Of a DNA stretch of 26,960 nucleotides, positions 1-26,960 are shown in pieces. The stretch lies in the NCBI GenBank assembly GCA_042568575.1, contig JBHPIO010000015.1, positions 1 through 26,960 on the forward strand, in the 5' to 3' direction. The notes under the pieces were generated by a model that ran no database searches, was not told the DNA's origin, and saw only the letters and a program-made list of their open reading frames with translations. Every line of letters begins with the position of its first letter. Positions within the stretch are counted from its first letter, which is position 1. The stretch is from Patescibacteria group bacterium. GTDB taxonomy: Bacteria > Patescibacteriota > Gracilibacteria > UBA1369 > PNNO01. The position numbers were made by a program, and so were the translations under genes.

Positions 1-615
1 CATTTCGTTTGCTTTTGGATATTCAAACGAAGCCTTCTCATCGTGAACGAGTTTAAAATGAATATTAGGATATGCTAATGCCATAGCTTGAAAAACCTTT
101 AACACATGCTGATATTCAGTTGAAGGTGTCTTTAGATATTTCTTCCTCGCAGGAGTGTTGTAGAAAAGATTTCGCACCTCAATACTTGTTCCGTCAGTAC
201 AAGAATACTCATCATGATTTTCAATCTTCCCGCCATTGCAAACAACTTTTGTTCCAATATCTGTATCATTCGTTTTTGTCTGTAAAGTAACATGAGAAAC
301 CGAAGCAATACTCGCAATCGCTTCTCCACGGAAACCCATCGACGAAATGTTAAAAAGGTCATCTGTCTCAGTAATTTTGCTGGTTGCGTGACGCTCAAAA
401 GCAAGGCGCGCATCATCAAAATCCATACCTTTTCCGTTGTCTGTAATCTTGATCATTTCATCACCGGCACCAATAACTTCGAGAGTAATTCTGTCCGCGC
501 CAGCATCAATCGAGTTTTCCAAAAGCTCCTTAACAACAGACGCAGGTCTTTCCACCACCTCACCAGCGGCTATTTGGTTTACTAGATTTTCCGGTAATAT
601 TTTTATGAGAGACAT
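1..615 (-). CDS. mutL: DNA mismatch repair endonuclease MutL, N-terminal ATPase part (3' end runs off the window start)
   Basis: Not in the ORF track. My translation from ATG at 615 gives MSLIKILPENLVNQIAAGEVVERPASVVKELLENSIDAGA, the MutL N-terminal signature, followed by GFRGEA(I)ASIA. It lies directly downstream of mutS. Confidence 0.97.
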   Translation of the reverse strand, partial: MSLIKILPENLVNQIAAGEVVERPASVVKELLENSIDAGADRITLEVIGAGDEMIKITDNGKGMDFDDARLAFERHATSKITETDDLFNISSMGFRGEAIASIASVSHVTLQTKTNDTDIGTKVVCNGGKIENHDEYSCTDGTSIEVRNLFYNTPARKKYLKTPSTEYQHVLKVFQAMALAYPNIHFKLVHDEKASFEYPKANEM

Positions 616-622
616 CGGCAAG

Positions 623-3235
623 TTAGTTAGATTTCTTCTTCAATTCATCAAGTTTCTGCAAAGCTTCAAGAGGCGTCAAGCTATTAACATCAATTGCTTC
701 AAGCTCCTCTTTCATCTTGTTCAAGCCTTTTGTCTTACGTTCGAATTCTTCAATTAAAGCAGCGTTTCCAAACAAATCCATCTGATCTTCGTTTGTACGC
801 TTCTTATGATCACGCGCTGTTTTTTGAACATTCTGATCCACAACATCCTCTTCGAGATCCTTCAAAATATGTTTCGATTGCTCTACAACTTCCTTTGGAA
901 GACCCGCAAGTCTTGCCACTTCAATTCCATAACTTCTATTAATTCCACCTTTTTCAAGTTTATATAAGAACATTACACGGCCGTCTTTTTCCTTAACCGA
1001 AACACAGTAGTTTTGCGCATGCTGAAGGCTTTCTACAACCGAAATAAGTTCGTGGTAGTGGGTCGCAAACAAAGTCTTCGCCTGAATATTATTGTGAATA
1101 TATTCAGTGATCGCCCACGCAATGCTCACACCGTCGTATGTTGAAGTCCCACGTCCAATCTCGTCCAAAATGATTAAACTTTTCGAAGTTGCATTGTTAA
1201 GAATATTTGCTGCCTCCTGCATCTCAACCATGAAAGTACTTTGACCTTTCACCAAATTATCTGATGCACCAACACGAGTGAAAATGCGATCCACAAGGCT
1301 GATTTTCGCCTTATCTGCCGGTACAAAACTTCCAATATGAGCCATTAAAACAATAAGAGCAGTCTGCCTTAAGATGGTAGATTTCCCACCCATATTTGGA
1401 CCGGTAATCAGAAGAAGTCGATTCTCTTTTTGATCAAGATCGGTATCGTTCGGAATAAAGTCAGACGAAAAACTCATCTTCTCGACAACCGGATGACGGC
1501 CTGCTTTTATCTCAATACTTCCTTCTTCGTGAATTTCCGGCTTAACGTAATTATTGAGCATTGCCATATAGGCAAGCCCAGAAAGAACATCGAGCGTTGC
1601 AAAAACCTGAGCATTTTTTTGAATTTCACTTATATGTTTCAAGATTTCTTCGCGCACTTGCATGAAGAGTTCATACTCAATGTCGTTGATTTTCTCCTCG
1701 GCATTTAGAATTTTTTCTTCGTATTCTTTAAGCTCGGGCGTGATATAACGTTCCGCATTAACAAGTGTCTGCTTACGGATGTAATCCTCAGGCACATGCT
1801 GCAAATTCGCCTTACTAATCTCGATATAATATCCAAAAACCTTATTATATTTCACCTTCATAGACGAAATTCCAGTCCGCTTAATTTCCTTCTCCTGCAA
1901 ATCCTTAATGAAATTTTTGCCCTCACGACTAATAGTTTTAAGCTCATCAAGTTCATTATTGTATCCGTCCTTAATCATTCCACCATCACGAACAATAAGT
2001 GGCGGCTCATCCTCAATTGCCTTGTCAACAAGCGCAATAAGTCCCTCAAGTTCATTAAATGAATTTTTAAGATGAACAAGAAACGGAGATTTAACCTGTT
2101 TCAATAACGCTTTAATTTCCGGGATTTTTTGAAGCGACAATTTGAGCGCCACAAGATCTCTCGCACTTCCTGATCCCAAACTCAGTCGAGCCATCACACG
2201 TTCAATATCAAGGACGTCTTTTAGAAGAGTTCGGAGGTCTGAAAGTAATCCAGAATTTTGAGTAAATTCTTCAATTGAATCTAAACGTCCTTGGATATCT
2301 TTTTTGTCGAGAAGTGGATGTGTAAGCCAAGATTTCAACAAACGTCCACCCATCGAAGTTAATGTCGAATCAATAACAGAAAGCAAAGATCCTTCCTTTT
2401 GTTGATCGCGAAGTGTGAATAAAAGTTCAAGATTTCTGAGCGTCGCTTCGTCCATCGGCATGTACTCACCCGAAAAGAAATATCTAACTTTCTGGATATG
2501 CTTTAGGTCGTTCTTTTGAGTCTCATAAAGATAGTTAAGCAAGAATCCTGCTGCATCCACAGCAGCTTCATGATTATCCAGTCCAAATCCCATTAACGAT
2601 TTAACTTTCATGTGATCTTTCAAAGTCCCCTCGGCATCTTTAAATGTTTCAAAAGAGAAGAAATATGTGTGCTCGAATGAATCTTTGAGGATAGTTCCAA
2701 GATCGCTTTCGTAAATTTCGGGAGGCAAAATGCACTCAGTTGGATTAACTTTCGCAAGTTCAGTATAAATATCATTTTGAGTATTGATTTCAGTAGTCGC
2801 GAAACCTCCAGTTGTAATATCCGCATAAGAAAGGCCAAAAGTCTCACCCTTGCGAACAATACTTGCTACGTAATTATTCTGTTTCCCATCTAAAATAGAC
2901 TCGCTAAAAGTAGTTCCTGGCGTTACAACACGAGTAACCTCACGCTGAACAATCCCCGGAAGTTTCGGATCACTAACTTGATCACAAATCGCAACCTTCT
3001 CACCGTGTTTCGTAAGTTTTGCCAGGTAATTTTCAATCGCATGATAAGGAACCCCACACAAAGGTATCTTCGAATCACCTTTGCTACGCGAAGTTAAAGT
3101 GATATCGAGAATTTTTGCTGCCTTCACAGCATCATCACCAAACATCTCGTAAAAATCACCCAAACGGAAAAGCAAAATACAATCTGAGTATTGCTTCTTT
3201 ATCTCTTCGTATTGAGCCATCATCGGGGTCGCCAT
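623..3235 (-). CDS. mutS: DNA mismatch repair protein MutS
   Basis: TPMMAQY start, FRLGDFYEMF mismatch-recognition motif, Walker A TGPNMGGKST, STFMVEM, DEIGRGTST, FATHYHEL and a C-terminal beta-clamp motif QMDLF. ATG at 3235 preferred over GTG at 3241. Confidence 0.99.
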   Translation of the reverse strand: MATPMMAQYEEIKKQYSDCILLFRLGDFYEMFGDDAVKAAKILDITLTSRSKGDSKIPLCGVPYHAIENYLAKLTKHGEKVAICDQVSDPKLPGIVQREVTRVVTPGTTFSESILDGKQNNYVASIVRKGETFGLSYADITTGGFATTEINTQNDIYTELAKVNPTECILPPEIYESDLGTILKDSFEHTYFFSFETFKDAEGTLKDHMKVKSLMGFGLDNHEAAVDAAGFLLNYLYETQKNDLKHIQKVRYFFSGEYMPMDEATLRNLELLFTLRDQQKEGSLLSVIDSTLTSMGGRLLKSWLTHPLLDKKDIQGRLDSIEEFTQNSGLLSDLRTLLKDVLDIERVMARLSLGSGSARDLVALKLSLQKIPEIKALLKQVKSPFLVHLKNSFNELEGLIALVDKAIEDEPPLIVRDGGMIKDGYNNELDELKTISREGKNFIKDLQEKEIKRTGISSMKVKYNKVFGYYIEISKANLQHVPEDYIRKQTLVNAERYITPELKEYEEKILNAEEKINDIEYELFMQVREEILKHISEIQKNAQVFATLDVLSGLAYMAMLNNYVKPEIHEEGSIEIKAGRHPVVEKMSFSSDFIPNDTDLDQKENRLLLITGPNMGGKSTILRQTALIVLMAHIGSFVPADKAKISLVDRIFTRVGASDNLVKGQSTFMVEMQEAANILNNATSKSLIILDEIGRGTSTYDGVSIAWAITEYIHNNIQAKTLFATHYHELISVVESLQHAQNYCVSVKEKDGRVMFLYKLEKGGINRSYGIEVARLAGLPKEVVEQSKHILKDLEEDVVDQNVQKTARDHKKRTNEDQMDLFGNAALIEEFERKTKGLNKMKEELEAIDVNSLTPLEALQKLDELKKKSN

Positions 3236-3289
3236 GCGCACTGAACAAGTTAAAAGCCTTAACAGGTTTCAACTATAGCGACGCACGCT

Positions 3290-3622
3290 TTAGACGTCAA
3301 CATCATTAAGTAGCGGGAAAACGTCAATTGCAGGCTCTTCATATGGATGAACTTTCTTAATCGCTTCAACAACGCTTTTAACCTTATCAATAGGGCAAAT
3401 CGTCTCGATTTTTTCCTCTTCAACTTGCTCTACAGATCCAGCTTTACCAACAAACGGTTTTGTTCCTTCAAGTCCTCTAAATTTCCCAGTGCCTTTTGTA
3501 GAGAACGAACAACAGTCATAATTTCCTATATGTCCCGCCCCACTTTCCGCGAGCACCTTGCGGATTTCGTCAGCATGAGTGCTCGGAGCAAAGACAGCGA
3601 TTTTTGCGTATTTAAATTGCAT
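3290..3622 (-). CDS. YqfO/NIF3-like small protein (PII/CutA-like fold)
   Basis: GAGHIGNYDCCSF, GTGKFR and HPYEEPAIDVFPL motifs typical of the stand-alone NIF3 insertion domain. Confidence 0.9.
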   Translation of the reverse strand: MQFKYAKIAVFAPSTHADEIRKVLAESGAGHIGNYDCCSFSTKGTGKFRGLEGTKPFVGKAGSVEQVEEEKIETICPIDKVKSVVEAIKKVHPYEEPAIDVFPLLNDVDV

Positions 3623-3631
3623 ATATCGATT

Positions 3632-3787
3632 TTACCACATGGCAATCTGCCCATCCATTTTATAACAACTCTTTTTGAGCGATTTCCTCCATGTACGCAT
3701 TCGTTGCACCAAAGTACGTTTCTTTAAATTTGTAGGGAAGGCTTTAACGAACCAAAGTCTAGGAGCTTTTGATAGTTTGATATTCAT
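3632..3787 (-). CDS. Small basic hypothetical protein (51 aa)
   Basis: MNIKLSKAPRLWFVK...KMDGQIAMW. ATG preceded by TAACCCTAAAATC, similar to the AACCC/A-rich leaders before lspA and the 18263 gene. No recognised family. Confidence 0.45.
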   Translation of the reverse strand: MNIKLSKAPRLWFVKAFPTNLKKRTLVQRMRTWRKSLKKSCYKMDGQIAMW

Positions 3788-3827
3788 GATTTTAGGGTTA
3801 ACAAATATTATTCGTCGGGTAAATAAA

Positions 3828-3901
3828 GAGTTCGCCCTAGTCGGGCTCACGTTTGCGCTTCGTCTTAACTCAGCGAGAGACTCACTAACGTTCGTCTCTG
3901 A
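3828..3901. repeat. REP-like structured palindromic repeat, copy 1
   Basis: GAGTTCGC..GCTCACG.TTGCGCTTCG.CTTA.CTCAGCG.GA.ACTCA...TTCGT.TCTGA, shared with 3941-4009. Confidence 0.8.
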
Positions 3902-3940
3902 AAGAACGATAAGGTGGTTGGGCCACTAATTTTTAGAGAG

Positions 3941-4009
3941 GAGTTCGCTTTGCTCACGCTTGCGCTTCGCCTTAGCTCAGCGGGACACTCAGCTTCACTT
4001 CGTGTCTGA
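3941..4009. repeat. REP-like structured palindromic repeat, copy 2
   Basis: Imperfect direct repeat of 3828-3901 with a compensatory stem change (GAGA/TCTC to GACA/TGTC). Confidence 0.8.
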
Positions 4010-4015
4010 CGGTAG

Positions 4016-4627
4016 TTAATAGTACCGTATCAGTCCTGCTACGACTCCCTGAATAGAAAGATCGTGTTCAGGATATATATCTTCATAGGCAGGGTTTTCG
4101 GCTTTCAAGAAAACTTTGCCTCCATCATTCATATAACGTTTAACAGTATTTTGATTATCAACAAGTGCAACAACAATATCTCCGGTACGTGGTTGTTTTT
4201 TCGAATTAACAACAACAATGTCTCCATCAAAAATACCGACATCAATCATGCTTTCACCAGTAACTTTTAATAGAAAGTGACCTTCTTCTTTTTTAACGAT
4301 GTCCTGACCAACTTCATACCAAGATTCAATGTATTCCTCCGTTAGAACAGGGCCACCTGCAGGAACGAATCCAAGAAGAGGTAATTTGATCGTCACAGAT
4401 TCAAGACGCTTTTTAACGCTATCAAGAATCTTAATTCCACGAGGAGTGTCATCTTTAGAAATGTACCCTTTTTCTTTTAAAGCTTTTAAATGCTTTAGAA
4501 TACTATTGTCGGAACTAACCTGAAAATGTTCTCGCATCTCGCGGAGAGTTGGAGAAGATCCATGCTTCAATTGATATTTTTCAATAAATTTAAGCACTGC
4601 CTCCTGTTTTTCTGTTAAAACTTCCAT
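4016..4627 (-). CDS. lexA: SOS transcriptional repressor LexA
   Basis: N-terminal winged HTH (LTEKQEAVLKFI, SPTLREM, HLKALKEKGYI), Ala-Gly cleavage site (VPAGGP), catalytic Ser (VTGESM) and Lys (NTVKR). Confidence 0.97.
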   Translation of the reverse strand: MEVLTEKQEAVLKFIEKYQLKHGSSPTLREMREHFQVSSDNSILKHLKALKEKGYISKDDTPRGIKILDSVKKRLESVTIKLPLLGFVPAGGPVLTEEYIESWYEVGQDIVKKEEGHFLLKVTGESMIDVGIFDGDIVVVNSKKQPRTGDIVVALVDNQNTVKRYMNDGGKVFLKAENPAYEDIYPEHDLSIQGVVAGLIRYY

Positions 4628-4639
4628 AAGTAAAAGTGA

Positions 4640-4655
4640 GTGAGTGTACGCTCAC
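4640..4655. promoter_or_regulatory. Candidate LexA operator 1, GTGAG-N6-CTCAC
   Basis: GTGAGtgtacgCTCAC palindrome immediately downstream of the lexA -10 box. Confidence 0.75.
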
Positions 4656-4684
4656 ATTGTAGGTGAGGAAACACTCACCGTCAA
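4656..4684 (-). promoter_or_regulatory. Sigma70-type promoter of lexA
   Basis: Minus strand TTGACG (4684-4679), 17-nt spacer, TACAAT (4661-4656). Confidence 0.85.
4663..4678. promoter_or_regulatory. Candidate LexA operator 2, GTGAG-N6-CTCAC
   Basis: GTGAGgaaacaCTCAC palindrome filling the -35/-10 spacer of the lexA promoter. Confidence 0.75.
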
Positions 4685-4686
4685 GA

Positions 4687-5385
4687 CTATTTTATGTTTC
4701 TGATCTTTTCGGCTTTTTTATTTCTAATAAGCCACAAAAGGAACCATAGCGATCCACCTAATAACACAACATTCAAATATGCCAAATTGAAATCCCAAAT
4801 GCTTGCAGACATGAAATAATTAAATAAAACATGCATAACAGCCGCGTAGATAAGTCCGCGTATCCATAATGGTTTCTTTTTCACTTTTCCGAGTACATAA
4901 TAATAACCTGCTATGCCTGAAAATATTGTGTGCGCAAGCATTGTTCCGAAACCTCTAACAAGATAAGTCCCATAAAGCTCAGCACCTTTTTCTGCAAAAG
5001 CAATATACTGCGCAAAGTAGTAAACGTTTTCGACAAACGCAAAACCGAGAGCGATACAAACAGCGTAAATTACGCCGTCAACAATTTGATCCACATCAAT
5101 AGCCCGATATTTCGTCAGCTTCATCAAGACACCGAGTTTCGCAAATTCTTCGAAAAAAGCGAGAACAATAAACATCCACGCCGCGTTCAAAACAAAGATT
5201 CCTTCGTACCTTTCAAAAATATACGCAACCGCGACAAATAAACCAGCAACAATCATTCCGAAAACAAATGCTTTAATTAAAAGCTTTAACGGCTCCGGCT
5301 CCCTGGAATCTTTAACATAATAAAAGTATCCCCAAAAAAGCACAGGAGGAAACGCGAGGAGGAAGATATTTAAAATCTTGATCAT
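4687..5385 (-). CDS. prsW: PrsW-family intramembrane metalloprotease
   Basis: D..EPEP, EEFAK, DGVIYA..ALGFAFVEN, AHTIFS and H.LFN motifs in a multi-TM protein. Start at 5385 (MIKIL) preferred; 5415 possible. Confidence 0.92.
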   Translation of the reverse strand: MIKILNIFLLAFPPVLFWGYFYYVKDSREPEPLKLLIKAFVFGMIVAGLFVAVAYIFERYEGIFVLNAAWMFIVLAFFEEFAKLGVLMKLTKYRAIDVDQIVDGVIYAVCIALGFAFVENVYYFAQYIAFAEKGAELYGTYLVRGFGTMLAHTIFSGIAGYYYVLGKVKKKPLWIRGLIYAAVMHVLFNYFMSASIWDFNLAYLNVVLLGGSLWFLLWLIRNKKAEKIRNIK

Positions 5386-5417
5386 ATAGTTGTCGTGAGA
5401 GATCGACGAAAACATTT

Positions 5418-5957
5418 CTACTCGAATTCGAAAATGAACTTCTTCTTATACCTCATAATAACAGCTGGCAAGAGATTAAACGGACTTTTAATCACGCTAT
5501 TATGATGTCGAACCTTCTTGTTATAATCAGATGCAAGCGCAACAATCTCAAGAGCAATATCAGTAGTTTCCTTTTTAAGCTCCATAAAATTTGTGCTTTT
5601 CTTAAGTTCTTCATAAGTTAGTCCAAGCTGAATCAACTGCTTAATATGACTGCTCAAATCATGTTCAACAATCATTTTACTCGCACTGGCTTCTATATCT
5701 TTTTCCGCATGAGCGCGAATCTCGATTGTCTTATCAATCAACCCCTTATGTTTAGGCAAATCTGCTTCCGGCACAAATAGCCGCACAGTCTCAATTAAAT
5801 TCGGCACAAGATCCTGACGATATTGAAGCTTATCTGCGAGGTTATACCACCTCAAATTAACATCATCGCGAATCGTACGCATATGAATGATTGCGACACT
5901 CGCAAAGAAGAGAAGAACTACAAGAATACCGAAACCAATAAAAATAGAATTATCCAT
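5418..5957 (-). CDS. lemA: LemA-family protein (divergent)
   Basis: N-terminal TM, then LQYRQDLVPNLIETV, LKKSTNFMEL, YNKKVRHHN and PFNLLP, matching the LemA pattern. Confidence 0.85.
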   Translation of the reverse strand: MDNSIFIGFGILVVLLFFASVAIIHMRTIRDDVNLRWYNLADKLQYRQDLVPNLIETVRLFVPEADLPKHKGLIDKTIEIRAHAEKDIEASASKMIVEHDLSSHIKQLIQLGLTYEELKKSTNFMELKKETTDIALEIVALASDYNKKVRHHNSVIKSPFNLLPAVIMRYKKKFIFEFE

Positions 5958-5978
5958 ACCTGCATTCTACCAATTTTT

Positions 5979-6626
5979 TTATTTATCCGCCAATGCTGAA
6001 ATTGGCTGAACTGGATGCACTCCCTGATTTTCACTCACTTCCTGTTTTTCCTGCTTTAATTCACCCTTATCGCGTTTCCCCAGTCTACCTTTTATATAGT
6101 CACGTTTAAGACTGTTGATCTTTCTAAAGTGGTAGTCGGGATTTGGTACAAAAGGAATAACTTTTGTTGTTGATGTTGAAGATAGCGTAATCACAAGTGT
6201 TCCAAAGCGGAGGACACTTTTTATAATTCCATGCTGCTCCTTACGAATGTCCTGAATTTTTGGAAGATCAACTGCATCTTTAGAATCTTTTAGATAAAGA
6301 GATTTTTCAAGAAGTACAATTCGATAATTGGTAACAATCATGATTTCAAGAAAATATCGAATCATTCGAAGAAAGAAACGATGGAGATATACAGTGAAAA
6401 CCGCAAAAATTCCAAATGCCAGTAGGGTACTAAAAAAGGAATCTTGTGATAAGAAGTTGAAGATCCCTTTGAAATAAATTGCGGTAACGGTGATAAGACT
6501 TAGGAAAATAAAAAATCCAATAAAGTCTTTTAGTAGGACAATCCAATGTTTGCGACAAAAGCATTGCACTTTTTCAGTTGCAAGCTGACCTTTAAAATGA
6601 CGATTTGTATTATCCACATAACTCAT
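5979..6626 (-). CDS. Membrane protein with bacterial PH-like domain
   Basis: RKHW motif, two TM helices, then VTNYRIV, KIQDI and FGTLVI, the pattern of bPH_2-type membrane proteins. Confidence 0.75.
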   Translation of the reverse strand: MSYVDNTNRHFKGQLATEKVQCFCRKHWIVLLKDFIGFFIFLSLITVTAIYFKGIFNFLSQDSFFSTLLAFGIFAVFTVYLHRFFLRMIRYFLEIMIVTNYRIVLLEKSLYLKDSKDAVDLPKIQDIRKEQHGIIKSVLRFGTLVITLSSTSTTKVIPFVPNPDYHFRKINSLKRDYIKGRLGKRDKGELKQEKQEVSENQGVHPVQPISALADK

Positions 6627-6850
6627 AATGAAATATAGAAAGAAAATATTGTTGATATCACTGCCAAGCAGACCACTAAGCTAATGTATGCAACTTTTAT
6701 ATACCTAAGACGAAGAAATCCAAATAATAGAGTGTATTTGGACTCATCGAACTTATATCGATTAATATACCTGTAAAGAAGCTTCACACTAATGAAACAA
6801 AAAGTAACTGAGATAATCCCTATTATTGCAGTTAGCCAAACGAGCGACAT
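6623..6850 (-). CDS. Small two-TM hypothetical membrane protein
   Basis: Two hydrophobic segments; ATGA overlap with the next gene suggests translational coupling. Confidence 0.7.
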   Translation of the reverse strand: MSLVWLTAIIGIISVTFCFISVKLLYRYINRYKFDESKYTLLFGFLRLRYIKVAYISLVVCLAVISTIFSFYISL

Positions 6851-6982
6851 ATGTAAGAGTTGTTAAAAAACACGTCTCCCTTCACGCTTCGTTTCCAGAT
6901 TTGTAATAAAGTTCCCTAGCCGCCTTTATCATATAACAGATGGGGGAAAAGTCAATGGGTTATAGCTATGCATGCGATGCAA

Positions 6983-7011
6983 TTGATAAAGTGTCAAATT
7001 TGTGTTAAAAT
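6983..7011 (+). promoter_or_regulatory. Sigma70-type promoter of the giant-protein pair
   Basis: TTGATA, 17 nt, TAAAAT with extended TG; AAGGA at 7026-7030 before ATG 7038. Confidence 0.65.
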
Positions 7012-7037
7012 AGAACAATGTAATTAAGGATTTACAT

Positions 7038-10000
7038 ATGGCAGCACAAAGAAACAGAAAGCTTAGAGATAATCTGCAACCAGAGGATGTTCACACTTTG
7101 GCTGAATATGCGGAGTATTGTTATGAGTCTAATAGTGCAGAGGCTCAGAGGATTCAAAATGATGCTGACAAACAAGATTTACTCGCATCAAGTGACAGTT
7201 ATCGTCAGTTAGCAGAAGAAATGAGAGATGCAATAGACAGAGGAACTCAATTTAAATCCCGAGGCGATTTAGAAAATCACTTTAATGCTAGAAGGGTTGA
7301 CTTTGATAAGGATCCTATAAGGACTAGTTTGATTAATTCTGCAAGAAGATATTTTAATGAGGCACTTAATGTTGCATCAAAAGTTTCATTTGATGTTGTT
7401 AGAGGAAATCATGATTTTCAGACTTGGCGTCAAAGTAAACTAGATTCACATGGTAATTTTATTAGTGCATTAAGTCCGAGCGTACCTTTCGGTGCAGATC
7501 CGGCTACAATTCCAACTTATGTAGAATTGAGACAGATGCAAAGGGATCTTTATGATAGGGAGCAGAATGTGGTTGCTGCAGAACAAGATGCGGCTCAAAA
7601 AGTATTAGATGCCGAACAAGCAACAGTGGATGCAAAACAATTAACACAGGAAGCAGAGCAAAAAGATCAAGAGGCTGAACAAAAGAAACAAGAAGTAGAA
7701 GCAAAAGAGCAAGATTTGGTTGCTAGAGAAGCACAACTTGCGGCAGGTTTACAGCAATTGGCACAACGAGATCAAGCTCAAAATCAACGTGAAGATGCAC
7801 TGAATCAACAAGAGGCAGGATTTGCACAAAGAGGTAGTGATTTAAATCAACGTGAGACCGATGCTTCACAACTTGAGGCTGGCTTGAATCAACGTGAACA
7901 GAATATCGGTCAGCAAGAAGCAGACCTAAATCAACGAGAGCAAGATATAGGTGATAAAGAACAAGTATTAATTACAAAAGGGGACGAAGCCCTTGCAAAA
8001 GAACGTGCCTTGGCAGCAAAAGAGCAGGAAGTAGCTGCACGGGAACAAAAGGCAAGACAGACGATGGATGAATTAGTTAATGACAGGAAAGAATTAGGAG
8101 AAAAAGAAGCACAACTTGCTCAGCGAGCAAGCGAACTTGATGCAAAAAGTGAAGCATTAAGGGTAGAGGCAGGTAGATTAGCTGCAGAAGATCAAAGGCT
8201 TCAAGATTTGGATGCGGAATTAACTCGACGTGAAGCAGCAATAGCTGGAGAAGGTGGTGAAACACCGACACCAGTTCCAACACCTGAGCCAGATGCTGAT
8301 TTAGCGAAACTAAGAGAAGAATTACAAAGAAAAGAGCGAGAATTGTCAGCTCTTCAGGTTCAATTAGATGGTAAAGGTGCTGAGCTTGACGCAAGAGAAA
8401 GTACAGTACAAGAAATGGAAAGATTACTAGAAGATAAGAAGACAATGCTTGCTGAGCAATCGGCGAGATTAGATGCGAGAAGCGCAGAATTAGATAGACG
8501 AGAAAGAGAAATAGCGGGTAAGGGTGGAGGAACACCTACTCCTGTTCCAACTCCAGAACCAGAACATGGTCCTGACACGGGTGGAGGAGCGCCTGAACCA
8601 GATCCACTTCTACCGCCACATCCAAAGCCTCCGGTGCCAAAGCCAAAGCCAAGGCCGGAACCAGAACCAGAACCAGAACCAGAACATGGTCCTGACACGG
8701 GTGGAGGAGCGCCTGAACCAGATCCAATTCTACCGCCACATCCAAAGCCTCCGGCGCCCAAGCCAAAGCCGGGAGTAGCAACTCCTGCTCCAGAACCAAA
8801 ACCAGCGCCAGAGCCAGAAGGTGGTGAAGCACCTGAACCAGCTCCAAAGCCGGCAGGACCGACACTAAAGCCGGGTGTAGCGAAACCATCAGGTGGAACT
8901 GAGCCAGAACCAGGTGCGGCAACTCCAACTCCAGCACCAAAACCATCTGCAGGTATTAAAGGAACAGGACCCGCAGAAGCTGCTCCAGAAACAACAACAG
9001 GATTAGATTTAGGTCCACATATTGAATTGGTAGAAGGTGTTATAAAGGTGCCAGTTGATAATTATTTTGAATCAAATAAGCGACCTGAGAACAAGGATAA
9101 GATTTTCGACTTCATGGATAAATATCGAACAGAGTTTCCTAAAAGTTTGCGAGAGAAACTAGGAGAGTTTGCTCGAGAAAAATCAGAAGGATTATCAAGT
9201 GCAGAAATAAGCGCACAAGTGAAAGCAATAATTCTTGAAGAAATGAAGCAAAGAATTAATGACGAATTATCAAGTACCGAAGAATTTCAACCAAGTGAGA
9301 GAAATGATTTTGCGGACAAGGTAGATGGAGTGCTCAAAGTACTAGGAGTGAGAATAAAAGGATCAGATGAAATAAAAGAATATTTAAAAGCTGACTACGT
9401 GAAAATGTGGTCGGAATTTAGCCGAACAATTAAAGAAAAAGATTACAAAGCAGAAGAATTACAACGATTTTTGTCTGATTGGGGAAGTGATAAACAGCCT
9501 GGTAGATTTGTAAGAGCAATCACTGCTGATTTAGAACGCGTGGGTGCCAAATTAGATGAATCGGAACTTGGTCAATTACAAAAAGAATATAACGCTTTAA
9601 AAGGTGATTTTGCATTTTGCAAAAGTTGTATTGAGTATACTGGGAAAGATTGGTTTGGACGCACAAAAGAAGATTGTATTCGAATATGGGGATTAAATGA
9701 GGATGCATGGGATGGGATTGGATCTGAATTGCCAGAAGAACTGGAAGAGGAATCGGGTGATGATGGCGGTGATACAGGCGGAGGAGCACCAGCTCCAGCG
9801 CCAACAGGAGGTGCAAAACCAACTCCACCACCGGCAGCAACTGGACCGATTCAACCAACACCTCCACCAGTTTCTCCACAGCCTGCTCCGGCACCTGAGC
9901 CTGAGCCAAAACCAGCGCCAGGCCCAACAGTGACAGATATAGAAGGTGAAGAACCAACTCCACCGCCAGAGGTGGATGTTAAAGGAGCAACAACTGCAGT

Positions 10001-12356
10001 GGCGCCAGAAACTACAACTGACAAAACTCCACTCAGAGAGATTATGGATGCGGCAGGAGAAACAGAGCCACCAAAAACACCGAATCAAGTTCTCAAGGAA
10101 ATTTTAGACAAAATACCTGCAACTTGGCCTGAACTTAGAAAAAAAATAAACGAAATTGAAATAAGAAAAGGGGAATCTTTAGCCGACTTGGAAAAAAAAG
10201 TAACCGAACTTATATCTCAAAGTATTACTATTTACTGGATGGAAAATTGGAATGGGCGTTATTTAAAAGGGGAGACAATCCCAAATGATGAGCGGGAAAG
10301 AATAGTTAGAAATATTAAAGGTACTTTGAAAATAATAGGCTTTCCGGCGGAAATGGTACCGAATTTTAGTAGAGAAAATGAAAGAGAATTCTTGAGACCG
10401 GTATTATTAGAACCGATAAAAGAAAGATGGATTCTATTTAAAGACTGGATAGAAAATCCTGATCCAGCAGAGGTGAGACTTACCAAATTTGATTCGAATT
10501 TGCGTAATTATGTAGGAAATGACTTGGAAGAATTGAATGCAAAATATGAAGATATTGAAGTAACTGATGATGAAATAGCAGCTTTAAAAGCACAACATGA
10601 AGCTTTATTAGATGATAGAGACTTTAGTAAGAAATGTATTGAGACACCAAGAAATTCAGGAAGAGATTGGAATTACCGTACAATGGAAAGCTGTATTAAT
10701 TTATGGGGAATTACTCAGGCAGACTGGGAGGCAGGAAGATTATATCCAGAAGAAGAACCAGTAGATGATGGAATTGATACAGGTGGGGGAACGCCAGAAC
10801 CAGAACCGGCTCCTACACCACAGCCAGCTCCAGCTCCTGCACCGAAACCAGAGCCTGCTCCGGCACCACAGCCGCAGCCTGAACCAGAACCTGCGCCAGC
10901 TCCAGAACCGCAACCCGAACCAGCCCCAGCCCCTCAACCTAGTCCAGTTCCGCCGGCAGGTGAAGTTCAACCAACACCTCAGCCTCCGGTTGGCCCAACA
11001 ATTATCGGTACGCCACCTCCAATAGGTGGGCAACCAATTCCGCCAGCAGCGCCAATTCCAGCGCCGGCTCCAACTCCTGAACCCGAGCCAGCACCGACAC
11101 CTCCACCGGCAGCAGAAGTCGCAGGTGAAGGCCCGTCGCCAGCTCCTAAAGCACAAATCGTAGATGGCGCAGAAGAAGAACCACCAACTCAACCTGAACA
11201 ACCAGAAGAAGAACCAGGGCTGGGACCAAAAGCTCCACCAGCATCTCCTCTAAAACCAGGAGGCGGAAAAGCACCGGAACCGGAAGGCAAAACAGCAGGA
11301 AAACCTGCAGATGTTGAACCAGAATCTGACGTAAGAGGACAAGGCCCGGAAGGCTTAGGAGAAATGAAAAGAGATGCGGAAGTTAGTGAAGAACGAGAAG
11401 CAGTAAAAGTATTAATTGCTACACTTAAAGGTCTTAAAGCAAATCAATTAAGAGAGGCAGGGAAATTACTAAAAGGGGAGAAAAAAGGGCTTAGAGATAT
11501 TGATCGTTTAGAAACAATCGCAACTTTAGTAAAAATCTTTGACTCTATAAAAGGTTTCTCAAAACAAGATCAGAGTGAATTTGAAGAATATCTTGATCAA
11601 CAAGCAATCGACCTCCCTGAAAATTTAGAAACTGTTGAGGCAGAAGCAAAAGCTCTTTATGGAAAATCTATTCCAGCAGTAAACGATGCAATCGGTAAAT
11701 ATTTAGAGGCAATCAAAGCAATCCGAAGGGAAGGTCTAAAAAAAGAAGCCGCTACAGCTGATTTAGACGAAGATTTCACAGCTGCTCCAGAAGGCTCTCC
11801 AGAAGCAGAATTCAAAAGAGCCGGCACAACAGACGTCGCTGGTGTATTGAGAGAGTACGATGTTCTTGAAGCAACGCAGGAACTTGAAGCAGCAATGAAG
11901 ACTATTGAGCCGTTTGTTCTTAAAAGGATAGGTAGCTTACTAGAAAAAGGTCAAACTCATGAGCATGCATTTCAATTAAAACACCTACTATCTTCTCTTA
12001 TTAAGTCACTTAATAAATTATATGAATTAGATCGAGAAAAATGGAGTGAAGAGCTTTTGTCGGATATTGATACTCGATTGGCAGGAATATGGGCTAATGA
12101 CGCAAACGAAACGAAATTCCTAGAAGATCTTGAAATTTTGAAAGGAGTTGATAAAACATCTTCAACTGCATTATTAGCACTTTTCAAACTAATCAAAGCA
12201 CTTGAGGCAAAAGGCAAAGCGCCTGGTTCAAAAAAAAAAGCTGAAACGCCGGAAGTAGAGCCATCATTTGAAGAAAAACTTGGAGGCTTGGATTTTAAAC
12301 GAATCCAGGCAGCGCGAGATGCAATTTCAAAATCTGATCCAGATAACGAATCTTAA
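7038..12356 (+). CDS. Giant acidic modular protein (1772 aa): coiled coil, Pro/Glu-rich linkers, duplicated globular domain
   Basis: Uninterrupted 5.3-kb ORF with 14-aa LNQ(R/Q)E repeats, PEP/PAP-rich linkers and two similar Cys/Trp-containing domains. No signal peptide or TM seen; no family recognised. Confidence 0.93.
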   Translation: MAAQRNRKLRDNLQPEDVHTLAEYAEYCYESNSAEAQRIQNDADKQDLLASSDSYRQLAEEMRDAIDRGTQFKSRGDLENHFNARRVDFDKDPIRTSLINSARRYFNEALNVASKVSFDVVRGNHDFQTWRQSKLDSHGNFISALSPSVPFGADPATIPTYVELRQMQRDLYDREQNVVAAEQDAAQKVLDAEQATVDAKQLTQEAEQKDQEAEQKKQEVEAKEQDLVAREAQLAAGLQQLAQRDQAQNQREDALNQQEAGFAQRGSDLNQRETDASQLEAGLNQREQNIGQQEADLNQREQDIGDKEQVLITKGDEALAKERALAAKEQEVAAREQKARQTMDELVNDRKELGEKEAQLAQRASELDAKSEALRVEAGRLAAEDQRLQDLDAELTRREAAIAGEGGETPTPVPTPEPDADLAKLREELQRKERELSALQVQLDGKGAELDARESTVQEMERLLEDKKTMLAEQSARLDARSAELDRREREIAGKGGGTPTPVPTPEPEHGPDTGGGAPEPDPLLPPHPKPPVPKPKPRPEPEPEPEPEHGPDTGGGAPEPDPILPPHPKPPAPKPKPGVATPAPEPKPAPEPEGGEAPEPAPKPAGPTLKPGVAKPSGGTEPEPGAATPTPAPKPSAGIKGTGPAEAAPETTTGLDLGPHIELVEGVIKVPVDNYFESNKRPENKDKIFDFMDKYRTEFPKSLREKLGEFAREKSEGLSSAEISAQVKAIILEEMKQRINDELSSTEEFQPSERNDFADKVDGVLKVLGVRIKGSDEIKEYLKADYVKMWSEFSRTIKEKDYKAEELQRFLSDWGSDKQPGRFVRAITADLERVGAKLDESELGQLQKEYNALKGDFAFCKSCIEYTGKDWFGRTKEDCIRIWGLNEDAWDGIGSELPEELEEESGDDGGDTGGGAPAPAPTGGAKPTPPPAATGPIQPTPPPVSPQPAPAPEPEPKPAPGPTVTDIEGEEPTPPPEVDVKGATTAVAPETTTDKTPLREIMDAAGETEPPKTPNQVLKEILDKIPATWPELRKKINEIEIRKGESLADLEKKVTELISQSITIYWMENWNGRYLKGETIPNDERERIVRNIKGTLKIIGFPAEMVPNFSRENEREFLRPVLLEPIKERWILFKDWIENPDPAEVRLTKFDSNLRNYVGNDLEELNAKYEDIEVTDDEIAALKAQHEALLDDRDFSKKCIETPRNSGRDWNYRTMESCINLWGITQADWEAGRLYPEEEPVDDGIDTGGGTPEPEPAPTPQPAPAPAPKPEPAPAPQPQPEPEPAPAPEPQPEPAPAPQPSPVPPAGEVQPTPQPPVGPTIIGTPPPIGGQPIPPAAPIPAPAPTPEPEPAPTPPPAAEVAGEGPSPAPKAQIVDGAEEEPPTQPEQPEEEPGLGPKAPPASPLKPGGGKAPEPEGKTAGKPADVEPESDVRGQGPEGLGEMKRDAEVSEEREAVKVLIATLKGLKANQLREAGKLLKGEKKGLRDIDRLETIATLVKIFDSIKGFSKQDQSEFEEYLDQQAIDLPENLETVEAEAKALYGKSIPAVNDAIGKYLEAIKAIRREGLKKEAATADLDEDFTAAPEGSPEAEFKRAGTTDVAGVLREYDVLEATQELEAAMKTIEPFVLKRIGSLLEKGQTHEHAFQLKHLLSSLIKSLNKLYELDREKWSEELLSDIDTRLAGIWANDANETKFLEDLEILKGVDKTSSTALLALFKLIKALEAKGKAPGSKKKAETPEVEPSFEEKLGGLDFKRIQAARDAISKSDPDNES
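8553..8770 (+). repeat. Intragenic 120-bp-period tandem duplication with a (CCAGAA)4 microsatellite
   Basis: 8553-8650 versus 8673-8770: 98 bp with 3 mismatches; CCAGAA four times at 8661-8684. Confidence 0.95.
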
Positions 12357-15300
12357 ATGACTGAAGAACCACAAGGACAATTAGATGATGTTCTGGAAAA
12401 ACTACAAGCCTTTGAAGGCCTGGATTCAGACCAAATTAGCCAATTGCTTGCAGAAAACGCTGAAGCATTACCTCAAGATTTAAATCCAATCAGACAAGAA
12501 GCAACAGAAAAGCTAGCAGAATTCGACGACGTTCTAGATATTGTAAATGGCTTCCTTACCGCAGTTCAACAAGTTCGTGATGCAAAAGGTGAAGCGCCAC
12601 GTGCAGCAGATACAGGTGCAGAAGAATCCGAAGAAGCAAAGATCGAAAGATTATCTAGACCAATAATAGCTGCATGCGAAAAGGTAAGGGAAAAGTTTAA
12701 ACGTATCACAATTCTCCCACGTACGTTGTTTGATGAGATTAGATCTGTTCTTGGTGAAGAATATGAATTTATAACTGATTATCTGTTCCATTATGCCGTT
12801 ATTCAAAAAGATGGTTATTCGTTTTTATTGCCAAATCCTCGTTCGATAGGAATTCAAGATCTTACTTATTCTAATTATGACATTATAGACTTAGGAGATC
12901 ATAGCTGGTTGCAAGACGATCACGAATTGTTAAAACTTGCATATTGTGAAACCAAAGATTACAAAGGTGAAAATAGCGAATTTGTAAAAGGACTTATTGA
13001 TAACAAAAATCCTGAGGCAGAATTAAAACGGGTTGTTTTAGAATTTATACGGGAATTAGAAGGGAATGAAATTCCGGATGATTTTGATGCAAGGAAAGAA
13101 TTTGAAGAAGCAATGGAGTCTGTTACTTCTGAAAAAATGTGGACTGTTTTAAGAAATTTTCAAGTTGATCACAGTGAAGAAGATGTGGGCAAAATATTGA
13201 TTTCTTTAATGAATAATATAATTGAATTATCCGAAAAAAAATTAGAATTAGAGAGGCTATTGGAATTGTCCAAAATGGCTTTTAAGCATCGTGTTCATAC
13301 TTGTGACAGAGATGACTTCGGTGGTTTAGTAGATCACTTAAGGAAAATTAATGATGAATCCCCTGAGTGCTCAAAGGCGATATTAGCCTTGCTCAAGGTT
13401 TATTTGAGAATAAAATCTGACTATGAGTCTGAAGCAGCCCCAAAATCTGAAGAATCAGCAGAAACCGCAGAAGAACCAAAAAAGCTAGTATTCCAGCAAT
13501 TAAAATATGGGAAAAAAGTTCAATATTCGGGTGGCCCTATTGTAAAGGGTTATGATCACGACCCTACTGGGGCATCAAAAGACTTTCCATTTAAACGTGA
13601 AGAATGGCGAGCTGTTTTCCCAGGGGTTCAAGGCTACAGTTCCAATTACCCATGGGAAGATGAAGGCGGCCAAATTCTTGTAAAGGAAATGGAACAAGAT
13701 GGGCAAAAATATATTGTTTGTCAAAGATATAAAATGCGTTCAGAAGGTGGCGACAGTGGACGTGGAAGAAATTATCATGAGCAACACTATATAGCAATTC
13801 CGGCAGAAGAGTGGTCAATTGCTGCTATTCCAAAACTTGCAGAAGTGTTAAGCACAACGCCAATTCTCCAGGACGATGATAAGAATTGGGAAATGTCGCC
13901 TATCGAGATTGAAGTTCCATTTGCAGATACAAAACTTCCGGAAGGTTGGTTTGATGAATATGTTCAGGATTTGGTTGCACATATTGTTTCAGGAAAACCA
14001 ATACAACTAGCGGATCCAGATATGAGCGAAAAAGAATTCTTGCAAAAGTTATACTATGCACTTTTGTGCGTTCCTCTATCAATTGCAAGCAAAATAACTT
14101 TTGGTACTGGACTTTATGATGAAGGTTCCAGATATAACGCGGATATTGCTCATTGTCGTGAAGCATCATATACCGGCGTAAGAAAAGTAGGCGGCGAATG
14201 GAAGGCATATTATGAGGGAGAAGATAGAGATGCTGCACGGAAAGCATATAATGAAAAAGCTAAAGATGATGAATTTGGAGGAAAATATATTAAGCATTTG
14301 AAAAAAGTAGGCGTAGATAAAGCCGAACAATTAAAAGACGTATTACAAGCAGTTCCAACCTTGCTAATAAGACGATCAGCTTATAAACGTTTTGGAATGA
14401 ACCCAGATACAAGCGGGGAAGAAGAGCTTGTTAAAGAGTGGGTGGAGGTGAAGGGTGCAAGTAGGGAAGCTCCAGTAGAAGCAGCCCCAGAATCCGAAGA
14501 AGCAAAAATCGAAAGATTAGGGAAACCAATCGCTGACGCCTGGAATAAAGTAAGACAAGAAAATGATATGTCCGTGCAAGGTATGGAAGAGGAAGCAATG
14601 AATAATCATGCGAATGAAATGATCAACAAGGTATTAGAAGAATTAGGCGATGAATATGAACTTATTGGAAGCCACATTATAAATGCCAACATCAGATCGG
14701 GAGATTATATCTTTATGATTACAAGCCCGGCATATGATGCTATTTGGCAGAAGACCGGTCCATATCAATCCTATGAATTGATTAACAGCGATGATGAACT
14801 TTATAACCTTGCAGCAAACTCTAAGCTAGTTAAACCTGCCTATTGCAAAGTTGAAGATTTCAGAAACCAACCTTTTAAAGACGATATCTACGAAAAAGGC
14901 TTAATAGACGTCAATCCTGAAAGAGAGGTTAAAGGTGCGCAGTCGGAAGCTGCAGAACTAGCAGAAGAGGAAGCTAAGTATACAAAGATACTTATGGATG
15001 CATACGAGGAAGTATATGCCGAAATTCAGGCTCAAATTGAAAGTGATCCAGACTTACAAGGAGTCGAAGGAAGAGAGAAAAGAAATATTCTTGAAAGTCC
15101 AAATAAACATTACCAACTAAATTTTACAAATTTGCTTTATGAAAAATTCCCAGTAGAGTTCCCAATACACCCTGGCTACTATTTCGGACACCTTATTCTC
15201 CCATCCGGCAGAATGTTGGTTTTTTATAATCCGTTTTCAACAAGACATATAGTAGAGGTAAGCAAATACTTTGAAGGAACAAATGGCGAAGATGATTTTG

Positions 15301-15488
15301 ATATTAATGAACCACTTGATTACAAAATGCTTAAGCCGGCAATTATTGATAAAATAGATTGGGAAGATCCTAAATTTGCTAGATTTAAAGCTCTCGGGCC
15401 TACAAGGGATTCACATACTATCGATAGTGGACTATGCCATGTTATATCTCCCGGGTTAGTTGAAAGTAGGAAAAAAGAAGATGTTTAA
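12357..15488 (+). CDS. Large acidic modular protein (1043 aa) with a repeated domain and a possible GAP1/DENN-like central domain
   Basis: Uninterrupted ORF starting immediately after the previous stop in the same frame. Repeated ESEEAKIERL...LG(E/D)EYE...K(L/P)AYC...KGLID units. Confidence 0.92.
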   Translation: MTEEPQGQLDDVLEKLQAFEGLDSDQISQLLAENAEALPQDLNPIRQEATEKLAEFDDVLDIVNGFLTAVQQVRDAKGEAPRAADTGAEESEEAKIERLSRPIIAACEKVREKFKRITILPRTLFDEIRSVLGEEYEFITDYLFHYAVIQKDGYSFLLPNPRSIGIQDLTYSNYDIIDLGDHSWLQDDHELLKLAYCETKDYKGENSEFVKGLIDNKNPEAELKRVVLEFIRELEGNEIPDDFDARKEFEEAMESVTSEKMWTVLRNFQVDHSEEDVGKILISLMNNIIELSEKKLELERLLELSKMAFKHRVHTCDRDDFGGLVDHLRKINDESPECSKAILALLKVYLRIKSDYESEAAPKSEESAETAEEPKKLVFQQLKYGKKVQYSGGPIVKGYDHDPTGASKDFPFKREEWRAVFPGVQGYSSNYPWEDEGGQILVKEMEQDGQKYIVCQRYKMRSEGGDSGRGRNYHEQHYIAIPAEEWSIAAIPKLAEVLSTTPILQDDDKNWEMSPIEIEVPFADTKLPEGWFDEYVQDLVAHIVSGKPIQLADPDMSEKEFLQKLYYALLCVPLSIASKITFGTGLYDEGSRYNADIAHCREASYTGVRKVGGEWKAYYEGEDRDAARKAYNEKAKDDEFGGKYIKHLKKVGVDKAEQLKDVLQAVPTLLIRRSAYKRFGMNPDTSGEEELVKEWVEVKGASREAPVEAAPESEEAKIERLGKPIADAWNKVRQENDMSVQGMEEEAMNNHANEMINKVLEELGDEYELIGSHIINANIRSGDYIFMITSPAYDAIWQKTGPYQSYELINSDDELYNLAANSKLVKPAYCKVEDFRNQPFKDDIYEKGLIDVNPEREVKGAQSEAAELAEEEAKYTKILMDAYEEVYAEIQAQIESDPDLQGVEGREKRNILESPNKHYQLNFTNLLYEKFPVEFPIHPGYYFGHLILPSGRMLVFYNPFSTRHIVEVSKYFEGTNGEDDFDINEPLDYKMLKPAIIDKIDWEDPKFARFKALGPTRDSHTIDSGLCHVISPGLVESRKKEDV

Positions 15489-15497
15489 TGAACAAAT

Positions 15498-16583
15498 TTA
15501 AAAATACCCCTTCAAAACCTCCACAACCTTATTAGTCCCCGCACTCTCTTCTTCAACATGATGCTTTCCTTTAACAAATCCCTCAAAAGGAAGGATTTTT
15601 GCAATCGCATCTTTTAAACGCTTACCATCAAACTCGTCATTTGGGATAATTTCAGTATTATCTCGAACTTTTTTATAAGCCATCGCATTTAACATTTGCT
15701 CTCCGCGACTCGCTGCACTTCCAATTGGTACTAAAATTGTAGGAATTCCAAGCGCTTCGATTTCCGCAATCGAATTCGCACCACTTCGCGAAACAACCAA
15801 GTCGGTAATTGCGTAGTAATCTGCGAGCTCTTTATCAACATATTCAAATGTCTTGTATCTGTCGCGCAACTTATCATCCAATTTAACTGCCTTAGGCAGC
15901 TTTCCTTTCCCGCAAATGTGAATCACCTGATAATGCGGCACCAAATCTCCAATCACGCTAAAAACAGCCTCGTTAACCTTTTGCGCTCCCTGACTTCCAC
16001 CCATCACCAAAACAGTCGGAAGAACTTCATCAAATCCTAAAATCGAATGTCCACTAGAAGCATCACCTTTTAAAATATCTTCACGAACAGGATTTCCTGT
16101 CACAATTTTTTCAACATTAGCCGGAAAATGCTCGGCACTTTCCTCATATGCCAGACATAATAAACTCGCCTTTTTCGCTGAAAGCTTATTTGCCAAGCCA
16201 GGACTCGCATCCGACTCATGAAGAACTATAGGAATCTTAAGCCAATGAGACGCGTAAATAACCGGCAAACTGACGTATCCACCTTTGCTAAAAACAACGG
16301 CGGGTTTAAATTTTCGCAAAATAAAATAAGCACTCAAAATTCCAAATGGCACTTTAAAAAGATCAATAAAATTCCAAAGAGAAAAATAGCGACGTAACTT
16401 TCCAGTCGGAACAGATTTATAATCAAACCCCAAAGCAGGAATCATTGTAGCTTCGGGACCCTTCTTGGATCCGATGTACAAAACTTCAATTTCAGGAAGC
16501 TCTTTTTTAAGTTTGTTTAGTATAGCGACGTTCGGGATAATATGTCCCCCCGTGCCCCCTCCTGTGAAAACGATGCGTTGCAT
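15498..16583 (-). CDS. murG: Lipid II N-acetylglucosaminyltransferase MurG
   Basis: TGGGTGGH, KGGYVS, HESDASPGLAN, TGNPVR, GGSQGA, SRSGA and EQMLNA motifs. Confidence 0.98.
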   Translation of the reverse strand: MQRIVFTGGGTGGHIIPNVAILNKLKKELPEIEVLYIGSKKGPEATMIPALGFDYKSVPTGKLRRYFSLWNFIDLFKVPFGILSAYFILRKFKPAVVFSKGGYVSLPVIYASHWLKIPIVLHESDASPGLANKLSAKKASLLCLAYEESAEHFPANVEKIVTGNPVREDILKGDASSGHSILGFDEVLPTVLVMGGSQGAQKVNEAVFSVIGDLVPHYQVIHICGKGKLPKAVKLDDKLRDRYKTFEYVDKELADYYAITDLVVSRSGANSIAEIEALGIPTILVPIGSAASRGEQMLNAMAYKKVRDNTEIIPNDEFDGKRLKDAIAKILPFEGFVKGKHHVEEESAGTNKVVEVLKGYF

Positions 16584-17715
16584 AAGTAGTTGCGTGTTTT
16601 GAGATATTTAAAAGAATTCCGATTCCAACTAATGTTGATAAGATTGACGATCCACCGTAACTCACTAACGGCAGTGTGATTCCAGTAACCGGGAACAAGC
16701 CAGTATTTACGGCAATATTAATAAATGCCTGAACAATAATCCAAGTTGTAATTCCGGCGGCCAGCAACATGGCAAACCTGTCGGGGGCTCTATTTGCGAT
16801 CATAAAGCCACGATATGCAATAACAACATATGCTATTACAACCAAAAATATTTTCAAAAAGCCCAGCTCCTCAGCTGACGCTGCAAAAATAAAGTCATCC
16901 GAAGCCTGTGGAAGCCAGTACGATTTCTGTACACCCTGAGTTAAACCTTTTCCCCAAAGCCCTCCACTACCAACGGCAATATTTGCTTGCTCAGACTGCC
17001 AACAATAATCCTCTACACACTCCTTATCCATCGACATAAAGGCGACAAAACGCTCTCTTACGTGAGTAACATTAGCGACGACCATCATGGAAATTAAAAT
17101 AGCCGCAAATCCTCCAAGCAATAAATGTCTGTAACGCGCTCCCGCCACAAAATAAATCGCAACAGAAACGAGAGCTATAACTAAAGTAGAACCAAGATCC
17201 GGCTGCAACACAATCGGCAGCAGCATAATCGTGCTAATAATACAAAACGGAATAAATCCGTACTGAAAACTTCCCACATCCTTACTCTTTTCATCCATCC
17301 ATCTGGCCATATAAAAAATCAGGGCCAGCTTGGCGTACTCAGCCGGCTGCAGCGAAGTATTAAATACCACAAGCCAACTTTTTGCGATCGTATTATGACT
17401 CGAACCAAAAATAAGCGCGAACAAAAGCAGCAAAACCATCCCCGCAAAAAGATGCGGTGCCACTCTTCTCCAAAATCTATAAGGAATTTTTGCCACAACA
17501 AGCAAAGCCACAATTCCGATAAATACCCTCGTAATATGTTTCTTAAACAGAAGATAGCAATCAACGCCTTCCTGCTCACAGTTCGGATACAAAATGTCAG
17601 GCGCCGAAAGCTGGATCGATTTCGGGACACCAATACTCGTTATCATCACAATCCCAAAAAGGAGCAATGCAAACGTTACAATTAAAAGAACTTTGTCTGA
17701 TTTCGCTTTCTGCAT
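16507..17715 (-). CDS. ftsW: SEDS-family peptidoglycan glycosyltransferase FtsW
   Basis: SLQPAEYAK, QPDLGS, GSGGLWGKG, LPQASDDFIFA, EELG and P.TGITLPLVSYGGSS; upstream of murG. Confidence 0.95.
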   Translation of the reverse strand: MQKAKSDKVLLIVTFALLLFGIVMITSIGVPKSIQLSAPDILYPNCEQEGVDCYLLFKKHITRVFIGIVALLVVAKIPYRFWRRVAPHLFAGMVLLLLFALIFGSSHNTIAKSWLVVFNTSLQPAEYAKLALIFYMARWMDEKSKDVGSFQYGFIPFCIISTIMLLPIVLQPDLGSTLVIALVSVAIYFVAGARYRHLLLGGFAAILISMMVVANVTHVRERFVAFMSMDKECVEDYCWQSEQANIAVGSGGLWGKGLTQGVQKSYWLPQASDDFIFAASAEELGFLKIFLVVIAYVVIAYRGFMIANRAPDRFAMLLAAGITTWIIVQAFINIAVNTGLFPVTGITLPLVSYGGSSILSTLVGIGILLNISKHATTYATHRFHRRGHGGTYYPERRYTKQT

Positions 17716-17790
17716 AAATAGTCTTTAGTCGGGTCAAAATTTTACATGATTGTTGTTCTTGCGGCAATGCCTTGTTATACTAAACCCACT

Positions 17791-18252
17791 ATGAAAAAAG
17801 TGCTCACATTAAAGACCGTTGGATTTTTTCTTCTCGCAGCAATTGTCATTTTATTTCTTGATAGAACTGTCAAAGAATTAATTTTGCAATACTTCACGAG
17901 CGATATCGAAATAATCCCGAATTTCTTCAAAATCACGTCTCAGCAAAACACCGGAGTAGCTTTTGGTATCCAACTTCCTTATGTACTTCAGCTCGTCCTA
18001 TTCCCGATTCTACTGATCTTCGGATTTTACGTTGTCACAACTCAGCTGGATTTCAACAAACTTTCGGTTCAAATTATCTCAGGATGTATTGCTGGAGCAG
18101 CTTTAAGCAACTTTATCGATCGCGTTATTTATCAACATGTGGTCGATTATATTGCAGTTAGTATCTATCCAGTTTTCAACATCGCAGACGCGTTTATTAC
18201 TGTGGGGATCTTCCTTCTTGTCGTTTTTTATGGTAAAATAAAGAAAGTTTAA
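17791..18252 (+). CDS. lspA: Lipoprotein signal peptidase II
   Basis: NTGVAFG, ALSNFIDR, VVDYI and PVFNIADAFI motifs. Start 17791 preferred because an extended -10 box (TATACT, 17776-17781) lies just upstream. Confidence 0.95.
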   Translation: MKKVLTLKTVGFFLLAAIVILFLDRTVKELILQYFTSDIEIIPNFFKITSQQNTGVAFGIQLPYVLQLVLFPILLIFGFYVVTTQLDFNKLSVQIISGCIAGAALSNFIDRVIYQHVVDYIAVSIYPVFNIADAFITVGIFLLVVFYGKIKKV

Positions 18253-18262
18253 AACCCAAAAT

Positions 18263-19141
18263 ATGGAACAAAATCAGCCAGTTGCAGCACAACCTGCACC
18301 AGAAACAAATGAACAACCAAAATTCACATTTCTTCAATTAATTACACGAACAATAGCCGCTTTTGGAGGCGGAGTTGCGGGAACAATCGCTTTATTGATC
18401 ATTTATATACTAGCGAGCTCTGTTTTAGTGCCAGTTTTAAGCGCAGCAGAAGATTCTCTTGATGCTAGCCCACTATTCATTTTCGCATTAATGGGAATGG
18501 TTTTTGCTTCAACACTAGTTTCAAACTTACTCGCTCCATTATTCATTTCATTTACACAAAAAGGACGATACGCGAGAGTAACAACATCAATGTTCCAGAT
18601 TTTCATCAGTAACGTTGTAGTTTTTGTTATCCTTGTTCCAATTTACCTTTTTGCAACTGGAATTAGCGCGGAATTCACATCATTTGCGGCAGGTCTTCAC
18701 ATCGCATTCAGCGTACTAGCAAGCGCAATGATCTTCGAAATAATCTCAAATTACAAATACGCTTTACTGGGAGTTTACAGCACAATTTTCGCAGTACTCG
18801 CAGGACTTGTTTTCAATATAATTCTATTTCAGGCAACAGGAACAGCGACAGTACTTCTGTTCGTAGCCCTTCCAATTTTATGGGGAGGCGCAGGATTCCT
18901 ATACGGTATTTTCACAATGCTATACCAATGGGTTGTTAGCACATGGGGAACAGATTACCTCTCCACGACTCAGGAATACTCAAAGGATTACGGCGTAGCC
19001 GAAGAAGCAGTAGAAACACTTGTAGATATCCCGGCACCAGAAGATACAGAAGGCGTAGACTTTTTACGAAAAGACGACGCTCCGGAAACTCCAGAAACTC
19101 CGCAGGCTCCTGAAGAAGAACAAATTCCGCCACAAGCTTAA
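18263..19141 (+). CDS. Hypothetical multi-pass membrane protein with acidic, Pro-rich tail
   Basis: About six hydrophobic segments followed by a low-complexity acidic C-terminus; no family recognised. Confidence 0.85.
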   Translation: MEQNQPVAAQPAPETNEQPKFTFLQLITRTIAAFGGGVAGTIALLIIYILASSVLVPVLSAAEDSLDASPLFIFALMGMVFASTLVSNLLAPLFISFTQKGRYARVTTSMFQIFISNVVVFVILVPIYLFATGISAEFTSFAAGLHIAFSVLASAMIFEIISNYKYALLGVYSTIFAVLAGLVFNIILFQATGTATVLLFVALPILWGGAGFLYGIFTMLYQWVVSTWGTDYLSTTQEYSKDYGVAEEAVETLVDIPAPEDTEGVDFLRKDDAPETPETPQAPEEEQIPPQA

Positions 19142-19941
19142 TTGAGATGTTCTCGGATCGCATCCTCCATTTCTTTTCGAGGTGCCTCTTCGCCAGTCCA
19201 AATTTGAAAACACGCAAACCCCTGATTAAGCAACATTCGATCACCGGTAATCGTCTTAGCCCCGGCATCTTTCGCATCTTTTAGAATTCGAGTCTCTAGC
19301 GGCGAATAAATCATTTCCATCACAGTCATTTCTGATGTGAGGCTTTCTCGTGGGACAATCTCGACTCCTTCCGGCTTGTTCATTCCCGCAGATGTCGCTT
19401 GAACAACGATTTGTGAATTATATTTATTGAAGGATGAAAGTGCATCTGCCTTGCAGTTGAATTCCTTAGCAAGCTCTTTCGCATGTTCCATGGTGCGGTT
19501 CAGTATCACAACTTCAGCAGCATTACTCCTTTGAAGCGCAAAAACAGCAGCGCGCGCAGCTCCTCCAGCACCCAAAATTACGGCTCGCTTCCCTTCAATC
19601 GAAGTAACTTCCTCAATAGCCCCTTGAACCCCCTGCCAATCCACATTCGTCCCATGTAGCTCGCCGTCTTTATTAACAATAGTATTAACAGCCCCTATTG
19701 TTGTTGCTACATCATCGATGATGTCCAGTAGCGGCATGACGTTTTCTTTATGCGGTGTTGAGACATTTAGGCCTTTAATGCCTTCGTCTCGCACTCGTTG
19801 AATAAACTGCTTTAGATCCTCGGGTGGAATATCAAAACGTTGATACTCAGCGCCTAAGTTCAGCGCTTTAAACCCTGCGTTATGCATTGCAGGAGAAAGT
19901 GAGTGTTTGGTCGGATGTGCAAGAATTCCGTAAATATCCAT
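19138..19941 (-). CDS. aroE: Shikimate dehydrogenase
   Basis: HSLSPAMHN, GLNVSTPHK, GAVNT, GTNVD, GAGGAARA, NRT and MLLNQG motifs. Confidence 0.97.
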   Translation of the reverse strand: MDIYGILAHPTKHSLSPAMHNAGFKALNLGAEYQRFDIPPEDLKQFIQRVRDEGIKGLNVSTPHKENVMPLLDIIDDVATTIGAVNTIVNKDGELHGTNVDWQGVQGAIEEVTSIEGKRAVILGAGGAARAAVFALQRSNAAEVVILNRTMEHAKELAKEFNCKADALSSFNKYNSQIVVQATSAGMNKPEGVEIVPRESLTSEMTVMEMIYSPLETRILKDAKDAGAKTITGDRMLLNQGFACFQIWTGEEAPRKEMEDAIREHLN

Positions 19942-20030
19942 GCGTTCATTTTAGGTGAAAGTGGGCTTCCCGGGAAGTCGAAAAATGGGTACGTCAAATT
20001 TCCTATTCTATAGTCGTTTAGCGCGATTTG

Positions 20031-20095
20031 GTATCCAGTAAGTCGAGGGTACCGGATAAGTACGATGTATCCGGTAAGTGGGAGGTACCGGATAA
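20031..20095. repeat. Two tandem palindromic units (TATCCRGTA-N9-TACCGGATA), 36-bp period
   Basis: Copies at 20031-20059 and 20067-20095, between the divergent aroE and mscS genes. Confidence 0.85.
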
Positions 20096-20101
20096 CCCAG
20101 G

Positions 20102-20130
20102 TTGAAAAAAACCTCATTTTTTGCTATAAT
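20102..20130 (+). promoter_or_regulatory. Sigma70-type promoter of mscS
   Basis: TTGAAA, 17 nt, TATAAT with extended TG. Confidence 0.8.
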
Positions 20131-20152
20131 TAACAGATTAAAAAACAAAAAT

Positions 20153-21262
20153 ATGCTCGATTTCTTACTAAACATACAAACCGCATTTGCTCAGGTCACT
20201 ACAGGATCTGTAACCGGCGAAACAGAAACGCAGCTTTCAGGGCTATTAGAATTTTTCCTCATAAAAATTCCTTCCTTTATTGCAGCAATCATTGTTTTCG
20301 CACTCTTTTACCTGCTTTCAAAGGCCATAAAGGGGATTGTGGAATCAAGACTTTCGCAATCATTGGAAGAAAATAAGGAAGTTCAGATACTTGCAGGACG
20401 AACAGCAGCAACAACAACCGTTATCATCGGTGCGACAGTAGCGTTAAACATCGCGGGAATCGACCTGACAGTGATAATCGCTGCAGCCGGTTTCGGTGTA
20501 GGTTTCGCTTTAAAAGACATCATAATAAACTTTTTTGCTGGAATAATGATCCTTGCGCAGAAGCAGTTCACAATTGGAGACTTTATTAACGTAGAGGGCA
20601 CAATCGGAAAAATCGTAGAGATCCAAACTCGTGCGACTATCCTTCAAGCTCTTGATGGAACAAAAGTAGTCGTGCCAAACTCGGAACTATTCTTAAAACA
20701 AGTTACCAGCTACACAAGCAACGCATTCAGACGAATCGAAGTAGTGGTTGGTGTTGAATACGATACAAACCTCAACCAAGCAGTTGAGACATGTTACGCA
20801 GCAATTAAAGGAACAAATGGCGTTCTAATAGAGCCAAAACCAGCGGTTCTTGTAGATGAATTCTCGGATAGCTCGATCAGTCTAATCGTTCGAGCGTGGG
20901 TAGAATCACGAAGCGGATGGCTTCAAATAAAGAGTGACCTTGCTGTAAGCATCAAAACAGAATTTGATAAAGTTGGTATTGGCATTCCATTCCCAATCCG
21001 TACAATTGTTTATGATAAAGATGCTAAGGCGGAAAAAGCAGCAAAGCCAGCATGGGTTGCGCAGGAACCAAAACTGGAAGCAGTTCCAGTCCCAGCAGAG
21101 CCTCAAGTAGCGCCAGCAGCTCAGGCACCAGTTCAAGGTCAAGCAGTCCCAGTAGCGCCAGCTGCACCGGCAGTTATACCGCAGGCAGTAACAAAACCTT
21201 CAAAAGATCAGCCGGGTTCAGCCTTCCTAATTGGAAATCCAGAAGATAAAAAAGAATCTTAA
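20153..21262 (+). CDS. mscS: Small-conductance mechanosensitive channel family protein with Pro/Ala-rich tail
   Basis: GFGVGFALKDIIINFFAGI, FTIGDFI, VVVPNS, V.Y.T and GIGIPFP motifs. ATG 20153 chosen because the TTG at 20102 is part of the -35 box. Confidence 0.93.
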   Translation: MLDFLLNIQTAFAQVTTGSVTGETETQLSGLLEFFLIKIPSFIAAIIVFALFYLLSKAIKGIVESRLSQSLEENKEVQILAGRTAATTTVIIGATVALNIAGIDLTVIIAAAGFGVGFALKDIIINFFAGIMILAQKQFTIGDFINVEGTIGKIVEIQTRATILQALDGTKVVVPNSELFLKQVTSYTSNAFRRIEVVVGVEYDTNLNQAVETCYAAIKGTNGVLIEPKPAVLVDEFSDSSISLIVRAWVESRSGWLQIKSDLAVSIKTEFDKVGIGIPFPIRTIVYDKDAKAEKAAKPAWVAQEPKLEAVPVPAEPQVAPAAQAPVQGQAVPVAPAAPAVIPQAVTKPSKDQPGSAFLIGNPEDKKES

Positions 21263-21323
21263 CCTTTCGTCCTCTCGTTACTTTCATAAGGACTCATCAG
21301 TACCGTTTTTAACGGTAGAGGTT
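21261..21323 (-). ncRNA. Type III hammerhead ribozyme
   Basis: Minus strand reads AACC-UC^-UACCGUU-aaa-AACGGUA-CUGAUGA-GUCCU-(uau gaaa gua acgag)-AGGAC-GAAA-GGUU. The CUGAUGA/GAAA/UH core is complete, with stem I 7 bp, stem II 5 bp and stem III 5 bp. Predicted cleavage after C at 21318. Confidence 0.9.
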
Positions 21324-21503
21324 GGGGACTAGTGTTCGGAATCGCGGTCTATAAGACCGGCCTACTTGACGAACGTCCCCCTTTTTTTGTTGGCAGTGCT
21401 CCTGTCCCCGAGTAGGCGAAGCATCGTTGCCGGTGATTACCTCACTATTGGTGCCGGCTTCCCGACTCTATGACATAACGCTGTGAGGCATAACTGACGG
21501 TAC

Positions 21504-21533
21504 CTAATTGGGGTGCAAATCATGATAATTCAT
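21504..21533 (-). CDS. Mini-ORF 2, MNYHDLHPN
   Basis: AAAGGAGG 6 nt upstream of ATG; 9 codons then TAG. Translation unproven. Confidence 0.35.
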   Translation of the reverse strand: MNYHDLHPN

Positions 21534-21579
21534 GCTTGCCCTCCTTTCGTAGTGAAAGTCAGTTCCTCATTTGATGCGC

Positions 21580-21609
21580 TCAAACGGGGACAAAAGCGAT
21601 TTTGTTCAT
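21580..21609 (-). CDS. Mini-ORF 1, MNKIAFVPV
   Basis: AGGAGGT 4 nt upstream of ATG; 9 codons then TGA. Translation unproven. Confidence 0.35.
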   Translation of the reverse strand: MNKIAFVPV

Positions 21610-21634
21610 TGGCACCTCCTATATGCACATATTA

Positions 21635-21663
21635 TTTTTAACATAAAATACGAAAGATGTCAA
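21635..21663 (-). promoter_or_regulatory. Putative promoter of the hammerhead-terminated RNA
   Basis: Perfect TTGACA (21663-21658), 17 nt, then TAAAAA with extended TG; the -10 box is imperfect. Confidence 0.55.
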
Positions 21664-21763
21664 TGCTCGTTGGAATTACACTAATTTTATCACATATTAC
21701 AACTTTTTGGTTGATAAAAGTCCATCGTGGTGCTAGTTTGTTGCCCGGTATTTTTAGAGATAT

Positions 21764-21791
21764 AAAGAAAAACCCTCATCTAAGATGAGGG
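21764..21791 (-). terminator. Intrinsic terminator
   Basis: CCCTCATC-tta-GATGAGGG hairpin followed on the minus strand by TTTTTCTTT. Confidence 0.8.
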
Positions 21792-22157
21792 GAAAAAATT
21801 CAATTCTATCAATCGAGTTTATTAGAAAAACGACTGAGAATCATGCGAATTTTGTTTTTGTTTTACGGTGACCAGTCCATATTTTTGTTTTTGCTTTGCT
21901 TTGGCATAGTTTTTAGTCGTGCCACCGACCGTCTGTTTAGTGTGCGATCTCAAGTAACCGAAGCTACAAGGATGCACCAGACAAAAGTGAGCGGTCCAGT
22001 TGGTCAGGAAAGGGCCATCACAGAGCAAAAAATGAAACCAATTGAAAACTTCAATTAGTGCACACTTTCTGCTATGCTTATCGCGGTCTGATTTTCAAAG
22101 GTCTGATACTAGGCTCGACAAGGGCATCATATAATCTGTATCTTTTATCGAGCGTTT
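21768..22157 (-). ncRNA. Putative ~390-nt structured RNA (class not recognised)
   Basis: Bounded by a near-consensus promoter and an intrinsic terminator, with no convincing CDS. Has a cUUCGg tetraloop hairpin (21954-21967), a long G-U-containing hairpin (22024-22073) and a 5' stem (22145-22153/22113-22121). Confidence 0.6.
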
Positions 22158-22163
22158 CATGTC

Positions 22164-22192
22164 AGTATATAAAATTAGCCCACGCGAGTCAA
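22164..22192 (-). promoter_or_regulatory. Sigma70-type promoter pointing into the intergenic region
   Basis: TTGACT (22192-22187), 17 nt, TATACT (22169-22164). Confidence 0.75.
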
Positions 22193-22230
22193 AGTATACG
22201 CCTAGACACATTCTTTAAAACCATTGTACG

Positions 22231-22977
22231 TTGGAAATAAAAGGAGTAAAAACCCGCATAATAAAGGAGAAAGACGACCTTTTCGAAGTCTTAAAAGAAT
22301 CTCTAAAAAAGAGCAAAATTAAGCTCAAAGAGAAGGATGTTTTAGTGATCGCATCAAAGGTTTTAGCCGTTACTCAAGGCAGAGTCGTGCCGGTAAAAGA
22401 CCTCGACTACAAGAAAGGTCATTTAAAAGAGATAATTCAAAAGGAAGGCGGCATGCTATTCGAAACAAACTATTGCTGGTTAACCTTTAAAGATGGACAC
22501 TTAATCCCAAACGCAGGCGTAGACAAGTCAAACGTAGAAGAAGGCAAAGTAATTCTCTGGCCAAAAAACATAATAAAGGAAGCACGAGAAATCCAGGAAA
22601 AATTACGCAAAGAATACAAACTCCGCAACTTAGGCGTAGTAATATCAGACTCAACAACAGCGCCACTACGGTCGGGCGTACATGGAATATCACTCGGATC
22701 ACACGGATTTGAAGCAGTAGAGGACTGCCGCGGAACAAAAGACATCTATGGGAAGAAAATCAACATAACAAGACGAGCAATGGCCGACAGCCTAGCAACA
22801 GCCGCAATAATCGTAATGGGCGAGACAAACAACAAGATGCCATTCGCAATAGTACGCGGCGCACCAGTCAAATTCACAAACAAAAAACTGCGAAGACACT
22901 TTATCCGCTTGAAATCGGACTTATTCTACGGTATGTATAATAATGCCTTTAGAAAATTCCTATCACGCAAAAAATAA
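22231..22977 (+). CDS. Coenzyme F420-0:L-glutamate ligase (CofE) family protein, possibly a folate gamma-glutamyl ligase (FolC2-like)
   Basis: DVLVIASKV, PNAGVDKSN, GVVISDS..PLRSG, G.KDIYG, ADSLATAA and MGE motifs; TTG start. Confidence 0.88.
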   Translation: MEIKGVKTRIIKEKDDLFEVLKESLKKSKIKLKEKDVLVIASKVLAVTQGRVVPVKDLDYKKGHLKEIIQKEGGMLFETNYCWLTFKDGHLIPNAGVDKSNVEEGKVILWPKNIIKEAREIQEKLRKEYKLRNLGVVISDSTTAPLRSGVHGISLGSHGFEAVEDCRGTKDIYGKKINITRRAMADSLATAAIIVMGETNNKMPFAIVRGAPVKFTNKKLRRHFIRLKSDLFYGMYNNAFRKFLSRKK

Positions 22978-22978
22978 T

Positions 22979-23584
22979 ATGTTCAAAATCGCGGTACTCG
23001 CATCAACAAACGGCACAGACCTCCAAGCCATCATCGACGAAATGAAAGCCGGCAAAATGGAAGGGATTGAACTTACTTGTGTTCTTAGCTATAAAGAATG
23101 CAAGGCAATAGAAAGGGCAAAGGAAGCAGGGTATGATGCAAGAGTTCTTGGTTCAAAATTTGATAGCAGAGAGAAGTTTGAGATAGCTGCTAAGAATATT
23201 CTCAAGGAGAAAGGCGTGGATCTAGTCTGTTTGATTGGATATATGAGAATATTAAGTGATTGGTTTATAGACGAATTTGATATGAAAATCATAAATGTCC
23301 ATCCGGCAATAGACATGGAAAAGTACGGAGGAGAAGGTTTTTTTGGGGGAAATGTTCATAAAGCAGTGCTTGAGGCTGGTGAAAAGGAAACTGGATGTAC
23401 AATTCATTATGTGACAAAAGAAGTTGATGCTGGTCCTCCAATTGATAGTGAGGAAGTTGAAATTTTACCAAATGACACAGTAGGTACACTTAAAGATAAA
23501 GTGCAGGCATGCGAAAAGAGACTATATCCAGAAGTGATTAGAAAAATAGCAAAAGGAGAATATGTTATGAAGTTACGTTTATGA
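22979..23584 (+). CDS. purN: Phosphoribosylglycinamide formyltransferase
   Basis: IAVLAS.NGTDLQAII, GYMRIL, INVHP and GCTIHYV...VDAGP motifs; ATG 22979 just after the previous stop. Confidence 0.95.
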   Translation: MFKIAVLASTNGTDLQAIIDEMKAGKMEGIELTCVLSYKECKAIERAKEAGYDARVLGSKFDSREKFEIAAKNILKEKGVDLVCLIGYMRILSDWFIDEFDMKIINVHPAIDMEKYGGEGFFGGNVHKAVLEAGEKETGCTIHYVTKEVDAGPPIDSEEVEILPNDTVGTLKDKVQACEKRLYPEVIRKIAKGEYVMKLRL

Positions 23585-23596
23585 AGTTATTCAATC

Positions 23597-24916
23597 CTAC
23601 AATTTCCCCTTCATCTCATCTCGCGCATTTGGGTCTAACGAAGCCTTATTTTCTCGAATATCCAACTCAACTTTTCCTTTAACAAAGCTATTCTCAGGAA
23701 TGTCTTGTGGGATTACTAATCCAGCGCCGATCATGGAATTGCTTCCGATTTTTACGCCTGGCATGAAAGAAGTATTTATTCCGCATCGGATGTGTTCTCC
23801 GCAAATTAGTCCGAATTTGTTGCTTCCGGTAGACATTTTTTCGTCTTTCACGTTTACCGCAATATCCTTCTCATCTAGCCTTAAATTTCCAGTTACGGTT
23901 CCTGATCCGAATGAGCAATTGTCGCAGATTACGCTGTCGCCGATGTAGTTTGTATGCATCCACACATCTTTTCCTAAATATGATCGCGCTACTTCTGTGC
24001 TGTATCCTGCCACGCATCCTTCGTTTACCATTGAATCTCGAACAAGGGCGTTTGTAGCTATAACGCTGCCTTTTCCGATGTATGATGGTCCGATTATTAC
24101 TGCGTTGTCGTAGATCTTTACGTCATCTTCTATGTAGACATCACCTTTTATTACCGCTGATTCTGCGATGTGCGCGCCGTCGTCGATGTACCTTTCTATG
24201 TTTCCAAGGAAATATTTCATCACTTCAAATACGTGCCACGGGTATTTTATTGGCTGCCAAAAGCCATCAAATTCGAGAGCTTTTATTCTTGCCCCATCCT
24301 TTATTAATTTGTTTAATGCAACTTCATATCTATCGTCACGATCGCTCGAAACTTCCTCCAAAGCCATTAATAGTTTTTTCGGATGTTGATGACAGTGTAT
24401 TACGATATTCACAAGATCGCTCGGTTCGCTTCCTTTTCCCGGTTTTTCTATGATTCCTGTTATTAAATGATCCTCCTTTGTTTCCAAATATCCTCCTGGA
24501 AAATACTCAGTTACTTTTTTCCCAACAATGTAACTGTCATATCCGTCTTTGTCGTGTGCTTCTTTGATTAGTTCAAACGCAGCAGGATCAACAACATCAT
24601 TGCTGCTAACTATGCAAACCGGTTCGTCATCAAGAATTTCCTTACAACTAAGCATTGCACCGGCCATTCCATCGTCGAGATCTTTCTGTTCTACAAACTG
24701 AAAAGTAGCTCCATCTAGAGCGTGCTCTTTTGGTACTGTTTTGAGCTTATCCATGTTATGAGCGCCGCCGACCACAATAAAGTTCGTGAAACCAGAATCG
24801 ATAAGCGACTCAATTTGATGGACGATTAAAGGCTTTCCCAAAAATCGAAGGAAGTTTTTATCTGGAATCGGCTGCATTCTTTTACTTCTTCCAGCAGCCA
24901 AAAGTAATACTTGCAT
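23597..24916 (-). CDS. Bifunctional sugar-1-phosphate nucleotidyltransferase/acetyltransferase (archaeal GlmU-like)
   Basis: LAAGRSKRMQP nucleotidyltransferase start, IEKP, YPW, hexapeptide beta-helix, and H.NYIGDSVI and NLRLD motifs typical of the archaeal-type family. Confidence 0.85.
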   Translation of the reverse strand: MQVLLLAAGRSKRMQPIPDKNFLRFLGKPLIVHQIESLIDSGFTNFIVVGGAHNMDKLKTVPKEHALDGATFQFVEQKDLDDGMAGAMLSCKEILDDEPVCIVSSNDVVDPAAFELIKEAHDKDGYDSYIVGKKVTEYFPGGYLETKEDHLITGIIEKPGKGSEPSDLVNIVIHCHQHPKKLLMALEEVSSDRDDRYEVALNKLIKDGARIKALEFDGFWQPIKYPWHVFEVMKYFLGNIERYIDDGAHIAESAVIKGDVYIEDDVKIYDNAVIIGPSYIGKGSVIATNALVRDSMVNEGCVAGYSTEVARSYLGKDVWMHTNYIGDSVICDNCSFGSGTVTGNLRLDEKDIAVNVKDEKMSTGSNKFGLICGEHIRCGINTSFMPGVKIGSNSMIGAGLVIPQDIPENSFVKGKVELDIRENKASLDPNARDEMKGKL

Positions 24917-24923
24917 GTTTAAG

Positions 24924-26102
24924 TTAAGTTACGATATCAGAGAGGCGATCTGATTCTACCGCATCTTTGATTTCCATTGCAATTCTTTCGCCGTAACTTA
25001 CGCTTTTGCCATACAAATATCCTGAGTAAGGTGTGAATGGTGTCCCAGGCGATCCCGGAATTCGCATACTTACGTCAAATATCACGATTTCTTCTTTTCC
25101 ATGATCTGCTGAGATAGCTCCTTGTAATGCAAAAGGTCCAACCATTCCAGGCGCGACTTCTTTGTCCATTGTTGCAACGAACTTTTCACCGGCTTCAAAT
25201 GCCTTTTCTACGATAGATTCCTTCACAGTGCACGAGATATGTCCTGTCTCGATCATTTTTGGCTTATATCCGCTTTCTATTAGTTTTGTCTGGACAACTG
25301 CGTCGAGTCTTAAAAATCCGTCTAGTGACGTCTGTCTTCGTGTGTCAGTTCCTAGCAATTCGAGTTCTTTGGTGAGTGGCGAATAAAAATAGTTGAAATT
25401 TACTTGTGCTCCAATAATAAATTCTTCAATTACCGCGTTGTCGAGGTCTTCTTTTGTGATTAGACCTTTTTCGATCATATCCGAGCTAATTTCTTTAAAC
25501 TCTGTTGTTTTAGTTATTGTGAAGAAAGCTCTTTCGTAACCACGAATTGCCTCATTTACTTTGATTAATAGTGGTCCGCCATTGTTATCAAAATGTTTGT
25601 CCATTGCTTTTTGAGCCTCTTCGTCATTCATTCCGCTATCTCCCGGACGAATGATTCCCGGAATTCTAATCCCAGCCTTAACCAATAATTCATATTGATT
25701 GTTTGGCTGATCACGTTCTTCAAGTCTAACTAGCACTCTGTTTCCATAAATCGGAACGTTGAATTGCTTTTCAATAAGGTCAAAGTCCTTGAAGTACACC
25801 CAAAAGTATCTGTTGTGAATGAAGACGGTGTTTCTTTTGCGAAGTTCTTCTTGAATGTCTTCGTTTACGATGTCCGCGAACTTATCTACAACAATCACAT
25901 CATCGATGCAGCCTTTGCCATCGCGGCTTTTGTAATATTTGGCATATGTCTGTTCGCGGCCTTTTTGGCAAACCGCAAGGGTTTTAAATCCGAGCTTTTT
26001 AGCTCCAGCGCAAACGTCCAAAGCGCTGTGTCCACCAAGCACACCGATTGTAATTTGTGAGGTGTCGTAGCCCTTAAGTACGTCTAAAATTTGATCTTTC
26101 AT
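24924..26102 (-). CDS. PurP-family ATP-grasp protein (PurP-like paralog, DUF1246/DUF1297)
   Basis: GGHSALDV, GYERAFF, IEEFIIG, DTRRQTSLDG, GHISCTVKES, GPFALQ and FDVSMRIPGSP motifs. Confidence 0.88.
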   Translation of the reverse strand: MKDQILDVLKGYDTSQITIGVLGGHSALDVCAGAKKLGFKTLAVCQKGREQTYAKYYKSRDGKGCIDDVIVVDKFADIVNEDIQEELRKRNTVFIHNRYFWVYFKDFDLIEKQFNVPIYGNRVLVRLEERDQPNNQYELLVKAGIRIPGIIRPGDSGMNDEEAQKAMDKHFDNNGGPLLIKVNEAIRGYERAFFTITKTTEFKEISSDMIEKGLITKEDLDNAVIEEFIIGAQVNFNYFYSPLTKELELLGTDTRRQTSLDGFLRLDAVVQTKLIESGYKPKMIETGHISCTVKESIVEKAFEAGEKFVATMDKEVAPGMVGPFALQGAISADHGKEEIVIFDVSMRIPGSPGTPFTPYSGYLYGKSVSYGERIAMEIKDAVESDRLSDIVT

Positions 26103-26146
26103 ATAATCAATTATTAATTCTTGCCGGCATTATAACACTGCAATTG

Positions 26147-26960
26147 CTATCCTAAAACTTTTTCTAGCTGATCACTCTCAATTGCCTGTTTAATATCGCG
26201 GCAAAGTCTTCGACCTGTGCTCATCGGTTCGTCGTATCGAAGCCATGTATAAGGAGATCCGTGAACAAACGGGTTTGTTCCGGCTACTATCCTCGCGCTG
26301 ATTTCGAAAACATAAAAGTTTAAGTTTGGATCGATGATTGCTTCCAGGCAGAAAGGACCGTATAAACCTTTCCCAACAAGTTTCTTTGATTTTTCTACAA
26401 CGTTTTCTCCCATTTCAAATACCTGTGGAAGGATTGACTCCCTTATTACCATCGGAATGTTTCCTGTGATTGTGTAGCTTGTTCTAATGTCCGCATCTAA
26501 CTGATCCTGCGCGGCGATTCGTCCAATTGAATCTGCATTTGATTCGTAACGTTTATCAAAACTCATTATCTCGAGTTCTTCTGTTAACGGAGAATAAAAA
26601 TAGTGCGTATACATTGGAACTCCAACGATATATTCCTGAAGTACATATTTCTCGTCACCTGGATAATCTTTTATTCCTCTGTAAAAGTCTTCTGTTGAAT
26701 TTGCGATGAAGTAACCTTTTCCGCCCTGTGCTCCGTGAAACTTTACGATCACTGGACAATCAATATCTTCCGGTGTTGCAAAAATACGAGGCAATTTGCA
26801 TCCCGCATCAAGTAACCATTCTCTTTCTTTACCTCGATCAGATTCGAATTCCAGAATACCTTTCGTTCCATAATGCATGATTTCAAGCTCTTTCATTCTT
26901 TCTGGGCCGATATATGTTACAAAAGATCCATGTGGAATGAGGATTGTATTTTCTTTCATC
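26147..26960 (-). CDS. purP: Formate-dependent FAICAR synthetase PurP (5' end probably beyond the window)
   Basis: IPHGSF, KFHGAQGGKGYF, DKRYESNAD, GNIPMVIRES, GPFCLE and FEISARIVAGTN match archaeal PurP. The N-terminal SHSAL region is missing, so the gene likely starts outside the window. Confidence 0.9.
   Translation of the reverse strand, partial: MKENTILIPHGSFVTYIGPERMKELEIMHYGTKGILEFESDRGKEREWLLDAGCKLPRIFATPEDIDCPVIVKFHGAQGGKGYFIANSTEDFYRGIKDYPGDEKYVLQEYIVGVPMYTHYFYSPLTEELEIMSFDKRYESNADSIGRIAAQDQLDADIRTSYTITGNIPMVIRESILPQVFEMGENVVEKSKKLVGKGLYGPFCLEAIIDPNLNFYVFEISARIVAGTNPFVHGSPYTWLRYDEPMSTGRRLCRDIKQAIESDQLEKVLG

Follow-up and report, generated by a model that had tools for sequence, protein, structure and literature searches.

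The window analysed here is a stretch of 26,960 nucleotides from a Patescibacteria group bacterium. On its plus strand, mscS ends with the stop codon TAA (21260-21262). Behind this gene, reading on the minus strand, we found a putative promoter, two SD-led mini-ORFs, a structured RNA body and, at the 3' end, a candidate hammerhead ribozyme (Table 1). An initial annotation of the locus had listed a TTGACA promoter, two SD-led 9-codon ORFs, several stems and a hammerhead, and all of these are present where it had placed them. It is also right in that mscS converges and no same-strand gene lies downstream. The layout it proposed, a hammerhead at the 3' end of a structured, noncoding stretch with a promoter, is supported by the predictions described below.

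Table 1. Features at the locus (positions in the window; strand. where none is assigned)
Feature	Position	Strand	Basis or details
mscS, convergent	20102..21262	+	Pfam MS_channel_2nd, MS_channel_3rd; junction comparison
Segment without counterpart in G001	21220..21761	.	blastn and junction print-out
Type III hammerhead (candidate)	21261..21323	-	RF00008 alignment, junction parse, minimum-energy fold
Hammerhead stem III	21323-21319 with 21265-21261	-
Predicted cleavage site	after C21318	-
Hammerhead stem I	21317-21301	-
CUGAUGA	21300-21294	-
Hammerhead stem II	21293-21269	-
GAAA	21268-21265	-
57-nt terminal hairpin, GGGGAC...GUCCCC	21324..21380	-	minimum-energy fold, pair probabilities; z -3.55
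A7 linker (U7 on plus strand)	21382..21388	-	sequence
Structured core (predicted)	21398..21597	-	13-bp closing helix; z -4.94; pair probabilities 0.9-0.99
SD2 and 9-codon mini-ORF2	21504..21544	-	SD2 GGAGGG 21544-21539; ORF 21533-21504, UAG stop
SD1 and 9-codon mini-ORF1	21580..21620	-	SD1 AGGAGG 21620-21615; ORF 21609-21580, UGA stop
Sigma-70-type promoter (predicted)	21635..21663	-	TTGACA, 17-nt spacer, TG-n-TAAAAA; promoter scan 10/12 matches
Hairpin terminator, common to G001, outside insert	21773..21791	.	terminator scan and junction comparison

The insert downstream of mscS

Employing blastn of positions 20000-23000 against L015 and a comparison of the junctions, we found that the same-genus genome G001 has only 20 nt in place of the 542 nt of 21220..21761. 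The final ~8 codons of mscS and its stop codon fall within this segment; by eye, a weak likeness of the mscS tail extends to about 21238, which places the insert proper at ~21239-21761 (~520 bases). In G001, a terminator matching 21773..21791 lies directly behind mscS. Because G001 has just 20 nt at the same site, 21220-21761 is, on this comparison, a strain-specific accessory insert that separates the mscS stop codon from the shared terminator, and not a conserved gene. The element had no match in 12 same-family genomes. The GC content of the unit is 0.50-0.53, versus 0.32-0.37 in adjoining noncoding DNA; this contrast and the absence from the site in a same-genus genome indicate an accessory, horizontally acquired setting, as judged in the manner of Perreault 2011. 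The neighbours of the insert are housekeeping genes, and phage genes are absent nearby. A search with 7-nt seeds found no terminal direct or inverted repeats of the insert. An imperfect A-rich repeat is visible by eye at both junctions, and no reliance is placed on it.

We compared the locus with two DNA metagenome runs. A ~94%-identical strain, whose contigs do not cover 21552-21748, carries the insert at the same site. One contig spans 21160-21400 with 13 substitutions and 2 gaps, so the element stands behind mscS in this strain too. Of the 9 substitutions listed for this contig, 7 affect the mscS tail and 2 the hammerhead and hairpin; these 2 and the two indels lie in loops or in the A-run, or keep the pairing. 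The A7 linker is one A longer in the metagenome strain, and four single-base indels were counted over the ~360 nt covered by contigs. The body differs by ~6.6% (6 substitutions and 2 gaps in 122 nt), and one of the indels hits a stretch predicted to pair. Since the fast-evolving mscS tail diverges to a matching degree, the body shows no evident constraint. A second metagenome contig has an identical right flank and ~12 more bases of the insert, followed by unrelated sequence.

The candidate hammerhead ribozyme and the predicted promoter

In a permissive scan of 701 nt, the Rfam model RF00008 matched 21325-21259 with 36.5 bits (E 3.6e-6); over the whole 1.2-Mb genome, this was the sole match (E 1.5e-6). 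The score is below the Rfam gathering score of 48.5 because loop I and stem II exceed the lengths in the model, and for this reason a default Rfam scan of the window is empty. In the alignment with RF00008, the catalytic core CUGAUGA ... GAAA is intact, position 17 is C, the A15.1-U16.1 pair is present with UC at 21319-21318, and the core-adjacent pairs of stems I and II (1.1-2.1 and 10.1-11.1) are standard, U-A and G-C. The minimum-energy fold of 21392-21255 gave a three-way junction with stems I and II loop-capped and stem III open, and both this junction and the 57-nt hairpin stacked on it appear in the plain minimum-energy fold. In all these features the ribozyme agrees with type III of RF00008, from which it differs by the longer loop I and stem II and by the lower score. 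Criteria given in the consulted part of PMC3088659 for accepting a hammerhead are an intact core, A, C or U at nucleotide 17, the A15.1-U16.1 pair and standard core-adjacent pairs. The hammerhead is thus a sound candidate of a known class with predicted self-cleavage, complete as the initial annotation had claimed, though under the gathering score. Its stem III overlaps the TAA of mscS by 2 nt.

The -35 element of the promoter, TTGACA, is at 21663-21658. The promoter scan paired it with AAAAAT after an 18-nt spacer (10/12 matches); by eye, there is an alternative with a 17-nt spacer, TAAAAA (21640-21635), preceded by TG. On its own the promoter is weak evidence, because 1.3 kb of scanned sequence yielded 5 promoter-like sites where 2.5 were expected. 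The commonness of such sites, the hammerhead score under the Rfam cut-off and a fold stability that is nearly strand-symmetric (z -4.94 and -4.21, see below) would all suit a silent relic, in which the promoter is a chance match, the hammerhead an inactive leftover and no minus-strand product is made. We regard this as very unlikely: neither the catalytic core nor any core-adjacent pair is disrupted, the hammerhead of the metagenome strain has a single substitution, in a loop, as against 7 listed sites over the adjoining 103 nt, and the perfect -35 element with optimal spacing is also seen in other hammerhead cassettes (L013, L037 and L051).

Predicted fold and coding potential of the RNA body

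The core (21397-21597) had a z-score of -4.94 on the minus strand, with 0 of 200 shuffles equally stable, and -4.21 on the plus strand. For comparison, three cargo ORFs gave -2.0 to -2.7 and two host coding pieces -1.3 and +1.9. In the predicted fold, the core is closed by a 13-bp long-range helix (21597-21585 with 21410-21398, probability 0.99) that was absent from the initial annotation; it contains the helix UGAGG-AACUGAC/GUCAGUU-CCUC and a hairpin sequestering SD2 and AUG2, which are paired with probabilities of 0.96-0.99. Among the stems proposed earlier, UGAGG-AACUGAC/GUCAGUU-CCUC and GGGGAC/GUCCCC were recovered in the minimum-energy fold with probabilities of 0.9-0.99, whereas GCCGG/CCGGC and GAAGC/GCUUC belong to a sub-domain (21466-21429) with an ambiguous fold (0.37-0.44). 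The 57-nt terminal hairpin adjoins stem III of the hammerhead without a spacer. Read on the plus strand, 21324-21388 is a hairpin followed by U7, terminator-like and ~60 nt past the mscS stop codon, with a stability that is not unusual (z -1.5 for the hairpin region). On the minus strand, no sense terminator was found 3' of the hammerhead, just a weak 5-bp site.

SD1 and SD2 are five and six nt upstream of mini-ORF1 and mini-ORF2, respectively. Each ORF has 9 codons and a stop, and the two peptides share an initial MN and a Pro at position 8. The 1.2-Mb genome contains GGAGG-N4-9-ATG 189 times, both strands counted, and the Poisson P of two occurrences within 320 nt is ~3e-4; the mini-ORF pair is one of just 2 such close short SD-ORF pairs genome-wide. 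The 3' half of mini-ORF1 is the 5' strand of the predicted core-closing helix.

The leaders of erm and cat are leader-peptide translational attenuators. As in these leaders, a short SD-led ORF overlaps a helix strand here and a hairpin of the predicted fold sequesters the SD and AUG of a second ORF; the difference is that a regulated downstream gene is absent. By this analogy, translation of mini-ORF1 could melt the closing helix, re-pair GGGGAC and GUCCCC and expose SD2 and AUG2, with mini-ORF2 or antisense read-through into mscS as the output. Both motifs are present in two copies in the body, so alternative pairings are possible. The resemblance between the two peptides would fit such a switch, as would the SD-led 9-codon ORF ending in UGA in a distant unit (L037, see below) and the fact that mini-ORF2 is still open in the metagenome strain, where it has one missense change and the spacing from SD2 to AUG2 is longer by a base. 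However, the minus strand offers no downstream gene to regulate, nine-codon ORFs easily arise by chance and the parallel with erm and cat is an analogy; we consider the switch distinctly improbable.

No same-strand ORF of at least 40 aa was found within 300 nt upstream of the hammerhead. GC by codon phase is flat in the body (0.51/0.47/0.47), and codon periodicity is absent. With recoded stops, as in recoded mobile elements, the body could encode a 54-aa protein if TGA were sense (frame 2 from AUG1 has TGA stops only over 54 codons) or a 74-aa protein if TAG were sense (frame 3 from AUG2 has just two TAG stops over 74 codons, extending into hammerhead stem I). The host uses both codons as stops, since among the 23 long ORFs of the window TGA ends 3 and TAG ends 4. 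Moreover, the TGA=W readthrough product had no homologue, the TAG=Q product had 0 matches among 1.84 billion representatives, and the lack of periodicity and the single-base indels relative to the metagenome strain also speak against coding. By our arithmetic, ~15% of random 60-codon frames are free of TAA and TAG by chance. Recoded-stop coding is close to refuted, and we give it hardly any credence.

In Rfam 15, the 311-nt body had 0 matches at the gathering score in the default scan of the window; a permissive scan (E up to 10) returned the hammerhead and chance-level matches around the 21773-21791 terminator, and nothing else. This agrees with the earlier view that the body stands outside known RNA classes. 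Owing to the GGGG...CCCC-closed 3' domain, tmRNA, RNase P RNA and tRNA-like identities were considered and rejected: ARAGORN found no tRNA or tmRNA in the window and the tmRNA of the genome is on contig C26, while the housekeeping RNase P RNA is encoded on contig C23 and its model had no match at the locus. As a side observation, RtcB had no match in the genome, which is 82% complete; the incompleteness leaves no inference.

Blastn showed the body to be single-copy in its own genome, and it had no match among the genomes of 60 relatives or in 200 further genomes of the class, where only the hammerhead of L014 was matched. Compared with 22 hammerhead loci, it had nothing in common beyond the hammerhead module. 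The whole insert had no match in phage records, and the pattern of the stem-I subtype hammerhead occurred 0 times in viral contigs. Pattern scans for the hammerhead junction found 11 loci in genome contigs and 3 in metagenome contigs, with the same ribozyme subtype and unrelated cargo. In these searches, the body is without an RNA or DNA homologue beyond the ~94%-identical strain and may be a one-off. A check by homologues and covariation had been proposed earlier; with that strain as the sole homologue, it yielded no covariation.

Related units and interpretation

Similar hammerheads are sporadic in the phylum (18/401 genomes). An order-level search of 151 genomes gave 0 matches above the Rfam cut-off and 4 genomes with matches at E <= 0.01; three other hammerheads of this order scored 36.7-46.9 bits, also under 48.5. 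Because of such scores, standard annotation misses the hammerheads of this group. One locus (L049) has three of them in 4.7 kb. The cleavage dinucleotide is UC in 31/32 units, stem III has at least 3 further pairs in 28/32, and a hairpin ends at most 3 nt from stem III in 23/31. An A-run before this hairpin, the would-be reverse terminator, is present in only 4/31 units and is therefore not general.

An ORF of at least 40 aa lies just 5' of the hammerhead in 30 of 32 parsed units; this locus is without one. Seven of eight cargo ORFs checked had no Pfam family, and five cargo ORFs of other cassettes had a GC3 of 0.65-0.92. Blastn linked our locus to others via the hairpin end and the hammerhead only (L014, 84% over 57 nt; L059, 85% over 72 nt). 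Because the same hairpin and hammerhead module follows ORFs in nearly all units, the unit looks, by its sequence, like a cargo-poor, noncoding variant of hammerhead-flanked accessory cassettes. An ORF-poor layout like this one is also found in L037, in a distant family: a TTGACA promoter, an SD with a 9-codon mini-ORF ending in UGA, a hairpin-rich body (z -6.7), an A7 run, a G-rich hairpin and the hammerhead, then TTCTTTTTTAT. The body of L037 had no match in 60 relatives of its genome.

The prevalence of ORFs in related units could also mean that our unit is a decayed cassette that has lost its small ORF and kept the promoter, leader, 3' UTR hairpins and hammerhead, with a functionless body perhaps still transcribed and cut. 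Other cassettes have hairpin-rich 3' UTRs of 170-280 nt before the hammerhead, and in L051 the leader (~160 nt) and 3' UTR (~90 nt) together are about as long as this unit. Two strong SD-AUG sites with just 9 codons resemble stranded starts, flat codon-phase GC also suits UTR-derived sequence, and the body is a singleton that has diverged, with indels, from the metagenome strain. On the other hand, the 13-bp closing helix and the stability of the core exceed those of the cargo ORFs tested, the body lacks similarity to leaders or UTRs of other cassettes, the unit is retained with an intact hammerhead in two strains ~6% apart, and L037 shares the ORF-poor layout. We consider decay possible, if rather doubtful.

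With moderate confidence, we favour the reading of 21239-21761 as a horizontally acquired, self-contained minus-strand transcription unit, a noncoding hammerhead-tailed accessory cassette. Directly visible in the DNA are the listed elements, the status of the unit as an insert, the module common to other cassettes and the absence of a coding signal.

From these we infer transcription, cleavage, end chemistry, a terminator role and any function of the body. The cassette would have entered downstream of the mscS stop codon, ahead of the terminator used by mscS in the sister species. From the sigma-70 promoter, the RNA would start near 21628; its first ~311 nt would form a 5' mini-hairpin displaying SD1, the 200-nt core closed by the 13-bp helix, the A7 linker and the 57-nt hairpin, directly followed by the hammerhead with stem III stacked on the hairpin. 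Hammerhead cleavage leaves a 2',3'-cyclic-phosphate end. By cutting itself after C21318, the RNA would be released with such an end, protected by the hairpin, and would also be severed from polymerase read-through antisense into mscS, so that the ribozyme, and not a sense terminator, would form the 3' end. The hairpin and U7, read on the plus strand, probably give mscS a new terminator. The unit would then be a noncoding member of the scattered hammerhead-tailed cassettes in the phylum, which normally have a small ORF.

Engineered sRNA and guide-RNA cassettes place a self-cleaving ribozyme directly 3' for an exact end. The arrangement here is the same, in a natural chromosomal unit of an uncultivated small-genome bacterium. 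In the parts consulted of two reports, bacterial genomes and prophages are described as having hammerheads next to single genes or to small ORFs that are not conserved (Perreault et al. 2011, PMC3088659; de la Pena 2017, PMC6155905), and the initial annotation's term 'undescribed system' was accordingly overstated. Like the Perreault 2011-type cassettes, our locus is a small accessory unit, foreign in composition, that has a genomic hammerhead at its edge. In those cassettes the hammerhead borders a protein gene and there is an association with prophages, whereas here a single hammerhead is combined with its own promoter and no ORF of at least 40 aa, phage genes are not nearby and phage and viral collections gave no match. 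RAGATH RNAs, in the portion consulted of PMC11061315, are structured RNAs found close to genes that are themselves associated with twister and hammerhead ribozymes. The body is likewise a structured noncoding RNA, by prediction, in the neighbourhood of a hammerhead, but the only match, RAGATH-11 on the opposite strand (15.2 bits versus a cut-off of 79.4, E 4.6), is no real match.

A literature search, covering sources in part, found no natural hammerhead-ended bacterial sRNA. It also found no report on hammerhead ribozymes in Patescibacteria or the candidate phyla radiation, though published supplementary lists (e.g. that of PMC3088659) may include such loci. What is known, then, is the hammerhead class and the hammerhead-flanked cassettes; what is new, as far as sequence can tell, is a noncoding variant with a body matching nothing known. 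If the body is a mere leftover leader, the locus would be an ordinary accessory remnant.

A wider reading is speculative and, in our view, unlikely. The small-genome bacteria of this phylum may exchange autonomous cassettes at terminator-proximal hot spots, of which the second metagenome contig, with the same right flank and ~12 shared bases before unrelated sequence, gives a hint. The hairpin-on-hammerhead 3' module, conserved among the cassettes, would provide a cyclic-phosphate end resistant to exonucleases and insulate the cassette from convergent host transcription. Our locus and L037, as the first noncoding cassettes of this sort, would produce ~300-400-nt RNAs that are reshaped by a translated 9-codon sensor ORF and act on the host gene behind which the cassette is inserted (here mscS).

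According to the part consulted of PMC6155905, it is still an open question what biological roles hammerheads have in bacteria. The locus appears to be a natural case in which a stand-alone noncoding RNA, driven by its own promoter and without a sense terminator, has its 3' end formed by a hammerhead that is stacked on a protective hairpin, and it is a clean system in which to ask whether self-cleavage is an end-forming and insulating device in bacteria.

Layout and strain distribution of the minus-strand unit

In the window, a 560-nt gap separates mscS from a hairpin terminator and is occupied by a unit on the minus strand (see the table of features). As the initial annotation had it, this unit carries a TTGACA promoter and two 9-codon ORFs, each led by a Shine-Dalgarno (SD) sequence. 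The promoter scan paired TTGACA with the -10 hexamer AAAAAT (18-nt spacer, 10/12 matches); an alternative -10, TAAAAA with TG in front, was found by eye after a 17-nt spacer. Downstream of the mini-ORFs lies a GC-rich body; after it come an A7 run, then a long hairpin and, last, the hammerhead. Because only 62 GGAGG-N4-9-ATG sites precede ORFs of at least 50 codons in the 1.2-Mb genome of this organism, strong SD sites are rare in it, and the two in the insert are therefore conspicuous. Strong SDs are carried by other cassettes too.

Features of the minus-strand unit, its surroundings and GC3-rich cargo genes at related loci
Feature	Position	Strand	Remark
mscS	20102-21262	+	Pfam MS_channel domains
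Hairpin terminator	21791-21773		bounds the gap opposite mscS; promoter/terminator scan
-35 hexamer TTGACA	21663-21658	-	sequence
Mini-ORF1, 9 codons	21609-21580	-	AGGAGG five nt upstream
Mini-ORF2, 9 codons	21533-21504	-	GGAGGG six nt upstream
F420-ligase-like gene	22231-22977		
GC3-rich gene 5' of hammerhead	L013:1137-1439		
GC3-rich gene 5' of hammerhead	L014:1094-1435		
GC3-rich gene 5' of hammerhead	L051:3372-3593		
GC3-rich gene 5' of hammerhead	L052:2562-4373		
GC3-rich gene 5' of hammerhead	L047:3700-4122		

mscS adjoins the F420-ligase-like gene in 5/5 family genomes tested. Window regions 20097-21219 and 21762-23000 aligned to a same-genus genome at 78% and 90%, respectively, with 542 nt between these flanks in the window versus 20 nt in the relative. 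Since weak similarity of the mscS tail persists to about 21238 (by eye), the insert spans about 21239-21761. From it mscS takes its final codons and stop, and a terminator common to both genomes lies just outside the other end of the insert. No terminal repeats of the insert were detected, and neither the element nor any hammerhead is present in the 12 family genomes searched.

The sequencing runs found to share this region included no RNA run; two metagenome DNA runs, X1 and X2, with a small share of its sequence words, yielded contigs matching parts of the window. One X2 contig covers 21160-21400 with 13 substitutions and 2 gaps, and a second covers 21430-21551 with 6 substitutions and 2 gaps. 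Because X2 sequence joins mscS to the element, a strain of ~94% identity also has the element behind mscS. An X1 contig has the same sequence as the window over 21749-21850 and is unrelated leftward of 21749; the site behind mscS therefore varies between strains and, judging from these sequences, may hold different inserts in different strains. The X1 contig includes ~12 nt of the insert's end (21749-21761) that are missing from the same-genus genome.

Elsewhere in the window, region 21822-22240, 90% identical to the same-genus genome, contains overlapping small ORFs on both strands (71 and 60 aa, plus; 68 aa, minus) with no Pfam match. In region 24924-26959, two neighbouring genes on the minus strand (392 aa, and 270 aa up to the window end) resemble paralogues of each other by eye, and a PurN-like gene adjoins them.

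The hammerhead and the fold of the RNA body

A default Rfam scan of the window returned zero matches. A permissive scan of 21150-21850 placed Hammerhead_3 (RF00008) at 21325-21259 with 36.5 bits (E 3.6e-6), under the gathering score of 48.5 bits, and gave no other credible match. This was the sole hammerhead match in the whole 1.2-Mb genome (E 1.5e-6). The low score is due to loop I and stem II being longer than in the model; three other hammerheads in the order (151 genomes) scored 36.7-46.9 bits, likewise under the cut-off. The catalytic core CUGAUGA...GAAA is unbroken, the cleavage dinucleotide is UC (predicted cut after C21318), the core-adjacent pairs are U-A and G-C, and stems I and II are loop-capped with stem III open, in agreement with the acceptance criteria in PMC3088659 (core, cleavage nucleotide, core-adjacent pairs and stem closure). 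A plain energy fold of 21392-21255 recovered the three-way junction unaided, with the end of a 57-nt hairpin exactly at the start of stem III. The complete 3' hammerhead of the initial annotation is thus borne out. As for its proposed covariance scan, the body was left without a credible family match and the ribozyme itself fell into a known class.

The minimum-energy fold of 21630-21319 was -101.9 kcal/mol (z -3.08; plus strand, z -3.15). Within it, a 13-bp helix (21597-21585 with 21410-21398) closes a 201-nt core of z -4.94, with 0/200 shuffles equally stable (plus strand, z -4.21). For comparison, z was -2.0 to -2.7 in three cargo ORFs from related cassettes, and -1.3 and +1.9 in two host coding pieces (own script, 30 shuffles each). 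Pair probabilities were 0.9-0.99 for the closing helix, the GAGG-AACUGAC/GUCAGUU-CCUC helix, the hairpin burying SD2/AUG2 and the terminal hairpin. Of the stems proposed initially, the AACUGAC/GUCAGUU helix of the core and the GGGGAC/GUCCCC-closed 3' domain are therefore upheld in the predicted fold, and sub-domain 21466-21429, with the GCCGG/CCGGC and GAAGC/GCUUC pairs, is ambiguous.

Of nine listed substitutions in the first X2 contig, seven lie in the mscS tail and two in the hammerhead plus hairpin; the latter two and two indels fall in the stem I loop, the inner-hairpin loop or its edge, and the A-run. Differences in the X2 body include an A-to-G change that leaves a predicted U-A pair as U-G and a substitution at an unpaired position that is missense for mini-ORF2. 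A deletion there falls in a junction, and an insertion falls in a paired segment that lies between SD2 and AUG2. These differences are compatible with the predicted fold but do not amount to covariation.

Stops are present in all three frames of the body, and its GC content by codon phase is flat (0.51/0.47/0.47). A word-indexed search with the 54-aa product of reading TGA as sense found no homologue, and the 74-aa product of reading TAG as sense had no match among 1.84 billion representatives; long ORFs in the window end in TAA (16), TAG (4) or TGA (3). RNase P RNA and tmRNA were rejected as identities because both genes sit on other contigs; ARAGORN detected nothing in the window.

Related hammerheads and their cargo

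A core pattern matched 20 sites in 18/401 sampled genomes of the phylum, with no matches in the reversed control. A stem-I subtype pattern gave 11 loci in species-representative genomes (7 named as candidate-phyla lineages, 3 duplicating earlier loci), and a junction pattern gave 3 metagenome loci; no hammerhead loci were found in a viral contig scan. We parsed 32 units from 31 distinct loci, leaving out L054 (no 3' core half) and L029 (no perfect stem I). The hammerhead core itself was a precondition of the patterns. UC stands at the cut in 31/32 units, stem I has 5-7 pairs, and stem III has at least 3 further pairs in 28/32. In 23/31 units, the end of a hairpin is no more than 3 nt from stem III, and in 13/32 a terminator-like site lies within 130 nt downstream. 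A same-strand ORF of at least 40 aa ends within 300 nt upstream in 30/32 units; only the window locus and a second one, located at the end of a contig, lack it.

When eight such cargo ORFs were searched against Pfam, one matched Cas_csx3 (23.5 bits, cut-off 21) and seven had no family. The Cas_csx3-domain protein stands alone. The GC3 of five cargo ORFs lies at 0.65-0.92, and these genes look like foreign single-gene cassettes. Their flanks are AT-rich, and most bring a promoter of their own together with a long 5' hairpin and a strong SD. TTGACA promoters lie 476-555 nt upstream of the ribozyme in L013, L037 and L051. The window element resembles other loci in sequence only at the end of the hairpin and in the hammerhead.

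The locus most like the window element is L037, which belongs to another family of the same phylum. It has a TTGACA promoter, an SD and a 9-codon GUG ORF with a UGA stop, then a hairpin-rich body of ~390 nt (z -6.7), and, as in the window, an A7 run, a G-rich hairpin, the hammerhead and TTCTTTTTTAT. MAFFT alignment of the two bodies was not convincing, and the L037 body had no match in 60 relatives of its genome; the bodies are alike in layout only.

L030-L035, six hammerheads of one family of the phylum (f40), form a separate subgroup. They have no upstream hairpin; a conserved unpaired motif, ATCAC-ACAC-CTA, precedes the stem III strand, and at least two of the six are arranged tail-to-tail with a glycosyltransferase-like gene. 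At L049, labelled uncultured gammaproteobacterium, three hammerheads flanking short ORFs lie in 4.7 kb of one contig (668-802, 1515-1655 and 3268-3402), each with a ~100-nt stem II insertion alike among all three.

Nature of the unit

The best-supported account is that of an acquired, autonomous minus-strand unit specifying a ~311-nt noncoding RNA, whose 3' end would be made by hammerhead self-cleavage just past a protective hairpin. Hammerhead cleavage leaves a 2',3'-cyclic phosphate and a 5'-OH, and by this established chemistry the same ends are predicted here. The stand-alone, self-processed RNA of the initial annotation is retained to that extent; within this account, the body may be a working RNA or, with roughly even weight, the leader and trailer of a cassette from which the gene has been lost.

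In plus-strand orientation, region 21324-21388 reads as the terminal hairpin of the RNA and then U7, a terminator-like site ~60 nt past the stop of mscS that may terminate this gene; the fold in that orientation is not exceptional (z -1.5). Being long and branched, the hairpin was missed by the terminator scan. The A-run and hairpin also occur in L037 and L042, and only 4/31 units have them.

In the literature searched, we found no published link between hammerheads and this phylum and, among the matches listed, no natural hammerhead-ended bacterial sRNA. PMC3088659 and PMC6155905 describe hammerheads adjoining small non-conserved accessory ORFs, so the initial suggestion of an undescribed system goes too far; unexplained structured RNAs in hammerhead neighbourhoods appear in PMC11061315. 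Given these prior descriptions, the ribozyme adds a new member to an established class, and the unit represents a noncoding version of an arrangement already described.

What the first reader, a model, noticed from the sequence alone, without database searches (positions are those of the whole stretch)
21261..21323. Intact type III hammerhead ribozyme abutting the mscS stop codon in antisense
All core nucleotides (CUGAUGA, GAAA, UH) and three stems are present. The cleavage triplet is CUC rather than the more common GUC/GUA. Stem II carries a 5-nt bulge plus a GAAA-capped extension that could contact loop I, as natural fast hammerheads do. Inference: it may replace a terminator and separate the RNA from antisense read-through into mscS.
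Basis: partly seen in the sequence, partly recalled or inferred. Interest (0 to 1): 0.8.

Follow-up and report, generated by a model that had tools for sequence, protein, structure and literature searches.

The report
Hammerhead ribozyme ending an acquired RNA cassette
A genuine-looking self-cutting RNA (type III hammerhead) sits at the very end of a roughly 520-base, strain-specific insertion that butts against the end of a channel gene, where it most likely trims the 3' end of the insertion's own transcript; it is a new example of a known kind of ribozyme.

Summary
Minus strand 21323-21261 carries a complete type III hammerhead: core CUGAUGA and GAAA, an A15.1-U16.1 pair, C17, and three stems. 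Rfam Hammerhead_3 matches it full length at 36.5 bits (E 1.5e-6 for the genome), below the curated cut-off of 48.5. It fits a widespread bacterial class: 55 of 66 pattern matches in public genomes have the same architecture, with strong covariation in stems I and III. Half of those loci carry Patescibacteria titles.

The ribozyme lies at the 3' edge of a ~520-bp insertion (~21241-21761) that the same-genus genome lacks. The insertion has a promoter-like site and a ~310-nt G+C-rich, strongly folding region with no ORF over 32 codons. A closing hairpin directly precedes the ribozyme. A second family member (G006) has an analogous insertion that also ends at its hammerhead.

Across the class, hammerheads sit 15-160 nt after a same-strand ORF (45 of 51) and behind a stable hairpin. 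About a third are followed by a terminator, so "replaces a terminator" is only partly supported.

Most likely role: a self-cleaving 3'-end module of an acquired cassette. Cleavage and expression are untested. Verdict: new member of a known kind, moderate interest.

The parts
21261..21323 (-). Type III hammerhead ribozyme. Stem III 21323-21319 with 21265-21261; C17 at 21318; predicted cleavage between 21318 and 21317; stem-loop I 21317-21301; core CUGAUGA 21300-21294; stem II and loop 21293-21269; GAA 21268-21266.
   Evidence: Sequence. RF00008 full-length match at 36.5 bits. Class model R1 gives 71 bits, but this sequence was in the training set. Class covariation.
21324..21380 (-). Stable hairpin domain closed by a G-rich/C-rich stem that ends directly at the ribozyme. 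It would be the 3'-terminal structure of the released RNA.
   Evidence: MFE -22 kcal/mol for the 60 nt upstream; the same domain appears. Class-wide, the 45 nt before the hammerhead fold at -14.3 kcal/mol against -10.7 for controls at equal G+C, p 6e-6.
21318..21628 (-). Predicted ~310-nt released RNA, 50-53% G+C in a ~40% G+C neighbourhood. No ORF over 32 codons. It holds two 9-codon ORFs behind strong Shine-Dalgarno-like sites (21609-21580 and 21533-21504).
   Evidence: ORF list. Composition. Folding z -3.5 with 0 of 100 shuffles as stable; the opposite strand folds about as well, z -3.3. Mini-ORFs were read.
21634..21663 (-). Sigma-70-like promoter candidate of the cassette (TTGACA, 18-nt spacer, AAAAAT).
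   Evidence: Consensus scan, 10 of 12 matches. Not evidence of function.
21241..21761 (.). ~520-bp insertion absent from the same-genus genome G001. Its edge on the mscS side lies 0-22 nt beyond the ribozyme's 3' end.
   Evidence: blastn and junction read-out against L003. No terminal direct or inverted repeats. A ~94%-identical contig in run X2 spans the mscS-ribozyme junction.
20102..21262 (+). Convergent MscS-family channel gene. Its last ~7 codons differ from G001, and its stop codon overlaps the ribozyme by 2 nt.
   Evidence: Pfam MS_channel_2nd and MS_channel_3rd. Junction comparison.
21773..21791 (-). Intrinsic terminator of the conserved upstream noncoding RNA ('Unit A'). In G001 it lies within ~10 nt of the mscS stop and serves both convergent units.
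   Evidence: Terminator scan. Compensatory changes across 11 genomes. G001 junction.

Best explanation
This is a real type III hammerhead ribozyme that forms the 3'-terminal module of a small, horizontally acquired transcription unit. The ~520-bp unit was inserted between the mscS stop codon and the terminator shared with the neighbouring noncoding RNA gene. Transcription from the unit's own promoter-like site (about 21630) would give a G+C-rich, highly structured RNA. The hammerhead would fold co-transcriptionally and cut after C17 (21318|21317). That would release a ~310-nt RNA ending in a stable hairpin, a six-base tail and a 2',3'-cyclic phosphate. The ribozyme body and any read-through antisense to mscS would be left as a separate 5'-hydroxyl fragment. 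The module thus gives the cargo RNA a defined, structured 3' end whatever lies downstream of the insertion site.

Shown: the motif, its class membership, the insertion, and the class-wide position after genes and behind a hairpin. Inferred: transcription, cleavage, and the benefit of the defined end. The protective effect of a cyclic phosphate plus hairpin against 3' exonucleases is general knowledge that I recall; it was not tested here.
For: Motif and significance:
- RF00008 matches full length with every core position, E 1.5e-6 per genome, and is the only hit in the genome.

Class membership:
- Of 66 matches to a core-plus-stem-II pattern in 64 genome loci, 55 have a stem-loop I directly 5' of the core, a UH site and a stem III.
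- On the 56-sequence alignment, 90.9% of cells pair against 71.7% in shuffles. The covariation score is 0.358 against 0.082, reached by 0 of 500 shuffles. Slid controls pair at 46% or less.
- G006, found by model R1 and not by the pattern, has a compensated stem II, GUUC/GAAC instead of GUCC/GGAC.

Insertion:
- G001 goes from the mscS stop to the terminator within ~10 nt, where the window has ~520 nt.
- In G006 a ~430-nt unit (promoter-like site, 67-codon ORF, hairpin, hammerhead) is missing at the syntenic junction of G003, G010 and G012, and homology resumes within ~6 nt of the ribozyme's 3' end.

Position in the class:
- A same-strand ORF of at least 60 aa stops within 160 nt upstream in 45 of 51 loci, against 25.5% of random positions. 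For ORFs of at least 100 aa it is 43 of 51 against 13.4%.
- The 45 nt before the ribozyme are more stable than controls.

Conservation:
- In the ~94%-identical X2 contig, the listed differences put 1 change inside the 63-nt ribozyme (21311, loop end of stem I).
- Ten changes plus 2 indels fall in the 178 flanking bases. Two further changes are unlisted and near the contig ends.
Against: - The score is below Rfam's gathering threshold (36.5 against 48.5).
- There is no expression or cleavage evidence: no RNA run holds the stretch.
- Unlike 45 of 51 class members, no ORF of at least 60 aa precedes this copy, and nothing over 32 codons lies in the insert. The cargo is therefore undefined and could be a decayed gene.
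- The cargo RNA has no detectable relative. There were 0 credible hits in 204 other genomes of the order, none in phage records, and no nhmmer cross-match with the noncoding cargo of L028/L030.
- The folding z-score is as strong on the other strand.
- The promoter is a consensus match only.
- The class alignment was filtered by my own script for a stem I of at least 4 bp and a stem III of at least 3 bp, and the pattern fixed stem II and part of stem III. Percent paired is therefore inflated, although the covariation counts are not explained by that.
- The conservation contrast in X2 is weak (1 of 63 against about 12 of 178).
- Loop-loop tertiary contacts needed for fast cleavage at cellular Mg2+ could not be assessed.
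Confidence: 0.6

Rival explanations
1. Molecular fossil. The insertion is the remnant of a gene cassette whose ORF has decayed. The hammerhead is still intact in sequence but now serves no purpose.
For: No ORF over 32 codons in the insert, whereas 45 of 51 class members follow an ORF of at least 60 aa. The cargo has no relatives. The element is sporadic: 5 of 150 other genomes of the order, one copy each.
Against: The core is perfect and the stems are intact. The X2 variant keeps the ribozyme almost unchanged while the flanks differ. tblastn with 46 cargo proteins from other loci finds no decayed homologue in the insert. The cargo region folds far better than shuffles (z -3.5). Two other genomes (L028, L030) carry an 84%-identical noncoding cargo of similar layout with compensatory changes, so noncoding cargo exists in this class.
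Confidence: 0.2
2. Regulator or insulator of mscS. The ribozyme exists chiefly to cut antisense read-through, or to create a processed antisense RNA, and so controls mscS mRNA stability or translation.
For: It overlaps the mscS stop codon by 2 nt, and there is no convincing terminator before the mscS coding sequence. Convergent ORFs are enriched after class members.
Against: G001 and the other family genomes have mscS without the element. Class members sit next to unrelated genes, and many are followed by a terminator or a same-strand gene. Cleavage does not stop the polymerase, so antisense RNA would still be made.
Confidence: 0.08
3. One end of a ribozyme-bounded mobile or circular RNA, viroid- or retrozyme-like.
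For: In two independent cases the inserted DNA ends at the ribozyme. Type III hammerheads are the kind used by such agents (recalled).
Against: There is only one hammerhead in the genome by RF00008 and by R1. The second R1 hit, at 20.7 bits, lacks the stems. No other Rfam ribozyme scores at E up to 10 in 21000-22100. No repeats flank the insert. No reverse transcriptase or integrase is in the window.
Confidence: 0.03
4. Chance resemblance to the hammerhead consensus.
For: The score is below the Rfam gathering cut-off. RF00008 also gives sub-threshold matches at E up to 1 in 3 of 14 control genomes.
Against: E 1.5e-6 per genome. The copy is 85-87% identical, including the long loop II, to hammerheads in unrelated genomes. 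Its placement behind a hairpin at the end of an insertion is as in other class members.
Confidence: 0.02

Closest known systems
Rfam RF00008, Hammerhead_3 (type III hammerhead ribozyme)
   Same: All conserved core nucleotides, the A15.1-U16.1 pair, C17, three helices with stem III open, and closed loops on stems I and II. Full-length model alignment.
   Different: It scores 36.5 bits, below the 48.5-bit gathering cut-off, mainly because of a 15-17-nt loop II and unmatched outer stem III pairs. It is encoded in a bacterial chromosome, not in a viroid or satellite RNA.
Bacterial hammerheads of Perreault et al. 2011 (PMC3088659; passages read)
   Same: Chromosomally encoded bacterial hammerheads that flank single genes of varying identity. 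Processing of transcripts into gene-length RNAs was proposed there. Several class members found here follow phage-type genes: Tad4, a sigma factor, and a PurZ-like synthetase.
   Different: That paper stresses proximity to integrase and prophage genes and clustered ribozymes. Here there is a single copy in a core chromosomal neighbourhood without phage or integrase genes. It stands behind noncoding cargo, in a lineage (Patescibacteria) for which my two literature searches found no hammerhead report.
3'-UTR self-cleaving ribozymes as mRNA-processing elements (review PMC6765202; one passage read)
   Same: Position after the coding or cargo region, with the suggested effect of defining transcript ends with different stability.
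   Different: The review states that the purpose is still undefined.
Viroid, satellite and retrozyme type III hammerheads
   Same: Same ribozyme topology.
   Different: Those work in pairs or on multimeric transcripts to give unit-length or circular RNA (recalled). Here there is a single site and no repeat.

Membership tests
Hammerhead ribozyme, type III (RF00008) | Conserved core C3-U4-G5-A6-N7-G8-A9 and G12-A13-A14 | tested here: met
   21300-21294 and 21268-21266 on the minus strand; aligned to the model consensus.
Hammerhead ribozyme, type III (RF00008) | A15.1-U16.1 pair and a non-G nucleotide at position 17 (the NUH cleavage site) | tested here: met
   A21265 pairs with U21319, and C17 is at 21318; the triplet is CUC. 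The NUH rule itself is recalled.
Hammerhead ribozyme, type III (RF00008) | Three helices around the core with stem III open and stems I and II capped by loops | tested here: met
   Model alignment, MFE fold and script check: stem I 7 bp, stem II 5 bp, stem III 5 bp.
Hammerhead ribozyme, type III (RF00008) | Score at or above Rfam's curated gathering threshold (48.5 bits) | tested here: not met
   36.5 bits. This is a curation threshold, not a structural feature; the E-value is 1.5e-6 per genome.
Hammerhead ribozyme, type III (RF00008) | Helices supported by covariation among relatives | tested here: met
   56-sequence alignment A1. All 7 stem I pairs and 4 of 8 stem III pairs show changes on both sides. 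Covariation score 0.358 against 0.082, reached by 0 of 500 shuffles. Stem II is compensated in G006. Caveat: the sequences were pre-filtered for pairing by my script.
Hammerhead ribozyme, type III (RF00008) | Loop I-loop II tertiary contact that allows fast cleavage at physiological Mg2+ | tested here: inconclusive
   Loop II sequence is conserved among the four closest copies (window, L028, L030, L082). No complementarity to loop I was seen by eye, and no tool models the contact.
Hammerhead ribozyme, type III (RF00008) | Site-specific self-cleavage giving 2',3'-cyclic phosphate and 5'-OH ends | not testable with these tools
   No RNA run holds the stretch.
Prophage-associated bacterial hammerhead arrays (Perreault et al. 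2011) | Location near integrase or prophage genes, often several ribozymes flanking genes | tested here: not met
   A single copy in the genome. The window's genes are core functions (MutS, LexA, MurG, FtsW, LspA, AroE, MscS, PurN and others) with no phage or integrase domain.
Ribozyme-bounded circular or retro-mobile RNA (viroid-like, retrozyme-like) | Two ribozyme sites or a terminal repeat bounding the unit | tested here: not met
   One hammerhead only. No other ribozyme family at E up to 10. No flanking repeats.

The most novel reading that the evidence does not exclude
The hammerhead marks a class of portable mini-cassettes in Patescibacteria and some other bacteria: own promoter, small cargo, protective hairpin, and a type III hammerhead as the last element. 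These cassettes land in the short gaps between convergent genes. The ribozyme supplies a context-independent RNA 3' end. In the two insertions mapped here it coincides with the edge of the mobile DNA. Cargo in the same bacterial order includes proteins of counter-defence type: a Tad4-family Thoeris inhibitor and a Csx3-family protein. The window's cargo, a ~310-nt structured RNA without an ORF, could therefore be a noncoding member of such an arsenal, or a new RNA class.
Probability: 0.2. Interest if true: 0.7.

Novelty: new member of a known kind. Interest (0 to 1): 0.4.

Why it matters
Hammerheads are known in bacteria, but their biological role there is still open (review PMC6765202, passage read). 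This copy adds little as a ribozyme. Its setting is clean, though: a single copy at the exact end of a small insertion, with the empty site preserved in a sister genome, and a second independent insertion of the same design in the same family.

The class-wide regularities found here are a position 15-160 nt after an ORF, a stable hairpin just upstream, a frequent convergent neighbour, and sporadic single copies. Together they give a testable picture of hammerheads as 3'-end modules of acquired genes. They also point to Patescibacteria as a lineage where this can be studied. Finally, the case shows that Rfam's gathering threshold misses this long-loop-II subclass.

Tried and rejected
Searches that found nothing or led nowhere:
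- The Rfam gathering scan of the window gave 0 hits.
- RF00008 in 60 relatives gave 0 hits at E up to 0.01 under stricter filters. It missed G006, which R1 later found.
- The viral contigs pattern scan gave 0 hits. Distant blastn of the insert against phage records gave no match.
- A specific loop-II pattern scan of metagenome contigs gave 1 hit (L082) with only ~110 nt upstream, so it was no help for the cargo RNA.
- The look-up of sequencing runs listed no RNA holder and only small shares. Among the laid contigs, only X2 covers the ribozyme and its flanks. X3 holds a 38-nt hammerhead piece from an unlike context. X1 and X4 cover only neighbouring conserved parts.

Homology of the window's cargo RNA to the L028/L030 cargo:
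- By eye, all three share a Shine-Dalgarno-like hairpin, a following palindromic hexamer and a closing hairpin.
- nhmmer finds no cross-match at E up to 10, so I claim only similar layout.
- The L028/L030 cargo was not found in 59 other relatives of G061.

Other leads:
- A cargo-as-decayed-gene test by tblastn with 46 cargo proteins gave nothing credible; the best hit had E 0.002 over 38 residues.
- Terminal repeats or a target duplication of the insert: none reported. An A-rich 13-nt likeness at both edges seen by eye was dropped.
- The second R1 hit in the genome (C27, 20.7 bits, E 0.05) has a CUGAUGA-like string but no stems, so it was rejected.
- Synteny tests for two more order members: L096 has no alignable relatives. 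L095 lies in a repeat-rich array, so an empty site could not be defined.
- Supplementary files of the papers were not opened. The Perreault et al. supplements list individual bacterial hammerheads and might already include members of this subclass.
Full report
**Observation.** The minus strand of 21323-21261 reads, 5' to 3', as follows. A five-base stem III strand comes first, then C17 at 21318 and a 17-nt stem-loop I. The heptamer CUGAUGA follows, then a 25-nt stem II with a large loop. GAA comes next, and then the stem III partner beginning with A15.1. Rfam's Hammerhead_3 model aligns over all 54 positions to 21325-21259 with every core position matched. It scores 36.5 bits, with E 5.7e-6 on the 1.1-kb stretch and 1.5e-6 for the whole 1.2-Mb assembly, where it is the only match. 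The score is under the family's gathering cut-off of 48.5, so the default scan of the window is empty. The loss comes from a nine-base insertion in loop II and unmatched outer stem III pairs. Thermodynamic folding alone recovers the three stems but is not exceptional (z -1.6). The ORF 20102-21262 on the plus strand is an MscS-family channel (Pfam MS_channel_2nd and MS_channel_3rd). Its stop codon overlaps the ribozyme's last two bases.

**Is it a real hammerhead?**
- I scanned one genome per species (genome contigs) for the core plus the stem II and first stem III bases of this copy, with a free loop II. That gave 66 matches in 64 loci.
- My script then asked for a hairpin ending directly at the core, a U plus non-G before it, and at least three stem III pairs. 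55 of the 66 passed, and 11 did not.
- On the alignment of these 55 plus the window (A1), 90.9% of cells form pairs, against 71.7% after shuffling partners. 178 cells carry changes on both sides, against 52.6. The covariation score is 0.358 against 0.082, reached by 0 of 500 shuffles. Sliding the partner by 1-3 columns drops pairing to 46% or less.
- All seven stem I pairs and the outer stem III pairs covary. Stem II could not, because the pattern fixed it.
- The pre-filter inflates percent paired, but not the both-sides changes.
- A covariance model built from A1 (R1) found one copy in another genome of the same family, G006, at 57.9 bits. That copy has GUUC/GAAC in stem II where the pattern had GUCC/GGAC, a compensated change independent of my pattern.
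- The closest copies are L028 and L030, from two small genomes titled Nitrospirota. They are 85-87% identical to the window's ribozyme over 65-68 nt, including the long loop II. A metagenome contig (L082) has the same loop II type.
- I conclude that the window's element belongs to a genuine, widespread bacterial type III subclass that Rfam's threshold partly misses.

**Lineage.**
- Of the 64 loci, 32 carry record titles naming Patescibacteria lineages (Magasanik-, Sacchari-, Gracili-, Peregrini-, Peri-, Davies-, Shapiro-, Parcubacteria or 'Patescibacteria group'; counted).
- Two hammerhead loci found in the window's own order are identical to loci titled Candidatus Gracilibacteria and Candidatus Peregrinibacteria. 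The window's organism, with a 1.2-Mb assembly at 82% completeness, is therefore most likely a member of that branch.
- Two literature searches for hammerheads together with Patescibacteria or 'candidate phyla radiation' gave 0 papers and 1 irrelevant paper.

**Setting in the window.**
- The 970-bp gap between mscS and the next plus-strand gene (a CofE-like ligase) holds two minus-strand units.
- The first unit, about 22160-21770, has a conserved promoter, conserved blocks, stems with compensatory changes and a strong terminator. It is present in 12 of 12 genomes of the family and matches no Rfam family.
- The second unit holds the ribozyme and is not conserved. In the same-genus genome G001, alignment runs up to about 21219-21240 and resumes at 21762. 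There the mscS stop is followed within about ten bases by the terminator hairpin.
- The window therefore has a ~520-bp insertion (about 21241-21761), or G001 has a precise loss. The ribozyme's 3' end lies 0-22 nt from the edge on the mscS side, and the last seven mscS codons are new.
- The insert contains a promoter-like site at 21663-21634 (10 of 12 consensus positions).
- After it comes a stretch of 50-53% G+C in a ~40% region with no ORF above 32 codons.
- That stretch folds well beyond shuffles (z -3.5), though the complement does too (z -3.3).
- A hairpin domain (21380-21324, -22 kcal/mol) closes exactly where the ribozyme begins.
- Two nine-codon ORFs behind strong ribosome-binding-like sites are present (read). 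In the predicted fold, both sites are base-paired.
- No flanking repeats were found. The 27-kb window otherwise encodes core functions and no phage or integrase domain.
- A ~94%-identical contig in a marine metagenome run (X2) spans mscS, the ribozyme and 80 nt beyond. Of its listed differences, one lies in the ribozyme (21311, at the loop end of stem I). Ten substitutions and two indels lie in the flanks. This is a weak sign of constraint.

**A second insertion of the same design.**
- In G006 the hammerhead follows a promoter-like site, a ribosome-binding site, a 67-codon G+C-rich ORF and a hairpin. It overlaps the last codons of a convergent lgt-like ORF (my reading of its sequence; not scanned against Pfam).
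- At the syntenic junction, G003, G010 and G012 have 33, 86 and 25 nt where G006 has about 430. Homology resumes within about six bases of the ribozyme's 3' end.
- In both mapped cases, the ribozyme is thus the last element of the inserted DNA.

**Class-wide context.**
- Among 51 other hammerhead loci with at least 400 nt of upstream sequence, 45 have a same-strand ORF of at least 60 aa whose stop lies within 160 nt upstream. At random positions in the same loci the figure is 25.5%.
- With ORFs of at least 100 aa, the figures are 43 of 51 against 13.4%.
- A convergent ORF stop lies within -30 to 160 nt downstream in 27 of 51 loci (29.9% at random). For ORFs of at least 100 aa it is 21 of 51 (13.7% at random).
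- The 45 nt preceding the ribozyme fold at -14.3 kcal/mol on average (n = 59). Windows 100-250 nt further up fold at -10.7 (n = 236) at equal G+C; Mann-Whitney p is 6e-6.
- A terminator-like site follows within 100 nt in 19 of 60 loci, against 73 of 1200 random windows.
- The preceding proteins are unrelated to one another: 47 clusters among 52.
- Across 46 scanned proteins, 20 Pfam families appear, each in a single member. They include an M32 peptidase, an adenylosuccinate synthetase, a sigma factor and Tad4. Eleven PHROG families also appear, each once.
- In the window's order, R1 finds one copy in each of 5 of 150 other genomes. This is a lower bound, since only 35 candidates per genome were scored. 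Their cargo includes a Tad4-family protein (91 bits) and a Cas_csx3-family protein (23.5 bits, cut-off 21). Three have no Pfam family.
- The cargo ORFs shown look much richer in G+C than the flanking DNA. This was judged by eye and not measured.

**Interpretation.** The regularities are a position just after a gene or cargo, a stable hairpin immediately upstream, cleavage six bases after that hairpin, sporadic single copies, foreign-looking cargo, and insertion edges at the ribozyme. They fit a self-cleaving 3'-end module that travels with small acquired transcription units. Cleavage would leave the cargo RNA with a hairpin and a cyclic phosphate at its end, free of whatever follows: a terminator tail, a downstream gene, or, as here, antisense mscS sequence. 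This agrees with earlier suggestions that bacterial hammerheads process transcripts into gene-length RNAs (PMC3088659, passages read). It also agrees with the view that 3'-UTR ribozymes affect expression while their purpose remains undefined (PMC6765202, one passage read). For this locus, where the insertion left no room and no convincing terminator, it may still describe the practical effect.

**What the window's cargo is remains open.** L028 and L030 show that noncoding cargo exists in this class. Their 84%-identical ~280-nt upstream regions contain no ORF and show compensatory changes in predicted hairpins. Their layout resembles the window's. No sequence homology between them and the window's cargo can be demonstrated, however, and the window's cargo has no relatives in 204 genomes of its order. 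A decayed cassette with a still-intact ribozyme is therefore the main rival.

**Verdict.** This is a real and probably active type III hammerhead, a new member of a known kind. It sits in an informative but unproven role as the terminal module of an acquired cassette. Nothing about expression or cleavage could be tested here.

Noticed in passing
window 21770-22192, minus strand: A conserved ~390-nt noncoding RNA candidate. It has a conserved promoter, several invariant blocks, stems with compensatory changes (18 of 70 predicted pairs) and a terminator with compensatory changes. It is present in 12 of 12 genomes of the family. There is no conserved ORF and no Rfam match. It may be a lineage-specific RNA class.
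   Followed up: partly
window 21851-21984; L014 (G000 contig 12, 85928-86056): A ~130-nt part of that RNA has a 70-75% similar second copy elsewhere in the same genome and in seven other genomes, some from other families of the order. The second locus has no Rfam match at E up to 0.1.
   Followed up: partly
L093 665-1384 and L096 1134-1436: In two genomes of the same order, the gene just before the hammerhead encodes a Tad4-family protein (Thoeris inhibitor, 91 bits) and a Cas_csx3-family protein (23.5 bits). Both belong to families that act on cyclic-nucleotide immune signals (recalled), which is unexpected cargo in small symbiont-type genomes.
   Followed up: partly
L095 233-2488: The hammerhead-bearing gene of G152 lies in an array of small genes, each preceded by a repeated ~40-nt promoter-like element ending in TATAAT (4 copies). 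Pieces of the array recur at several places in that contig and in other genomes.
   Followed up: no
L045 221-270 and 788-837, L044; L046 and L066: Some contigs carry three hammerheads of this class 0.5-1.4 kb apart, each after a small ORF. This resembles the clustered arrangement described for prophages.
   Followed up: no
window 7038-15488, plus strand: Two adjacent giant ORFs (1772 and 1043 aa) without any Pfam family at E up to 1e-5.
   Followed up: no
L028 5960-6370 and L030 965-1380, minus strand: An 84%-identical ~390-nt noncoding unit (promoter-like site, hairpin over a ribosome-binding-like site and an 8-codon ORF, long-range helix, closing hairpin, hammerhead) in two small genomes. 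It was not found in 59 of their relatives.
   Followed up: partly
Genome-contig loci L039, L042, L053: Near-identical hammerheads and cargo proteins occur in records titled Magasanikbacteria and in records titled 'uncultured Gammaproteobacteria'. Either the cassettes move widely or some bin labels are unreliable.
   Followed up: no

What the first reader, a model, noticed from the sequence alone, without database searches (positions are those of the whole stretch)
21504..21620. Two equal-length 9-codon mini-ORFs with AGGAGG sites in a window where most genes lack an SD
MNKIAFVPV and MNYHDLHPN share the pattern M-N-x-x-x-(F/L)-x-P-x-stop, and each has AGGAGG at canonical spacing. I saw no equally strong SD before any normal gene in the window. 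The second SD and AUG can be buried in a hairpin (GGAGGGCAAGCAUGA-auua-UCAUGAUUUGCACCCC). Inference: micropeptides, ribosome-sensing leader ORFs, ribosome or CsrA-type decoy sites, or signals meant for a different cell's ribosomes.
Basis: partly seen in the sequence, partly recalled or inferred. Interest (0 to 1): 0.7.

Follow-up and report, generated by a model that had tools for sequence, protein, structure and literature searches.

The report
Ribozyme-ended RNA cassette with mini-ORFs
The two tiny ORFs sit in a roughly 0.5-kb inserted RNA gene that carries its own promoter and ends in a self-cleaving hammerhead ribozyme, and one of them, with its very strong ribosome-binding site, recurs in a related cassette elsewhere, so it is probably a real ribosome-contact site and not chance.

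Summary
On the minus strand, AGGAGG-5 nt-ATG MNKIAFVPV-TGA and AGGAGG-6 nt-ATG MNYHDLHPN-TAG are present. This 1.2-Mb CPR-type genome shows no SD enrichment before its genes although its 16S keeps the anti-SD.

The ORFs are not free-standing. They lie in a ~0.5-kb stretch (about 21263-21760) that the same-genus genome lacks.

Two genomes of another family in the same order carry a window-like unit at a different locus (argH/methyltransferase junction); two congeners lack it there. They share GAAAGGAGG (a 9-nt complement of the 16S tail), a 6-nt spacer, AUG, 8 codons ending CAC-CCN-ANN-stop, a masking hairpin and GGUACC. ORF1 has no counterpart there; a loosely similar 5' SD plus 9-codon ORF exists in one distant genome.

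Best reading: a ribozyme-processed orphan RNA cassette with a conserved, masked ribosome-binding micro-ORF. The cassette is well supported. What the ORFs do is inferred. No expression data were available.

The parts
21263..21760 (-). Whole cassette: about 0.5 kb present here but absent from the same-genus genome G001. Boundaries are approximate: left 21220-21262, right 21757-21765.
   Evidence: blastn and MAFFT against G001:C63. There the mscS stop is followed directly by the terminator hairpin that here lies at 21773-21791. GC is about 0.50 against 0.38 for the genome. Single copy, no paralogue.
21634..21663 (-). Sigma-70-type promoter: TTGACA, spacer, TGtTAAAAAT (extended -10). The predicted start is near 21628.
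   Evidence: Promoter scan, 10 of 12 matches. The extended -10 reading comes from the sequence. The same TTGACA...TGnTAnAAn layout precedes the related units in L068, L069, L074 and L075. No transcript data.
21615..21620 (-). SD1 AGGAGG. AGGAGGTG is an 8-nt complement of the 16S tail. In the fold of the processed RNA it pairs with the CCUC at the 3' end next to the ribozyme cut.
   Evidence: The 5'-3' pairing is a prediction only. It is also possible in G261 and, by my reading of the sequence, in G843, but not in G840.
21580..21609 (-). Mini-ORF1: ATG, 9 codons (MNKIAFVPV), TGA. It overlaps the 5' strand of a predicted 13-bp long-range helix (21597-21585 with 21410-21398).
   Evidence: Not found in the G840/G843 units. 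A loose analogue exists in G261. Read with TGA=Gly it extends to 54 aa with no Pfam hit and no homologue.
21540..21548 (-). SD2 GAAAGGAGG: a 9-nt perfect complement of the 16S 3' tail. It is identical in the G840 and G843 units.
   Evidence: The motif occurs 12 times in the genome against 5.6 expected from base composition.
21504..21533 (-). Mini-ORF2: ATG, 9 codons (MNYHDLHPN), TAG. G843 has MTFAAHPT-TGA and G840 has MIFAAHPT-TAA.
21510..21545 (-). Hairpin masking SD2 and AUG2. GG-A-GG pairs with CC-A-CC of the His-Pro codons. The inner stem differs from that of the relatives.
   Evidence: MFE and centroid folds. The equivalent hairpin is in the G843 and G840 folds.
21324..21388 (-). A7 linker plus terminal hairpin GGGGGAC...GUCCCC, just before the ribozyme cut. 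On the + strand the same hairpin followed by T7 reads as an intrinsic terminator for mscS.
   Evidence: Counterparts are GGGAGGU...ACCUCC in G840, G843 and G261. A hairpin precedes the HHR in the related loci read. The terminator role is inferred from reading; the scan does not accept loops this long.
21259..21325 (-). Type III hammerhead ribozyme. The predicted cut is after C21318 (AACCUC|U). Stem II carries an extension hairpin.
   Evidence: RF00008 at 36.5 bits, E 5.7e-6, below the gathering score of 48.5. All core nucleotides are present. Covariation over 14 related ribozymes: 98.1% of cells paired, 9 of 15 pairs with changes on both sides, 0 of 500 shuffles reach the observed values.

Best explanation
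The two mini-ORFs belong to a self-contained, lineage-specific RNA cassette of about 0.5 kb, read on the minus strand.

1. An extended -10 promoter starts transcription near 21628.
2. A type III hammerhead ribozyme cuts after C21318.
3. This releases an RNA of about 310 nt that ends in a stable hairpin, a short AACCUC tail and (from the known hammerhead chemistry) a 2',3'-cyclic phosphate.
4. On the other strand, the same hairpin plus its A-run serves as the terminator of the convergent mscS gene. The insertion therefore does not disturb its neighbour.

Inside the RNA, site 2 (GAAAGGAGG, 6 nt, AUG, 8-9 codons ending His-Pro-X-stop) is a conserved module. It is complementary over 9 nt to the 16S tail and is normally masked in a hairpin. 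I read it as a conditional 30S/ribosome-binding site. Either a translated micro-ORF or a ribosome-holding site would fit.

Site 1 is specific to this window. It lies in the less structured 5' part and overlaps one strand of a 13-bp helix that closes the domain holding site 2. Translating it could open that domain, as in leader-peptide attenuation.

What is shown: the cassette, the ribozyme, the insertion status and the conservation of site 2. What is inferred: transcription, cleavage in vivo, ribosome binding, and any coupling between site 1 and site 2.
For: Ribozyme:
- RF00008, E 5.7e-6, with the full catalytic core.
- Covariation in stems I and III over 14 related copies, 0 of 500 shuffles as high.

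Insertion:
- Absent from same-genus G001, where the mscS stop abuts the shared terminator.
- The ribozyme pattern was found in 0 of 12 other genomes of the family and in 9 of 205 of the order.
- A second, independent presence/absence case: window-like units sit between argH and a methyltransferase gene in G840 and G843. Congeners G841 and G842 have stop and ATG adjacent or overlapping there.

Structure:
- z -3.5 for the processed RNA and -2.7 for its 5' 237 nt.
- G840 z -4.0 and G843 z -2.8.
- Between G840 and G843 the 5' leader is 37-60% identical. The stretch from the SD module onwards is mostly 77-97% identical, apart from one variable hairpin (50-70%) where I read paired changes by eye.

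Site 2:
- The pattern AAAGGAGG-N6-ATG-N8-30-GCACCC hits 3 of 205 genomes of the order (G000, G840, G843). All hits lie upstream of the ribozyme, about 230-250 nt by my count.
- Three different stop codons occur at the same codon position.
- In 117 phage sites with the same pattern, only 3 open ORFs of 15 codons or fewer. The short ORF is therefore not the usual outcome of this motif.
- The 16S tail complement was checked.

Related cassettes:
- Units with the same ribozyme subtype carry SD-led orphan protein genes (L068, L069). SD-dependent starts are thus a habit of these units in genomes that otherwise do not use SD.
Against: - No RNA data of any kind.
- Only two independent lineages share site 2, and G840 and G843 are congeners. 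The pattern was written after seeing them, and the reversed-pattern control gave 1 hit.
- A covariance model built from G840 and G843 scores the window site at only 8.0 bits, E 1.8, rank 2 of 7. Outside short motifs the middle of the RNA does not align.
- CAC-CCN could be conserved merely because it pairs with GGAGG. The U-A to U.G change that turns TAA into TGA also preserves a helix, so structure alone could explain much.
- ORF1 is not conserved in the window-like units.
- There is no downstream gene for an attenuator to control.
- The ribozyme scores below Rfam's gathering threshold.
- In a close relative (run X1) 1-nt indels occur in the RNA body.
Confidence: 0.55

Rival explanations
1. 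This is a purely structural noncoding RNA. The AGGAGG tracts are only purine strands of helices (a 5'-3' closing helix and the site-2 hairpin). The AUGs, frames and stops are incidental, and no ribosome is involved.
For: - Both SD tracts are base-paired in the predicted folds.
- The distant unit in G261 is a very structured RNA (z -7.0) with several GGAGGU/CCUCC pairs and no convincing ORF.
- Short ORFs follow 256 of 546 SD-like sites by chance.
- The changes between G840 and G843 also preserve pairing.
Against: - A helix strand would be expected to covary, as the terminal hairpin does (GGGGGAC/GUCCCC against GGGAGGU/ACCUCC). Yet GAAAGGAGG, including its unpaired GAAA, is identical across families and matches the 16S tail over 9 nt.
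- The AUG keeps a 6-nt spacing while the spacer sequence differs.
- Three different stop codons sit at the same codon position.
Confidence: 0.25
2. It is the decayed remnant of a protein-coding cassette. Related ribozyme-ended units carry SD-led orphan genes. Here the cargo gene would have degenerated, leaving its SD, its start and a few codons.
For: - In about 25 of 30 related ribozyme loci, an ORF of about 80 aa or more ends 46-271 nt upstream of the ribozyme.
- L068 and L069 have the same ribozyme subtype with SD-led 114- and 211-aa orphan ORFs.
- ORF1 read through three TGA codons stays open for 54 codons.
- 1-nt indels occur in a close relative.
Against: - No similarity to any protein: no Pfam hit, no homologue among 5.8 billion clusters, and tblastx against the own genome and the fetched loci found nothing.
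- The G840 and G843 units are equally non-coding, and the stretch from the SD module to the ribozyme is mostly 77-97% identical with one variable hairpin in which I read paired changes by eye. That pattern suggests a functional RNA, not a wreck.
- The fold is better than shuffles.
Confidence: 0.15
3. It is a CsrA-type protein sponge, or signals meant for a foreign cell's ribosomes.
For: There are several GGA/GGAGG motifs, some in loops. GC content is higher than in the host genome.
Against: - CsrA (PF02599) was found in 0 of 3 genomes searched (G000, G261, G366). G000 is only 82% complete.
- The host's own 16S carries the matching anti-SD.
- No match in phage or plasmid collections, and none for the ribozyme-subtype and leader patterns in viral contigs.
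Confidence: 0.05

Closest known systems
Bacterial type III hammerhead ribozymes (Rfam RF00008)
   Same: Full catalytic core, three stems with covariation, and an intergenic position. The review PMC6155905 (passages read) says canonical type I and III hammerheads occur in intergenic regions of bacterial genomes, and that their biological role is an open question.
   Different: - Scores below the gathering threshold because of a long stem II extension.
- Sits at the 3' end of a promoter-bearing non-coding unit, preceded by a hairpin. It abuts the stop codon of a convergent gene.
- No phage context was found.
- Two literature searches for hammerheads in Patescibacteria or the candidate phyla radiation returned 0 papers.
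RAGATH-type RNAs and genes associated with twister and hammerhead ribozymes (Weinberg et al. 2017, PMC5737381)
   Same: Orphan structured RNAs and orphan genes next to self-cleaving ribozymes, with function unknown.
   Different: I saw this paper only in the search listing; its content is recalled, not read. The only RAGATH match here is RAGATH-11 at 15.2 bits, E 7.2, on the opposite strand, which is noise.
Leader-peptide translation attenuators (cat-86, cmlA, ermC type; recalled, not looked up)
   Same: A short SD-led leader ORF of about 9 codons lies upstream of a second SD that is masked in a hairpin.
   Different: No regulated gene follows. The masked site opens only an 8-9 codon ORF. ORF1 is not conserved. 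No resistance context.
Retrozymes and other hammerhead-bearing non-autonomous elements of eukaryotes (recalled)
   Same: A small non-coding, insertion-polymorphic unit that carries a hammerhead.
   Different: One ribozyme, not two flanking ones. The promoter lies inside the inserted DNA. Single copy. No repeats at the ends.

Membership tests
Hammerhead ribozyme type III (RF00008) | Conserved core CUGAUGA ... GAAA, and a cleavage triplet with U16.1 and H17 | tested here: met
   The alignment shows CUGAUGA, GAAA and AACCUC|U. These columns are invariant in 14 of 14 related copies.
Hammerhead ribozyme type III (RF00008) | Three helices around the core, with the open ends at stem III | tested here: met
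   98.1% of 210 cells paired. Changes on both sides occur in 5 of 6 stem I pairs and 4 of 5 stem III pairs. Stem II is invariant, but it was fixed by the search pattern.
Hammerhead ribozyme type III (RF00008) | Score at or above Rfam's gathering threshold | tested here: not met
   36.5 bits against 48.5. The deficit falls on the 17-nt insertion in stem II.
Hammerhead ribozyme type III (RF00008) | Self-cleavage | not testable with these tools
   Needs an in vitro transcription and cleavage assay.
Leader-peptide translation attenuator | A short SD-led leader ORF whose translation remodels a hairpin that masks a downstream SD | tested here: inconclusive
   The layout is present in the predicted fold. 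ORF1 is not conserved in the related units.
Leader-peptide translation attenuator | A regulated protein gene behind the masked SD | tested here: not met
   The longest minus-strand ORF in the unit is 32 aa.
CsrA/RsmA-sequestering sRNA | A CsrA-family protein in the genome | tested here: not met
   PF02599 found in 0 of 3 genomes. G000 is 82% complete.
MITE-like non-autonomous transposon | Terminal inverted repeats, target duplication, and many copies | tested here: not met
   No terminal repeats. One copy in the genome. A possible short A-rich duplication at the junctions was seen only by eye and is not established.
Housekeeping RNAs (RNase P, tmRNA, 6S, SRP) | Match to the family model at this locus | tested here: not met
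   No such match at E up to 10. RNase P, tmRNA and 6S lie on other contigs. SRP RNA was not found anywhere in the genome.

The most novel reading that the evidence does not exclude
Peregrinibacteria-like CPR bacteria carry a class of plug-in RNA cassettes of about 0.5 kb. Each runs from a promoter through a structured RNA and a hairpin to a hammerhead. They insert at gene 3' ends or operon junctions and bring a replacement terminator for the neighbouring gene. Their processed RNA presents a masked 'super-SD' micro-ORF (9-10 nt of complementarity to the 16S tail) in genomes that otherwise do not use SD. On this reading the RNA is a dedicated, ribozyme-matured 30S/ribosome-engaging RNA. It would act as a translation sensor or a ribosome trap, not as an mRNA for a protein.
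Probability: 0.25. Interest if true: 0.75.

Novelty: new variant of a known kind. Interest (0 to 1): 0.55.

Why it matters
What bacterial hammerhead ribozymes are for is still an open question (PMC6155905, passages read). This locus gives a compact, testable case.

- The ribozyme defines the 3' end of a promoter-bearing orphan RNA.
- That RNA is insertion-polymorphic at two unrelated loci.
- It carries the only canonical, conserved ribosome-binding module in its neighbourhood, in a genome that has otherwise given up SD-led initiation.

If the module binds ribosomes, it links ribozyme processing, SD/anti-SD pairing and micro-ORFs in the little-studied CPR bacteria. If it does not, the unit is still a new structured RNA family with a defined ribozyme end.

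Tried and rejected
- **Rfam.** The whole window at gathering thresholds gave 0 matches. There are no tRNA or tmRNA genes in the window.
- **Housekeeping RNA idea: rejected**.
- **DNA homologues by BLAST.** 1 of 41 relatives matched, and that was the genome itself. Of the 401-genome phylum sample, 5 matched; two matched only the ribozyme and two only 19-28 nt at chance level (G090 is the start of a NUDIX-like ORF by my reading; no family search was run).
- **Phage and plasmid collections:** no match.
- **Viral pattern scans.** L029-L031 are ordinary phage intergenic hammerheads. The ribozyme-subtype and leader patterns gave 0. The SD-module pattern gave 117 ordinary gene starts.
- **Sequencing runs.** No RNA holder is listed. 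Two small-share DNA holders were laid. X1 looks like a close relative with the same layout. The different flank in X2 may be only a divergent mscS tail, so I do not count it as evidence of mobility.
- **TGA=Gly reading of ORF1:** no family, no homologue.
- **Paralogue search in the own genome:** none.
- **G261 and G605** have no close relatives that could be compared.
- **Covariance model R1** of the SD module found nothing significant in 36 other loci and only 8 bits in the window.
- **Cargo proteins of L068 and L069:** no Pfam family above cut-off, no PHROG, and only self in the protein collection.
- **CsrA:** not found.
- **Terminal repeats:** none.

Full report
**What is at the coordinates**

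The window is a whole contig (C7) of a 1.2-Mb, 82%-complete genome with 38% GC. A source name attached to a protein of a same-order genome reads Candidatus Peregrinibacteria.

Both mini-ORFs are on the minus strand.
- Site 1: AGGAGG 21620-21615, then 5 nt, ATG at 21609, nine codons (MNKIAFVPV), TGA at 21582-21580.
- Site 2: GAAAGGAGG 21548-21540, then 6 nt, ATG at 21533, nine codons (MNYHDLHPN), TAG at 21506-21504.

The hairpin that buries SD2 and AUG2 appears in the MFE and centroid folds.

**Is it more than chance?**

Among 878 ORFs of at least 150 aa, SD-like words upstream are no more frequent than in random windows (GGAG 29 against 31; AGGAGG 3 against 1). The 16S 3' end still reads GGATCACCTCCTTTCT.

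AGGAGG is not enriched in the window: 11 against 8.8 expected. By comparison with the ORF table, the other nine sites lie inside or antisense to genes.

Short ORFs behind SD-like sites are common by chance: 256 of 546 such sites. The pair of 9-codon ORFs alone therefore proves little.

**The surroundings change the picture**

The flanking genes are an MscS-family channel (20102-21262, + strand) and an F420-0:gamma-glutamyl-ligase-like gene (22231-22977, + strand).

A permissive Rfam scan finds a type III hammerhead ribozyme at 21259-21325 on the minus strand (36.5 bits, E 5.7e-6, gathering score 48.5). Every core nucleotide is present, and the predicted cut is after C21318. Its last bases overlap the mscS stop codon.

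Upstream, at 21663-21634, lies a TTGACA/extended -10 promoter. It follows a minus-strand terminator at 21791-21773.

So promoter, ~310-nt RNA, hairpin (21381-21324, preceded by an A7 run) and ribozyme form one unit. No ORF in it exceeds 32 aa.
- The processed RNA folds better than shuffles: z -3.5 overall and z -2.7 for the 5' 237 nt. The opposite strand gives z -2.0.
- On the + strand, the hairpin followed by T7 reads as the mscS terminator. This comes from reading the sequence; the scan cannot take such a long loop.

**It is an insertion**

In the same-genus genome G001, the mscS stop is followed at once by the hairpin that here lies at 21773-21791. About 0.5 kb is missing there.
- The unit is single-copy with no paralogue.
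- It has no terminal repeats.
- It has no match in phages or plasmids.
- It is not RNase P, tmRNA or 6S, which lie elsewhere in the genome.
- Contigs of two public DNA runs hold near-identical pieces. No RNA holder is listed.

**Relatives of the ribozyme**

The core pattern with a GUCC/GGAC stem II occurs in:
- 18 of 401 genomes sampled from the phylum;
- 3 of 401 sampled from the class;
- 9 of 205 of the order.

The reversed pattern gave 0 hits in these scans.

In an alignment of 14 related copies, stems I and III covary strongly. 98.1% of cells are paired, 9 of 15 pairs change on both sides, and 0 of 500 shuffles reach the observed values. Sliding the partner columns drops pairing to 26-45%.

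In about 25 of 30 loci, an ordinary ORF ends 46-271 nt upstream of the ribozyme. In the loci I read a hairpin sits just before the ribozyme, and several have a terminator just after it.

Two same-class units (L068 of G605, L069 of G632) have the window's ribozyme subtype and promoter type. They also share:
- a leader stem-loop whose loop reads GRCGAAACCUCUAR;
- SD-led but unrelated orphan genes of 114 and 211 aa.

The ribozyme module thus ends many different transcripts. The window and three others (G261, G840, G843) are the non-coding cases.

**Window-like units**

G840 and G843 belong to one genus, in another family of the same order. Each carries the same layout as the window:
- a promoter and a poorly conserved leader;
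- then GAAAGGAGG, 6 nt, and AUG;
- the ORFs AUG-ACU-UUU-GCA-GCG-CAC-CCG-ACC-UGA (G843) and AUG-AUU-UUU-GCA-GCG-CAC-CCG-ACU-UAA (G840);
- then GGUACC, a structured body and an A-rich linker;
- a GGGAGGU...ACCUCC hairpin, AACCUC|U, and a ribozyme whose stem II extension is nearly that of the window.

The window has AUG-AAU-UAU-CAU-GAU-UUG-CAC-CCC-AAU-UAG. The shared features are:
- the 9-nt SD, which is the exact complement of CCUCCUUUC in the 16S tail;
- the spacing and the AUG;
- His-Pro;
- one more codon and then a stop, with all three stop codons used;
- a 3-nt length difference, which keeps the frame;
- a hairpin in which GG-A-GG pairs with CC-A-CC while the inner stem differs.

The pattern occurs in 3 of 205 genomes of the order, with 1 reversed-pattern control hit. 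In phage DNA the same pattern opens long ORFs in 114 of 117 sites.

Between G840 and G843 the leader is 37-60% identical. The stretch from the SD module to the ribozyme is mostly 77-97% identical. One hairpin in between is variable (50-70%), and there I read paired changes by eye.

**A second presence/absence case**

In G840 and G843 the unit lies between argH (convergent) and a methyltransferase gene. G843 has an extra toxin-antitoxin-like gene pair there, named from reading the sequence only. Congeners G841 and G842 have the argH stop and the methyltransferase ATG adjacent or overlapping. The unit is therefore an insertion there too, at a locus unrelated to the window's.

**Evidence against, stated plainly**

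- A covariance model built from G840 and G843 scores the window's site at only 8.0 bits (E 1.8) and finds nothing elsewhere.
- MAFFT does not align the RNA bodies.
- Only two independent lineages share site 2, and the pattern was written after seeing them.
- CAC-CCN may be kept only for pairing.
- ORF1 has no counterpart in G840 or G843. The only analogue is in the distant G261 (GGGAGGTGGCC-GTG, nine codons, TGA). That RNA is very structured (z -7.0) and otherwise unlike the window.
- There are no expression data.

**Mechanism**

Shown: a promoter-like site, a covarying hammerhead with an intact core, insertion status at two loci, and a conserved masked SD-AUG-micro-ORF module.

Inferred:
- the RNA is made, cuts itself after C21318 and ends in hairpin-AACCUC with a cyclic phosphate;
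- site 2 binds 30S subunits or ribosomes when its hairpin opens;
- in the window, translation of ORF1 could open the 13-bp helix (21597-21585 with 21410-21398) that encloses site 2.

No gene follows. The output would therefore be the RNA's own fate or ribosome engagement, not a protein.

My odds:
- 0.55 for the ribozyme-ended cassette with a functional ribosome-contact module;
- 0.25 for structure only;
- 0.15 for a decayed cargo gene;
- 0.05 for a CsrA sponge or foreign signals. CsrA was found in 0 of 3 genomes.

**Comparison and novelty**

The ribozyme is a new member of a known class. Its role in bacteria is called an open question in the review I read in passages (PMC6155905).

Two full-text searches for hammerheads in Patescibacteria or the candidate phyla radiation found no paper. 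A search on hammerhead, Shine-Dalgarno and micropeptide gave only synthetic-biology and unrelated titles in the listing.

The cassette with its super-SD micro-ORF is a new variant of ribozyme-associated orphan RNAs. It resembles leader-peptide attenuators in layout but fails their defining feature, a regulated gene.

Noticed in passing
window 21790-22230: This non-coding-looking stretch ends at the minus-strand terminator 21791-21773. Over about 140 nt it is almost identical to the same-genus genome G001, while the flanking genes are 78-84% identical. The small ORFs there have no Pfam family and no Rfam family matches. It may be another small RNA or a tiny gene.
   Followed up: partly
G000, whole genome: Neither the small nor the large bacterial SRP RNA model finds a match in this 82%-complete genome. 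RNase P, tmRNA and 6S RNA are found.
   Followed up: partly
L068:900-1000 (+) and the matching leader in L069 (minus strand): Two ribozyme-ended cassettes with different orphan genes share a leader stem-loop, UUGYARU[GRCGAAACCUCUAR]AUURCAA. The stem shows compensatory changes. The loop contains an anti-SD-like ACCUCU that could pair with the cargo gene's SD. Rfam has no family for it.
   Followed up: partly
L043:1115-1505 (+) (G261): A ~390-nt RNA ends in the same ribozyme subtype. It is extremely well folded (z -7.0, -156 kcal/mol), has three GGAGGU and two CCUCC tracts, matches no Rfam family besides the hammerhead, and has no relatives in 40 neighbouring genomes.
   Followed up: partly
L052-L057 (six genomes of family f40): These hammerheads have AT-rich stem II extensions and a conserved upstream block (...CACACGCTAGAGTCTCTAAGAYT...). 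They sit about 110-125 nt downstream of ORFs whose C-terminal sequences resemble each other in several of the loci. This looks like a vertically kept 3'-UTR ribozyme.
   Followed up: no
L075:2069-2570 (+) (G843): A two-gene module that looks like an AbrB/MazE-type antitoxin plus a RelE/ParE-type toxin lies next to the RNA cassette in G843 but not in G840. The names come from reading the sequences only; no family search was run.
   Followed up: no
window 7038-15488 (+): Two very long adjacent ORFs of 1772 and 1043 aa carry long proline/glutamate/alanine-rich low-complexity tracts and internally repeated segments. They were not analysed.
   Followed up: no
window 21160-21262 compared with G001 and run X1: The C-terminal tail of the MscS-like protein is low-complexity and changes fast. 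Its last ~8 codons differ between G000 and G001, and may have been re-made at the insertion junction.
   Followed up: partly

Follow-up and report, generated by a model that had tools for sequence, protein, structure and literature searches.

A candidate family of large, pseudoknotted noncoding RNAs inherited within an order of Gracilibacteria

The window is a 26,960-nt stretch of DNA (contig JBHPIO010000015.1) from a Patescibacteria group bacterium. Within it, a unit of about 395 nt lies between a minus-strand promoter and a U-tailed hairpin. The unit is convergent with the MscS gene, and the gene map bears out the proposal that it diverges from the cofE-like/purN pair on the opposite strand. 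It overlaps none of these genes. An earlier sequence-only reading had placed a structured RNA of ~390 nt between the promoter TTGACT-17-TATACT and the U-tailed hairpin, and both signals are present (22192-22164 and 21791-21773). The promoter is near-consensus (10/12 consensus positions) and predicts a transcription start at about 22160-22157. The 8-bp terminator hairpin is followed by TTTTTCTTT. The predicted features, in order of transcription, are:

22164..22192, minus strand: sigma-70-type promoter; -35 TTGACT at 22192-22187, 17-nt spacer, -10 TATACT at 22169-22164
22077..22160, minus strand: 5' domain, defined from alignments; conserved 5' end AUGAAAC, variable hairpin(s), conserved tract CCUUUGAAAAUCAGAC (22086-22101)
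22066..22076, minus strand: strand X (CAUAGCAGAAA), complementary to strand Y; identical in 12/12 family members
22032..22065, minus strand: hairpin Px, the ~50-nt hairpin of the sequence-only reading; compensatory changes
22015..22032, minus strand: strand Y (UUUUUUGCUCUGU) and the invariant junction GAUGG; GAU invariant in 32/32 sequences
21993..22016, minus strand: hairpin Pa; stem covariation, loop UGACCA (22001-22006) with near-invariant GAC
21931..21982, minus strand: long arm Pb (GUCUGGUG...CAC...CAGAC), capped in this sequence by cUUCGg (21958-21963)
21902..21930, minus strand: H-type pseudoknot; S1 GGUC (21927-21930)/GACU (21915-21918), S2 UGGC (21921-21924)/GCCA (21902-21905)
21906-21914, minus strand: A-rich third loop of the H-type pseudoknot, AAAAACUAU
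21892..21901, minus strand: strand Z (AAGCAAAGCA), which pairs with Y and closes the core; covariation
21864..21881, minus strand: hairpin Pc; loop UGGUCA (21869-21874) complementary to the Pa loop, examined by permutation tests
21847..21864, minus strand: motif M, a single-stranded A/C-rich tract AAAACAAAAACAAAAUUC conserved in A-type, family-f2 and B-type RNAs
21803..21841, minus strand: hairpin Pd (AUUCU-CAGUCG...CGAUUG-AU-AGAAU) with conserved bulge/tract UUGAUAGAAU, examined by anchored permutation test
21764..21792, minus strand: intrinsic terminator, CCCUCAUCUUAGAUGAGGG followed by a U tract; 8-bp hairpin at 21791-21773

Both ends of the unit are conserved. TTGAC and a TATA -10 box align in 11/11 family sequences long enough to include the promoter, and most of 84 homologues show similar promoters 120–270 nt upstream of the core. 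A GC-rich hairpin with a U tract occupies the terminator position in 12/12 family orthologues, with differing stem sequences. The minus strand folds with a minimum free energy of -105.7 kcal/mol (z = -3.81; 0/100 shuffles equally good), whereas the plus strand of the same stretch is near shuffled level (z = -0.23). This fits the G-U pairs previously noted as favoring the minus strand. The start, ends and abundance of the RNA are predictions from the DNA.

Three ORFs (68, 71 and 60 aa) overlap the unit, and some 440 nt downstream this genome has a hammerhead-like site. The locus might accordingly encode a protein of ~60–70 aa, or the RNA and the hammerhead unit might jointly form a mobile element. 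All three ORFs, however, are interrupted by stop codons or frameshifts in relatives, including members of the same genus, in keeping with the original statement that the region holds no credible protein gene. The tandem arrangement of the RNA with the hammerhead unit holds for this genome and fails in every relative examined. The hammerhead block (~500 nt; 21250-21670) is single copy here, and blastn matched it in none of the 26 relatives' loci searched. In a genome of the same genus the end of the MscS gene lies only about 8 nt from the terminator of the RNA. The syntenic position of the RNA is fixed, and the phage and plasmid collections searched with it returned no match. The comparative data thus refute both the ORF and the mobile element, to which we assign almost no probability. 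Judged by its distribution, the hammerhead unit is a genome-specific insertion and no partner of the order-wide RNA. The suggestion that the two RNAs form one system is not supported, since only the structured RNA extends across the order while the hammerhead block is unmatched in the 26 loci. RAGATH-11 gave just 15.2 bits (E 7.2) at 21301-21386, outside the ~395-nt RNA.

Known RNA families were searched with Rfam 15 (4227 models). Neither the window nor five homologous loci had any match at gathering score. At E <= 10 the locus 21200-22300 gave only chance matches, which were terminator-driven or A-rich, and at E <= 1 20 diverse homologues gave only four unrelated chance-level matches, so that relaxed thresholds also assigned neither the RNA nor its homologues to a family. 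OLE, ROOL, GOLLD, raiA, HEARO and other large ncRNA families gave no match, so far as Rfam 15 includes models for them.

The length of the RNA is within the RNase P RNA/tmRNA range, raising the question of a highly diverged housekeeping RNA (SRP RNA, tmRNA, RNase P RNA or 6S RNA). Three of these genes are found on other contigs of the same genome: RNase P RNA (RF00010, type A) at C23:119243-119620 (168.8 bits), tmRNA (RF00023) at C26:47449-47884 (113.7 bits) and 6S RNA (RF00013) at C26:55754-55907 (51.7 bits). None of these models, nor the SRP models, matched the RNA locus even at E <= 10. ARAGORN found 0 tmRNA genes in the window, and by inspection the RNA has neither a tRNA-like end nor P4-type conserved regions. 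SRP RNA was the one member of the set not found. RF00169 was detected in 0/13 family and 0/61 order genomes, and RF01854 was not found in this genome. The SRP slot therefore looked empty at first. The Ffh M domain (PF02978) was then found in 0/13 family genomes, 0/151 class genomes above cut-off and 0/151 phylum genomes; SRP loss is thus phylum-wide. A passage of PMC8080830 likewise describes SRP subunits as missing from many CPR bacteria. PF00448 gave a single sub-threshold match in this genome (18.5 bits). A scan with a domain-IV-like hairpin motif gave four weak matches elsewhere in the genome and none at the RNA locus. Identity with SRP RNA was rejected on the absence of the Ffh M domain from all samples, of any SRP model match at the locus and of a domain-IV motif here. 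A replacement for SRP was also rejected, because SRP loss is phylum-wide whereas the RNA is limited to one class. A diverged housekeeping RNA is thus largely refuted and extremely improbable. The comparative data strongly support the original view of an orphan structured ncRNA that is neither a protein gene nor a housekeeping RNA in disguise.

An orthologue is present in 12/12 family relatives at 68–92% identity, with promoter and terminator aligned and the same gene neighbours. A covariance model of the 146-nt core, R1, was used for wider searches; the window RNA itself scores 131.8 bits and contains all core elements of the proposed family (Y:Z, GAUGG, the Pa-loop GAC, Pb, the pseudoknot and CCAAAG). 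R1 matched 87/151 genomes and 15/19 families in the order sample, with one or two matches per genome and two copies in 33 genomes. The class sample gave 16/151 genomes, 7 of them outside the order and retaining the key motifs. The phylum sample gave 4/151, the sole match outside the class being weak (27 bits). Four families of the order had no R1 match (f4 0/8, f6 0/3, f12 0/1, f15 0/16), suggesting that the RNA is dispensable there or too diverged for R1. Simple pattern scans were less specific. 4/10 metagenome matches were chance (L042, L045, L046, L047) and were removed, and most of 51 matches in genome contigs were chance matches in unrelated phyla; from these 51 only the titles of the CPR records were used, as a taxon label. 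The true matches carry titles naming Peribacteria, Peregrinibacteria or Gracilibacteria.

Families f1 and f2 retain the gene order MscS - RNA - cofE-like - purN, as do f3, f7 and f17 in part, which argues for vertical descent. Together with the distribution, this demonstrates that the RNA family is vertically inherited in an order of tiny, uncultured bacteria labelled Peribacteria/Peregrinibacteria in record titles, with weaker relatives in other Gracilibacteria (CPR/Patescibacteria) orders. Adjacency to MscS, cofE-like and purN in several families would also be expected of a cis- or antisense regulator of these genes, for example a divergent-promoter RNA for purine/folate metabolism. Vertical descent alone, however, predicts the kept gene order. 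The RNA is on the opposite strand to cofE/purN, converges with MscS without overlap, and has its own promoter and terminator. A second copy with the same core also lies among unrelated genes. Cis regulation is therefore very unlikely.

This second copy, the B-type paralogue, is present at another locus in 12/12 family genomes. In this genome it lies on contig C12. Its neighbours are DinG-like, PEMT-like and CarA genes. Since the two paralogues have different neighbours, all with ordinary roles in metabolism or repair, genomic context provides no functional clue. The 5' half of the B-type RNA has several additional A/C tracts, while the A-type RNA carries essentially one conserved A/C tract (AAAACAAAAACAAA). 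RNAs of the family range from 390 to 540 nt. A core tree of about 150 columns, built without support values, gives only a hint that the A/B duplication is old.

Covariation was examined in an alignment of 84 sequences. In the core 95.3% of cells are paired compared with 79.8% in shuffles, percentages that are inflated because the alignment was fitted to the covariance model. Both sides change in 24/27 core pairs. 0/500 shuffles reach any of the core covariation measures, and slid controls reach only 31–44%. In an independent 12-sequence MAFFT alignment 18/58 pairs are compensatory. The slid controls and the independent MAFFT alignments lessen the model-fitting bias but do not remove it. All pairs of the Pb helices change on both sides, with 90–98% of cells paired. 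The two pseudoknot helices are paired in 96.0% and 95.8% of cells and show double changes (e.g. CG:46 UA:20 AU:12). Px covaries between alignment columns 114-127 and 149-161 (e.g. GC:7 AU:5; GC:5 AU:4 CG:2). Compensatory changes thus uphold the two hairpins of the sequence-only reading, the ~50-nt hairpin (22032-22065) and the arm capped by cUUCGg (21931-21982).

Strand Y has two potential partners. MFE folds pair its UGCU with strand X in 35/36 full-length homologues, and X and Y change together in the B-type paralogues. Strand Z pairs with the inner CUG of Y, where covariation is strong (UA:56 GC:12 AU:10 CG:3), and the outer four Y:Z pairs compete with the X:Y helix. Because of this overlap, that part of the secondary structure remains provisional. 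The helices of the 5' domain differ between genera.

The loops of Pa and Pc are complementary. An unanchored kissing-loop test did not discriminate cognate from permuted loops (5.95 vs 5.60), and a core-anchored test was used in its place. Across 84 homologues the cognate mean was 4.99 compared with 4.24 for permuted loops (sd 0.13; permutation maximum 4.64), and 0/1000 permutations reached the cognate score. The Pa loop triplet is GAC in 73/84 sequences; where it reads AAC or UAC instead, the partner loop carries the corresponding GUU or GUA. Within the family 12/12 members form the GAC/GUC core pairs, three of them with U-A in place of C-G. The Pc stem flanking the loop scored 4.06 compared with 3.00 permuted (0/1000 as good). 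RNAalifold on a MAFFT alignment of the 3' domains recovered the terminator only, because the positions of Pc and Pd differ from one subtype to another; both were tested by anchored permutation instead. A 5-of-5 complement to the outer strand of Pd is present in 42/63 sequences (permuted mean 27.1, maximum 37 in 1000). The outer helix is AUUCU/AGAAU in A-type and AUCUU/AAGAU in B-type RNAs.

Five pairings had been named from the single sequence. Besides the two hairpins, the UGACCA/UGGUCA pairing withstood comparison, its cognate loops beating all 1000 permutations. The other two are not conserved. The GAUAC/GUAUC pseudoknot pairs in only 2–5/12 family members per position, with its 3' partner mostly in alignment gaps. 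ACGACU/AGUCGU pairs in 2–10/12, its central A-U in 2/12, and its halves take part instead in different helices that covary, namely S1 of the pseudoknot and hairpin Pd. The earlier observation is thus partly confirmed and the earlier interpretation partly supported. Covariation supports a predicted fold with an H-type pseudoknot and a Pa-Pc loop-loop contact. The latter may be an intramolecular kissing contact or possibly an intermolecular one. A portion of PMC12286853 recounts that covariation at the ROOL kissing loop was first read as a tertiary contact and proved to be intermolecular. By analogy, the Pa-Pc contact could join two molecules.

The conserved A/C tracts, one in the A-type RNA and several in the B-type, might indicate a sponge of the CsrB/CrcZ/6S kind, in which repeated AAAACAAAAA tracts titrate a regulator that binds single-stranded RNA. 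The two paralogues per genome would then resemble CsrB/CsrC or CrcZ/CrcY. The RNA is of CrcZ-like size, and CrcZ (RF01675) gave a faint match over 21783-21922, the A-rich part only (14.3 bits, E 0.24). The score is far under the gathering score of 95, however, and a search of this genome (82% complete) found no Hfq. To our knowledge, CrcZ/CsrB-type sponge RNAs have no conserved pseudoknotted core, and the single tract of the A-type RNA offers little repetition. Exact copies of the A/C 14-mer number seven in the 1.2 Mb genome, two within the two RNAs. The remainder lie mostly within coding regions or where these begin, without a pattern, and a genome-wide signal was rejected. CrcZ/CsrB-type sponges do share with this family a length of about 400 nt, repeated A-rich single-stranded motifs, paralogues, and their own promoter and terminator; the pseudoknotted core and the failure to find Hfq set this RNA apart. 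We consider a sponge unlikely.

The complexity and conservation of the core are closer to those of large ribozymes and riboswitch aptamers than to sponge RNAs. A trans-acting or self-processing ribozyme would have its active site in the doubly pseudoknotted core, with the invariant GAU, AAACAG and CCAAAG, and order-wide vertical inheritance would suit such a role. On the other hand, the sequence suggests no reaction, substrate or cleavage site and matches no known ribozyme family, and both ends are set by promoter and terminator rather than by processing sites. A ribozyme is quite unlikely on this balance.

Conservation, covariation, the Rfam searches and the presence of RNase P RNA, tmRNA and 6S RNA elsewhere all point to a stand-alone structured ncRNA. 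These comparisons establish the ~395-nt A-type RNA as a predicted, independently transcribed gene of a previously undescribed family. In the predicted structure the Y:Z helix closes a compact core around Pa, the Pb arm and the H-type pseudoknot with its A-rich third loop. The invariant unpaired GAU and AAA residues face each other at the junction, and the GAC of the Pa loop pairs with the loop GUC of the 3' hairpin Pc. Around this core lie the variable 5' domain, the single-stranded A/C tract, the bulged hairpin Pd and the terminator. Such an RNA probably acts in trans as a stable RNA of the housekeeping type, most likely as a scaffold for a ribonucleoprotein or an assembly of RNA alone. The pseudoknotted core would provide a fixed shape, and the exposed A/C tracts and invariant junction bases would contact partners. 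The RNA would neither regulate its neighbours in cis nor take part in the adjacent hammerhead unit. Taken as one claim, an independent ncRNA gene of a new family that forms a trans-acting RNP or RNA-only scaffold is the best explanation, and we hold it with high confidence. As to function, a trans-acting RNP or architectural RNA is our best guess. The fold is more ornate than a simple protein sponge needs, and the RNP/scaffold reading is the least specific of several.

A bolder proposal is that this is a fifth core RNA of Peregrinibacteria/Gracilibacteria. It would be an essential, abundant catalytic RNA or self-assembling machine that arose and was duplicated early in this CPR class and that performs a task done elsewhere by proteins. 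Its active or binding center would be the invariant junction within the double-pseudoknot core, and the Pa-Pc contact would join copies (A-A or A-B) into an oligomer. This is speculative and improbable.

Discoveries of large, highly structured RNAs in bacteria are rare. RNase P, tmRNA, OLE, GOLLD, ROOL and raiA each gave rise to research on RNA catalysis, on RNPs or on assemblies of RNA alone. The biology of the Candidate Phyla Radiation is known almost solely through protein gene content. A literature search found no description of such an RNA, nor any description in print of a lineage-specific large RNA for this CPR group; supplementary motif lists of Weinberg-type surveys might affect the novelty of the family. 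These phyla do not appear in the main text of PMC5737381. With a covariance model, at least 84 aligned sequences and a pseudoknotted secondary structure, the RNA is a defined target for cryo-EM, chemical probing and metatranscriptome mining. It is usable as a marker gene for Peribacterales genomes and provides a test case for RNA use in reduced-genome symbionts. Catalysis or oligomerization, if borne out, would extend the known range of natural RNA machines.

Similarities to established RNAs are structural and genetic. OLE, ROOL, GOLLD and raiA-motif RNAs are also stand-alone RNAs of several hundred nucleotides with covarying helices, pseudoknots and loop-loop contacts. Unlike all four, this RNA is confined to CPR Gracilibacteria/Peregrinibacteria and has two old paralogues. 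It is smaller than OLE, ROOL and GOLLD, and it occupies a fixed chromosomal place, whereas ROOL and GOLLD reside in prophages. With tmRNA and RNase P RNA it shares length, pseudoknots, lineage-wide vertical inheritance and its own transcription unit, but bona fide genes for both are present in the same genome. The enclosing helix, A-rich-loop pseudoknot and C/A tract seen here may resemble the template-pseudoknot core of telomerase and RT-template RNAs. The A/C tract of this RNA, however, is not part of the enclosed core. A telomerase-like reading was rejected because no reverse transcriptase is adjacent; the only one in the genome is on a small separate contig of 2.3 kb (C24).

A predicted near-consensus sigma-70 promoter and a predicted intrinsic terminator enclose approximately 395 nt of the minus strand at 21764-22192 of the window. 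Folding of the minus-strand RNA gave z = -3.81 and none of 100 dinucleotide shuffles was as stable, whereas the plus strand of the same region gave z = -0.23. These values bear out the sequence-only reading, which had proposed a structured minus-strand RNA lying between promoter and terminator. Because the flanking genes are on the plus strand, the RNA gene is convergent with the MscS gene and divergent from cofE/purN.

Features of the RNA gene and its surroundings
22192-22164, minus: predicted sigma-70 promoter, near-consensus (TTGACT, 17 nt, TATACT)
21791-21773, minus: hairpin of the predicted intrinsic terminator (8 bp, GC-rich, followed by a U tract)
20102-21262, plus: MscS-type channel gene, flanking the RNA gene
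22231-22977, plus: cofE-like gene of the F420-ligase family, flanking the RNA gene
22943-23584, plus: purN, beyond the cofE-like gene
21259-21325, minus: hammerhead type III-like site (36.5 bits, below the gathering score of 48.5)
21663-21634, minus: putative promoter-like site of the hammerhead unit, within the block 21263-21763

A PurP-type gene (DUF1297/DUF1246; 24924-26102, minus), an enzyme type that carries out the FAICAR step in the archaeal manner, has purine/folate-flavoured surroundings in purN and the cofE-like gene. Two adjacent very long ORFs (1772 and 1043 aa) occupy 7038-15488 on the plus strand, a segment where the AT skew is unusual (reaching 0.42) and GC content climbs locally to 0.50.

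Rfam 15 gave no matches in the whole window at gathering thresholds. At E <= 10, 21200-22300 yielded only terminator-driven or A-rich chance matches and the neighbouring hammerhead-like site, and 20 diverse homologues searched at E <= 1 yielded only four unrelated chance-level matches. ARAGORN found no genes in the window. A divergent housekeeping RNA had been raised as something to check; Rfam 15 is negative at the locus, and RNase P RNA (168.8 bits), tmRNA (113.7 bits) and 6S RNA (51.7 bits) are all on other contigs of the genome (1.2 Mb, 31 contigs, 82% complete). SRP RNA was briefly a candidate, as none was found in the host genome, in 13 family genomes or in 61 genomes of the order. However, the Ffh M domain was also missing from 13 family genomes and 151 phylum genomes and passed the cut-off in none of 151 class genomes, while the same search was positive in 14/14 control genomes. 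SRP loss is therefore phylum-wide and unrelated to the RNA, and this candidate was rejected. The SRP54 GTPase domain gave only an 18.5-bit match in the host genome. A passage in PMC8080830 describes SRP subunits as absent in many CPR bacteria.

Three ORFs (68, 71 and 60 aa) overlap the region. Stops and frame changes break all three in the orthologous DNA of relatives, including a same-genus genome, and the earlier view that the region holds no credible protein gene was upheld. In searches of main article texts, no large structured RNA turned up as described for Peregrinibacteria, Gracilibacteria or Patescibacteria. With neither an Rfam match nor a literature description found, the RNA is filed as a new family among the large structured bacterial ncRNAs of unknown function.

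The structure was examined by comparative alignment. Of the 58 pairs predicted from a 12-sequence MAFFT alignment, 18 showed compensatory changes. A covariance model of the core, R1 (146 positions, 23 pairs), was built from 32 core sequences, and 84 cores were aligned to it; the model helices were counted and pseudoknot stem S1 was added by hand.

Structural elements of the RNA, all on the minus strand
22066-22076: strand X CAUAGCAGAAA, 5' side, complementary to strand Y
22020-22032 / 21892-21901: core closing helix, strand Y UGCUCUG with strand Z AAGCAAAGCA
within the core: junction GAUGG, invariant
21993-22016: core hairpin Pa, GAC loop
21931-21982: core long arm Pb, UUCG cap in this sequence
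21902-21930: core H-type pseudoknot, S1 GGUC/GACU, S2 UGGC/GCCA, A-rich third loop
21864-21881: hairpin Pc, GUC loop, downstream of the core
21847-21864: single-stranded tract AAAACAAAAACAAAAUUC, downstream of the core
21803-21841: bulged hairpin Pd, downstream of the core and before the terminator

Standard pairs fill 95.3% of 2192 cells compared with a shuffled mean of 79.8%, in an alignment that is fitted to R1 and hence biased towards it; the MAFFT-based counts agree in kind. Both-sided changes occur in 24/27 pairs, 0/500 shuffles matched any of the five measures, and slid controls were 31-44% paired. UGCU of strand Y pairs with strand X in 35/36 full-length RNAs folded as single sequences. 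In B-type sequences, which belong to an older paralogue with the same core, X and Z both change along with Y. Either the outer four Y:Z pairs would be spurious, or the RNA may have two alternative states.

The loops of Pa and Pc are complementary and covary by lineage, from GAC/GUC to AAC/GUU, UAC/GUA and AGACC/GGUCU. Cognate loops average 4.99 contiguous pairs; across 1000 permutations, anchored on the core triplet, the mean is 4.24 (sd 0.13, maximum 4.64). The Pc stem (4.06 vs 3.00 permuted) lies above all permutations, and the outer Pd helix has a 5-of-5 complement in 42/63 sequences, where permutations averaged 27.1 and reached at most 37. The UGACCA/UGGUCA pairing named from the sequence is confirmed, as are the ~50-nt hairpin and the UUCG-capped arm, here Pb. 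Two other proposed pairings, GAUAC/GUAUC and ACGACU/AGUCGU, occur in this sequence, but relatives do not preserve them; the two strands of ACGACU/AGUCGU are parts of S1 and Pd.

A DNA search of 60 relatives recovered an orthologue in 12/12 family genomes at 68-92% identity. Both promoter boxes (-35 and -10) stay in register across the family alignment together with the terminator and the 5' end AUGAAAC, and the terminator stems vary in sequence. R1 matched 87/151 genomes of the order in 15/19 families, never more than twice per genome and twice in 33. Nothing was matched in families f4 (0/8), f6 (0/3), f12 (0/1) and f15 (0/16); the RNA has either been lost there or changed too much for R1 to recognise. 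The class sample gave 16/151 genomes, including seven from three families outside the order that keep the hallmark motifs; in the phylum sample of 151 genomes only a single match, a weak one of 27 bits, fell outside the class. Pattern scanning of metagenome contigs gave 10 matches, 6 of them true homologues. In genome_contigs, where the 51 matches are pattern-level and many arise by chance in unrelated phyla, the CPR record titles were Candidatus Peribacteria, Peregrinibacteria, Gracilibacteria or Patescibacteria group. Phage and plasmid collections contained no match. The order MscS, RNA, cofE-like, purN is kept in the host's family and in f2, and adjacency to MscS or purN extends to members of f3, f7 and f17. 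This shared gene order marks the RNA gene as old and vertically inherited.

The RNA and the neighbouring hammerhead RNA had been suggested to form one system. While the RNA is conserved, blastn matched the ~500-nt hammerhead block (21263-21763) at none of the 26 relatives' loci searched; the block is single copy in its own genome, and in a same-genus genome the MscS end lies ~8 nt from the RNA's terminator. These results argue against a single system. The hammerhead unit looks like a recent insertion beside an old gene, between MscS and the RNA.

Searching the host genome with a profile identified the B-type copy on contig C12 (85651-86133, plus; E 8.7e-21), flanked by its own predicted consensus-like promoter and terminator. 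It is present in 12/12 family genomes, has the core and 3' domain in common with the A-type, and carries several AAACAAAAA-like tracts in its 5' half. Its neighbours are a DinG-like exonuclease/helicase, a PEMT/ICMT-like methyltransferase and CarA. In a tree of the 84 cores (~150 columns, no support values), the A-types of f1, the host's family, and f2 group together, and f1 B-types group with the second copy of an f2 genome and others, which hints that the A/B duplication may predate the families. The usual pair is dispersed; one relative, G140, has a tandem pair on contig C42 (74396-74554 and 74824-74986, both minus, ~430 nt apart).

Neither A-type nor B-type neighbours offer a functional hint. 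The rigid, doubly pseudoknotted core, invariant junction bases and covarying loop-loop contact suggest a stable trans-acting RNA that would work as an RNP or RNA-only assembly. The A/C-rich tracts, which are conserved and exposed, the strong signals that look constitutive, and the fixed positions, with one or two copies in each genome, fit the same reading. A protein sponge is improbable and a ribozyme slightly more so. An Hfq gene was not found in the 82% complete genome. A-rich leader mimicry is conceivable, since a table in PMC10783764 places Candidatus Peribacter among SD-scarce organisms lacking CCUCC. The nearest analogues, the OLE, ROOL, GOLLD and raiA RNAs, also lack an assigned function. 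The part of PMC12286853 on ROOL describes a kissing loop, inferred from covariation, that joins different chains, and the Pa-Pc contact could likewise do so. Elsewhere in the genome, a 419-aa ORF on the 2291-base contig C24 (695-1327, minus) carries a reverse-transcriptase domain (RVT_1, 62.7 bits), possibly of a retroelement or a defence RT.
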